From: a virus
Virus record (IMG/VR): IMGVR_UViG_3300045988_116736
Location: 1-40,355 of that record
Direction: 5' to 3' (one strand)
Length of the DNA stretch: 40,355 bases
The notes below the pieces were generated by a model. The model had not been told where the DNA came from, searched no databases, and saw only the letters and a program-made list of their open reading frames with translations. The position numbers were made by a program, and so were the translations under genes. Each line of letters starts with the position of its first letter. Position 1 is the first letter of the stretch. Shown here in pieces: positions 1-40,355 of the stretch.

Positions 1-75
1 ATTTTTTTTGCGCGGCAAAATCCAAAATGGCAACCAAAAACCCGAAGTACTCCCCCCGATGTCGGGTACCCCACC
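1..75. repeat. 75-bp terminal direct repeat (identical to 40281-40355)
   Basis: Read directly: ATTTTTTTTGCGCGGCAAAATCCAAAATGG...GTCGGGTACCCCACC occurs at 1-75 and again at 40281-40355. The unique length is therefore 40,280 bp. Confidence 0.95.
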
Positions 76-231
76 ACACACCACACACACATATATATCG
101 GAGAGGGGGGAGATATATCCACTCCTTCCTGTCTGTCAAAAATCTGGTAAAACCCAGTTGAATAATACTAAACATAACTATTAGTTAAGCCTGTGATTAA
201 ATATCATGGGCTTTTTGTATTGGAGGGACAC

Positions 232-2016
232 ATGGCAGAACAAAACATCATGACAACGATTTATGAGGGACTAAGCATTAAACCCTCGCCCGGTGACAGT
301 GCAAGCGACCTTGTATCTGCCATACAGAGCCTATACGATGAGTACAAAACGGCCTATAGGGACGAATGGGACAGGCTCACGGCAAACGAGAAGATGTATC
401 ACGGCGACCACTGGTCAGATACTGGTTCGGGCAGTAACGAGCCCCAGCCCGTCATGCCTATTATTTTCTCGACAGTAGAGAACATACAGGCTGACCTGAT
501 GGACGAATACCCGGAAGCTGTTATAACGCCCGAAAGTTCCAACGATGAAAAGATAGGCAAGATATTGACCCGCGTTGTAGCGCAAAATCACGAGGCTTGC
601 GATTACTTATATGAGTACAACGACCTGATTCACGACTTATTGGTTGGCGGATATATGATTCAGGAAGTGGGCTGGGACCCGACACTGAACTATGGCTTTG
701 GCGGCGCTTACATACGCTGCGTATCCAACAAGAACATCATGTTTGACCCGTTGTGCGCCAACATACAGGACGGCAGGGCAGTGTTCAAAGTAGAGCGGCT
801 GCCCACATCATGGTTCCATCAGCATTACCCCGATTATGCCGATTATTTCAGCGGCGGCAGTGATTTAGTCCCCGATGACCATTTCACCTTCGGCACAGAG
901 ATAGAGAGCAAAGAAACGAACTACATGATACTGCTTGAAGCGTGGGTTCGTACATACGATGCGGAAAACCATAAATACGCCGTCCATATGCTGAAGATAG
1001 CGGGCGGACAACTGCTTGAAAACAGTTATACGGAAAAGCCCGAGGGATATTTCATGCACGGCATGTATCCCTTTGTGTGTACGCCTCTGTATAAAATCAA
1101 GGGTTCGCCCTTCGGCTACGGCATTGTAGACATGTTCAAGAACCCGCAGCAGTATTCAGACAAAATAAACCAGATACTTTTAAAGAATGCCCTGACGGCG
1201 GGAACCAACAGGATATTTGTTCAAAAAGGTTCCGCAGACCTTGACGAGATACGCGACTTCTCAAAACAGATAATCGAAGTTTCAAACATCAGCGGTATAA
1301 CGTGGTTTCAGGACAGGCCATTACCCGCATTCCTGATGAACTACATGATAAACATGCAGAACGGCATAAAGGAAGAAGCCGGAAGCAACGATTTTTCGCG
1401 AGGGAACACGACAGGCGGCGTTACTGCCGCGTCGGCTATTACCGCACTTATGGATGCGTCATCAAAGCGTTCACGGAAAGAAGCGCAGATAATCCACAAC
1501 GGGTTTGCGCAGGCTGTGCGGATGGAACTTGAGGTAGAGCGTGAATTTGAAACGGAAGTGCGGACTGTCGAGATAACCGTCATGGGCGAAAAACAGAGCA
1601 TTTCCGTTCAGGAAGGATTCTTCAAAGACATACAGAACGGCTATGACAAGTTGCCCGTTGAGTTCCGTGTGAGCATCAAACCGGCAAGAGAGAGCCGTTT
1701 CACCAAACTCAGCAACAACGAACTGATACTCCAGATAATGACCATGTATCAGGGCAGGACGATAAACCCCGCTATCCTCATGGAAGCCATGGACTTCGAG
1801 GGTAAGGATATTGTTCTTGAAAAGCTCAAAGCCTCACAGCAGCAGAGCATAGAAGCCTTGCAGGGGCAGCTTGCCGAAGCGCAGGGGCAGAATCAGATGC
1901 TTGCAGAGGAAAACGCCTCAATGAACAACGCCGTCAATGAGATGCAAATGTCCATGGGCGGAGGGCAACCCCAGGCACCGCTTAATATGCAAGACGTAAG
2001 GGCAGATACCTTTTAA
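232..2016 (+). CDS. portal protein (probable)
   Basis: 595-aa ORF placed first in the head module, directly upstream of the scaffold and major capsid genes. The ATG at 232 follows GGAGGG (ttggagggacacATG), so I prefer it to the track start at 193. The portal call rests on size and synteny. Confidence 0.7.
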   Translation: MAEQNIMTTIYEGLSIKPSPGDSASDLVSAIQSLYDEYKTAYRDEWDRLTANEKMYHGDHWSDTGSGSNEPQPVMPIIFSTVENIQADLMDEYPEAVITPESSNDEKIGKILTRVVAQNHEACDYLYEYNDLIHDLLVGGYMIQEVGWDPTLNYGFGGAYIRCVSNKNIMFDPLCANIQDGRAVFKVERLPTSWFHQHYPDYADYFSGGSDLVPDDHFTFGTEIESKETNYMILLEAWVRTYDAENHKYAVHMLKIAGGQLLENSYTEKPEGYFMHGMYPFVCTPLYKIKGSPFGYGIVDMFKNPQQYSDKINQILLKNALTAGTNRIFVQKGSADLDEIRDFSKQIIEVSNISGITWFQDRPLPAFLMNYMINMQNGIKEEAGSNDFSRGNTTGGVTAASAITALMDASSKRSRKEAQIIHNGFAQAVRMELEVEREFETEVRTVEITVMGEKQSISVQEGFFKDIQNGYDKLPVEFRVSIKPARESRFTKLSNNELILQIMTMYQGRTINPAILMEAMDFEGKDIVLEKLKASQQQSIEALQGQLAEAQGQNQMLAEENASMNNAVNEMQMSMGGGQPQAPLNMQDVRADTF

Positions 2017-2185
2017 CACGCAAATAAAAATTCGGGGCTGTATGGATGTGTCAGGGTAGTACAGCGTGGCCGCCTGGCGGGAAGCGGTATTTTGAGTTGG
2101 ATATTCCGGCTCTTTTTTTGTTTCAAATTGGCGTCGCCGGCCATAAAGGGCGCGTGCCGAAGCAAAAGGCACCAGGGAGAAAACC

Positions 2186-3034
2186 ATGTACGAAGAAATC
2201 ACGGGCGTAAATGAAGCCGCCGTCGAGGAAACGCCTATTCAGGCCGCCGCTGAACAGGACGACGATGTAGTTACCGTTGCCGATCTCATGGGTGATGAGC
2301 CGGAAGATCAGGCAGAGGCTCAGGAGGAACAGGGCGAACAGCAGCAGGAGGAGGACGCTCCCGAAGCTCAAAATGGTGCCGCCGACCAGCCTGAGCCAGA
2401 ACCCCGACACAACAATGCCAGAGAGCGCGAGAACAACGCTTTCGCTAAGAGGCTGGCCGCTGAAAAGCGCAAGATGGAGACTGACCCGGTGTACAAGCTG
2501 GGCCGTGAGCTTGCCGCCCGTTATGGCGGTGATGCTGCTAAGGCAATGACCGAAATGCGCAAACAGCAGGCACAGGAGCTTGCGCAAGACCCTGTGAAGC
2601 TGGCTGAGTACATGCTTAACCAGCGTGACAACGTTGTGCCGGAACATGAACCCGAGGAAACAGCGGGCGCTTTGTATGAGACCGACCAGCAGAAGGCCGA
2701 CCGCATTGTTACGGATATACGCAACGTATTAGGCGACCGTGCCGACCTCCAGTCATACATAGATGCCGACCCGGATTTTATGCAGAACTGTGACGAATTC
2801 GGAGCGGCGGCAGCCGTCAAGATGGCCAACAGGGCCCGTGCCGCAGCCGCAAAGAACCAGACCATTGCGAACAAGCTTGCGAAGAACCGCAGCCTGCCGC
2901 AGCCTATACGCCCCTCCAACAACGCGCAGACAAAAGCCCCCGACTTTTCGCAGATGTCCGACAAAGACTTTGCGGCATTCGAGGCAAAAATCAAGAAAGC
3001 GCAGATGGACGGGAAAAAAGTAAGACTTGAATGA
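2186..3034 (+). CDS. scaffolding protein (probable)
   Basis: 282 aa lying between the portal and capsid genes. The N-terminus is very acidic (EEQGEQQQEEDAPE) and the rest is Ala/Lys/Glu-rich and helix-like. SD AGGGAGAAAACC precedes the ATG. Confidence 0.6.
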   Translation: MYEEITGVNEAAVEETPIQAAAEQDDDVVTVADLMGDEPEDQAEAQEEQGEQQQEEDAPEAQNGAADQPEPEPRHNNARERENNAFAKRLAAEKRKMETDPVYKLGRELAARYGGDAAKAMTEMRKQQAQELAQDPVKLAEYMLNQRDNVVPEHEPEETAGALYETDQQKADRIVTDIRNVLGDRADLQSYIDADPDFMQNCDEFGAAAAVKMANRARAAAAKNQTIANKLAKNRSLPQPIRPSNNAQTKAPDFSQMSDKDFAAFEAKIKKAQMDGKKVRLE

Positions 3035-3052
3035 TAAGGAGATTTTAAGATT

Positions 3053-4006
3053 ATGGCAACCATGGTAACTACCACCTCTGGCCTTTCCCCCACTATGCAG
3101 TCCTACTACGACCGCAAGATGCTGGAGCACGCAAAGACCCAGTTTGTTTTCGCTAACTATGCCCAGAAGCGCAGCATACCTAAGAACAACGGTAAAACCG
3201 TGCAATTCCGCCGCTGGACCCTGTTCACTGCTGATCCCGATACTCAGGCGCTGACCGAGGGCACCACCCCCGCCGCACAGAATCTCTCCATGTCCGCGAT
3301 CACCGCCACTGTAAAGCAGTACGGCGCATACGTGGAGGTGTCCGACCTTCTCGACCTCACCGCTGTCGACAACATCATACACGATTCTTCCGAACTGCTT
3401 GGTGAGCAGCTTGGTAACGTTCTGGATATGATAGTCCGAGACGCTATGTCCGCCACAACCAATATACAGTACGCCGACGGCAAGACCAGCGACAACGATA
3501 TAACCGCCGCCCAGAAGCTCACCGTAGGCGAGATACGCAAGGCGGTTCGCACCCTCAAAAAGGCCAAGGCGCGCAAGTTCACCCGCAAGGGCGGCAAGCC
3601 CCACTATATCTGCATAGTGGACCCCGACGCCGTATACGACCTTCAGAGCGATTCCCTCTGGCAGGACGTTTCCAAATACAGCAATGCGGAGCAGATATAT
3701 GACGGCGAACTGGGCAAGATGTTCGGCGTGGTGTTCATAGAGACCACCAACGCCAAGATCGTCGAGAACACCGCCACCACCAAGTACGGCGTACACCAGA
3801 CCTTCGTGTTTGGCGCCGATTCCTACGGCGTGGTTGACGTCACCGGTCAGGGCGCTATAAAGGCTATCATAAAGCCTCACGGCTCCTCCGGCACCGCCGA
3901 CCCCCTCGACCAGCGCGCAACCGTGGGCGCAAAGGTGACTGCCTTCACTGCCTGCGTACTCAATGCAGATTGGCTCGTTTCAATCCATCACGGCGTTACC
4001 GCCTAA
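3053..4006 (+). CDS. major capsid protein (HK97-fold; resembles the family usually annotated N4-gp56-type)
   Basis: 317 aa. The N-terminal motif YYDRKMLEHAKTQFVFANYAQKRSIPKNNGKTVQFRRW is typical of this capsid family as I recall it. An AAGGAG SD precedes the gene and a strong terminator follows it. Confidence 0.85.
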   Translation: MATMVTTTSGLSPTMQSYYDRKMLEHAKTQFVFANYAQKRSIPKNNGKTVQFRRWTLFTADPDTQALTEGTTPAAQNLSMSAITATVKQYGAYVEVSDLLDLTAVDNIIHDSSELLGEQLGNVLDMIVRDAMSATTNIQYADGKTSDNDITAAQKLTVGEIRKAVRTLKKAKARKFTRKGGKPHYICIVDPDAVYDLQSDSLWQDVSKYSNAEQIYDGELGKMFGVVFIETTNAKIVENTATTKYGVHQTFVFGADSYGVVDVTGQGAIKAIIKPHGSSGTADPLDQRATVGAKVTAFTACVLNADWLVSIHHGVTA

Positions 4007-4018
4007 ACCAACTATCAA

Positions 4019-4050
4019 AGGGGCGTTTCATTACGCCCCTTATCTTTTTA
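4019..4050 (+). terminator. rho-independent terminator after the capsid gene
   Basis: The stem pairs AGGGGCGT (4019-4026) with ACGCCCCT (4033-4040), with loop TTCATT and the tail TATCTTTTTA. Confidence 0.8.
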
Positions 4051-4063
4051 AGGAGATTTAAAT

Positions 4064-4348
4064 ATGGCTATCAAGAAAGAAAAGACCATGAAGGAAATAT
4101 TGGACGAACAGCCCAAGGTATCATATCTGATTCCCTACACCGATGGTGAAAATCTGCCCTATACCGCAGTGATCATTAACGGCTATCGCTTTGAGATAAA
4201 GCACGGTGAGCGCGTTGAAATCCCTGAATCCGTATCCCGGATCCTGGACAGCAGCAACGAAACGCTCCGCAAGATCAATCAGGAATACCGCGATATGACT
4301 GTCGGTAGCGGCAGGAACCTGACGGACAGCACACCCGCAGGGGAATAA
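4064..4348 (+). CDS. hypothetical small head-module protein
   Basis: 94-aa ORF with SD AAGGAGA placed 9 nt upstream. It sits between the capsid gene and terL. I recognise no motif. Confidence 0.6.
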   Translation: MAIKKEKTMKEILDEQPKVSYLIPYTDGENLPYTAVIINGYRFEIKHGERVEIPESVSRILDSSNETLRKINQEYRDMTVGSGRNLTDSTPAGE

Positions 4349-4354
4349 TGTCCT

Positions 4355-5722
4355 ATGGCAGCGGCAGAATCCTTGACCCTGACAGGTACGCCGAACCCCA
4401 AACAAGCTGAATTTTTCAAATCCCGGGCAAGGCACACTTGCTACGGCGGCGCAAGAGGCGGTGGGAAAAGCTGGGCAATGCGGCGCAAGGCCGTACTGCT
4501 TGCCCTCAATTATCCCGATCTGAATATTCTCATACTGCGCCGAACACTCCCCGAATTGAGGGTAAACATTGTTGAGCCCCTTATGAGGGAGCTGTACGGC
4601 TTTGCGGAATACAACGTTACAGAGCGAGTATTTCGCTTCCCCAACGGCTCTAAAATTCGAATGGGCTTTTGTGACAGCGAGGCCGATGTATACCAGTACC
4701 AAGGCCATGAATACGACGTGATATGTCTGGAAGAAGCGACACACTTCACGGAAACGCAGATGCAGTTTTTGACTACCTGTAACCGTAGCGTCCGCACAGA
4801 CTTTACGCCGAGAATGTACTATACGTGCAATCCGGGCGGCGTGGGCCACGGCTGGGTGAAACGCCTATTTATCGACTGCGAATTTCGTAGCGGCGAAAAT
4901 CCCGAAAACTATGTATTCATTCCGGCACGGGTATACGACAATACAGCCCTCATGACCGCCGACCCTGATTATATCCATACCCTTGAAGCCTTGCCCGAAG
5001 ACCAGCGCAGGGCATTCCTTGAAGGCGATTGGGACGTAGTAGAAGGGCAGTTTTTCAAGGAGTGGCGCAAGGAGAAGCACGTTATCGAGCCATTTATTAT
5101 CCCGTCACATTGGCGCTGTTTCCGTTCAATGGACTGGGGTTATAACGACCCGTGCTGTGTTTTGTGGTTTGCCGTATCCCCCGACAGGCGCATATTCGTT
5201 TTTGACGAGTATTACCAAGACCAGCGGCTTGTGAACGATGTGGCACACACCATTCGCGAAAAGACCGGCACACGCAAGATTGATTACACTGTAGGTTCCC
5301 CTGATATGTGGCAACACAGGGGAATGACGAATATGACAAGGAAAGGTTTCTCCGGCGAAAGCATAGCAGAGAGCCTGATCCTGTCCGGCGTCCCGGTAAT
5401 GCCCGCCGACAACTCCCGCAAGGTAGGCTGGCAGCGCGTCCGTGAGTTTCTTGGGGACGCACCAGACGGTAAGCCGTGGCTGCAAGTGTTTTCAAACTGC
5501 CGCAACCTCATCAAGTACATGCCACAAATGCAGTATGACCCCAACGACCATGAGGACGCTTTGGACGGCGACGACCATGCTCCAGAAGCTTTGCGCTATG
5601 GGCTTATGTCACGCCCCTCCCCTGCCTCCATACAGCGGGAACGGCAACGCAAGATCATAGACCTGACAGACCCGTTTGTTGAACTGCCGCGTCGTAAAGC
5701 AAGCGGTTTTTTGAGTTTATAA
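4355..5722 (+). CDS. terL: terminase large subunit
   Basis: 455 aa with Walker A CYGGARGGGKSWA and Walker B-like VICLEEATHF. The C-terminal nuclease region includes MDWGYNDP and GDDHAPEALRY. Confidence 0.9.
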   Translation: MAAAESLTLTGTPNPKQAEFFKSRARHTCYGGARGGGKSWAMRRKAVLLALNYPDLNILILRRTLPELRVNIVEPLMRELYGFAEYNVTERVFRFPNGSKIRMGFCDSEADVYQYQGHEYDVICLEEATHFTETQMQFLTTCNRSVRTDFTPRMYYTCNPGGVGHGWVKRLFIDCEFRSGENPENYVFIPARVYDNTALMTADPDYIHTLEALPEDQRRAFLEGDWDVVEGQFFKEWRKEKHVIEPFIIPSHWRCFRSMDWGYNDPCCVLWFAVSPDRRIFVFDEYYQDQRLVNDVAHTIREKTGTRKIDYTVGSPDMWQHRGMTNMTRKGFSGESIAESLILSGVPVMPADNSRKVGWQRVREFLGDAPDGKPWLQVFSNCRNLIKYMPQMQYDPNDHEDALDGDDHAPEALRYGLMSRPSPASIQRERQRKIIDLTDPFVELPRRKASGFLSL

Positions 5723-5734
5723 GGAGAATATCAC

Positions 5735-6289
5735 ATGACCCTCAACGATATTATATACGCTGCTCTAAGGCAGCTTGAACGCGGAACAGACGCGCAGACC
5801 GTTGACAAATTCCGCCGCGTGTTCACCGACTATGCAAACAGCGGGCAGCGCCGCCTTGCCAATCGATTCAAGGTAACGCGGCTGGAAACCGTGAAGCTGG
5901 ACGACAAAGGCCGGTTCAATGTAGATTCATTGGAACGCTCCTGTGTGCTGATAGAGAAGATAACCGATGAAAGCGGCAGTGAAATGTCGTGGGGCGAAAT
6001 TGTCACCGGGGTTATCGAAGTGACCAACGGCGCGAATGCCGAAGTCAACGTGTATTATCGGTACATGCCCCGTGAAATGTCCTCACCTACCGATGCTCCC
6101 GAATTGCCGTCATATATGCACAGCGCGATACCGTACTATGTCGTTGCCTGTCAGCGTTGCGGTTCTGACGCAGACACACAGGCCACGGCAGGAGCGCACT
6201 TCGACTTGTTCAACCGCGAGGTATCCGACATATATTCCCAGCACTACGCATCTAAGGACGCATATACCTTAAAAAACATGGGGTGGTAA
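5735..6289 (+). CDS. head-tail connector/adaptor (putative)
   Basis: 184 aa placed directly after terL, with SD AAGGAGAA. The function is inferred from position only. Confidence 0.45.
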   Translation: MTLNDIIYAALRQLERGTDAQTVDKFRRVFTDYANSGQRRLANRFKVTRLETVKLDDKGRFNVDSLERSCVLIEKITDESGSEMSWGEIVTGVIEVTNGANAEVNVYYRYMPREMSSPTDAPELPSYMHSAIPYYVVACQRCGSDADTQATAGAHFDLFNREVSDIYSQHYASKDAYTLKNMGW

Positions 6290-6290
6290 C

Positions 6291-7955
6291 ATGGCTGATA
6301 TTTATAACATAGGCGAGTTTTTAGGCATAGCCCAGCACCGGGACGGATCCCTGCTGAATACTGGAACGGCTATCGATGCCCGTAACATGGACACGTCCGA
6401 TGGCAATCTCTCTGTGGCCAAGGGGTATGTGCGTAAATCCGGCAATGCCATTCCTTCTTCTGCTGGGCAGATACTGCGTATAATCCCTGTGGACGAGAGC
6501 AACATACTTGCCGTTACCCAAAACAGCATATACCACGGCACATACGACACATGGAACCTCACTCCCATATACACCTTTGAAACAACCCTGCCTGTAACCT
6601 GCCAATTGGGCTATGCACTGGGCAAGATCAATACCACAAATGTTGTCGTCATAGGCACTGGCAAAACGCAGCTTATCAAGGTCAACATGGGAGATACCGT
6701 CACCGCAGAGATATTTGGTTCCGGCCTGTACATCTTTGAAACTACCGTTTCTGCATACGATTCAGCCACAAAAATAGTTACTCTTGCCGATGCAATGTCG
6801 CAGGAGATACAGCAAAAGTTCGTCGTGGAAAAAGGAGTGTATATCGATGGCAGGTTCCGCGAGGCGGAGGTCACAACGGCTACCACAATAACGCTTAAAG
6901 CCTCCCCCGCTATAGCCCCGGCAGTCGGCAATACGGTAAAGCTCAGGGGTGGTGCTTCTGACGCGCACTGTAATTTCGTATGTATGCACAACGGCCGCCT
7001 GTTTGCTGCCGGCGACCCTGACGCGCCTAACCGCCTTTACTGGTCAACAATACCGGGTGATGGCAGGACTATTGAACACTGGCTTGCTATTGAATCCTCC
7101 GTTGATTTATCCGGCGGATATGTGGAAGTTGGAGATACAACCGCAGACCCCATAATCGGCATATGCGAGTTGTCAACACAGATACTCATATTCAAGCGGT
7201 ACAGCATATATCGCTTGTACGGCGACAGGCCCAGCTATTACACCGTGGAGCGTGTAGAGAAGTTTACCGAGAACATGAGTAACGCGGGAGTAGCCGTCAA
7301 GACCGATATCCCGTACTGGCTCACCAGGAGCGGTATTAAGCTGTTTAACGGCGCGGATATGCAATTGCTTGATGGCGGTCAAAACTACCTTTGCAGCTTC
7401 ATTGATACCATTAAAACGGTATCACAGAGCAAGGCGTTCACAGCTAATGGCAAACTGTACTTTACTTGCCGCGTTGGCAGCACCGGAACATATGACGATT
7501 CCGTTATAGTGTATGATACCGTCAATGGCACTTATATGGTGCGGGACGGCTTCAAGATAGCTGACATGTGCGCTTTTGAAAATACTGTCTATCTCATAAA
7601 CGATACGGGCTATCTGTACGAATTTGATAAAGGCGAAAAGTACGACGGACAGGCTATATCGGCATATTGGCAGACGCAGCCGACAGACCTAACGCTGAAG
7701 TATGTCAACAAACAGTTAAAGGAAGTGTATTTCCGAGCTGGCAACGTAGGTTCTGTAATAATTCTTGAAACATTTAACGGCAATTCCCGCAACAGGGAAC
7801 GCCGCGTGATTCAGAACGACGATATGATTGATTTGCCCATGAATAACCAGCCCTGCCGCCGGTTCAGCATTAAGCTATCCAACGAAGCGGGCAGCCATTT
7901 TACCATATACGGCGGTATTCAAATCCAATATGAAGGGAAGATGCGTCCGGTATGA
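6291..7955 (+). CDS. virion structural protein (tail/hub; unknown family)
   Basis: 554-aa beta-rich ORF with start ATG 1 nt after the upstream stop, 6 nt after GGGGTGG. It lies between the adaptor and the fibre genes. Confidence 0.6.
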   Translation: MADIYNIGEFLGIAQHRDGSLLNTGTAIDARNMDTSDGNLSVAKGYVRKSGNAIPSSAGQILRIIPVDESNILAVTQNSIYHGTYDTWNLTPIYTFETTLPVTCQLGYALGKINTTNVVVIGTGKTQLIKVNMGDTVTAEIFGSGLYIFETTVSAYDSATKIVTLADAMSQEIQQKFVVEKGVYIDGRFREAEVTTATTITLKASPAIAPAVGNTVKLRGGASDAHCNFVCMHNGRLFAAGDPDAPNRLYWSTIPGDGRTIEHWLAIESSVDLSGGYVEVGDTTADPIIGICELSTQILIFKRYSIYRLYGDRPSYYTVERVEKFTENMSNAGVAVKTDIPYWLTRSGIKLFNGADMQLLDGGQNYLCSFIDTIKTVSQSKAFTANGKLYFTCRVGSTGTYDDSVIVYDTVNGTYMVRDGFKIADMCAFENTVYLINDTGYLYEFDKGEKYDGQAISAYWQTQPTDLTLKYVNKQLKEVYFRAGNVGSVIILETFNGNSRNRERRVIQNDDMIDLPMNNQPCRRFSIKLSNEAGSHFTIYGGIQIQYEGKMRPV

Positions 7956-8197
7956 TGCAAAGAGGATTACAGATCATTAAACTACCCTCCCCAAAGAATC
8001 TGAGCATTGAGGAAAAGACCGTGTACGACAAGCAGTCCGAATGGATAAACCAGAATTTTAAGACGATATTTGATGGCGTTGACGAGCTGAAAACAGCAGC
8101 CACGAGCCAAGAACAACTTAATGCCACGCTTGCACAGGTTCAGGAATCTCTCACCAAGATAAACAAGAAGCTGGATGAGCTGAACGGAGGCAGTTAA
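7952..8197 (+). CDS. small coiled-coil structural protein
   Basis: 81 aa with an ATGA start/stop overlap on the upstream gene. The C-terminal half is helical (LNATLAQVQESLTKINKKLDELN). Confidence 0.6.
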   Translation: MMQRGLQIIKLPSPKNLSIEEKTVYDKQSEWINQNFKTIFDGVDELKTAATSQEQLNATLAQVQESLTKINKKLDELNGGS

Positions 8198-9834
8198 TGG
8201 AAACGATATACAAGACATTTGACGTAGCGTTGGAGTTAAAACAGACATCTACCAACGCCCCCTTTTATGTCATTGAGGGCGACAACGGCAACAAGATAAG
8301 GATTACCGTCACGGACGGCGGTTCTGCCGTTGCCCTGACTGACTGCCGTGTTATCGCCGTGTTCTCAAAGTCCAGCGGTACGTCCATGCAGGACAGCGCC
8401 GAGGCTGGCGGCGGCGTGACTATTGGCGGCACATATAACAATGAAGTGACCGTTGCTCTTCGCCCCGCCTCCATTGCCCCCGGACAGGTGGAATGCGAGT
8501 TGCAGATTTATTCTGACGAGAACAAGACAACCCTTATAACCACGGCAAAATTCAACTTTGAGTGCCAGCGGGCTATTTTTAACGAAAATACCGCCATGGC
8601 TACAAACGAATATCCTCTGCTTGTGTCCCTGATTTCAGTGTGCAACGGCATAGTTGCGGCGGAAGAACTGCGTGTTACTGCCGAGGCTTCCCGTGTCTCT
8701 GCCGAGGGCGAAAGGGCAGCAGCCGAGGCGGCGCGAGAAACAGCCGAGGGCGAAAGGGTTAAAGCGGAAGAAGCGCGGGAAGCTGCTGAAACCGCAAGGG
8801 TATCCGCTGAATCATCCCGTGTTGCGACTGAACAAAGCCGGAAAACCGCCGAACAGAGCCGCGTTACTTCCGAGACTGTGAGAGCCAGTGCCGAGACAGA
8901 GCGAAAAACAGCCGAGAGTGAAAGAGAAACCGCAGAGACAGCGCGGACTTCCGCCGAGGCATCCCGCGTAACGGCTGAGCAAGGGCGTGTCAGCGCTGAA
9001 AATACCCGCGTATCACAGGAGCAGGAACGGCAAGCGGAGATACTGAAAATCGCTGGCATGACGGTTGAAGTTACCACGCTGGCCGCTGGCGCACAGGCCA
9101 CGGCTGAATTGGTAGAATCCGGCGGGCACAAGGTATTAAAGCTTGGCCTACCGAAAGGGCAAGACGGTTCCGGCACGGGCGATATGTCAAAGTCCACCTA
9201 TGACAAGGACAATAACGGCATAGTGGACAACGCTGAAAAGCTGGGTGGTGTCGCGGCTTCGGGTTACGCGACAGTAGAGCAGGCTAAGGCATTTGTTGTA
9301 ACGTTCACAGCAAATACAGGAGATTTGAAAGGCACATATACCTCTGATAAAACACTAGCAGAAATATATGCTGCATATAATGCCGATAAGAATGTTATAG
9401 GTCGTTTTGCATCGGGCAATAATGCCGTTCTAGGGTTGACGAATGTTCAAAATGAATCCAGTATACAAATGGGCTATTTGTTCTCTAATGGTATTATCAT
9501 GCTCGATTCGGTCTCGGATGCGAATAATTTATGGGCTATGACCAGTTACGACTTTATGAACCCGCCCGTAATCGACGAATACTTACCTGACTCTGGTTCC
9601 CCTCTCTCCGAAGACACCATATATAACGTATCCTCTCTTGTAGGTACGTATGTGTTTACCCCGCCCGCCTCCGGCTGGGCGCACGGCACATTCAGCACGG
9701 CGGCCTCGGTTGCGGTGTCGTTTGTGAGCGGTGCGAACTATTTAGGCGCGGCCCCCGCCATAGAGGCAAGCAAAACTTACGAATTTGACGTATACAACGG
9801 CGTGTGGGCGGTGCAGGAGGTTGTGAGCGCATGA
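8197..9834 (+). CDS. tail fibre / receptor-binding protein (BppU_N-like N-terminus, long coiled coil)
   Basis: 545 aa. The N-terminal roughly 125 aa resemble baseplate-upper-protein N domains (FYVIEGDNGNKIRITVTDGGSAVALTDCRV...). A central run of 18 AExxRxx heptads follows, then a distinct C-terminal globular part. Confidence 0.7.
   Translation: METIYKTFDVALELKQTSTNAPFYVIEGDNGNKIRITVTDGGSAVALTDCRVIAVFSKSSGTSMQDSAEAGGGVTIGGTYNNEVTVALRPASIAPGQVECELQIYSDENKTTLITTAKFNFECQRAIFNENTAMATNEYPLLVSLISVCNGIVAAEELRVTAEASRVSAEGERAAAEAARETAEGERVKAEEAREAAETARVSAESSRVATEQSRKTAEQSRVTSETVRASAETERKTAESERETAETARTSAEASRVTAEQGRVSAENTRVSQEQERQAEILKIAGMTVEVTTLAAGAQATAELVESGGHKVLKLGLPKGQDGSGTGDMSKSTYDKDNNGIVDNAEKLGGVAASGYATVEQAKAFVVTFTANTGDLKGTYTSDKTLAEIYAAYNADKNVIGRFASGNNAVLGLTNVQNESSIQMGYLFSNGIIMLDSVSDANNLWAMTSYDFMNPPVIDEYLPDSGSPLSEDTIYNVSSLVGTYVFTPPASGWAHGTFSTAASVAVSFVSGANYLGAAPAIEASKTYEFDVYNGVWAVQEVVSA
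8659..9036 (+). repeat. 18 consecutive in-frame heptad repeats (A-E-x-x-R-x-x)
   Basis: The translation reads AEELRVT AEASRVS AEGERAA AEAARET AEGERVK ... AENTRVS QEQERQA, giving 378 nt for 18 x 7 codons. Confidence 0.9.
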
Positions 9835-10181
9835 TAGCAATGCTGCGAAGGAGGCTGATGAGCGCCATGGCAAAAGCAAGGAATATTGCTACAGGAGAGA
9901 TAACGGCACAAGGAGGAATGTATCCAAGGGAGGTAACGATCACTGGAATTGGTTTTAAGCCTGACCATATAGCTTTGTTTAAGTTCCCTGGAGGCTATGC
10001 AACAGGTGGGGTGGTATCAGTACTTGATGAAAGTTCATGCTGGGTCACATCGCAAGGCTCCAGTTCATACGTATTTGCATCAGGCTCTGTGAATCTGACA
10101 TTTAGCGAAGACAATGTCACATTTTCTGTATCTATTAATTACTTTAACGGCACTTACCGCTATGTAGCATGGCAAGAATAA
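9831..10181 (+). CDS. hypothetical tail-associated protein
   Basis: The ATG at 9831 overlaps the fibre stop as ATGA. This gives 116 aa, shorter than the track start at 9804. Confidence 0.55.
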   Translation: MIAMLRRRLMSAMAKARNIATGEITAQGGMYPREVTITGIGFKPDHIALFKFPGGYATGGVVSVLDESSCWVTSQGSSSYVFASGSVNLTFSEDNVTFSVSINYFNGTYRYVAWQE

Positions 10182-10194
10182 AAAGGAGAACACC

Positions 10195-10257
10195 ATGAAA
10201 ATAATTCTTTCGGGGGGGGGCAGCCTCCGTAAAATAAAAAGCGCCTATGCGCTATGA
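10195..10257 (+). CDS. 20-codon leader ORF (MKIILSGGGSLRKIKSAYAL) containing a G9 run
   Basis: A strong SD is present (AAAGGAGAACACC-ATG). Its stop TGA overlaps the ATG of the next ORF as ATGA. It is too short for the ORF track and is speculative. Confidence 0.3.
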   Translation: MKIILSGGGSLRKIKSAYAL

Positions 10258-11018
10258 TACCCTTGCAGTTTGCTTTACGGCGCAGAATGATGATAAACAA
10301 TAATAAAGTAATCTTCTCGTATACTGGCAACTGCAATATACAAGATAATTATTTGAGGTTATTATCATCTGGTACTTTGAGATTTAATCATTCCACTGTA
10401 TGCGATGTTTTTCTTGTTGGAGGTGGCGCTGGTGGCAGCGGAGGTGCTGCAAACACTGGCGGCTCATACGATTATTATTATGGCGGCCCCGGTGGTGGTG
10501 GGGGATATACGATTACTAAACTCCAAACTGAGATAACTGGTAATTTAGATATTATCGTTACTATTGGCAATGGCGGCCACGGCGGCAATTATGATAGTAG
10601 TACTTGGGCAGATAACGGCCCCGGCGCAGGAGGTGCAGGAGGAACAACATCATTCGGCGCACATTCTGCGTCTGGTGGCAAACCGGGTTCATATTATAGT
10701 GGCGGTAACGGTGGTTCTGGTGGTGCTTCCGGTGGAAATGCTGCTAACGGTGGTATTGATGGTGGCAACGGTGGCAACGGTGGCAACGGTGGCAACGCAG
10801 TTGGCATTGGACAAGGAACAACTACCCGTGCTTTTGCCGAAGCCAATGGTACGCTGTTTTCTAATGGAGGCAATAGTGGTGTAACATCTCCAAGTGATAG
10901 AATAGCTAACACAGGCGATGGTGGTCACGGCGCGATGGGTCGGCACAAAGGAGGTGCGGGAGGTTCAGGTATAGTTATTCTGCGATTTCCGGAGGGAACA
11001 ACAATCACACAGCAATAA
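10254..11018 (+). CDS. glycine-rich tail-associated protein
   Basis: 254 aa made largely of GGxGG / GGNGG tracts after an IFSYTG N-terminal motif. The start is uncertain: 10254 is coupled to the leader ORF, and the ATGs near 10287 are alternatives. Confidence 0.6.
   Translation: MIPLQFALRRRMMINNNKVIFSYTGNCNIQDNYLRLLSSGTLRFNHSTVCDVFLVGGGAGGSGGAANTGGSYDYYYGGPGGGGGYTITKLQTEITGNLDIIVTIGNGGHGGNYDSSTWADNGPGAGGAGGTTSFGAHSASGGKPGSYYSGGNGGSGGASGGNAANGGIDGGNGGNGGNGGNAVGIGQGTTTRAFAEANGTLFSNGGNSGVTSPSDRIANTGDGGHGAMGRHKGGAGGSGIVILRFPEGTTITQQ
10761..10796 (+). repeat. 4 x 9-bp perfect tandem repeat GGTGGCAAC (encodes GGN x4)
   Basis: Read directly inside the glycine-rich ORF. Confidence 0.9.
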
Positions 11019-11031
11019 AAGGAGTAATATA

Positions 11032-11367
11032 ATGCTAAACACAAACTATGCCAAGCTGGCGGGCGGGTATCCGGAATATTTACGCCTGCCGGTTGAATTG
11101 CAATCGCCGCTTATAATCAACGGTGTGACGCACCCCGCAGGGGCGCACCTCTCCACCAATGACGATGCGGCAATAAAGGAGCTGGGCTATAAGCCCGTGA
11201 CCCGTTCCCCCATGCCCTCAAAGGAGGGCTTTTATTATACGGAGAGCTGGGAGGACAGCGGCGAAGCGATAGTCCAGAGCTGGACGGAGCATGAGGCGCA
11301 AGCCACCACGCAGGACTATATAGACGCGCTGGCAGAACTGGGGGTGAATGTGAATGACGCGCAGTGA
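11032..11367 (+). CDS. hypothetical protein
   Basis: 111 aa with SD AAAGGAG. Confidence 0.6.
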   Translation: MLNTNYAKLAGGYPEYLRLPVELQSPLIINGVTHPAGAHLSTNDDAAIKELGYKPVTRSPMPSKEGFYYTESWEDSGEAIVQSWTEHEAQATTQDYIDALAELGVNVNDAQ

Positions 11368-11770
11368 ACTTATGGCGCTGGTAGCCGTGCGTAAAGCGGA
11401 AATTGAGGCGCACGAGACCGACCTTGTAGAGGTGTTGACGGCGGCGCGGGCAGGGCTTACCCCCACCCCCACGCAGGGCGCACCGTGGAACGCTGAGACC
11501 CGCTATATAGCTGGAGACACAGTTGAGGGCGGTTATGTCGCCCTCAAATACAGCCGCAACAAACCCCCTGCCGCAAACCTCGGCACATATTGGGCGGTGC
11601 AGACCGTGACCTATCCCGCGTGGAGCGACATCGAGGACGGCACGGTTATTGAGATGGATACCATAGTGACCTACAACGGCAAAACGTGGCAATGCACCGA
11701 GCAGCACATCAAATCCACCGTCTACAAGCCCAAGGCCGGAAGCTCCAAATGGAGCGAATACACGGATTAA
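11354..11770 (+). CDS. carbohydrate-binding (CBM5/12-like) tail accessory protein
   Basis: 138 aa with two repeats of the chitin/carbohydrate-binding style motif. The clearest is VTYNGKTWQCTEQHIKSTVYKPKAGSSKWSEY. Confidence 0.55.
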   Translation: MTRSELMALVAVRKAEIEAHETDLVEVLTAARAGLTPTPTQGAPWNAETRYIAGDTVEGGYVALKYSRNKPPAANLGTYWAVQTVTYPAWSDIEDGTVIEMDTIVTYNGKTWQCTEQHIKSTVYKPKAGSSKWSEYTD

Positions 11771-11771
11771 G

Positions 11772-11791
11772 GAGCCGCACGGCTCTTTTTT
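11772..11791 (+). terminator. rho-independent terminator
   Basis: Stem GAGCC / GGCTC with loop GCAC, followed by a TTTTTT run. Confidence 0.6.
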
Positions 11792-11831
11792 CATAATTAA
11801 AAAACAAAAACAAAGAAAGGAAAAAATCAAA

Positions 11832-12386
11832 ATGAAGAAACTCACTTGTATCCTCGCGGTAATGCTCATGCTGTGCCTTTGCACCGTAGCCTACGCCGCA
11901 GACCTCGTAACTCTGGATATAACCGCGCTGGACTACCAGACCGGCAAGGCGGTATCCAAAACCTACGTCAACAATGAGCTTTTCCTACTCAAGGTTGACC
12001 TGGGCATACCCCGTTTTTACGACCTGACCGACATGGAGCTTATAATCGAGCTGGACGGCGTAAAGCTGGACGCAAACGACATGAGATTGGAGGCTGGCAC
12101 ATATTACCTGAGCGGCATAGTTACCGACCAGCCCGCCGCCCTCCGCGTCACTATCAAGGACATGGCATACGAAAACGCCACCACGGCAGAAGAACTCTAC
12201 AACGCCATGCAGAAAAACAGGACTGTCAGCAAGACTTATTATTTTAACGCCGCGCAGCCGGCCGAACAGCCCATTGCAAAAAATCCCGTGGTGATACCCA
12301 AGACCGGCGACGCCTCCGCCCTCGCGTATGCGGTATCCATAGCCCTGATAGGGTTCGGCCTTGCGGTAGCAGGTAAACGCAGATGA
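11832..12386 (+). CDS. secreted, sortase-anchored (LPXTG-type) surface protein
   Basis: The N-terminus is a signal peptide (MKKLTCILAVMLMLCLCTVAYAA). The C-terminus carries IPKTGD (12294-12311), a 19-residue hydrophobic segment and a KRR tail. Its stop overlaps the endolysin ATG as ATGA. Confidence 0.75.
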   Translation: MKKLTCILAVMLMLCLCTVAYAADLVTLDITALDYQTGKAVSKTYVNNELFLLKVDLGIPRFYDLTDMELIIELDGVKLDANDMRLEAGTYYLSGIVTDQPAALRVTIKDMAYENATTAEELYNAMQKNRTVSKTYYFNAAQPAEQPIAKNPVVIPKTGDASALAYAVSIALIGFGLAVAGKRR

Positions 12387-13156
12387 GCAGAATAGACGGT
12401 TTTATCGCCTACCTGGAATCCCACGTAGGCGATATGTATGTATGGGGAGCGCAGGGACAGCAGGTTGACAGCATGAGCGACCCCTACGCATGGATAGAAC
12501 GGCGCGAAACCAGCGACACGAATTACAACCGCGCCGTGAAATTCATGGAGAAGGCCGAAAAACGGCCTCTCTATGCGTTCGACTGTTCCGGCCTCATCGT
12601 ACACTACATCAGCGACATAAAGCACTGGATGAAGGGCGACACCAACGCCCAGGGGCTTTACCGTATGTGCGGCGAAAACAGGGGCTACGCCGGGAAAACC
12701 CTCATATATGCGGGCGACCTCGTATTCAAGTACAGCGAAAGCAGCAAGAAAATGGTACATGTCGGCGTATACGTCGGCGACGGCTACACCATAGAGGCCA
12801 AAGGCCGGGACGATGGCGTATGTAAGCGCAAACTGTCCGATGGCAGCTGGACGCACTGGGGGCGGCTACCTCTGCTGCAAGCGGACGATCCAGAAGAAAC
12901 GGAGGAAAAAGTGGCAAAGAAAATCGAACTGACCAGCCCTATGATGAGGGGCGAAGATATCAAGGCATTGCAAACCGCCCTTAACGCCCTGGGCTACAAC
13001 GCCGGCGACCCTGACGGCATAGCGGGCAAAAACACCATTGCGGCCATACAGCGGTTTGCACAGGCACACAGTATGACACCGACAGAGCTGCCGGACGTGC
13101 TGCAGGTATCCGTATCCGTTGACGGCAGAATATACGTAGGCACAGCCAAAAGATAA
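12383..13156 (+). CDS. endolysin: NlpC/P60 peptidase + PG_binding_1 domain
   Basis: The catalytic Cys context is FDCSGL and the His context is MVHVGVYVG. The C-terminal LQTALNALGYNAGDPDGIAGKNTIAAIQRFAQAH is a classic peptidoglycan-binding repeat. Confidence 0.9.
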   Translation: MSRIDGFIAYLESHVGDMYVWGAQGQQVDSMSDPYAWIERRETSDTNYNRAVKFMEKAEKRPLYAFDCSGLIVHYISDIKHWMKGDTNAQGLYRMCGENRGYAGKTLIYAGDLVFKYSESSKKMVHVGVYVGDGYTIEAKGRDDGVCKRKLSDGSWTHWGRLPLLQADDPEETEEKVAKKIELTSPMMRGEDIKALQTALNALGYNAGDPDGIAGKNTIAAIQRFAQAHSMTPTELPDVLQVSVSVDGRIYVGTAKR

Positions 13157-13171
13157 GGAGGAAAAAACAAA

Positions 13172-13609
13172 ATGAACATATCTGAATGGATCAAAACTAT
13201 TGCCGCCGCTGTAGGCGGCGCATTTGCGTGGCTCTTCGGCGCCTGGGATCCCCTGATAATGGTACTGGTGGCGGTGATGGTGTTGGACTACGTCACCGGC
13301 GTAGCCGACGCAGCAGTGACCGGGACCCTCAGCAGCGCAGTAGGATTCAAGGGATTGCTGAAGAAAATCTTTATACTAATACTGGTGGCACTGGCGGCCC
13401 TACTTGACAGGCTTGTGCCCGCCACCAATGGGGCGGTGCGCAGCGCGGTGTGCATGTTCTACATAGCCAACGAGGGCCTATCCATACTGGAGAACGCCGG
13501 CACGCTTGGCCTGCCGCTGCCCGAGGCGCTCAGAGGGGCCCTCCAGAAGCTCCACAACAAAGGCAACGCAATAGAAGATACCGAACCTACCGACAAAACA
13601 GCACAATAA
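13172..13609 (+). CDS. holin (toxin-secretion/phage-lysis, TcdE-like family)
   Basis: 145 aa with three hydrophobic segments. It carries DYVTGV and IANEGLSILENAGTLGLP motifs and sits adjacent to the endolysin. Confidence 0.85.
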   Translation: MNISEWIKTIAAAVGGAFAWLFGAWDPLIMVLVAVMVLDYVTGVADAAVTGTLSSAVGFKGLLKKIFILILVALAALLDRLVPATNGAVRSAVCMFYIANEGLSILENAGTLGLPLPEALRGALQKLHNKGNAIEDTEPTDKTAQ

Positions 13610-13651
13610 AACAGTACAATCTCATCCCACGTTCGGGATTCCCTTTCAATA

Positions 13652-13671
13652 GCCCCTGCTTCGGCGGGGGC
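13652..13671 (+). other. stable GC hairpin with a TTCG tetraloop after the holin (no U-tract)
   Basis: GCCCCTGC-TTCG-GCGGGGGC. A second small hairpin, ATCCC/GGGAT, lies at 13624-13639. Confidence 0.4.
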
Positions 13672-13722
13672 AAATCTTGTATAAAGGAGGTGTAGGCTTT
13701 TGGAGAAGCGGCCTCTTATTAT

Positions 13723-13965
13723 ATGGACAAGACCCTGCTCAATTCCCGCCCCCGGTCAGAGTGGGAAGCACTCATACACGAATGGATACATAACGAAAAA
13801 GACCGCTGGCTGATAACCCGCCGCCTTTTAGACGGGGTGCCATACGACGCTCTGACGGGCGAGTACCAGCTTAAATTTGAAATACCCCTTGAATATGACC
13901 AGATACGAAGGCGGTGCAAGGCCGCCGAAAAACAACTGATAAAACACTGCCATATGCCCTCGTAG
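13723..13965 (+). CDS. small HTH protein (sigma-70 region-4-like), possible regulator
   Basis: 80 aa. EWIHNEKDRWLITRRLLDGVPYDALTGEY resembles small sigma-r4-type phage regulators. The SD is weak. Confidence 0.45.
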   Translation: MDKTLLNSRPRSEWEALIHEWIHNEKDRWLITRRLLDGVPYDALTGEYQLKFEIPLEYDQIRRRCKAAEKQLIKHCHMPS

Positions 13966-14034
13966 GAATCGGCTTTATGCGCGACAATATAAGCAACAGG
14001 AGCGCGCCTGATTACATTTCGGAGGAAAAAAACT

Positions 14035-14487
14035 ATGGCAGAATACGCATCTCAGGGAGTGGGCACCGCTGGCCTCGTAACCGGCATAATCGGTTCGGCT
14101 GGCTGGCTGTTCAACGGCGGCCTTACCGACTTTGGCCTCGGTAGAAACGGCAGGAACGGCAACAGCGACGAAAAGCCCGTATCCCGCTATGAACTGTCGC
14201 TTGTGCAGGAGAACGCCATTCTCAAAGCACAGGCGGACGTAGACAAGAAGCTCGTTGAGGTTTACAACGCCATCAACGACAAGGCCAACAGCATGCGCGA
14301 CGCGTTCAACGCTTTCGAGAAAGAACAGCTCGTGTACAACGGCGTAAACACCGCGACAATCGGATGTATGCAGCAGAACATTCAAGCCCTGCTTGCCATG
14401 ACCAAGATGGTCATACCCAACAGCTCCGTATGCCCCGGCTGGGGTAACGCGACTGTCACGGTAAGCACCGGCACGGCTACGACCTAA
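14035..14487 (+). CDS. hypothetical protein with Gly-zipper hydrophobic N-terminus and coiled coil
   Basis: 150 aa with SD GGAGGAAAAAAACT. The N-terminus reads GVGTAGLVTGIIGSAGWLFNGG. Confidence 0.6.
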   Translation: MAEYASQGVGTAGLVTGIIGSAGWLFNGGLTDFGLGRNGRNGNSDEKPVSRYELSLVQENAILKAQADVDKKLVEVYNAINDKANSMRDAFNAFEKEQLVYNGVNTATIGCMQQNIQALLAMTKMVIPNSSVCPGWGNATVTVSTGTATT

Positions 14488-14526
14488 AGGGGCGGGCAAC
14501 TGCCCCTATCTCAGTAAGGAGGAAAC

Positions 14527-14859
14527 ATGATTACGCTACAACGTTTCAAGACCGGCCTTGCCCGGTATGCCGATACCGAGCTTGTGCCGAAGCTGGAAGG
14601 CTGGAAGAAGATAGCTTTCGGCGCGGGGGCTTCACTCATGCTGTCAGCCCCGGACGAAAAACTGTTGAAGCTGCTGCATTCCCCCGCAATATCCATGATG
14701 GGCATTGTGGACGAGCAGGACAATATAGACATTGACGCTCTGTATAAAGCTGTCGTTCCGCAGTTTGAGAGCAAACAGCGGCTTCCCCTGCCTCTGGTTG
14801 GAGATTTTACCTTTGACCGTAGCGACATTGAAACGCTGTACCGCTTCATGACAGACTGA
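14527..14859 (+). CDS. hypothetical protein
   Basis: 110 aa with SD AAGGAGGAAAC. Confidence 0.6.
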   Translation: MITLQRFKTGLARYADTELVPKLEGWKKIAFGAGASLMLSAPDEKLLKLLHSPAISMMGIVDEQDNIDIDALYKAVVPQFESKQRLPLPLVGDFTFDRSDIETLYRFMTD

Positions 14860-14861
14860 AA

Positions 14862-15299
14862 ATGAGTAAGTTTTTAGAAATGATAGACTGCATCTCGCGC
14901 AAAGGCCGGAACATAGACGAAGTTACCGCCGTACTGGATGACGCTATGGGCATAATTAAAGACCGCATGCCCGACCTGTACCACGAAACCATACACCAGC
15001 TTGCGGCCATAGCTTACGCCATAACCCCAGAGGAAGCGCGGGACAAGGTACGCTCCATGCGTCCTTACGGCCAGAAGTGGGATTATGATACCGTCAAAGC
15101 ATTCCTTGCCGCGAAGGGCATCAACAACGACGTATGCAAATACTACCTCTGCATGAATATGGCCTACAACGACTACTACAAGACGGCGGAGAGCGTGGGG
15201 AAGGGCGAAGATCCCGAATTCTATTTCAGCATAGCAAGGGACTTTATCAACGACGCAGACGCATCACCGTTCAAGATAGAAAAGTATTTCTCTGCGTAA
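14862..15299 (+). CDS. hypothetical protein
   Basis: 145 aa. The start lies 2 nt after the upstream stop. Confidence 0.6.
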   Translation: MSKFLEMIDCISRKGRNIDEVTAVLDDAMGIIKDRMPDLYHETIHQLAAIAYAITPEEARDKVRSMRPYGQKWDYDTVKAFLAAKGINNDVCKYYLCMNMAYNDYYKTAESVGKGEDPEFYFSIARDFINDADASPFKIEKYFSA

Positions 15300-15316
15300 C
15301 ACATGAATGACATTTG

Positions 15317-15350
15317 CCCTCGGCGGTTATTCGCCGGGGGTACTTTTATA
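15317..15350 (+). terminator. terminator-like hairpin
   Basis: Stem CCCTCGGCG / CGCCGGGGG with one G-U pair and loop GTTATT, followed by the tail TACTTTTATA. Confidence 0.5.
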
Positions 15351-15363
15351 GGAGGAAAACTAA

Positions 15364-16449
15364 ATGGCAGAAAACACCAACTATGATGAGCTGCTTAAAA
15401 AGCTCGGCCTAACCGATGAAGCAGCTATAAAAAAGTGGCAGAAGGAATACGGCCTTGACCAGACCGGCACATGGGGCGCAGCTGAACAGGCGGCATATGA
15501 CACCTACGGAGCCCTGCCCTATAAGACCGAACAGGCCATAAAGGACTACCAGCTATCCCGTGGCATAGAGGATACAGGCGCATGGGACGACGCTACCAAG
15601 CTTGCCTATCGCGGCGACCTTGCGGCCCAGGGCAGCGTGAATGATTGGTCTGACCTTGCAAAAATGGTGCTGTCCGAGTACAAACTTCCCACCACGGACA
15701 AGGACGAAATCAAATCCTACGTTGAATCCTACCTTCGCACCGCATACGACCAGTCCATAGAAAACAGGCGCAAGCAGACCGAAGCAGACAGGGCCATGAT
15801 AGACCTCGATGCCTATTCCCGCGGCATGGGCGGCAGTACATGGGTGACTGACGCGAAGCAGCGCTTACAGGACGCAGAGGCCGACGACATAGCAAAGATG
15901 GAGGCGAACTATCAGGCCGGGCTTAATGAGGCTGTTCTTAACCAGTACAATCAGGCTGTCGCACAGGGGCTTGCGGCGCAGAACAACGCCTACGACCTCG
16001 CCAAAGACCTGTATTCGCTGGGCCAGAACGCAAAAGCCGGCGTAGGCAGTGTGCCAAGTTCCGGCGGCAGTGGTGGTGGCGGCGGTTATTCCTACAGCAG
16101 AGGCAAGAAGAAATCTTCCGGCAGCCGTGGTGGTAGTAGTGGTAGCGGCAATATGACCTATACTCAGTGGCTCATGAACGCTAACGACGGCGATATTTTC
16201 AAGGCCGCAGTGGCAGCACAGGATTCCGGCGTTAAGAATGCAGCTCGGGGCCTCGGCTATGACAGCAAGACCGTAAACACCGTCGGCTCGATACTGCATG
16301 ATCAGGCATCCGGCATGAAGCGCACAGAACAGCTTAAAAACCAAGTCATAAAGAGTGGCGGCAAGAAAACCTCTACCACAACCAGAACCAGCAAGAACAA
16401 GACCACCAGCACCGGTAGCAATCGCCGTATGTCTGGACAGATGATGTAA
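15364..16449 (+). CDS. PG-binding-repeat protein with Gly/Ser/Thr/Lys-rich disordered tail (possible internal virion protein)
   Basis: 361 aa with two PG_binding-like half repeats (WQKEYGLDQTGTWGAAEQAAYDTY and YQLSRGIEDTGAWDDATKLAY). Low-complexity GGSGGGGG and KKTSTTTRTSKNKTTSTG tracts follow. Confidence 0.55.
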   Translation: MAENTNYDELLKKLGLTDEAAIKKWQKEYGLDQTGTWGAAEQAAYDTYGALPYKTEQAIKDYQLSRGIEDTGAWDDATKLAYRGDLAAQGSVNDWSDLAKMVLSEYKLPTTDKDEIKSYVESYLRTAYDQSIENRRKQTEADRAMIDLDAYSRGMGGSTWVTDAKQRLQDAEADDIAKMEANYQAGLNEAVLNQYNQAVAQGLAAQNNAYDLAKDLYSLGQNAKAGVGSVPSSGGSGGGGGYSYSRGKKKSSGSRGGSSGSGNMTYTQWLMNANDGDIFKAAVAAQDSGVKNAARGLGYDSKTVNTVGSILHDQASGMKRTEQLKNQVIKSGGKKTSTTTRTSKNKTTSTGSNRRMSGQMM

Positions 16450-16459
16450 GGAGTTTGAT

Positions 16460-19400
16460 ATGGCATACACTAAGGAGCAAATGGCGAGTGCGGCGGGCGT
16501 AATAGATTCCGGCAAAGGCGTCAACAAAAAGGTAAACGTTAGCAACGAATCCCTAAGCGCAGGCTCATACGAAGGTGCTATGGCTCGGCGTGAGGCTTCC
16601 GGCGGCAGGGTTGGCGACGGGCGATATGACAAGGACGCTTACGTTTATCGCCCCGAAACCAATACCTTCTACGATACCGAAGCTATACAAAAGGCAAAGA
16701 GCAACTTCACAGACTGGATGACCACGGGCAAAGGCTCGAACAACAAGAACTGGGGCTATGATATGAGCGATCCGGAAGATGTAAACCGCTACTATTCCGG
16801 GCAAATATCAAAGAAGTATGAAGCCGGGTACGGCACTGATTCTTTTTCTCAGTGGTTGAAGGAAAACGGTTTGCCGCAGGCTGACTACTTCGACAGCAAG
16901 TATTATAAAGATGCCTACGCCTCTGTTCTTGCCGATCGCGTAGAGAAACAGAAGGCGCGGGATTTTAGGAATGCCGTAGTCCGGGAAATGTGGAACACCG
17001 CCAGCGACCCCATGAATCTGACAGATGAGGATTTGGTTGCGGCATATGACAGGGTAAGGCTGAACAACCCGATATATAACGGTATCGAGCTTTACAATGC
17101 CAAAGACAAGGACACGGACTACGGCGATTACGATTCCCAGATTCTTGCCGAACGGGCGGCGCAGGAAAAGGAAACCAAGAGCAGGGCGGGCAAGCTGAAC
17201 ATAGATGAAGTCTGGGGCGATATTGACCGACTGCAACGGGCGCAGAACACCCGCGAACAGTGGGCGGCTGACAAGGTTAAAGCAGAGGCGGAAACCAAAA
17301 CCAATCAGGCGCAGAAAATCATTGACAACGCCATAGCCAACAACAACTTTTCCGCCGAGATAGATAAGCGCGTTGGCCTTGCAAAGGATAGCAATCTCAA
17401 CGAATACAACGCGAACAAGCAGCGTAAACAGGCTGCGTCGGATGCCGCTATAAATGCCATGCGTGAAGCCGGATATTCCAATCAGGATATAAAGAAGAGT
17501 ATTCGTAACGACGGCAGGCTTTCATATTCTGAATCCACCGAAGGCAAGGCCAACGAAGCAGAACGCATAAAGCGGCGCGACATCTCCGATACCACGACCG
17601 CAAAGGTATTGGGCGGCATGGACAGCTTTACGCAGGGCGCAGTTGACAAGGCTAAGAAGCTGGGCAATATGGGGACATCGGCACAGCAAGGCTTTTCCCC
17701 CATCTCCATGATGGAGGGCTACGGCATGTCAGCGCAGGAAACGCAAGCTGTGAACAACTATGTGGATACCACCCGCGCCATACTCGAAACACAGGGCTAC
17801 AACGGCCTTGAAATCGACAACGCACTCCGCCGCGCAGATTTAGGCGAATACATACCCACGGCGACCGCCCGCACGAATTATGCCACGTATACCTTGCAGG
17901 AGTGCGGCATGAGCGACGAGCAGATTCAATACGTCCTCAGCACCTACACCGAGGACGACTGGAAAAACACGGACACGGACATGAAGGCCAGCGATTATGT
18001 GGAGAACAGTACCGTTGACCAGTTGGCAAACTCCATCATATCCATGCCTATTCGCGCAGCCCTGTCTATCGCCACCGGAGCTGTCGGCCTTGCGGACATG
18101 GCAACTGCCGGGATACAGAAGCGCGATGAGCTTTGGAAAACCACACAGGCATTGCAGGAGGAAGCCGCATGGTGGACACAGTATTCACACGACCGCAACC
18201 ACGAGATAATTTCCACCGCTGCCGATGTCGGTTCGGAAATCATGCGCATGTACGCCACTTCCCTTACGGGTTCAGTCCTTGCGGCAGGAGCGACAAAGGT
18301 TCTGGGCAACGCCGCCGGAACAAACTTCCTGTTCGGTTTCATCACCAAGAACGCAAGCCGTATGCCGTTCGTGGCCAACTCCATAGGCAACTACTACCTT
18401 GAAGCCATGAACGACGGCGCAACGACAGGACAAGCAACGGCATACGCCATTCCCGCCGGACTTCTCGAAGGCTACCTTGAATCCCTTGAAATGGGTGAAA
18501 CCCTGCAACACGCCTTCGGTACAAACATAGTCGGTAAGAAAATCGCGGCAAGCGGCCTTTCCGCCAACTTCAAGACCTTCGCAATAACTAAGGGTATGCC
18601 GTTTATAAACTTCGCCCTCGGTACTATCGGTGAAGGTTTGGAAGAAGCCGCGTCCTATTACGGTTCGTCCATTGCCCGAATGGCTACATGGGATAAGGGA
18701 TATGAAATGGACTTCTCCGAAATGTGGGACAATGCTAAAGGCGGTTTGCTCATAGGCGGCATAATGAACGGCCTTTCTATGGGGGCGCATACGCAATCCT
18801 ACAAATACGCATCGGAGATATACAAGGGCACTGGCGGCAACTATGCGGCTTACCTCGATAGTTTCATGTCTGCTATGCACATGGAGAATATGAACGATGT
18901 GCAGCGGCAAGCTCTCATTGACAAGTATAACAGCGGCGAAATCAACGTTTCCCGCGACGCTGCCATTAACGCAGGAGTTGAGATACAGACAAATGCCGAA
19001 GTAGTAGCTGCTAAGAAACAGGCCGTTGAATCCGCAGAAAACGATGCTGCCGTTAAGGTGGAGAACGCCAACAATAAAGTCACTCAGGCCGAACAGCGGC
19101 TTGCCGGTATTGACGATCCCGACCCAGTAAAGAAGGGCAAAAAGATTGCACAGGCATCTCGGGAACTGTCCGCAGCAAAGGCAGCAGCAAGCCAAACGGC
19201 GAGCGAGGGGCAGAAGAAGGTAGACACCGCGACGGCGGACTACAAGTCCGAAGCGGCAAAGGCCAAGCGCAAGAATGCCGCCAATCAGCAGCTGGTTGAC
19301 GAGTATCACGCATCGAAGTATTATAGCGATATAGAACGTGACGCTGTAAACGCCCCTGTAGGTGGTTTAGCCGCCGACCCAGCCGCTAATACCAATGCGG

Positions 19401-22400
19401 GTGCAAATACGGCTCAGAACGGTATTGATACAATCAAAAATGGTGTTGCGCAGACAGCAAACGAAAAGTATAATAATAACAGAGGTGATATAAATGGAGC
19501 AGAAAACGGAAACCAAGCTCAAGCCGGAGGAAATGCCGGAGTATCAGGGGAAACTGTCACAGTATCTGATTCAGGGGTGGCGCAAGGACTTCCCGGAATG
19601 GACGGACGAACAGATTATCGAGGCATTGGAGAGCATCTAAAACAACAACTGACAAATAAAGGTTCAACACCGATTGAATTAAGGACGGAGCATGATCCGT
19701 CCTCTTTTTATGCCAAAATCGGCGAAGCGAAAGAGAGCAATCCTTACGGCGCATTTGTCACGCAGCATGAGATCGAAGACTATGCAAAAATGCGGACATT
19801 CCTTAACGACGACGGTACCGTAGGCGTCGCGGTAAAGGACGACGGCGATATTGTTTCGGTTTTCAAAAACAAGAAAAACGAAAGCACGAACGCGGTATCC
19901 TCGATCCTCCTTACTGCTCTTGAAAACGGCGGTACAAAACTGGACAACTATAACGGCAAACTGTCACGTATGTATTTAGCCCACGGCTTTATCCCCGTGG
20001 CGCGAACCGCATTTGTAGATGAATACGCTCCATCCGACTGGAACTATGAACGCGACGGCAGGCCGGACATCATCTTCTGGATGCATAATGGCAATGACGT
20101 GGAAACTGTAGCACGGAATATAGGTACTCAGGAAATGCCAGACCTGAAAGCCTTGCCACTCATGGAGTACGACGAAGCCGCCGCATACCGAGACGGGCTC
20201 ATAACCAAGAATGCATCGGCTAACTCTACCCTCAAAGACCTTGGTGCAAATACGCCTACGCCCGCCGAATTGAGGCAGTCGAAGGTGTATACCAACACCT
20301 ACGATAAGTGGCTCACCGATGCGGAAAAGGCGGCTGACAGCGCAGAAAATTCCGTGTATGCCGTATCAAAGGAGGCTGACAGTATCGCTATGGCGAAAGA
20401 AAGGGTTCGCGCTTCCATAGACAGGACGGGGAACATCGACGAAGCAATGCGAAGCCTTGCTCATGGTTCCTGGGACGCGCCCGATGTTGACACCGCCATG
20501 CTCATAGGCGAAACGCTACGGGCGGAAGCGGCGGAAACGGGAGACTATGCAAGGCTCAACGACTGGAAGAAGGAAATCCAACGGCATATGACCGAAAGCG
20601 GACAAGCCATACAAGCCCTTGCCAAGTGGACGCGGGATAGTGCTGTCGGTGCGGAAACTACCCTTGATAAGGCTGTGGCTGACATCAACAAGAAGTACAA
20701 GAATCGGATAGACAGCGGCAAGATGTCCGCTATCGAGGTTAACCCGGAGTTGCTGGCAGAACTCAACGGTACTCAGACCCGAGCAGAACGCGATGCCGTC
20801 ATGAACAAGATTGCTGCTGACATAGGTTCTAAGATGCCGGCTGGCATATTGGATAAAATCAGGGCGTGGCGCTATCTTTCCATGCTGGGCAATCCACGAA
20901 CAGTTCTCCGCAATCTCATAGGCAACGAGATAATGTCCGATGTTCTTTGGACTTCTAAAGATGCTGTTGGCGCAGGGCTTGAAAAAGTAATGGGTGTTGA
21001 CCAGTCTCAGAGAACAAAAGCGTTAGCTTTCAGCGACGAGTATAAAGCGAACAAGGCGTATGCCGCAACTACCCTTGACGATGCCCGCGCTGCCCTTGAA
21101 GACAGTTCAAGGTACGACACCAAGAGCGGCATCGAACGGGCGATAGATGAGAATCGGCAGATATTCAAATTTAAGCCTGTTGAGAAGTGGCGTGAGGCTA
21201 CCGATTGGGCATTAAGTAAGGGCGACACCGTATTCCTTGAAAAGCAGTACAAGCGTTCCTTTGCGCAGATTATGACAGCACGGGGCTACACTCCTGACAC
21301 CATGACGGCAAAGCAGCGCTCAGAGTGCATGAGCTACGCCATCAACGAAGCGAAGCGTTCAACCTTCCACGATGCAAATTCTCTTGCTGACGCTATGACG
21401 AAGATAGAGAATAAGAACCTTGCTACAAAGATACTTGTAGGCGGCACTGTACCGTTTAAGAAGACCCCCTTAAACGTCCTTGCCCGTGGGGTTGAGTTTT
21501 CACCCATCGGCTTGATACAAGGCACCGGACAGATGCTCACCGATGTTAAGGCAGGAAAGATGGACGCTTCGACAGCCATTGATAAAATGTCCTCTGGCCT
21601 TGTAGGTTCTTCCCTTATGGCATTGGGCTACTTCCTTGCGAAGTCTGGCGTAATAAGCGGTGGCGATAATGACGAAGATAAGTACTACCAAAGCGATCTC
21701 GGCAAACAGGAATATGCTCTTAATTTACCCGGCAGCAGCTCCATGACCATTGACTGGGCGGCTCCCGCGTCAATCCCCCTGTTTATGGGTGTTGCCCTGC
21801 AAGAGTTGATAGATGGCAGCGGCAGCAGCGACGAAGCACAGACCGTTGGCGACCACATTGATGCTTTCCTTGGCACTCTCTCATCAATTACAGACCCGCT
21901 TGTGGAAATGAGTATGTTGCAGGGCTTACAGGATACGCTTGAAGCCGTGGCCAATGCGAGGAGCGACGGCAACAGCCTCATAGGCGCGGCTCTTGTCACC
22001 GCAGGCAGGGGCTATGCAAGCCAGTTTGTTCCTACCATTGGCGGTCAGATAGCCCGGACGATAGACCCGGTGCGCCGCGATACAGCAGGCGACCCCACTT
22101 CCGAGCTCGGCAAGGATTTGGATAAGGCAACAAATAAAATGCAGGCGAAGATGCCCGGCCTTGCCAGTGACTTGCAGCCCTATATTAACGTGTGGGGCGA
22201 ACAGGAGATAAACGAGCATAGCTGGCCTGTCCGTCTGTTAGAGCAAACCATACTGCCCGGCTACCTTGATAAGGTTGATATGACCCCTGTTGATGTGGAA
22301 CTGACCCGCCTGTATTCGGTGACGCAGGACCCCTCTGTCGTTCCGTCGAACTATCCATATCGCACTCTGAAGAGCGGAGATGAGCGATACGTCCTTACCG

Positions 22401-22588
22401 CAGACGAGTACACCGAATTCAAGATCGAAAACGGCAGGGCCATGTATGCGGCCGCAGAGGACGCTATCAACAGCTCGCAGTATTCCCGCATGAGCGATGA
22501 TGAAAAAGCATCCTACGTTGCTAAAGCAGTCAGGGACGCGCAAGGTGACATACTGAAAAGGTACAAGAAAAAGTACCTCGGCAAATAA
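16460..22588 (+). CDS. giant (2042 aa) virion-associated polyvalent / ejection or tape-measure-like protein
   Basis: A single uninterrupted ORF with SD AAGGAG. It has coiled-coil stretches and several Gly/Ala-rich hydrophobic segments (AALSIATGAVGLADMATAG, GGLLIGGIMNGLSMGA, LVGSSLMALGYFLAKSGVISGG). An alpha/beta domain with a GNAT-like Y..HGF motif is embedded near 19670-20095. Confidence 0.6.
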   Translation: MAYTKEQMASAAGVIDSGKGVNKKVNVSNESLSAGSYEGAMARREASGGRVGDGRYDKDAYVYRPETNTFYDTEAIQKAKSNFTDWMTTGKGSNNKNWGYDMSDPEDVNRYYSGQISKKYEAGYGTDSFSQWLKENGLPQADYFDSKYYKDAYASVLADRVEKQKARDFRNAVVREMWNTASDPMNLTDEDLVAAYDRVRLNNPIYNGIELYNAKDKDTDYGDYDSQILAERAAQEKETKSRAGKLNIDEVWGDIDRLQRAQNTREQWAADKVKAEAETKTNQAQKIIDNAIANNNFSAEIDKRVGLAKDSNLNEYNANKQRKQAASDAAINAMREAGYSNQDIKKSIRNDGRLSYSESTEGKANEAERIKRRDISDTTTAKVLGGMDSFTQGAVDKAKKLGNMGTSAQQGFSPISMMEGYGMSAQETQAVNNYVDTTRAILETQGYNGLEIDNALRRADLGEYIPTATARTNYATYTLQECGMSDEQIQYVLSTYTEDDWKNTDTDMKASDYVENSTVDQLANSIISMPIRAALSIATGAVGLADMATAGIQKRDELWKTTQALQEEAAWWTQYSHDRNHEIISTAADVGSEIMRMYATSLTGSVLAAGATKVLGNAAGTNFLFGFITKNASRMPFVANSIGNYYLEAMNDGATTGQATAYAIPAGLLEGYLESLEMGETLQHAFGTNIVGKKIAASGLSANFKTFAITKGMPFINFALGTIGEGLEEAASYYGSSIARMATWDKGYEMDFSEMWDNAKGGLLIGGIMNGLSMGAHTQSYKYASEIYKGTGGNYAAYLDSFMSAMHMENMNDVQRQALIDKYNSGEINVSRDAAINAGVEIQTNAEVVAAKKQAVESAENDAAVKVENANNKVTQAEQRLAGIDDPDPVKKGKKIAQASRELSAAKAAASQTASEGQKKVDTATADYKSEAAKAKRKNAANQQLVDEYHASKYYSDIERDAVNAPVGGLAADPAANTNAGANTAQNGIDTIKNGVAQTANEKYNNNRGDINGAENGNQAQAGGNAGVSGETVTVSDSGVAQGLPGMDGRTDYRGIGEHLKQQLTNKGSTPIELRTEHDPSSFYAKIGEAKESNPYGAFVTQHEIEDYAKMRTFLNDDGTVGVAVKDDGDIVSVFKNKKNESTNAVSSILLTALENGGTKLDNYNGKLSRMYLAHGFIPVARTAFVDEYAPSDWNYERDGRPDIIFWMHNGNDVETVARNIGTQEMPDLKALPLMEYDEAAAYRDGLITKNASANSTLKDLGANTPTPAELRQSKVYTNTYDKWLTDAEKAADSAENSVYAVSKEADSIAMAKERVRASIDRTGNIDEAMRSLAHGSWDAPDVDTAMLIGETLRAEAAETGDYARLNDWKKEIQRHMTESGQAIQALAKWTRDSAVGAETTLDKAVADINKKYKNRIDSGKMSAIEVNPELLAELNGTQTRAERDAVMNKIAADIGSKMPAGILDKIRAWRYLSMLGNPRTVLRNLIGNEIMSDVLWTSKDAVGAGLEKVMGVDQSQRTKALAFSDEYKANKAYAATTLDDARAALEDSSRYDTKSGIERAIDENRQIFKFKPVEKWREATDWALSKGDTVFLEKQYKRSFAQIMTARGYTPDTMTAKQRSECMSYAINEAKRSTFHDANSLADAMTKIENKNLATKILVGGTVPFKKTPLNVLARGVEFSPIGLIQGTGQMLTDVKAGKMDASTAIDKMSSGLVGSSLMALGYFLAKSGVISGGDNDEDKYYQSDLGKQEYALNLPGSSSMTIDWAAPASIPLFMGVALQELIDGSGSSDEAQTVGDHIDAFLGTLSSITDPLVEMSMLQGLQDTLEAVANARSDGNSLIGAALVTAGRGYASQFVPTIGGQIARTIDPVRRDTAGDPTSELGKDLDKATNKMQAKMPGLASDLQPYINVWGEQEINEHSWPVRLLEQTILPGYLDKVDMTPVDVELTRLYSVTQDPSVVPSNYPYRTLKSGDERYVLTADEYTEFKIENGRAMYAAAEDAINSSQYSRMSDDEKASYVAKAVRDAQGDILKRYKKKYLGK

Positions 22589-22592
22589 CACG

Positions 22593-22621
22593 ATAGCCCC
22601 CTTACCGGGGGCTATTTTTTA
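22593..22621 (+). terminator. rho-independent terminator ending the late operon
   Basis: Stem ATAGCCCCC / GGGGGCTAT with loop TTACC, followed by TTTTTTAT. It overlaps the 3' end of the convergent - strand gene. Confidence 0.8.
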
Positions 22622-23096
22622 TTGCCTTGTTATACACCTTGATTTCCAGTGCTTCTTCAACCACAGTTTCAATTATTCGGTTGCGGTATGTGTAGTATGT
22701 CTGCACCCGCTCTATGTGTAGCGCCGCCATTATCTCGTCGCGCACGGCTCCAGCCCGCGCTTTGCTCACCGGACGGCCAGTCAGGCCGAAGCCAAACTCC
22801 ATGAAATAGGCCATGCCTTTGTCCTCGTGCGTATATGCGCACCAGACGTTCTCAATAGCTTTGATCCACAGATCATCTTCCTCATTTATGGCTTTTGCCC
22901 TTGCCGTTGCCAGCCTTATGCCGCCAGATTCTGTTTTGCTGGTGCTGACACTGTGCTTGACAGGGGTATTGTCCCCGCTGCCGTATGCGGCGTACACTGC
23001 ATCGTCCACAATCTCTTGCCTTGTCTTAGCTTCACGCGCCTTGACTTTTTGGTAGTTATACAGATACCATTCCGCCCGTTTGTGCATTTTGCCCAT
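22602..23096 (-). CDS. putative late-gene transcriptional regulator (ArpU/RinA-like)
   Basis: 164 aa counted from the ATG 6 nt after GGGAGGCG. The N-terminal AEWYLYNYQKVKA and C-terminal VQTYYTYRNRIIETVVEEAL resemble phage late activators. It is the last gene of the early operon. Confidence 0.5.
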   Translation of the reverse strand: MGKMHKRAEWYLYNYQKVKAREAKTRQEIVDDAVYAAYGSGDNTPVKHSVSTSKTESGGIRLATARAKAINEEDDLWIKAIENVWCAYTHEDKGMAYFMEFGFGLTGRPVSKARAGAVRDEIMAALHIERVQTYYTYRNRIIETVVEEALEIKVYNKAIKNSPR

Positions 23097-23463
23097 TTGA
23101 ATCGCCTCCCAGCTTTTCACGCGTAGCTGCCGCTACAAAGTCGGTTCGGCTCAAATAAAGGCCCTCGGTTATCAATCCGTCAATCCGTTCCGCCAACGCT
23201 ATTGGTATCTTCACCATAGCAGAAGTCGGTTTGCGTTTCTTTTCTGCCGCGTCTATGCCGAAACATAAACGCAGTATATCAGGCGGGTATATCTTTTCGG
23301 CGGGCACATCGTAGTATGTCATAGCCTTGACCAGTTCGCACTTATTCAGCACCGCCCGTCCGCTCTCCATCATGCTGTACACGCCCTGGCTCATGTCAAG
23401 CGCAGCCGCCGCTTCTGCTTGCGTCCTATTCCCCCGGAGCTTCTTCAGGTTGTTTTTTATCAT
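23056..23463 (-). CDS. DNA-binding protein, XRE-HTH fused to a ribbon-helix-helix domain
   Basis: The N-terminus is LKKLRGNRTQAEAAAALDMSQGVYSMMESG (XRE type). The C-terminus is VKIPIALAERIDGLITEGLYLSRTDFVAAATREKL (CopG/Arc type). The SD is GAAGGAGGAAACTA. Confidence 0.7.
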   Translation of the reverse strand: MIKNNLKKLRGNRTQAEAAAALDMSQGVYSMMESGRAVLNKCELVKAMTYYDVPAEKIYPPDILRLCFGIDAAEKKRKPTSAMVKIPIALAERIDGLITEGLYLSRTDFVAAATREKLGGDSNGQNAQTGGMVSV

Positions 23464-23779
23464 TAGTTTCCTCCTTCGGCGGTTCTGGTAAATATGCCCA
23501 ATGGGTTACTTTATCATCAATGCCCACCACAGCATAGTCATCCCAATTGTAAATCCGTTCGTACCAACCAGCGTTTACATAGTAATCATCATGTTCTTCG
23601 CAATATTCGTCACAGCATTCATAATCCCAATTAAAGCACGATTCTCCACGCAGTATTCCCTCAGGAACATAAACCGCAATACAGCAATATGTATGACCAC
23701 TTCTCCACGTTGTTTTGCACAACAGCAAAACTTCTTTTTCTGCTTCCGGCAATCTATCCTTCACGCTTATCCAGTTCAT
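23426..23779 (-). CDS. DUF551-like protein
   Basis: Start at MNWISVKDRLPE with GGAGGAAACTA upstream. WISVKDRLPE is the hallmark DUF551 N-terminus. The longer track ORF overlaps the upstream gene. Confidence 0.65.
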   Translation of the reverse strand: MNWISVKDRLPEAEKEVLLLCKTTWRSGHTYCCIAVYVPEGILRGESCFNWDYECCDEYCEEHDDYYVNAGWYERIYNWDDYAVVGIDDKVTHWAYLPEPPKEETNDKKQPEEAPGE

Positions 23780-24065
23780 TAGTTTCCTCCTTATCCATTT
23801 TCGCTCTACAATTAGGGCAACCTTTTGTGCGTATAATGCTGCAATGGCCACATTGAGAGCAATAATATATTCTGATATTGCGATATTTGGGGTTGCCTTT
23901 GTCATCTGCACCCACGTATCGCGAACTCTCATAGCTCTGCCACCGCCCATGCACTACCGGAGCATAATCCACCATTTCTTCATACGGGCAAGGCCCTTCG
24001 CTGCAATAACCACCGGTCTTTTCACATACCCCAGCATGTTGTTCATGTATGCAAAACTTAGGCAT
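23754..24065 (-). CDS. Cys-rich zinc-ribbon protein
   Basis: Start at MPKFCIHEQ after AAGGAGAG. It carries CSQCGHC...CPNCRAKM plus an N-terminal Cys cluster. Confidence 0.6.
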   Translation of the reverse strand: MPKFCIHEQHAGVCEKTGGYCSEGPCPYEEMVDYAPVVHGRWQSYESSRYVGADDKGNPKYRNIRIYYCSQCGHCSIIRTKGCPNCRAKMDKEETNELDKREG

Positions 24066-24327
24066 TATCTCTCCTTTCGCCCCAGCTACAAAAATCATTA
24101 TCCATTTCCCACGTGTGCTGTTCTCCGCACTCACAGCCATAATACATGGCACAATCCTCCGTACCCCGGCGAATACAGTCTTCGCACCGCACCACTTCTG
24201 CAACATCGGCGGCAGGGATTGCTTTGACACACTGTATAGCATCTTCTTTAGTGTAATAGATCAGTTCAAGACAATCATTTTCTATTGCCTTTATCGCCGC
24301 CCCACGCTCTATGAACTCTTTAGCCAT
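24058..24327 (-). CDS. Cys-rich small protein
   Basis: Start at MAKEFIERG after GGAGGAGACTGACA. It carries VVRCEDC...DFCSWGERR, a motif style common in Firmicutes phage hypotheticals. Confidence 0.6.
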   Translation of the reverse strand: MAKEFIERGAAIKAIENDCLELIYYTKEDAIQCVKAIPAADVAEVVRCEDCIRRGTEDCAMYYGCECGEQHTWEMDNDFCSWGERRDNA

Positions 24328-24595
24328 TGTCAGTCTCCTCCGCTGGTTGCTGAAGCCAGTCAGCAATTGTCTTACAGAAAACTTTTCTCTCAATTTCCGT
24401 GGGCCATACACCATTATTTGCAAAGCCAGTTAAAAGATGTGCCAGTTCCTCGTCGCTCATCGCCCGTACGAGGTCGGCGTTAGTCATGTTTGCAAAGCCG
24501 CAGCACGTTTCGTGTTGTATCGTGACATCGCAATCCCAATATTGGCAGTAATGATTATTCGGGTAATAATTCTTGCATTTATCACAAATATTCAT
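24320..24595 (-). CDS. Cys-rich small protein
   Basis: 91 aa with MNICDKCKNYY...CQYWDC...CCGF followed by NADLVRAMSDEELAHLL. The SD is GGAGGG. Confidence 0.6.
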   Translation of the reverse strand: MNICDKCKNYYPNNHYCQYWDCDVTIQHETCCGFANMTNADLVRAMSDEELAHLLTGFANNGVWPTEIERKVFCKTIADWLQQPAEETDNG

Positions 24596-24972
24596 TACGG
24601 GTTTCCCTCCTTCGCCAGCTTCTCTGCAACATCTGTCGCGTTTACATACCTCTCATTGTTGCCCTCCAACTTCCTACCGCAATGCCAGCAGAATTTAATC
24701 ATCTTCTGGCTTATTGGCTGTGCAAATTCGTCATCAATAATCGTGTATTCGGCCTTGCACCAAGCGCAGCCCTCGTCATGTTTGCCATCCAACGCAAGCG
24801 CATCAATCCTACGAAGGGCTTCCGCTCCCATGTGGCAAGCTTCAGCGTCTACACACTCACACAAAAGTGCACTATCCACACCACGTTTGCCATAGTGCTC
24901 GCGAATAAAATTAAATAAGTATTGAATATCCATTTCAGGGTCAATTATGTTTGCTGCTTCTTCACGTGTCAT
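24595..24972 (-). CDS. Cys-rich small protein
   Basis: 125 aa with the motifs CEC, CAWC and CWHC. It overlaps the upstream gene stop as ATGA. Confidence 0.6.
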   Translation of the reverse strand: MTREEAANIIDPEMDIQYLFNFIREHYGKRGVDSALLCECVDAEACHMGAEALRRIDALALDGKHDEGCAWCKAEYTIIDDEFAQPISQKMIKFCWHCGRKLEGNNERYVNATDVAEKLAKEGNP

Positions 24973-25601
24973 TCCTCGTTACCGCCTTTCAACATCAGTT
25001 CTGCCAAATCACACGCCGCCAGATATGTCTTCTCGTGAATTGTCCCGGCGTGTACTTTTCTAACCCGCTCCTTAAATGCCGCCATATCCGAAAACCAACA
25101 CCCGGCACGGACAAACATATTGCCGTTATCGTCTATGTAAAAATAGGCTTTTCGGTTTTCGCTGCCTATCCTATCCACGGCGACATAGCGGCCATTTTTC
25201 ACTGCGCCGTTTTCGTAACTGCACACCTCGCTAAAGTAGCAATACGCACCAAAGCTGCACTGCTCACCAAAGCCGCACTGCTCACCAAAGCCGCACTGCT
25301 CACCAAAGCTGCACCCTTCGCCAAAGCTGCACTGCTCAACAAAGCTGCACCCTTCGCCAAAGCTGCACCCTTCGCCAAAGCTGCACTGCTCACCAAAGCC
25401 GCACCCCTTGCTAAAGTAGCAATACGCACCAAAGCTGCACTGTTTAATAAAGCTGCACCACTCGCCAAAGATGCACCACTCGCCAAAGTTGCACTGCTCA
25501 CCAAAGCCTTTTATTGCGGTATAATCCCCAGCAGGGCATATCTTGTGACCAAACTTATCTACTTCAAAGTTGTCAAAATCCGCTTGCGTGTACTTTTTCA
25601 T
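24969..25601 (-). CDS. Cys/Glu hexapeptide-repeat (left-handed beta-helix-like) protein with a C-terminal globular domain
   Basis: 210 aa. Residues 33-128 are 16 tandem hexapeptides (FGEQCN FGEWCI FGEWCS FIKQCS FGAYCY FSKGCG FGEQCS FGEGCS ...). The C-terminal domain reads RIGSENRKAYFYIDDNGNMFVRAGCWFSDMAAFKERVRKVHAGT. Confidence 0.7.
   Translation of the reverse strand: MKKYTQADFDNFEVDKFGHKICPAGDYTAIKGFGEQCNFGEWCIFGEWCSFIKQCSFGAYCYFSKGCGFGEQCSFGEGCSFGEGCSFVEQCSFGEGCSFGEQCGFGEQCGFGEQCSFGAYCYFSEVCSYENGAVKNGRYVAVDRIGSENRKAYFYIDDNGNMFVRAGCWFSDMAAFKERVRKVHAGTIHEKTYLAACDLAELMLKGGNEE
25218..25505. repeat. 16 x 18-bp tandem repeat (coding)
   Basis: The unit on the + strand is roughly CACCAAAGCYGCACTGCT. 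Exact 32-bp copies lie at 25231-25262 and 25411-25442, 180 bp apart. Confidence 0.9.
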
Positions 25602-25610
25602 TGTTCTACC

Positions 25611-25718
25611 TCACTCTTTCTTTCGGCGGGGCATAATTTCCTCCCGCACGGCTTCATTTCGTGACACCCTGCGTACTCGCACATAGGCACCCGGATATTC
25701 CAGAATTTCTACTCTCAT
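25611..25718 (-). CDS. 35-aa basic peptide (MRVEILEYPGAYVRVRRVSRNEAVREEIMPRRKKE)
   Basis: Found by eye. Its ATG overlaps the upstream stop as ATGA and GGAGGGAAGA precedes it. It fills the only gap in this operon. Confidence 0.45.
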   Translation of the reverse strand: MRVEILEYPGAYVRVRRVSRNEAVREEIMPRRKKE

Positions 25719-26173
25719 TCTTCCCTCCAACAGTTCACTATCAGTTTGCTTACGCCCTGAATAGGCAGCTCCTTCAAGATTTGCCTTAACCGGCAGTTAT
25801 GTTTCGCCCCGTCACAGGTAAAGCACTCGGTTTTGGTGGCGTACTCTGCAAGATCGGCTAAATCGTCATAGCTCATCACCCAGTAATTCTTGTCCCGGCC
25901 TGCTGCGGACTTAATGCCTATGCGGATTTCGGTTAGGTCGAGTTGTCGCTTGACGGTCAACAGCTGCTCTACAGGCACGGTATCCAGCAGCCTTGTGATA
26001 ACACTTGCTATCCTGCTCTGCGCTATGCGGTAGTCCCGCCAGCCCCCGGGTACGCGCTGACATAGCCTCTGATATCCTCCGGAAAACTTGTCGAGAATAT
26101 TATCCAGCGCGAACAGTGCAGCGAACAATTCCCGCTCTTCAGCAGTCATTCTCTTTCGTTCCGTTGATTGCAT
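25715..26173 (-). CDS. hypothetical protein
   Basis: 152 aa with SD GGAGGATCGGATCA. It has a C-terminal CFTCDGAKHNC motif. I do not recognise the family. Confidence 0.6.
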   Translation of the reverse strand: MQSTERKRMTAEERELFAALFALDNILDKFSGGYQRLCQRVPGGWRDYRIAQSRIASVITRLLDTVPVEQLLTVKRQLDLTEIRIGIKSAAGRDKNYWVMSYDDLADLAEYATKTECFTCDGAKHNCRLRQILKELPIQGVSKLIVNCWREE

Positions 26174-26438
26174 TGATCCGATCCTCCAATCTGTCCATCT
26201 TGTCGTGCGTCCAGCCAGACCAGTCGCCGAAGATTATCTTTAACTGACCAAGCATGATTTCCACGTCGGCACATTCTTCCCTGATGTTGTCCATAGTTTC
26301 CCATGGAATCTTCATCATACCCAGCCCCTTGTTCAGTGCGACAAGCAATTCGCTCAATTCTTCTGCTGCCTTTATCGTCTGATGCATACGACCATAAGTT
26401 TTAACGGCCTTTTCCAATACCTCTACTTTGTACTCCAC
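26139..26438 (-). CDS. MazG-like nucleotide pyrophosphohydrolase
   Basis: 99 aa with a GTG start 9 nt after AAGGAGG. Acidic helix motifs AAEELSELLVAL and EECADVEIMLGQL are typical of small all-alpha NTP-PPases. Confidence 0.65.
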   Translation of the reverse strand: MEYKVEVLEKAVKTYGRMHQTIKAAEELSELLVALNKGLGMMKIPWETMDNIREECADVEIMLGQLKIIFGDWSGWTHDKMDRLEDRINAINGTKENDC

Positions 26439-26879
26439 TTAAAATTTCCTCCTTGCGTACTCTGCCATCAATAACGCTTCTGCCATTCCATCATCATCCG
26501 TTCTGCATTTGTCCGTTCGCCTTAAGCTGATATCAGGGAACAGCCGTTTGCAGACTTCTATGCTCTGCTTTTTATCGCTACCAAGGGAAAATTCTTTTTT
26601 CCACTTCTGAGGTGGTACAAGCTGATAAGGTATACCAAGCGTTTCAAGCACTCCCTCGATGTATCCCACGTTTTTTCCGAAATTAAACATCGAGGTAACA
26701 CCTTGCCCCGGCATTGCGCCGACCTTTTCAACACAAGCTGTCATTGTTGTGTGCTTGCTTGCCCTTGCGAATTTAATAAACTCTTGTGCATCCCACGGTA
26801 TGGCAACGGCACATTGTCCATCTTTATCTATCGCGGCAAACGCACCGCTTTTTCCGGGGTCTATTCCGATGTAAATCAC
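26439..26879 (-). CDS. RuvC-like Holliday junction resolvase
   Basis: The N-terminus is MIYIGIDPGKSGA, carrying the catalytic Asp. The C-terminus is DDDGMAEALLMAEYA. Confidence 0.8.
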   Translation of the reverse strand: MIYIGIDPGKSGAFAAIDKDGQCAVAIPWDAQEFIKFARASKHTTMTACVEKVGAMPGQGVTSMFNFGKNVGYIEGVLETLGIPYQLVPPQKWKKEFSLGSDKKQSIEVCKRLFPDISLRRTDKCRTDDDGMAEALLMAEYARRKF

Positions 26880-27160
26880 TTCTCCCCCTCCATTTCCGCA
26901 GCACAGCCGGGGCAGTAGTGCAGGCCCGTTTTGTTGCCGTGCTTGTAGTAGGCGTTACGGCTCCGCTTCTCGTAGCGGCCACAAACAGCGCAGAAAACTT
27001 GCACCTTGTTCCTGCCCTGATACCGCTTGTCTAATATCCAACGGCTTGTTTGAGGCCGTATAACGTGAGCCGGGGGTATGTCGTGTACTGCGGATATTAC
27101 CTCGTCGTCTACGTCATAAAGGTTCAGCACGTTATCCACATCTTTTATCTCTACATACAT
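26876..27160 (-). CDS. zinc-ribbon protein
   Basis: Start at MYVEIKD. It carries CAVCG...CPGC. The longer track ORF overlaps dnaB. Confidence 0.55.
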   Translation of the reverse strand: MYVEIKDVDNVLNLYDVDDEVISAVHDIPPAHVIRPQTSRWILDKRYQGRNKVQVFCAVCGRYEKRSRNAYYKHGNKTGLHYCPGCAAEMEGEK

Positions 27161-28458
27161 ATTTGTTCGTCCTCTTCTATCGCATCGAAATCTATCTCGT
27201 GTTCGTAAAACCTGAAGTGTTCGCCGTCCCACAAGAGGTTGCATTCGCCGGTCCGCCCGTTGCGGTTCTTGGCTATAATTACGGTTGCTTCCTTCTCGTC
27301 CTTGCTGGTGTCATAAACCGCCGGGCGGTAGAGAAAAAGCACCTCATCCGCGTCCTGTTCTATGGCTCCTGATTCTCGAAGATCTGACAGCATAGGCCGG
27401 TGATTATTGCGCTGCTCGGGGTTGCGGGAAAGCTGGCTCAGTATCAGTACAGGCACATTCAGTTCCCTTGCCATCAGCTTCACGCTCCGGCTGATCTCCG
27501 ATACTTCCGTTACTCTATCACGGGTTTTACCCCGGCCCTGTATTAAGCCCAGATAGTCTATCACCACCAGATCAAGGGCTTTTTCTTGCTGTCGTATGGC
27601 ATAGCAACGAGCCTTCATTCTGTCCACGGTCAGCGCATCGTCTATTACATACAGCTTGGTTTTGCTTAACGTGTCCGCAGTTTCAGCCGCTAAAGTTACT
27701 TGCTTCGGATCCCCTGACTGTGCGTCAATGTCGCTGTACAATGCAGTGCTCATAACCGCTCTCCTGATGATGTCCTCCTCGTTCATTTCAAGGCTGAACG
27801 CCGCCACCACCCTATCTTGCATGGCCACATTTACGGCTATATTCATTCCGAATGAGGTCTTGCCCATAGAGGGGCGGGCTCCGATTACAGTCATATGTCC
27901 CGGCTTCAGTCCCCTCAGTTTAGTATCCAGCGCCAGGAATCCCGTCTTGAGGCCGCTGTCCTTAGCGCCTATGCTCAACACCGCCGAAAGGAACTTATCT
28001 CCTACCGGGGCTACTGTGCCGCTGCCTATAGCCTTTACTCCGTCAATGACGCTTTGGGCATCTGAGATATAGTCAGAATCCGCACCGGTTTTAATGTCGT
28101 CAAGTACCCGCTGCAATCCGGCCACAAGATGCCGTTGGCCAGAAGCAGCCATAACGCCATTGATGTAATATGCGGCATTAGCACCAGAGGGGACGGCAAG
28201 GGACAGTTTGGTGATATAGGTTATCCCGCCTGCCGTTTGTAAATCAGTCCCCAGCGCATCCATCAGCGTAATGTTATCGCACGGCGTACCGTCGTGGAAC
28301 ATCTTTTGCATGGTGCTGAAAATGATTTGATTTTCTATTTCCCTGAAATCCTCAACACGCAGGCAACCGCAGCCCTTTTCAAAGGCTTCACGGCTTATCA
28401 GCATCGAGCCTAACAACGCTCTTTCCAGTTCTGTCGAAGTACTCACGCAAGACTTCAC
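27151..28458 (-). CDS. dnaB: replicative DNA helicase DnaB
   Basis: The N-terminus is ELERALLGSML. Walker A is GARPSMGKTSF and Walker B is LVVIDYLGLI. The start is GTG after GGAGGATAAACGGC. Confidence 0.92.
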   Translation of the reverse strand: MKSCVSTSTELERALLGSMLISREAFEKGCGCLRVEDFREIENQIIFSTMQKMFHDGTPCDNITLMDALGTDLQTAGGITYITKLSLAVPSGANAAYYINGVMAASGQRHLVAGLQRVLDDIKTGADSDYISDAQSVIDGVKAIGSGTVAPVGDKFLSAVLSIGAKDSGLKTGFLALDTKLRGLKPGHMTVIGARPSMGKTSFGMNIAVNVAMQDRVVAAFSLEMNEEDIIRRAVMSTALYSDIDAQSGDPKQVTLAAETADTLSKTKLYVIDDALTVDRMKARCYAIRQQEKALDLVVIDYLGLIQGRGKTRDRVTEVSEISRSVKLMARELNVPVLILSQLSRNPEQRNNHRPMLSDLRESGAIEQDADEVLFLYRPAVYDTSKDEKEATVIIAKNRNGRTGECNLLWDGEHFRFYEHEIDFDAIEEDEQICM

Positions 28459-29218
28459 GCCGTTTATCCTCCATTTCCTCTGCCTGCTTCAGTGTTTTGA
28501 TAGCTTCCCGTGTTTGCTCCGCCATCTTTTGGTGGTAGTCCCTCTGTTCTTCCGGCGGCGGGGTTTGGACTGCTGATGATTCCGCCGTTCTCCTTTTGTT
28601 CTCCCAAGTCCTCACAGCAGCTTTCCAATCTACCATCTTGTTTTTTCCTACCATCCATCCCTTTGAAACGTAGAAGTCATACCACTCATCCGGGTCTATA
28701 CCGTTCGCTCTATCCTTGCAGTAGGCTCTAACCTCGTCTATGTCTGGCGGTGTGAAGGGCTTTGCCCTCTCACGCTTCCCCCCCTGGGGGGATATAGGGG
28801 GGTTATTGTTTATATCTGTGTTTATATATGTGTTTATATATGGTATTGGTGAATCCCTTTTAGGCTCTTCCATTGTCCTATTTTGGGCTTTTGGAGCAGT
28901 CCCATTTTGGAACATCGAATAACCCTTTTCGGTCAGTGCATACCAGAGGGTTCTGTCAAAGGGCTTGCTGTTGTAGCAGCCTGTCTTTAACAGCCCTTCG
29001 TCAATCAGTTTCTGGAGTGCAGCCTTGAATTGTTTCTCTCCCATGTAGGGAAACAAAGTTCTCCACGCCGCCTTAGTGTTGTACGTCCAGTAACAGCCGT
29101 CATAATAGTTCTCTTCATTTGCCTCGTTCTTTTTAATCCAGAACGCGATGTTGTTAAAGATTATGGCGGCGTTTACGCCCACAAGGGCAGCAACGTCCGT
29201 ATCGAACGAGTGATACAT
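28388..29218 (-). CDS. replication initiator / replisome organizer (helicase-loader type)
   Basis: The N-terminus looks winged-helix-like (AAIIFNNIAFWIKKNEAN...DRTLWYALTEKG). The C-terminus, EVRAYCKDRANGIDPDEWYDFYVSKGWMVGKNKMVDWKAAVRTWE, is typical of phage DnaD-related C-terminal domains. It lies directly upstream of dnaB. Confidence 0.65.
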   Translation of the reverse strand: MYHSFDTDVAALVGVNAAIIFNNIAFWIKKNEANEENYYDGCYWTYNTKAAWRTLFPYMGEKQFKAALQKLIDEGLLKTGCYNSKPFDRTLWYALTEKGYSMFQNGTAPKAQNRTMEEPKRDSPIPYINTYINTDINNNPPISPQGGKRERAKPFTPPDIDEVRAYCKDRANGIDPDEWYDFYVSKGWMVGKNKMVDWKAAVRTWENKRRTAESSAVQTPPPEEQRDYHQKMAEQTREAIKTLKQAEEMEDKRREVLREYFDRTGKSVVRLDADKP

Positions 29219-29230
29219 TTCTTACCTCCA

Positions 29231-29602
29231 TTAAAACGGCAAATCGTCGTCCGTTATCTCCTTGAATCCTGAAATGTCCGTGGGGGGCTGCTGTTCCGCA
29301 AATCTGCGATAGATTGTAGAAAGGTCGGCTGTCACAAAATCCGCCTCAAGGAACCATCTCTTGTTTCCGTCCTTGCCCTCATAGTTACTAAGCGTACCCG
29401 ACACTATGACGTAATCGCCCTTTTGCAACCCGCGCCATGCGTCCACTGCGGCAAACAGCGCGTCGACATTGATTACGCCCTCCTTGTCGTAGGCTATCGC
29501 TGTGCGCATCTTGGGATACCCCTTGGAACCGAAGGTTGAAAACTCCGGGTCGCGCACCAGCTTGCCAACACACAACCTTTTTAAACCGTCTTTAATTACC
29601 AT
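29231..29602 (-). CDS. ssb: single-stranded DNA-binding protein
   Basis: 123 aa ending in the acidic SSB tip DDDLPF. It lies between recT and the replication genes. Confidence 0.75.
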   Translation of the reverse strand: MVIKDGLKRLCVGKLVRDPEFSTFGSKGYPKMRTAIAYDKEGVINVDALFAAVDAWRGLQKGDYVIVSGTLSNYEGKDGNKRWFLEADFVTADLSTIYRRFAEQQPPTDISGFKEITDDDLPF

Positions 29603-29619
29603 CGTGTATATACCTTTCC

Positions 29620-30249
29620 TTAGCTGAGCTTAATTGTTACCTTCTCGGGCTCGTCGCCCTTAATGTCCTTGATTTCTTCGACGGTCTGTAGGCCTAACAG
29701 CACTTCCGGGCAGAATGTCCTTGCAAAGAAAGCCGCCGCACGATAGCGCATCATCTGATGCCGCAAATCCGTTTTCCACTTTGAACCAGCCTTGTCCAGC
29801 CAGCCTTCATCTTTCGCAAGTTGCATAGTTATTGCCGGAGAGCAGCACACCTCGCCATCAACTAACCGTGTTGCCATAGCGTAGCAGCCTCCTCCGCCTT
29901 CTTCTACGTCAACAAACTTCAATGGGGTAAATCTGCCGCAGCTATTTACAGCAGCTATACAGAACTGTCCGCTCCATGCGGGTTTCCCTTTTACGATATA
30001 TAAATTTTGTGCAACAAGGCTCAATGAGCACCCCATGCGACTTGCAATGTCCATAGCTATGAGCACATTCTCCGGCTTACCCTTGTACGCTTCTGGCATT
30101 AAGTCTGAACGAGAAAGTATACTTGCCGTTTTATACGCCTTATTCATGGCGTTACTGTCGAGGTAGTTGATTGTGGTAGAGAGCGCGCTCTGAGGCTCTA
30201 CGGCCGCAATGTCAGTTGTTGGCTGCTGCTCTATTCTTACTTCTTCCAT
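29620..30249 (-). CDS. recT: RecT-family single-strand annealing recombinase
   Basis: The motifs LMPEAYKGKPENVLIAMDIASRMG, IVKGKPAWSGQF and MMRYRAAAFFARTFCPEVLLG match the RecT pattern. Confidence 0.8.
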   Translation of the reverse strand: MEEVRIEQQPTTDIAAVEPQSALSTTINYLDSNAMNKAYKTASILSRSDLMPEAYKGKPENVLIAMDIASRMGCSLSLVAQNLYIVKGKPAWSGQFCIAAVNSCGRFTPLKFVDVEEGGGGCYAMATRLVDGEVCCSPAITMQLAKDEGWLDKAGSKWKTDLRHQMMRYRAAAFFARTFCPEVLLGLQTVEEIKDIKGDEPEKVTIKLS

Positions 30250-30877
30250 GTTTTAAGCTCTCCTTTGATAATATTTGTTCTGTTGATTTCCCAGTAAGAT
30301 AACGCCTTGAAACCGTCTTATAATTCAGTTCGAGAAGCTGACACCATTCTGCGAGTGTACGCACTTCACCGTTATGCTCTAACTTCACGCTGCTCCTCCG
30401 ATTGTTGCTTTGCTCTTTTCCTGTTGCCCAACGGCAGTTTTCTGGGCTGTAATCTCCGTTCACATCTATGCGGTCGATAGATAAGTAGTCGCAGTAACCA
30501 TGCGATAATGCCCAGTCCCTAAAGGTCTCATATTTCTTCCATTCATCGCACACTTTGATACCGCGAGCACCATAGTTGGCGTAATTGCAATCCTTAGGGT
30601 TTGTGCATCGCTGCTTCATCTTTTCGTATATGTTGTATAGTCTGCTGTAGCTATCACCATGCTTGAGATTGAGCTTTGCCATCCTTTCGCTTCGAAAACA
30701 ATTACAACTTGTTTTGTGTCCACTAAGCAAATTATTTGACTTTACTATAACTTCGTTGCCGCATGAACATAAACACCGCCAAGCCACCCGCTTATCAGTA
30801 GACGAAACTATCTCCCTCGACAAGACGGTTAAACTGCCGAAATGCATTCCGGTCAAGTCTTTGGCAGGTCGCCCCAT
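30212..30877 (-). CDS. HNH_3-like (degenerate) DNA-binding/endonuclease-like protein
   Basis: It has an N-terminal Cys cluster (WRCLCSCG...SCNC). The core SIDRIDVNGDYSPENCRWATGKEQSNN aligns to the HNH_3 motif, but Arg replaces the first His. A C-terminal HTH-like tail follows. Confidence 0.55.
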   Translation of the reverse strand: MGRPAKDLTGMHFGSLTVLSREIVSSTDKRVAWRCLCSCGNEVIVKSNNLLSGHKTSCNCFRSERMAKLNLKHGDSYSRLYNIYEKMKQRCTNPKDCNYANYGARGIKVCDEWKKYETFRDWALSHGYCDYLSIDRIDVNGDYSPENCRWATGKEQSNNRRSSVKLEHNGEVRTLAEWCQLLELNYKTVSRRYLTGKSTEQILSKESLKHGRSKNRAAANN

Positions 30878-31476
30878 TACTTTTTCTTCCTCTCTTTCTT
30901 CTCAAAAATCTTGTGAATTGCGTAACACGCCCGGAAAATTGTGTCATCTATAGGCATCTCAATCAGCTTATACGTGCCGTCTTTGCGCAGATGCAGACAG
31001 TACAGAGCGTTCACCTTTAAACCGTTGGCCTCGGCGATAAGCTTGTAGCCGTTAAGCTGTGCGCCCACATAGGGCTTGTGTACCGTGGCGGTAGTTTTAA
31101 GGTCTACAATGGCCTGTCCACCTTTAACCTTGCCGTACCTGTCCAGCGTTCCTGCTGCGGTCAGTGTGTCATTGTCCACGTAGCAGGCGTATTCGATCCG
31201 TGTCCACTCCGGGGCTATGTCCTTGCGAAACTGGATATAAGCCTTAATGTACGGCTCAATGTCCTTGTCAATCTCTGCTTCGCCGTACTTGTCCAGCACC
31301 TCGCAAGCCTTGTGTACCCGCTTGCCTCTGTCGGCGGCATTGTCCAGTGTATACTGTGATATGCTGGAGTACATCTCCCGCGACAGAAACCGCAGTATCT
31401 CGCTGACCGCCGGAATCTTTTTGTCGCCCACGACATACTCATGTTCGGCATCAAAAAACTTTAGTATCTGTGCCAC
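30877..31476 (-). CDS. PD-(D/E)XK exonuclease (RecB/Cas4-like), partner of RecT
   Basis: GTG start after GAGGAGG. The motifs GTLDRYG...AIVDLKTT...QLNGY fit the PD-(D/E)XK fold. Confidence 0.7.
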   Translation of the reverse strand: MAQILKFFDAEHEYVVGDKKIPAVSEILRFLSREMYSSISQYTLDNAADRGKRVHKACEVLDKYGEAEIDKDIEPYIKAYIQFRKDIAPEWTRIEYACYVDNDTLTAAGTLDRYGKVKGGQAIVDLKTTATVHKPYVGAQLNGYKLIAEANGLKVNALYCLHLRKDGTYKLIEMPIDDTIFRACYAIHKIFEKKERKKK

Positions 31477-31585
31477 TCCTGTTTGGCCTCCTCTCTGCCC
31501 CTCTGCGGGGCTTGTGTGTTATCATTGGTAGTTATATCCTCTGCGCCGCGTAAAGCGGCTTAGAACCGTATTGATATGATTAAAA

Positions 31586-31933
31586 CTATATTCCTGCTAA
31601 CAGGTGATTGAGCACCGCAGTACAGTCACCCGTCGCCTGTCGCTCGGCGTAACGCCTAAGCTGCCGTAAAGCCTTGTCATAGCACTCCCGGCACATGTCG
31701 TCTTTGTCGCTCATCTGCTCCCAGCCGCGCCACTCTCCGCAAAATGTACACTGATAGGCATCTTCAAAGTTGCCATCTTCGCTGTCACAGACGGGGCAAA
31801 CGTAAACGCGCTCTTCGGGATCGTCCCTTGTCGCTGGATAAACTATCTGTTTTATCGCGGACCGGGGAAATGTTTTCTTGCAGGCCGGGCAATAGGCGTA
31901 GCTCTCGTCATACTTGTCGTACTCTATGTACAT
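31586..31933 (-). CDS. multi-CxxC zinc-finger protein
   Basis: 115 aa carrying CPACK, CPVCD, CTFCG and CRECY. Confidence 0.6.
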   Translation of the reverse strand: MYIEYDKYDESYAYCPACKKTFPRSAIKQIVYPATRDDPEERVYVCPVCDSEDGNFEDAYQCTFCGEWRGWEQMSDKDDMCRECYDKALRQLRRYAERQATGDCTAVLNHLLAGI

Positions 31934-31934
31934 G

Positions 31935-32615
31935 TCAGTATATCCCCCATTGTTCCGCCATAGCTTTGGCTATGCCGGGAAACGTTTTGCTTCGCACTTT
32001 TGCGCTACGCGAATATGTATCTTCCCATGTCCGCGCTTTTCCGCTTGGCATTACTCCATACAGCTTCGCGTTGTTCGGTTTTGGAATTTCGTTCCCCCTT
32101 AACACGGGGAGATTGTGCAACCACAAGCAGGTGGCCTTTGTAACGTAGTTTTCGGTGTCGTTAGTGGATTTTGCAAACATGTACGGGTGTATAATCTGGT
32201 CTGGTTTTCGGTACGCACTACTCATGAAGCCTATCGGGTTCTCGATAGCATACCTTTCTGTGTTAGCCGCCAGGAATCTCATGAAAAAAACGGCACCTCT
32301 TGCTCGTTCTTCCCACCGCGCAACGACTTTTTCAGCCGGTGTGCACCGGAGGGAAAAGTGGCGTGTAGCGACATTGCTCAAATAAGTGCATGGTGGGTGT
32401 GCTATCAGAATCTCCCATTTACCAACATCATTCGCCCGTCCGTCCATAGTGACGATTTGTCCCCCCTCTATGGCCTCGAGCGCATCACCGAGAATATGCC
32501 ACTCTGGATGGCCGCCGCTTGGCTCCTGTATATCACAGCTGTAAGCCTCATGGCCTAATGCGCGGAATGCCTTGCACACTTCCTGCGATTCTTCACAGGC
32601 TACTAAAACTTTCAT
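31935..32615 (-). CDS. minimal DNA cytosine-C5 methyltransferase-like protein (orphan)
   Basis: 226 aa with AHPPCTYLS (PC catalytic motif IV) and YAIENPIG (motif VI, ENV-like). The N-terminus VLVACEESQEV is typical of the short phage C5-MTase family. No adjacent nuclease is present. Confidence 0.6.
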   Translation of the reverse strand: MKVLVACEESQEVCKAFRALGHEAYSCDIQEPSGGHPEWHILGDALEAIEGGQIVTMDGRANDVGKWEILIAHPPCTYLSNVATRHFSLRCTPAEKVVARWEERARGAVFFMRFLAANTERYAIENPIGFMSSAYRKPDQIIHPYMFAKSTNDTENYVTKATCLWLHNLPVLRGNEIPKPNNAKLYGVMPSGKARTWEDTYSRSAKVRSKTFPGIAKAMAEQWGIY

Positions 32616-32636
32616 GTTATCCCTCCCCCCAGCAGA

Positions 32637-32747
32637 TCAACGCCTATGCTTTTTCTGCTGTCCGCGCTCCAGCCCAGCCACGTAGCCCAGCATCAGGAAC
32701 GGCACGCAGAATGTGAAGAATACTCCCCAGCTAAACATTAGTTTCAT
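32637..32747 (-). CDS. 36-aa single-pass membrane peptide (MKLMFSWGVFFTFCVPFLMLGYVAGLERGQQKKHRR)
   Basis: Found by eye. It fills the gap upstream of the MTase and overlaps the upstream gene end. No clear SD is present. Confidence 0.3.
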   Translation of the reverse strand: MKLMFSWGVFFTFCVPFLMLGYVAGLERGQQKKHRR

Positions 32748-33216
32748 TGTTGTTCCATCTCCTCCCCCGTTTTAGTTGCCCATCGGAATACTTGCGCACT
32801 CTATCTTCACTTAGCCCGGTTGCCGCCCTTATCTGCTTGTTTGTATAGCCCGCCACGGCCATATCATAGACACGTCGCTGCACTGCAATTGGCGGCTCTG
32901 GTTTTGACGGCTTGTGCTCTACACCGTGATTGATTTTGTCTTTGCTTTCGGGCCCCAATCCTCCACCGTCATACGATAGGCCGTCATCTGGCAAGCGCGG
33001 AAGTTGGTCGGCTGGGATATACGGCCAACCCAACCGCAGAGCCTTGTCCATCGCGTCGCGTATCTGCTGGATACCTTTGTTCGGCCACACTTTTTTTATC
33101 TGCCCTATCGTGCGGTTATCCCGGTGCATAAACACATACACCTCAAACGCCGTGGCTCCTTCCATTGCGGCGGGTAGTTGCAGATTTGTATCCTGTGGTA
33201 TGATTGCCGTTGTCAT
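32731..33216 (-). CDS. DNA-binding protein with C-terminal sigma-r4/LuxR-like HTH
   Basis: Start at MTTAIIPQD, with its ATG overlapping the upstream stop as ATGA and GGAGGT upstream. The C-terminus reads VYDMAVAGYTNKQIRAATGLSEDRVRKY. The first 112 codons of the track ORF are rejected. Confidence 0.6.
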   Translation of the reverse strand: MTTAIIPQDTNLQLPAAMEGATAFEVYVFMHRDNRTIGQIKKVWPNKGIQQIRDAMDKALRLGWPYIPADQLPRLPDDGLSYDGGGLGPESKDKINHGVEHKPSKPEPPIAVQRRVYDMAVAGYTNKQIRAATGLSEDRVRKYSDGQLKRGRRWNNNETNV

Positions 33217-33470
33217 GCTGCGTAACCTCCGGCGGGGAAATAAGTTGTAAGTTCGGAATGGTCTATCCGGAACATATCGAGAATGGCGTAACAATAAGGT
33301 AGCGGCCATGGCCTGTTGTCGTTCATCAGGTCGCCAAGATAATAGCGTGAGCAGCCCAGTTTCCGGGCTATGTCGGCCTGTGTGTAGTCGTATTCTTTCA
33401 GCAGGCCCCGCAGCTTGGCATACGGCCTCTGCATGGGCGCATCGGTTTGTAATATGTCTATATGTTTCAT
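33213..33470 (-). CDS. HTH DNA-binding protein
   Basis: 85 aa counted from the second ATG, 6 nt after GGAGG. The HTH is YTQADIARKLGCSRYYLGDLMN. Confidence 0.65.
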   Translation of the reverse strand: MKHIDILQTDAPMQRPYAKLRGLLKEYDYTQADIARKLGCSRYYLGDLMNDNRPWPLPYCYAILDMFRIDHSELTTYFPAGGYAA

Positions 33471-33599
33471 TTTCATCCTCCTGCGATGATTTTCCCATTA
33501 CCACAGCCCTCCGGCAGGCGGGCCAGTTTCCCGGCCTTTGCCTACCTAACAAACAAGAAAGGAGGTAACAATGCAGGCATTCCGCCCGCCGGAAAGCTG

Positions 33600-33608
33600 T
33601 GGTATAAT
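33600..33608 (+). promoter_or_regulatory. extended -10 promoter element TGGTATAAT
   Basis: An exact TGnTATAAT lies 21 nt upstream of the proposed start of the + strand gene. The -35 is weak (TTCCGC). Confidence 0.5.
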
Positions 33609-33629
33609 TCCCTTGTGGGGGTGATAAAC

Positions 33630-33959
33630 TTGCTTACTGAAACACAGGAAAAAGTTCTTGCAGCATTGCTTTCGCTTGATAACTTTTCGATGGGTTCACT
33701 ATCAACAGTTACCGGCATTCCTGCGAATGTTCTTGATGAAACGCTTCTTGAACTATTCCATCTTGATTACTTGGAATCGCTTGTCCGCAACTATAAAAAT
33801 GAGATAATTACGGCAAGTCCCTCTGCTTTAGGCAAACACTACTTTGAGAAAAAACGTGCTGTCCAGCATCTCGAACTTAAAAAATGGATTTCCGGCTTCT
33901 TTACAGGTGTTGCAACATCTCTTGTTGCAACTTACGTCTGGCAATTACTTACAAGATAA
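33630..33959 (+). CDS. membrane-anchored winged-helix protein (moron-like)
   Basis: The ORF frame is open from 33462. I prefer the TTG at 33630, 5 nt after GGGGGTGA, with GTGs at 33615 and 33621 as alternatives. It has a wHTH-like segment (QEKVLAALLSLDNFSMGSLSTVTGIPANVLDETLLEL) and a C-terminal TM (ISGFFTGVATSLVATYVWQLL). It looks visibly AT-richer than its neighbours. Confidence 0.55.
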   Translation: MLTETQEKVLAALLSLDNFSMGSLSTVTGIPANVLDETLLELFHLDYLESLVRNYKNEIITASPSALGKHYFEKKRAVQHLELKKWISGFFTGVATSLVATYVWQLLTR

Positions 33960-34062
33960 GGTTGAACAGCCAGTTCGTCAGCAAGTGTCCAACAAAAAAT
34001 CCGAGCACAAACGGCCAGTTTTCTTTCAGGTATTCTTTATACCATTTTATGAACTTGATCAT
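33949..34062 (-). CDS. 37-aa membrane peptide (MIKFIKWYKEYLKENWPFVLGFFVGHLLTNWLFNLIL)
   Basis: Found by eye, with SD GAGGAGAAAAC. It lies just downstream of the Cro-like gene and converges on the + strand gene with an 11-nt overlap. Confidence 0.4.
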   Translation of the reverse strand: MIKFIKWYKEYLKENWPFVLGFFVGHLLTNWLFNLIL

Positions 34063-34094
34063 GTTTTCTCCTCTTGTCGGTGGTTCTATCAACT

Positions 34095-34286
34095 TTAAGC
34101 GAATAGCCTTTCCTTAGATTGATCTGGGAAAAACTGTTTTTGTATAATGCAAGTGTCTTTCCAAAGCAACGGGCTTTTACCGCTCAACTTGCGACACAGG
34201 CTGGAGTAAGAGCATCCCAGAGCCTGTGCAATGGCGGCCTTTTTAATGCCGCGTTTCTTTATCATTTCGTTAAGATAAGGGTACAT
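34095..34286 (-). CDS. Cro-like HTH regulator
   Basis: 63 aa starting MYPYLNEMIKKRG after GGGAGGTGG. The HTH is IKKAAIAQALGCSYSSLCRKLSG. It is divergent from the CI-like gene. Confidence 0.7.
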   Translation of the reverse strand: MYPYLNEMIKKRGIKKAAIAQALGCSYSSLCRKLSGKSPLLWKDTCIIQKQFFPDQSKERLFA

Positions 34287-34309
34287 GAGACCACCTCCCT
34301 TCATTTCTA

Positions 34310-34411
34310 ATCACCGTCTGTGGCTATTGCACTATCATATTATCACCGTTAATGGTTATTGTCAAGCGTAAAATCACCGTTGACGGAAATTATTTCGCCG
34401 TTAATGGTGAT
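34310..34411. promoter_or_regulatory. operator array: four copies of ATCACCGT-containing sites
   Basis: The sites are ATCACCGT (34310-34317), ATCACCGTTAATGGTTAT (34342-34359), ATCACCGTTGACGGAAAT (34373-34390) and, inverted, TTCGCCGTTAATGGTGAT (34394-34411). The consensus is an 18-bp palindrome, ATCACCGTTAACGGTGAT. Confidence 0.75.
34337..34365 (-). promoter_or_regulatory. PR-like early promoter TTGACA-17-TAATAT
   Basis: On the - strand the -35 TTGACA lies at 34360-34365 and the -10 TAATAT at 34337-34342. The 17-nt spacer is occupied by the operator at 34342-34359. Confidence 0.7.
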
Positions 34412-34417
34412 TAAGTG

Positions 34418-34446
34418 TTGCAAATATGATTGACTTGTGATATTGT
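34418..34446 (+). promoter_or_regulatory. candidate repressor-gene promoter TTGCAA-17-TATTGT (TGa extended)
   Basis: Read on the + strand. It would give a very short leader ahead of GGAGG at 34453. This is a weaker call than the PR-like promoter. Confidence 0.4.
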
Positions 34447-34465
34447 TAAGTTGGAGGTATGAGAT

Positions 34466-34789
34466 ATGAGTTTTGAGATTATTAACAGAAGAAAAAAGGA
34501 ACTGGGAATAGGAAATGCTGAACTTGCGGCCATGTCTGGGGTGCCAAAGGCTACTATCGATAAAATAACGTCAGGAGCTACGACAAACCCCAGCCTTGAA
34601 ACAATGAAGTCCATAGCCCGCGCCCTTAATGTGTCTCTGGACGCTTTCGACGACGAGCCCGCTGTGGATGCAGAACGTAGGGCGAAAGAACAAGAACTTT
34701 TGGCGGTGGTTAATGCGTTAGGCCTTGATTATTCGGAGGTTGTGAAGCGGCTTGTTCAATTAAAAGCAGACACTTCGCAAAAAGAATAA
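34466..34789 (+). CDS. CI-like XRE-family repressor (no peptidase domain)
   Basis: 107 aa with the HTH LGIGNAELAAMSGVPKATIDKITSG. It is divergent from the Cro-like gene across the operator array. Confidence 0.75.
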   Translation: MSFEIINRRKKELGIGNAELAAMSGVPKATIDKITSGATTNPSLETMKSIARALNVSLDAFDDEPAVDAERRAKEQELLAVVNALGLDYSEVVKRLVQLKADTSQKE

Positions 34790-35143
34790 CTTTATCCAGG
34801 TCACTGTTACTTAGGGAGTGAATGTTTTTCAAGAAGTCTCTCACGATTTTTACCTCCAAACACTTGTTCTGTTTTGATAATAACACGTTAGATTCAAAAA
34901 GAAAGGGGGAATTTGTATGAGAGTACCATAAACGGGACTGCGCTCAACGATGTTGCACAAATCGTGCCTCAAATTTAATCGGCAGGGGCGATTTCTCACC
35001 CCCGCCTAAGACGGTGGAGAAGCATCGGGGAACCGTCCTGAATAAAGCATAGCATTTATACCGCTCTAATCAATACTCATAAAGAAGCGTTTCGCTAACA
35101 TTCTTGTTTTTTCGCCACACATAAATGAAGAAGGTGATACCAT

Positions 35144-35551
35144 TTGTTGTTATATGAACATTTACGCGCCATGAAGGACGCGAGTAATATGACGGCGCAG
35201 CAGATAGCGGACAAAAGTAGTGTGCCCGTTGCCACGGTAAACCGCGTGCTTCAGGGCTTGACGGAAAATCCGGGGTTCGATACGGTCTACAAGATAGTAA
35301 AGGCCATGGGCGGGAGCCTGAACGATCTGGACGAGGATAGGGTGTGTGAGCCGGAAGGATTGACGCAGTTATACGAAAGAGGGTTAGAATACAGGGAGCG
35401 GAAGATAAAGAAGCTGGAACGCACGATAATGATAATAGCGGTATTTACTTTTATTGTTATGGCGGCGGTCATAGGAATGCTGGTATATGATATGACGCAT
35501 CCTAGCATTGGATGGATACAGACCGCGAGTAATGCGGTGGCAATGATATAG
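35144..35551 (+). CDS. membrane-tethered XRE-HTH protein
   Basis: 135 aa with a TTG start after GAAGGTGA; an ATG 9 codons downstream is the alternative. It has the HTH MTAQQIADKSSVPVATVNRVLQG and a C-terminal TM IMIIAVFTFIVMAAVIGMLVY. Confidence 0.6.
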   Translation: MLLYEHLRAMKDASNMTAQQIADKSSVPVATVNRVLQGLTENPGFDTVYKIVKAMGGSLNDLDEDRVCEPEGLTQLYERGLEYRERKIKKLERTIMIIAVFTFIVMAAVIGMLVYDMTHPSIGWIQTASNAVAMI

Positions 35552-35562
35552 GGAGGGGAACA

Positions 35563-36123
35563 ATGAGTAAGTGTGCACACTGCGGGACGGAGGATCGTCT
35601 TGTATACGAGGGGCTATGCCCAGATTGTACCAAGAAGTTAGACGGACTGTTCGAGTATTATGACTATATTGTGGTAGTAATGGGTTTTGCGTATGTGGCC
35701 TTCAAGGTTTTGTTGTTTAGATCTTTTGATGGTCCGATGAGTTTTCCGAATGCCCTGTTAGAGGTTGCCGGGATTGTCTTCGCTACGTTTATACTATACA
35801 TTATCGCGGCAATAGTAACAAAATTTACTTGTGTTAAAAGTAAGCGCTATCGTATAATTTGGGCCGTAAGCTTATGGGTTTTCTTAGCCTTCTTAACTTG
35901 GGGGCTGAGTAACGAAACGCAACCAGCGGTGACGCGCGATGACTATAATCAATTACAAGACGATTATGAGTCTCTTTATCATGATAACACCGACGTTTCG
36001 AACCGATATGACGATTTGATATATGATCTGCAATGCCTTTCCGATAGTATACGCAATGAAGATTACTATGGATACGATGAGATAGCTGATGAGCTCGACG
36101 AAATAGTATATATCCATGAATAA
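35563..36123 (+). CDS. zinc-ribbon polytopic membrane protein with acidic tail
   Basis: 186 aa. It has an N-terminal CAHCG...CPDC, three hydrophobic helices and a C-terminal Asp/Tyr-rich segment. Confidence 0.6.
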   Translation: MSKCAHCGTEDRLVYEGLCPDCTKKLDGLFEYYDYIVVVMGFAYVAFKVLLFRSFDGPMSFPNALLEVAGIVFATFILYIIAAIVTKFTCVKSKRYRIIWAVSLWVFLAFLTWGLSNETQPAVTRDDYNQLQDDYESLYHDNTDVSNRYDDLIYDLQCLSDSIRNEDYYGYDEIADELDEIVYIHE

Positions 36124-36246
36124 ATAAAGGAGCCTCGGTGCGGGAACACCAACGGCTCCGGGTGCAAAATAAGTCCTGACACGGGCTACTTTTTGCATCC
36201 TCTATTTTAACATAAATGACCAGAGAGTTAAAGGAGGATTTTGGAA

Positions 36247-37380
36247 ATGGCAAGGAAATTGAGAGAAAACGAAGCAACATTCTACTCGAACCGGGGCAAG
36301 GCCGGGCAGTGGATAATAAAGGTGCAGAGGGACGGCACCCAGAAACAGTTTACGTCATGCAAGCCCGGCAGGAAGGGCAAGCTGGAAGCCGAACGCAAGG
36401 CGGATGAGTGGTTGGAAAAGGGACTGACCGGCAAAGACCCGAGAGTTGCCGCCGCCTATGCCGAGTTTGTGGAAAGCAAGCGCAAAGAGGGCAAGTCCAG
36501 CGAGTGGCCTGTGAAGTTAGAAAGTCTGGGCCGCAATCATATCTTGCCATATTTAGAGCACAAGAAGGTGTCTGCCATAGTACAGCTGGACTGGAAGGGG
36601 GTTATCGATCACGCCGCCGCAGCTAAATATAACGGCAAACCATTGTCCCGGAAAACGTTGGAGAATATTCGCTCTGCAATAACTGGTTTTGTTGCATACT
36701 GTGACGATGCAGGATACCCAATTCGCGAGATCAAAACTCTTGAAATACCAGAGGACGCGCCTGTAGGCAAGCGGCAGATCATGAACCGAAACGACATACG
36801 CACACTATTTACGGTGGACACGACTGAGCGATACGGGCGACCTCTAAAGTGCTGGTATATAAACGCCTGGCGTTTGGCCTGCGTGATGGGATTTCGCCGC
36901 GGGGAAGTAGCGGGGTTTCAGCGCTCCGATTACGACGGTGAGCGATTGACCGTGCGGCGCTCAATCAACAGTAGGCAGGAGGTCACAAGCGGCAAAAATG
37001 GGACAGCTCACCGCTCCCCGGTGCTGCCACCAATTGCCAAACAAATAATCCGCGATCAGTTGGATATGCTAAAGGCTGCCGGCGTAGTTTCTCCGTGGCT
37101 ATTTCCGAAGGCCGACGGCACACAGAGCGTCCCTAATGACATATACCGCCGCTGGCTCACATATCGCAAGCAGCACGGCTTAACCGCCGTCACAATCCAT
37201 GAGATGCGACATACCAATATCAGCTATTTGCAGGACGAAGTACCGGAGCAGGCCCTTAAACACATGGTAGGTCACACCAAAACGATGGATACATTTGGCC
37301 AATACGGTCATGAGGTAGACGGGGAGGCAGCACGCACGGCTCAGGCGGTCGAGGACGTATTTAGAGACCTGATAAAATAA
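36247..37380 (+). CDS. int: tyrosine recombinase (integrase)
   Basis: The ATG at 36247 lies 9 nt after GGAGG. The catalytic pattern comprises GFRRGEV (Arg), HEMRHT (His-x-x-Arg) and GHTKTMDTFGQYGH (His and Tyr). Confidence 0.9.
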   Translation: MARKLRENEATFYSNRGKAGQWIIKVQRDGTQKQFTSCKPGRKGKLEAERKADEWLEKGLTGKDPRVAAAYAEFVESKRKEGKSSEWPVKLESLGRNHILPYLEHKKVSAIVQLDWKGVIDHAAAAKYNGKPLSRKTLENIRSAITGFVAYCDDAGYPIREIKTLEIPEDAPVGKRQIMNRNDIRTLFTVDTTERYGRPLKCWYINAWRLACVMGFRRGEVAGFQRSDYDGERLTVRRSINSRQEVTSGKNGTAHRSPVLPPIAKQIIRDQLDMLKAAGVVSPWLFPKADGTQSVPNDIYRRWLTYRKQHGLTAVTIHEMRHTNISYLQDEVPEQALKHMVGHTKTMDTFGQYGHEVDGEAARTAQAVEDVFRDLIK

Positions 37381-37382
37381 AA

Positions 37383-37402
37383 AGTTGCAAAACGAGTTGC
37401 AA
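37383..37402 (+). repeat. two direct AGTTGCAA repeats (candidate integrase arm sites)
   Basis: AAGTTGCAA lies at 37382-37390 and AGTTGCAA at 37395-37402. Confidence 0.5.
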
Positions 37403-37412
37403 CGAAAAAAGC

Positions 37413-37447
37413 AAACGCCCGAATCATTAGAGATTCAGGCGTTTTTA
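37413..37447 (+). terminator. rho-independent terminator after int
   Basis: A 13-bp stem pairs AAACGCCCGAATC with GATTCAGGCGTTT (one mismatch). The loop is ATTAGA and TT(A) follows. Confidence 0.7.
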
Positions 37448-37449
37448 AA

Positions 37450-37477
37450 TGGTGGAGCATAGGGGATTCGAACCCCT
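37450..37477 (-). other. tRNA/tmRNA 3'-end-like segment (T-arm + acceptor 3' strand + CCA): putative attP core
   Basis: The - strand reads AGGGG-TTCGAAT-CCCCT-ATGCTCC-A-CCA. That is a canonical T stem-loop, a 7-nt acceptor strand with U at position 70 (Ala/tmRNA-like), a discriminator A and CCA. No matching 5' half is present. Confidence 0.6.
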
Positions 37478-37572
37478 GTAGCAGGGTATCTGGCAACCTC
37501 TCCATGCCGTCCGGCGTAGGCATTTAGGCGCTTTTGAGGCCGTATAACAACGCTGTATATGCACCCAGCCGC

Positions 37573-37598
37573 ATTGCAAAGTTGCAAAAAAGTTGCGC
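37573..37598 (+). repeat. three more (A)GTTGCAA-like repeats on the other side of the core
   Basis: The copies are ATTGCAA (37573-37579), GTTGCAA (37581-37587) and GTTGCGC (37592-37598). Confidence 0.5.
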
Positions 37599-37631
37599 AC
37601 AATAAGGAGCCGTATCGACGGCCCATTGCTA

Positions 37632-38105
37632 TTATATCAGTATCCCCAACCTTTCGGCAAGTAGCTCGCGGCGCACCTGCGGGATCGGTTTGATTCCGGC
37701 GCACCACGAATGCACTGCGGCCTTGCTTACCTCACAGGCCTCGGCGGCCTGCTCCAACGTCAGGCCACGGGACTTGAGCTGATCCCGCAAATACTCGCCG
37801 TCGCTGAGCACGGGAGCGCACCGGCCTTGCATATAGGCAAGCTCCCACATGCCTTGCTGGTTGAGCGGCAGCGCGTGCTCGTCCTCGGTTATATCCTCCG
37901 CCCCTTGCAGCGCGTCCCGCATGGCTCTATCGACCTCCGGGGTGAGCTTGCGGTTAATGATCATATACCGCAACCCCTCACCCAGCCCACGGATGGGCCA
38001 CATATTAGCTGTCTGCACCCGGCAGCGCGCCCCGACTATTTCGGGGAGCTGCGCCGCCATTATACCATACGCCCGGCCCAGGGCCTTAACCGTGTTGTCT
38101 GTCAT
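37632..38105 (-). CDS. protein with C-terminal HTH (unknown N-domain)
   Basis: 157 aa with SD GGAGGTGA. The C-terminus LTLEQAAEACEVSKAAVHSWCAGIKPIP is XRE-like. Confidence 0.65.
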   Translation of the reverse strand: MTDNTVKALGRAYGIMAAQLPEIVGARCRVQTANMWPIRGLGEGLRYMIINRKLTPEVDRAMRDALQGAEDITEDEHALPLNQQGMWELAYMQGRCAPVLSDGEYLRDQLKSRGLTLEQAAEACEVSKAAVHSWCAGIKPIPQVRRELLAERLGILI

Positions 38106-38130
38106 GTGCTCACCTCCGTTAATCCTGCGA

Positions 38131-38358
38131 TTATATTAGTCTTGGCCGCATCAAAGCGGTAAATTTTTGCGCGGGTTTGTAACCTCTGTCCTTTACCGAC
38201 TGATAAAGCGCCCGGATTTCCTCGGGTCTGCCAGTCGTAAATGTAACCGCCCCCCGTGGGGTGATGTCCACAAACCGCACAGCGGGGCAAAAACCGAGGT
38301 CATAACAGACCTCATCATATGTCATCTCAATTTTTTCACCGTTTTTCACTACCTGCAT
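38131..38358 (-). CDS. hypothetical small protein (possible excisionase-like HTH)
   Basis: 75 aa with SD GGGAGGA. MTYDEVCYDLGFCPAVRFVDI faintly resembles Xis/MerR-type HTH_17, which is weak evidence. Confidence 0.55.
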   Translation of the reverse strand: MQVVKNGEKIEMTYDEVCYDLGFCPAVRFVDITPRGAVTFTTGRPEEIRALYQSVKDRGYKPAQKFTALMRPRLI

Positions 38359-38394
38359 TTTTATATCCTCCCATGTTGCTATACAATAACCGTT

Positions 38395-38598
38395 TTATCC
38401 TTCTAACCTGATTGCACTGGCGTTATATTGTTGTTTGTACCAATCCGCATAGCGCATAATATTCAGCGCGTCGTCCTTAGTTAGTGGTGATGCAAATTTC
38501 TTGGACGATACAAAATCAAAACAATAATTACCTTGCTTACGATACCATATTTTCATTCCATTATCTACTCCATACGGATTCAGCAAATATACATACAT
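38395..38598 (-). CDS. hypothetical small protein
   Basis: 67 aa starting MYVYLLNPYG, 6 nt after AAGGAGG. The longer track ORF lacks an SD. Confidence 0.55.
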   Translation of the reverse strand: MYVYLLNPYGVDNGMKIWYRKQGNYCFDFVSSKKFASPLTKDDALNIMRYADWYKQQYNASAIRLEG

Positions 38599-38668
38599 AT
38601 TGTACCTCCTTAAAATCATATCTTGTAGTTCCTTCTGCCGCCGGGCTTGTGACCGGCCTGCCGTGCTC

Positions 38669-38908
38669 CTAACACCAGCCCCAGAGGTCAATCCATGCAC
38701 GGGGGCAGAATATTGTATATGTCACACTGTCTGCATCATACGTGCGCCTCCCCACCACTGGCAGCTCATTGTCGTCTATTATTTTGTCCAATTCTGGTAC
38801 CGTAGCACCGTACGTGCCGTATACGCCGCAGCCCTCGCGTGTGATCTCGTTCCTCACAAACTGCATGTTGTACCTCTGTGCGATTTCCATTAATTCAGCC
38901 TTATCCAT
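38669..38908 (-). CDS. hypothetical small protein
   Basis: 79 aa with SD AAAGGAGA. Confidence 0.6.
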   Translation of the reverse strand: MDKAELMEIAQRYNMQFVRNEITREGCGVYGTYGATVPELDKIIDDNELPVVGRRTYDADSVTYTIFCPRAWIDLWGWC

Positions 38909-38970
38909 TTTTATCTCCTTTCTTGCAGGGCGGTTTAGCCGCCGCCCTACGGCGTTATCCTGCGTCTCTG

Positions 38971-39357
38971 TTAGTCGTCCATTGCCCTACGCATCATCTC
39001 GCGGTGCGCATTGTAGGCGGCCTCTGCCGCCATGCTGCGCTCCAGCTTTGCGGCCGCCTCGGCGCGCTCCTCGCCGTATATCTCGGCGGCAATATCGTCA
39101 GGTATTGCCACCAGTATGCGGTTCTTACCTTGGTAAGCGATCAGTATGCAATTAACGCCCCGCTCCGTCCAAAGCTCTTTAAGGTCGGTGGGCTTGCCGT
39201 TGACCGTCATAGTATCGACGCTGTAATCGTAGCGGCTGCAATTAGCCTCAACCTTAAACCCGTCGGCGTCAACCGTCTCGCGGGTGATATGCTCGGTTGT
39301 GATAGTGGCTACAATCTCCGCGCCCTTGGCGGTAGTCCATGCGTAAGTCTTAGTCAT
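38971..39357 (-). CDS. hypothetical protein
   Basis: 128 aa and the first gene after the strong - strand promoter. It has a beta-rich N-terminus and a helical Ala/Glu-rich C-terminus. Confidence 0.6.
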   Translation of the reverse strand: MTKTYAWTTAKGAEIVATITTEHITRETVDADGFKVEANCSRYDYSVDTMTVNGKPTDLKELWTERGVNCILIAYQGKNRILVAIPDDIAAEIYGEERAEAAAKLERSMAAEAAYNAHREMMRRAMDD

Positions 39358-39387
39358 TGCTCTGTGCTCCTCTCTTGTTATGTCTAT

Positions 39388-39416
39388 ATTGTATACCGTA
39401 ACGGTTCGTTTGTCAA
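39388..39416 (-). promoter_or_regulatory. PL-like promoter TTGACA-17-TACAAT with internal palindrome
   Basis: On the - strand the -35 TTGACA lies at 39411-39416 and the -10 TACAAT at 39388-39393. The spacer contains ACCGT-A-ACGGT (39395-39405), which resembles the operator cores at 34342-34411. Confidence 0.7.
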
Positions 39417-39422
39417 CCTATA

Positions 39423-39431
39423 TGGTATAAT
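39423..39431 (+). promoter_or_regulatory. extended -10 element TGGTATAAT facing terS
   Basis: An exact TGnTATAAT. The 10-mer TGGTATAATT is the same as at 33600-33609. It sits back-to-back with the - strand promoter. Confidence 0.5.
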
Positions 39432-39576
39432 TACGTAAAAAATAAGGCAATCGCCTAAAATAATAATGTCGGAATCGTTCCTGCAAACATGAGTCGGTCG
39501 GCATTATAATAGGTAGGCAAACTCCGGGAAATAATCCGATATTTCCCAATTTGCGCAAACCACATCACAAAATCTA

Positions 39577-39585
39577 TGATATAAT
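39577..39585 (+). promoter_or_regulatory. extended -10 element TGATATAAT
   Basis: An exact TGnTATAAT lying 16 nt upstream of the terminator hairpin. Confidence 0.45.
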
Positions 39586-39600
39586 AGCTACCGTGAAAAG

Positions 39601-39631
39601 CCGCAGAGGTACACCCTCCGCGGTATTTTTA
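39601..39631 (+). terminator. intrinsic terminator immediately upstream of terS
   Basis: Stem CCGCAGAGG / CCTCCGCGG (9 bp, one mismatch) with loop TACAC and tail TATTTTTA. The terS SD starts at 39651. Confidence 0.6.
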
Positions 39632-39664
39632 TGCCCAGAATAAGCCATGAAAGGAGGGTGGACA

Positions 39665-40135
39665 ATGAAACGAGCATTTACATGCCCGGCGGAGCTGGAA
39701 AAACTCGTGGATGAGTATTTTTCTATGTGTTCGGCCACAGAGGAGCAGCTACACCTAAAAAACGGTGATGTCAGAATCCGCAGGACATTGCCGTCAATAG
39801 TCGGTCTGGCCGTCCATCTGGGTATAGCCAAATCCACATTATTGCTATACGCTGAGGGTAAATACGATAATGATAACAATACTGCTAATAGTAATAATAA
39901 TGGCAATGGGTGTGAAGACATACAGAACTATTCAACCATCCTCGCCCGCGCGCGCGACCGCATCGAGCTGGAAACCCTGAACGCGGCGTCCAACGGCGAC
40001 ACGGATAGCCGCATAACGCTGGCGAGGTTAGCCAAATTTGGGTATAGTACCAAAATCGAGACCGAGGGCAAAACGGATTTAACCATCAAATGGGTGGGTG
40101 TAAGCACCGACGATATACGGGAGTGGGGTAAGTAA
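39665..40135 (+). CDS. terS: terminase small subunit
   Basis: The ATG at 39665 follows AAAGGAGGGTGGACA. The motifs ELEKLVDEYFSMC, LPSIVGLAVHLGIAKSTLLLYAEG and ILARARDRIE...LARLAKFGY fit the small-terminase HTH plus oligomerisation pattern. Confidence 0.7.
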   Translation: MKRAFTCPAELEKLVDEYFSMCSATEEQLHLKNGDVRIRRTLPSIVGLAVHLGIAKSTLLLYAEGKYDNDNNTANSNNNGNGCEDIQNYSTILARARDRIELETLNAASNGDTDSRITLARLAKFGYSTKIETEGKTDLTIKWVGVSTDDIREWGK

Positions 40136-40280
40136 CCCCACAACCTCACGCCGCAAATGTGCCTGACTGCCTGAGCAAATCGGCATTAGTCCGGATTGTT
40201 GCACCCACTCATGCACCCAGTCCAGCCGTTCCGGGGCCGTGATGCCGAGCCGATGGGCATATACGGAGGGGGAGCGTTTC

Positions 40281-40355
40281 ATTTTTTTTGCGCGGCAAAA
40301 TCCAAAATGGCAACCAAAAACCCGAAGTACTCCCCCCGATGTCGGGTACCCCACC
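40281..40355. repeat. second copy of the 75-bp terminal repeat
   Basis: Identical to bases 1-75. Confidence 0.95.

Follow-up and report, generated by a model that had tools for sequence, protein, structure and literature searches.

The search for Acr proteins by guilt by association relies on an anatomy in which a constant gene encoding a helix-turn-helix (HTH) protein accompanies variable cargo (PMC7913775). Orthologues of one of these proteins, AcrIC5, have been reported from Firmicutes and Actinobacteria. The Listeria protein AcrIB4, which inhibits the type I-B Cascade, is homologous to the 90 C-terminal residues of Cas8b; AcrIB3 and AcrIB4 have been studied by co-immunoprecipitation and with a CRISPRi assay (10.1101/2023.06.24.545427). 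Acr-Aca fusions also exist, AcrIIA11 and AcrIIA15 being named in a review.

The stretch of DNA analysed here (the window) is 40,355 nucleotides long and comes from a virus (IMG/VR record IMGVR_UViG_3300045988_116736). It carries five small genes, g1 to g5, which a sequence-only reading had described as co-oriented, equipped with good Shine-Dalgarno sequences (SDs) and directed toward attP. This description is borne out by the ORF list, which contains all five genes on the minus strand at the limits first given to them, and by the position of attP, which is the 3′ end of a tmRNA gene. We consider it fairly probable that this cassette represents an acr-aca-type operon for anti-defence which moves horizontally and is directed most likely against type I-C CRISPR-Cas. 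Its features and neighbours are the following.

36241-37380: tyrosine integrase (int).
37450-37565, minus strand: tmRNA gene (Rfam, E 4.8e-6), ending in ...GGGGUUCGAAUCCCCUAUGCUCCACCA.
37607..37624, minus strand: terminator-like hairpin just 3′ of g5 and outside the shared module, with a 7-bp stem and a weak T tract (pattern scan only).
37630..39451, minus strand: whole mobile module (promoter, 5′UTR and five genes), from blastn.
37632..38105, minus strand: g5, 157 aa, with an N-terminal Cas11c-like domain (about residues 1-100) and a C-terminal XRE HTH (about residues 103-154).
38131..38358, minus strand: g4, 75 aa, pI 9.1, basic, family F2.
38395..38598, minus strand: g3, 67 aa, pI 9.1, basic, family F5.
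38641..38663, minus strand: remnant of a Type-P5 twister ribozyme, 3′ half (Rfam RF02684).
38669..38908, minus strand: g2, 79 aa, pI 4.5, acidic, family F10.
38971..39357, minus strand: g1, 128 aa, pI 5.0, acidic, family F9, candidate anti-defence protein.
39367..39387, minus strand: conserved 5′UTR block ATAGACATAACAAGAGAGGAG, which includes the SD of g1.
39388..39416, minus strand: sigma-70-type promoter TTGACA-17-TACAAT (11/12 consensus positions).
39395..39405, no strand: perfect 5-1-5 palindrome ACCGTnACGGT in the promoter spacer, candidate operator.
39647-40135, plus strand: small terminase, diverging on the other side of the cassette.

A GGAG-type SD lies 6-9 nt 5′ of each of the five genes, the intergenic gaps are 25-70 nt, and one promoter precedes them all. 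The start of g3 is an ATG inside a longer GTG ORF. The five exact proteins are found in public gene calls, where their clusters at 90% identity comprise 34 to 438 members. The promoter is the sole match to at least 11/12 consensus positions on both strands of the 40-kb window, and the earlier claim that it is the strongest of the genome holds by consensus score only. The perfect match to its palindrome is also unique within the window. The −35 and −10 columns are kept across 39 distinct promoter sequences of related cassettes. Of 80 loci, nearly all have the ATAGACATAACAAGAGAGGAG block, changed at no more than 3-4 positions, 286 to 1284 bp 5′ of their g5 homologue, and some cassettes have an additional, internal copy of the block, without a −35. 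In 185,579 species genomes, there was no exact match to the 32-nt 3′ end of the tmRNA gene, and the search with g5 patterns found nothing.

The span 37630-39451 is about 95% identical (blastn) to its counterparts in three other loci (L002, L004 and L005), whose flanks are unrelated. Relative to L002, g5 shows 33 synonymous and 6 non-synonymous codon changes. L002 is a 103-kb contig in which the neighbours are MazE/PIN, PIN7, DUF4942 and DpnD-PcfM. The cassette is a horizontally mobile module which has its own promoter. In 75 related cassettes, the promoter/5′UTR and g5 are constant while the cargo between them varies (families F1-F10); these cassettes show at least 14 architectures and at least 7 different upstream flanks. 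They lie in phages and elements that are unrelated to one another, and adjoin a tyrosine integrase, a serine recombinase or no integrase. An F6-like gene is also found ahead of a g5-like gene of just 35% identity (MT835524.1). No match to g5 was found in plasmids, and the search of viral contigs with P0167 found nothing.

In some sister cassettes, family F7 replaces g1-g2 ahead of g3-g4-g5 (order F7-F5-F2-g5). F7 is a homologue of AcrIC5: it matches Pfam PF22147 with 46.6 bits (cut-off 27) over the full profile, and PDB entry 7yhr with an E-value of 1.2e-5. This homologue is part of the cargo in 10 of the 75 cassettes. The window contains no known Acr family, and g1-g2 occupy there the position of the AcrIC5 homologue. 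The link to AcrIC5 is only by association, via the sister cassettes, which counts against the acr-aca reading. The general framing first proposed was right, namely that of accessory genes, possibly for anti-defence, carried at the end of a prophage and preceded by a strong promoter with an operator. None of the three specific alternatives offered with it is a good fit. In the case of a defence set expressed in the lysogen, PADLOC gave no meaningful match on the cassette, and the AcrIC5 homologue of the sister cassettes and the Cas11c-like domain of g5 indicate anti-defence.

Many sister cassettes contain a full twister ribozyme inside the operon (64-65 bits), at the position of the remnant in the window, and g3 follows the AcrIC5 homologue and the twister in sister cassettes. 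One such twister is located at 9415-9467 of L006. The match to RF02684 in the window (38641-38701) scores 24.3 bits against a gathering score of 37.6; the 3′ hairpin alone aligns, and the 5′ half has been replaced by the end of g2. The remnant is probably inactive. We also considered that it could be a complete but divergent ribozyme, and rejected this since the AGAG and UAAU core segments are missing together with the rest of the 5′ half.

The only recognisable feature first noticed in the five products was the XRE HTH of g5. This HTH is indeed present at the C-terminus (29.4 bits for HTH_31 and 25.2 bits for HTH_3, each over the Pfam cut-off) and is invariant among homologues, but it is not the sole feature of g5, whose N-terminal domain is Cas11c-like. 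For g5, PADLOC returned only capH/mad1, at the level of the HTH, and phmmer against the PDB returned only the CapH HTH, with an E-value of 0.1. The idea that g5 is the main CI repressor of the phage was rejected: a divergent HTH switch region, with HTH_3 proteins of 107 and 135 aa, is found elsewhere, upstream of int, and corresponds to 34466-35551.

The N-terminal domain of g5 was compared to all PDB sequences using a profile (A4). The top 10 matches are all Cas11c or Cas8c proteins of type I-C, and the matches span three type I-C systems (8g9s_H, E 1.7e-4; 7kha_K, E 5.5e-3; 9jhc_A, E 4.6e-3). The value given by hhalign for the comparison of this domain with the Cas11c/Cas8c C-terminal domain is 94.8%. 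Five of ten distant relatives of g5 match the C-terminal part of Cas_Csd1 (PF09709), the best with an E-value of 6.6e-6; the relatives score 24.4-25.5 bits (E about 1e-5) at profile positions 485-555 of 559, which is 1.5-2.6 bits short of the Pfam gathering score (27 bits). A 258-aa protein of locus L086 also matches Cas_Csd1 at about the same C-terminal positions (485-555). g5 itself has no match to Cas_Csd1 at E ≤ 1 and is below the gathering threshold; its homology to Cas11c is transitive, via relatives of 22-41% identity, which counts against the acr-aca reading. About 14 of the 16 matches found in 1.8 billion representative proteins are genuine relatives.

The AlphaFold2 model of g5 built on a deeper alignment (A2) has a pLDDT of 94; the model built on close homologues only (A1) had a pLDDT of 45 and was unusable. 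In Foldseek, the sole matches over more than 100 columns at an rmsd below 6 Å are a Cas11c (9jhb_B) and two Cas8c chains (8g9s_K and 8g9t_K), with probabilities of 0.94-0.95 and weak E-values of 0.3-0.6. On the basis of these profile and model comparisons, the first 100 or so residues of g5 are remotely homologous to Cas11c, which is the C-terminal domain of Cas8c. Neither cas genes nor CRISPR arrays were found within ±4-10 kb at any of the family loci examined. Thus, g5 is an orphan derivative carried by viruses rather than a Cas11c itself. We found no description in the literature of a Cas11c-like domain fused to an HTH.

If the cassette is an operon of the acr-aca type, its strong promoter would drive g1-g4, whose small and mostly unrecognisable products would be candidate inhibitors. 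By analogy with Aca proteins, the XRE HTH of g5 is predicted to repress this promoter at the inverted repeat of the spacer. The N-terminal domain may slip into, or bind, the type I-C Cascade as a defective subunit, in which case g5 would be an Acr-Aca fusion; alternatively, it may at least be a dimerisation module. Like AcrIB4 in the case of type I-B, g5 would probably itself be a mimic of a Cascade subunit. Repression by g5, an anti-CRISPR activity of any of the products and the timing of expression are predictions of this scheme.

It is also conceivable, though unlikely, that g5 acts as a transcription factor and nothing more, its Cas11c-derived domain having been exapted for dimerisation or for a ligand, and that the cassette is a generic moron (superinfection exclusion, host takeover or another anti-defence function) with no action on CRISPR-Cas. 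Cas11 subunits lie side by side in Cascade, and the Cas11 fold could plausibly be reused for dimerisation. Moreover, g1-g4 resemble nothing known, the location at a prophage end with an own promoter is that of morons, and both g3 and F1/F6-like genes also occur in clusters devoid of g5 (other phage accessory clusters in the case of g3). However, the AcrIC5 homologue present in 10/75 cassettes targets the same subtype as that from which the g5 domain derives, which would be a notable coincidence, and AcrIB4, a homologue of the Cas8b C-terminal domain, is a proven Acr.

A more elaborate version of the acr-aca reading, which we regard as quite unlikely, makes g5 a Cascade-sensing Acr-Aca switch. 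The Cas11c-like domain would replace the genuine Cas11c in the type I-C Cascade and poison the complex, and binding to Cascade would titrate g5 off its operator, so that derepression would occur only in hosts which deploy a type I-C Cascade. By cutting the mRNA downstream of the first cargo gene and upstream of the regulator, the twister of the sister cassettes would set the expression ratio of the two.

The palindrome of the promoter had been taken as an argument for an early operon. Related promoters do have palindromes at this place, but the sequence differs: A(T/C)CTGnCAGGT is found there in most sister promoters, with 4-5 of 5 arm positions matching, and a minority lack the palindrome altogether. 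Where g1 homologues are paired with other HTH genes, their promoters also contain palindromes, as do those of distant g5-like genes. A search for an operator common to all sister promoters gave only a weak xYC-N5-GRT pattern, which holds too little information. Since its sequence varies across cassettes although the HTH of g5 is invariant, the palindrome is weaker evidence than first assumed, and this discrepancy counts against the acr-aca reading.

That the HTH of g5 is invariant whereas the palindrome of the g5 promoter varies would be consistent with a conserved target at another place. Hence the proposal, in our opinion very unlikely, that g5 is a DNA-binding anti-CRISPR which silences the transcription of host cas genes, in the manner of CasPR, and is not (or not only) an autorepressor or a subunit mimic. 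In a report on CasPRs, DNA-binding proteins of phages which repress cas operons are described as abundant among Bacillota prophages and as acting during lysogeny; the CasPRs consist of CapR and AP2 domains, however, and not of a Cas11-like domain and an XRE HTH (10.64898/2026.02.23.707548). In addition, promoters with a spacer palindrome recur in distant relatives, which favours autoregulation.

The cargo proteins of the window resemble no described family. g1 has no match in Pfam, PHROG, PADLOC, NCBIfam or the PDB; its homologues reach down to 38% identity, and in other phages they adjoin two other XRE-HTH genes, with palindrome-bearing promoters ahead (L081-L083). In locus L086, the g1 homologue is two genes upstream of another protein with a Cas11c-like domain. 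g2, which is seen only in the company of g1, and g3 have no family or PDB match, and g4 has no credible family match. The apparent similarity of g4 to designer PPR proteins of the PDB (E-values down to 1e-18) is an artefact: no stretch is significant, and the E-values arise from a single 22-aa similarity summed over tandem repeats. Weak, lone matches of g1 to PKD_6 (E 0.025), of g2 to LdhH and of g4 to ALS_ss_C (E 0.11), REase_II (E 0.047) and flavodoxin were discarded as noise. The lack of detectable homology of g1-g4 to anything characterised counts against the acr-aca reading, as does the fact that g3 and g4 are basic, and differ in this from the typical acidic Acrs that mimic DNA.

The order of the last two genes, a small protein followed by an XRE-HTH protein, had suggested a type II toxin-antitoxin or abortive-infection pair. 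Indeed, g4 is directly 5′ of g5 in every IMG/VR case, the HTH of g5 superposes on those of HigA-type antitoxins (Foldseek) and it weakly matches TIGR02607 (HigA, E 0.07). Yet g4 is present in only 24 of the 75 cassettes, g5 occurring without it in the other 51, so the pairing is not obligate; g4 belongs to no toxin family of Pfam, NCBIfam or PADLOC; the HTH similarity is generic among XRE proteins, and known antitoxins have no 100-aa Cas11c-like domain. Gene co-occurrence largely refutes this reading, to which we attach hardly any credence. We attach as little credence to the idea of an early-left operon carrying host-takeover genes and the phage excisionase, g4 having been called Xis-like: the cassette adjoins attP and int, and no excisionase is annotated elsewhere in the phage, but g4 has no Xis/HTH_17 or other HTH signal at E ≤ 1 (Pfam) and no PHROG excisionase match, the recombinase next to the g3-g4-g5 block differs between phages or is missing, and the module travels with its own promoter.

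If the acr-aca reading is correct, g5 would be a new Aca-like marker for anti-CRISPR mining in the Firmicutes phages of the human gut, to which about ten cargo families, g1-g4 included, would be linked. It would be the type I-C counterpart of AcrIB3 and AcrIB4, fused to the regulator of its locus, and a single protein would link the evolution of Acrs from cas genes with Acr-Aca fusions. It would also become directly testable how a phage might make the expression of an inhibitor depend on whether its target is there, and the locus would offer a natural example of a self-cleaving ribozyme within an anti-defence operon. Type I-C systems are used in large-deletion genome editing (10.1101/2023.08.05.552134), so new I-C inhibitors would be of practical value.

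Among the known systems, Cas11c (the internally translated C-terminal domain of Cas8c; Pfam Cas_Csd1; 8g9s_H, 7kha_K and 9jhb_B) shares with g5 a helical domain of about 100 aa and the motifs LG..Y, A(S)..P and L.L.QQG.W..(G)YY. g5 differs in that it is located outside a cas operon, scores below the gathering threshold, has a C-terminal HTH and belongs to a small, rare family.

The acr-aca operons of Pseudomonas mobile elements (aca1-linked acrIC5/acrIF) resemble the cassette in having a strong promoter with an inverted repeat, variable small orphan genes and then a conserved HTH gene. Both are spread across phages and other mobile elements, and an AcrIC5 homologue is present in sister loci of the cassette. 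In the cassette, however, the HTH protein (157 aa) is extended by a Cas11c-like domain, a twister ribozyme is present in many of the sister operons, and repression and Acr activity are predicted only.

Like AcrIB4 and the "viral orphan cas genes" of Katz et al., whose Table S3 contains none of the contigs checked here, g5 is an orphan, phage-borne homologue of the Cas8 C-terminal/Cas11 region, found in a locus of anti-defence type away from a cas operon. Unlike AcrIB4, it derives from type I-C and not I-B, is fused to an XRE HTH and has an activity that is predicted only; AcrIB4 is 38% identical to Cas8b, whereas the similarity of g5 to Cas11c is at the level of profiles only.

AcrIIA1 is also an Acr-Aca fusion. 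Like the members of this group, g5 would combine in one polypeptide an autoregulating HTH and a domain acting on a Cas effector, both functions being predicted in its case. AcrIIA11, AcrIIA15 and AcrIIA1 target Cas9 through effector-binding domains which are not Cas homologues, whereas the non-HTH domain of g5 is the homologue of a Cas subunit.

At about 40 kb, the window represents the whole circular genome of a temperate phage, and two further 40-kb contigs are identical to it. The sequence-only reading had described a cassette of five small co-oriented genes (g1 to g5), and their ORFs, lengths and ribosome-binding sites are borne out. The genes lie on the minus strand between the small terminase and the integration module. 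A GGAG-type site precedes each of them, and public gene calls contain all five exact proteins, with cluster sizes of 34 to 438.

39647-40135, plus strand: small terminase, flanking gene (GP3_package, E 1.9e-11)
39416..39388, minus strand: sigma-70-type promoter, TTGACA-17-TACAAT, the sole match to at least 11 of the 12 consensus positions in the window
38971-39357, minus strand: g1, 128 aa, family F9
38669-38908, minus strand: g2, 79 aa, family F10
38395-38598, minus strand: g3, 67 aa, family F5
38131-38358, minus strand: g4, 75 aa, family F2
37632-38105, minus strand: g5, 157 aa, the HTH gene closing the cassette
37450-37565, minus strand: 3' end of the tmRNA (ssrA) gene in attP (RF00023, E 4.8e-6), ending ...GGGGUUCGAAUCCCCUAUGCUCCACCA
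36241-37380, plus strand: tyrosine integrase, flanking gene on the integration-module side

The longest ORF containing g3 (38395-38700, minus strand) opens with a GTG located 34 codons further upstream, and runs over both a ribozyme remnant and the final part of g2. This extension is probably not translated, because both the sister cassettes and the public gene calls have the 67-aa ATG form, which is preceded by an AGGAGG Shine-Dalgarno sequence.

Since attP holds the 3' end of ssrA, the phage integrates into that gene. ARAGORN called no tmRNA in the window because only a fragment is present, and an exact search with the 32-nt tmRNA 3' end found no host match among 185,579 species genomes. This attP adjoins g5, and therefore the cassette would lie at the very edge of the prophage in a lysogen, as had been proposed. 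Upstream of int, opposite the leftward early operon, region 34466-36123 (plus strand) contains a 186-aa ORF and the genes of another two HTH_3 proteins, of 107 and 135 aa; it looks like the actual CI/Cro-type switch of the phage, separate from g5.

Three other contigs (L002, L004 and L005) carry these five genes with about 95% nucleotide identity. The segment shared with the window starts exactly at the g5 stop codon (37630) and ends about 35 bp past the -35 element (39451); beyond it the flanks are unrelated. L002 is a 103-kb contig whose cassette neighbours MazE/PIN, PIN7, DUF4942, DpnD-PcfM, SSB and YhcG genes, with no phage structural genes within 10 kb. The cassette is thus, with high confidence, a mobile module.

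Homologues of g5 (88-96% identity) were collected from 68 IMG/VR loci and several metagenome contigs, and the proteins encoded between promoter and g5 were clustered into ten families: F1 (44 aa), F2 (75 aa, g4), F3 (108 aa), F4 (167 aa), F5 (67 aa, g3), F6 (164 aa), F7 (66 aa), F8 (59 aa), F9 (128 aa, g1) and F10 (79 aa, g2). Most are acidic (pI 4.2-5.7), g3, g4 and F8 being basic, and the 75 cassettes combine the families in at least 14 different architectures. Codon differences between g5 and its relatives are mostly synonymous (e.g., 33 synonymous vs 6 non-synonymous). The arrangement of a fixed promoter, interchangeable small orphan genes and, at the end, a conserved HTH gene is that of acr-aca (anti-CRISPR) loci. 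Confidence in this anatomy is high, and guilt-by-association searches rely on it (PMC7913775; 10.1101/2023.05.22.541795).

In some cassettes (L023:5314, L025, L027:5315, L057:5462 and L058), the 5'UTR block (..ACAGACATAACAAGAGAGGAG) recurs inside the operon before a downstream gene, there lacking both -35 element and palindrome, which suggests that cargo genes are swapped by recombination at the common leader/SD sequence. One 74-kb contig (IMGVR_UViG_3300045988_115933) carries two g5 cassettes, L059 and L071, with about 38 kb between them, which may reflect a concatemer assembly or a tandem prophage.

The cargo of some sister cassettes includes a homologue of a known anti-CRISPR. In L006-L012, from an HK97-type phage unrelated to the window phage, the operon order is F7-F5-F2-g5. 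F7 is an AcrIC5 homologue as judged by profile and sequence comparison: it scores 46.6 bits against PF22147 (cut-off 27) over the whole profile, and matches PDB 7yhr, 'Anti-CRISPR protein Type I-C5', over its full length (E 1.2e-5). According to León et al., Firmicutes and Actinobacteria have AcrIC5 orthologues, and the I-C system of the gut bacterium Eggerthella lenta is likewise inhibited by AcrIC5. In the window, g1-g2 hold the position of F7. Searches of g1-g4 against Pfam, PHROGs, PADLOC, NCBIfam and PDB sequences gave no match.

Homologues of g1, down to 38% identity, occur with three different types of HTH or Cas11c-like partner: g5, XRE proteins of 93 and 151 aa (L081-L083), and a 258-aa protein encoded two genes downstream (L086:1106-1882, plus strand). 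The latter, without XRE HTH, has a Cas11c-like C-terminus (Cas_Csd1, E 0.025) visibly alignable to the N-domain of g5, and is a second, independent architecture of this domain. In MT835524.1 an F6-like gene immediately precedes a g5-like gene of only 35% identity. g3 is also found in other accessory clusters without g5, and g2 was seen with g1 only. In two IMG/VR contigs, L126 (1716-2144, plus strand) and L127 (3364-3792, plus strand), g1-g2 are followed by a 142-aa ORF in place of g3-g5; its C-terminus is DUF6364-like and ribbon-helix-helix-looking (E 7e-5). Next to it, L126 has a serine recombinase on the opposite strand; L127 keeps a degraded remnant of g5, with 73% identity along part of the gene.

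The promoter is conserved from about -75 to the start codon despite at least seven different upstream flanks. Immediately after the -10 element comes a 21-nt 5'UTR block (ATAGACATAACAAGAGAGGAG); in nearly every locus its distance upstream of g5 is 286-1284 bp. The spacer contains a perfect ACCGTnACGGT palindrome, which stops one base short of the -10 element and has no other perfect copy in the window. Most sister promoters have A(T/C)CTGnCAGGT at this position, with 4-5 of 5 arm positions complementary; relative to this motif, the inner two bases of the window palindrome are changed symmetrically on both arms. A minority of promoters have no palindrome there. Two distant g5-like genes also have consensus promoters, with a 12-nt perfect inverted repeat spanning the -35 element (L087) or TATAG-N8-CTATA in the spacer (L090). 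In L082 and L083, g1 homologues lie behind TTGACA-[ATACGCYAATATTAGCGTA]-TATAAT promoters, which are duplicated, one copy before the g1 homologue and one before an adjacent, different XRE-HTH gene:

L082, 3176-3348 and 3805-4000: duplicated palindrome promoters
L083, 3031-3217 and 3838-4000: duplicated palindrome promoters

The spacer of these promoters contains a 20-bp near-perfect palindrome (ATACGCYAATATTAGCGTAT), and the leader (..AAACAAGAGAGGGG) is similar to the window 5'UTR. Because spacer palindromes recur across this promoter family, they support autoregulation by the HTH protein in general as a probable mode of control. The palindrome is taken only as a candidate site for g5, since the palindrome differs between promoters whereas the recognition helix of g5 does not change.

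The HTH of g5 (about residues 103-154) scores above Pfam thresholds and is invariant in close homologues. When residues 1-100 were used as query in a full HMMER search of 1.8 billion representative proteins, only 16 matches were obtained, about 14 of them genuine. Most of these relatives have 150-160 aa and the same two-domain layout (29-42% identity); a few are 101-aa proteins made of the N-domain alone. BFVD likewise holds uncharacterised relatives of both kinds from gut viromes.

Five of ten distant relatives match the extreme C-terminus of Pfam Cas_Csd1 (= Cas8c; profile positions about 485-555 of 559), with E-values of 6.6e-6, 1.4e-5, 8e-4, 4e-3 and 5e-3, the two best scores (25.5 and 24.4 bits) being slightly below the 27-bit gathering score. 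A profile built from 16 N-domains (A4) and run against every PDB sequence had as its ten best matches only type I-C Cas11c or Cas8c C-termini, from three different systems. The first was Cas11 8g9s_H (E 1.7e-4; profile positions 8-94 on residues 12-107 of 124; 94.8% probability in hhalign against this segment), and 9jhc_A, 9jhb_B and 7kha_K were among the others. The AlphaFold2 model of g5, built on a deeper alignment, is all-helical (pLDDT 94, pTM 0.84). Its short Foldseek matches in the PDB are generic XRE domains (HigA, C.AhdI, SinR, CapH), and over more than 100 columns with rmsd below 6 Å only Cas11c (9jhb_B) and Cas8c (8g9s_K, 8g9t_K) were found, at probability 0.94-0.95 with weak E-values of 0.3-0.6. 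Profiles and model together argue with high confidence for homology of the g5 N-domain to Cas11c. No cas genes lie near any family member examined, and the members are located at prophage ends, beside integrases or lysis genes; for this reason g5 is classed not as a Cas11c but as an orphan derivative of it carried by a virus.

A complete Type-P5 twister ribozyme (RF02684) is present in 42 of the 75 cassettes, in the sense-strand intergenic space directly after F4, F7 or F8, with 64-65 bits in sister cassettes (gathering score 37.6) and E-values down to 1.3e-13:

L006, 9415-9467, plus strand: complete Type-P5 twister
L013, 5925-5977, sense strand: complete Type-P5 twister
L043, 5925-5977, sense strand: complete Type-P5 twister
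L033, 5268-5320, sense strand: complete Type-P5 twister
L057, 5673-5725, sense strand: complete Type-P5 twister
L065, 5413-5465, sense strand: complete Type-P5 twister

The window, L002 and L005 keep only the 3' hairpin (window 38641-38663; Rfam match 38641-38701, 24.3 bits, under threshold), a remnant that is probably inactive. Its 5' half is supplanted by the end of g2, which places the junction between g1-g2 and g3-g4-g5 inside the ribozyme. Cleavage would part the first cargo gene from the regulator and the other genes downstream; any effect on their relative expression is speculation. No paper was found in which natural twister ribozymes are connected with anti-CRISPR loci. Elsewhere in the HK97-like phage bearing the AcrIC5-type cassette there is a Pistol self-cleaving ribozyme (L006:19653-19741, minus strand; RF02679, 43.6 bits, gathering score 34.5).

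We consider it reasonably probable that the cassette is a mobile acr-aca-type anti-defence operon directed against type I-C CRISPR-Cas, in which g5 is predicted to be an Aca-like autorepressor and g1-g4 are candidate inhibitors. Confidence in the putative anti-CRISPR role is moderate, and it is low for any specific mechanism. Of the readings proposed earlier, a set of defence genes is judged less likely than anti-defence, and an early operon holding the excisionase finds no support. A g4/g5 toxin-antitoxin module is not supported either: g4 always abuts g5 in IMG/VR, yet it occurs in only 24 of the 75 cassettes, which rules out an obligate pair.

The proposed reading has precedents. Katz et al. 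catalogued hundreds of orphan viral cas genes, and their Table S3 includes orphan cas8c matches in gut Lachnospiraceae phages; none of six contigs checked is in that table. Acr-Aca fusion proteins are known among Cas9 inhibitors (PMC13131331). The literature searched does not describe any protein in which a Cas11c-like domain is joined to an HTH, an absence that is not proof of novelty. Katz et al. also showed inhibition of type I-B Cascade, upstream of DNA binding, by the Cas5 homologue AcrIB3 and by AcrIB4, which is homologous to the final 90 residues of Cas8b (reviewed in PMC13131331). By analogy with AcrIB4 in type I-B, the Cas11c-derived domain of g5 could plausibly act as a defective subunit of type I-C Cascade.
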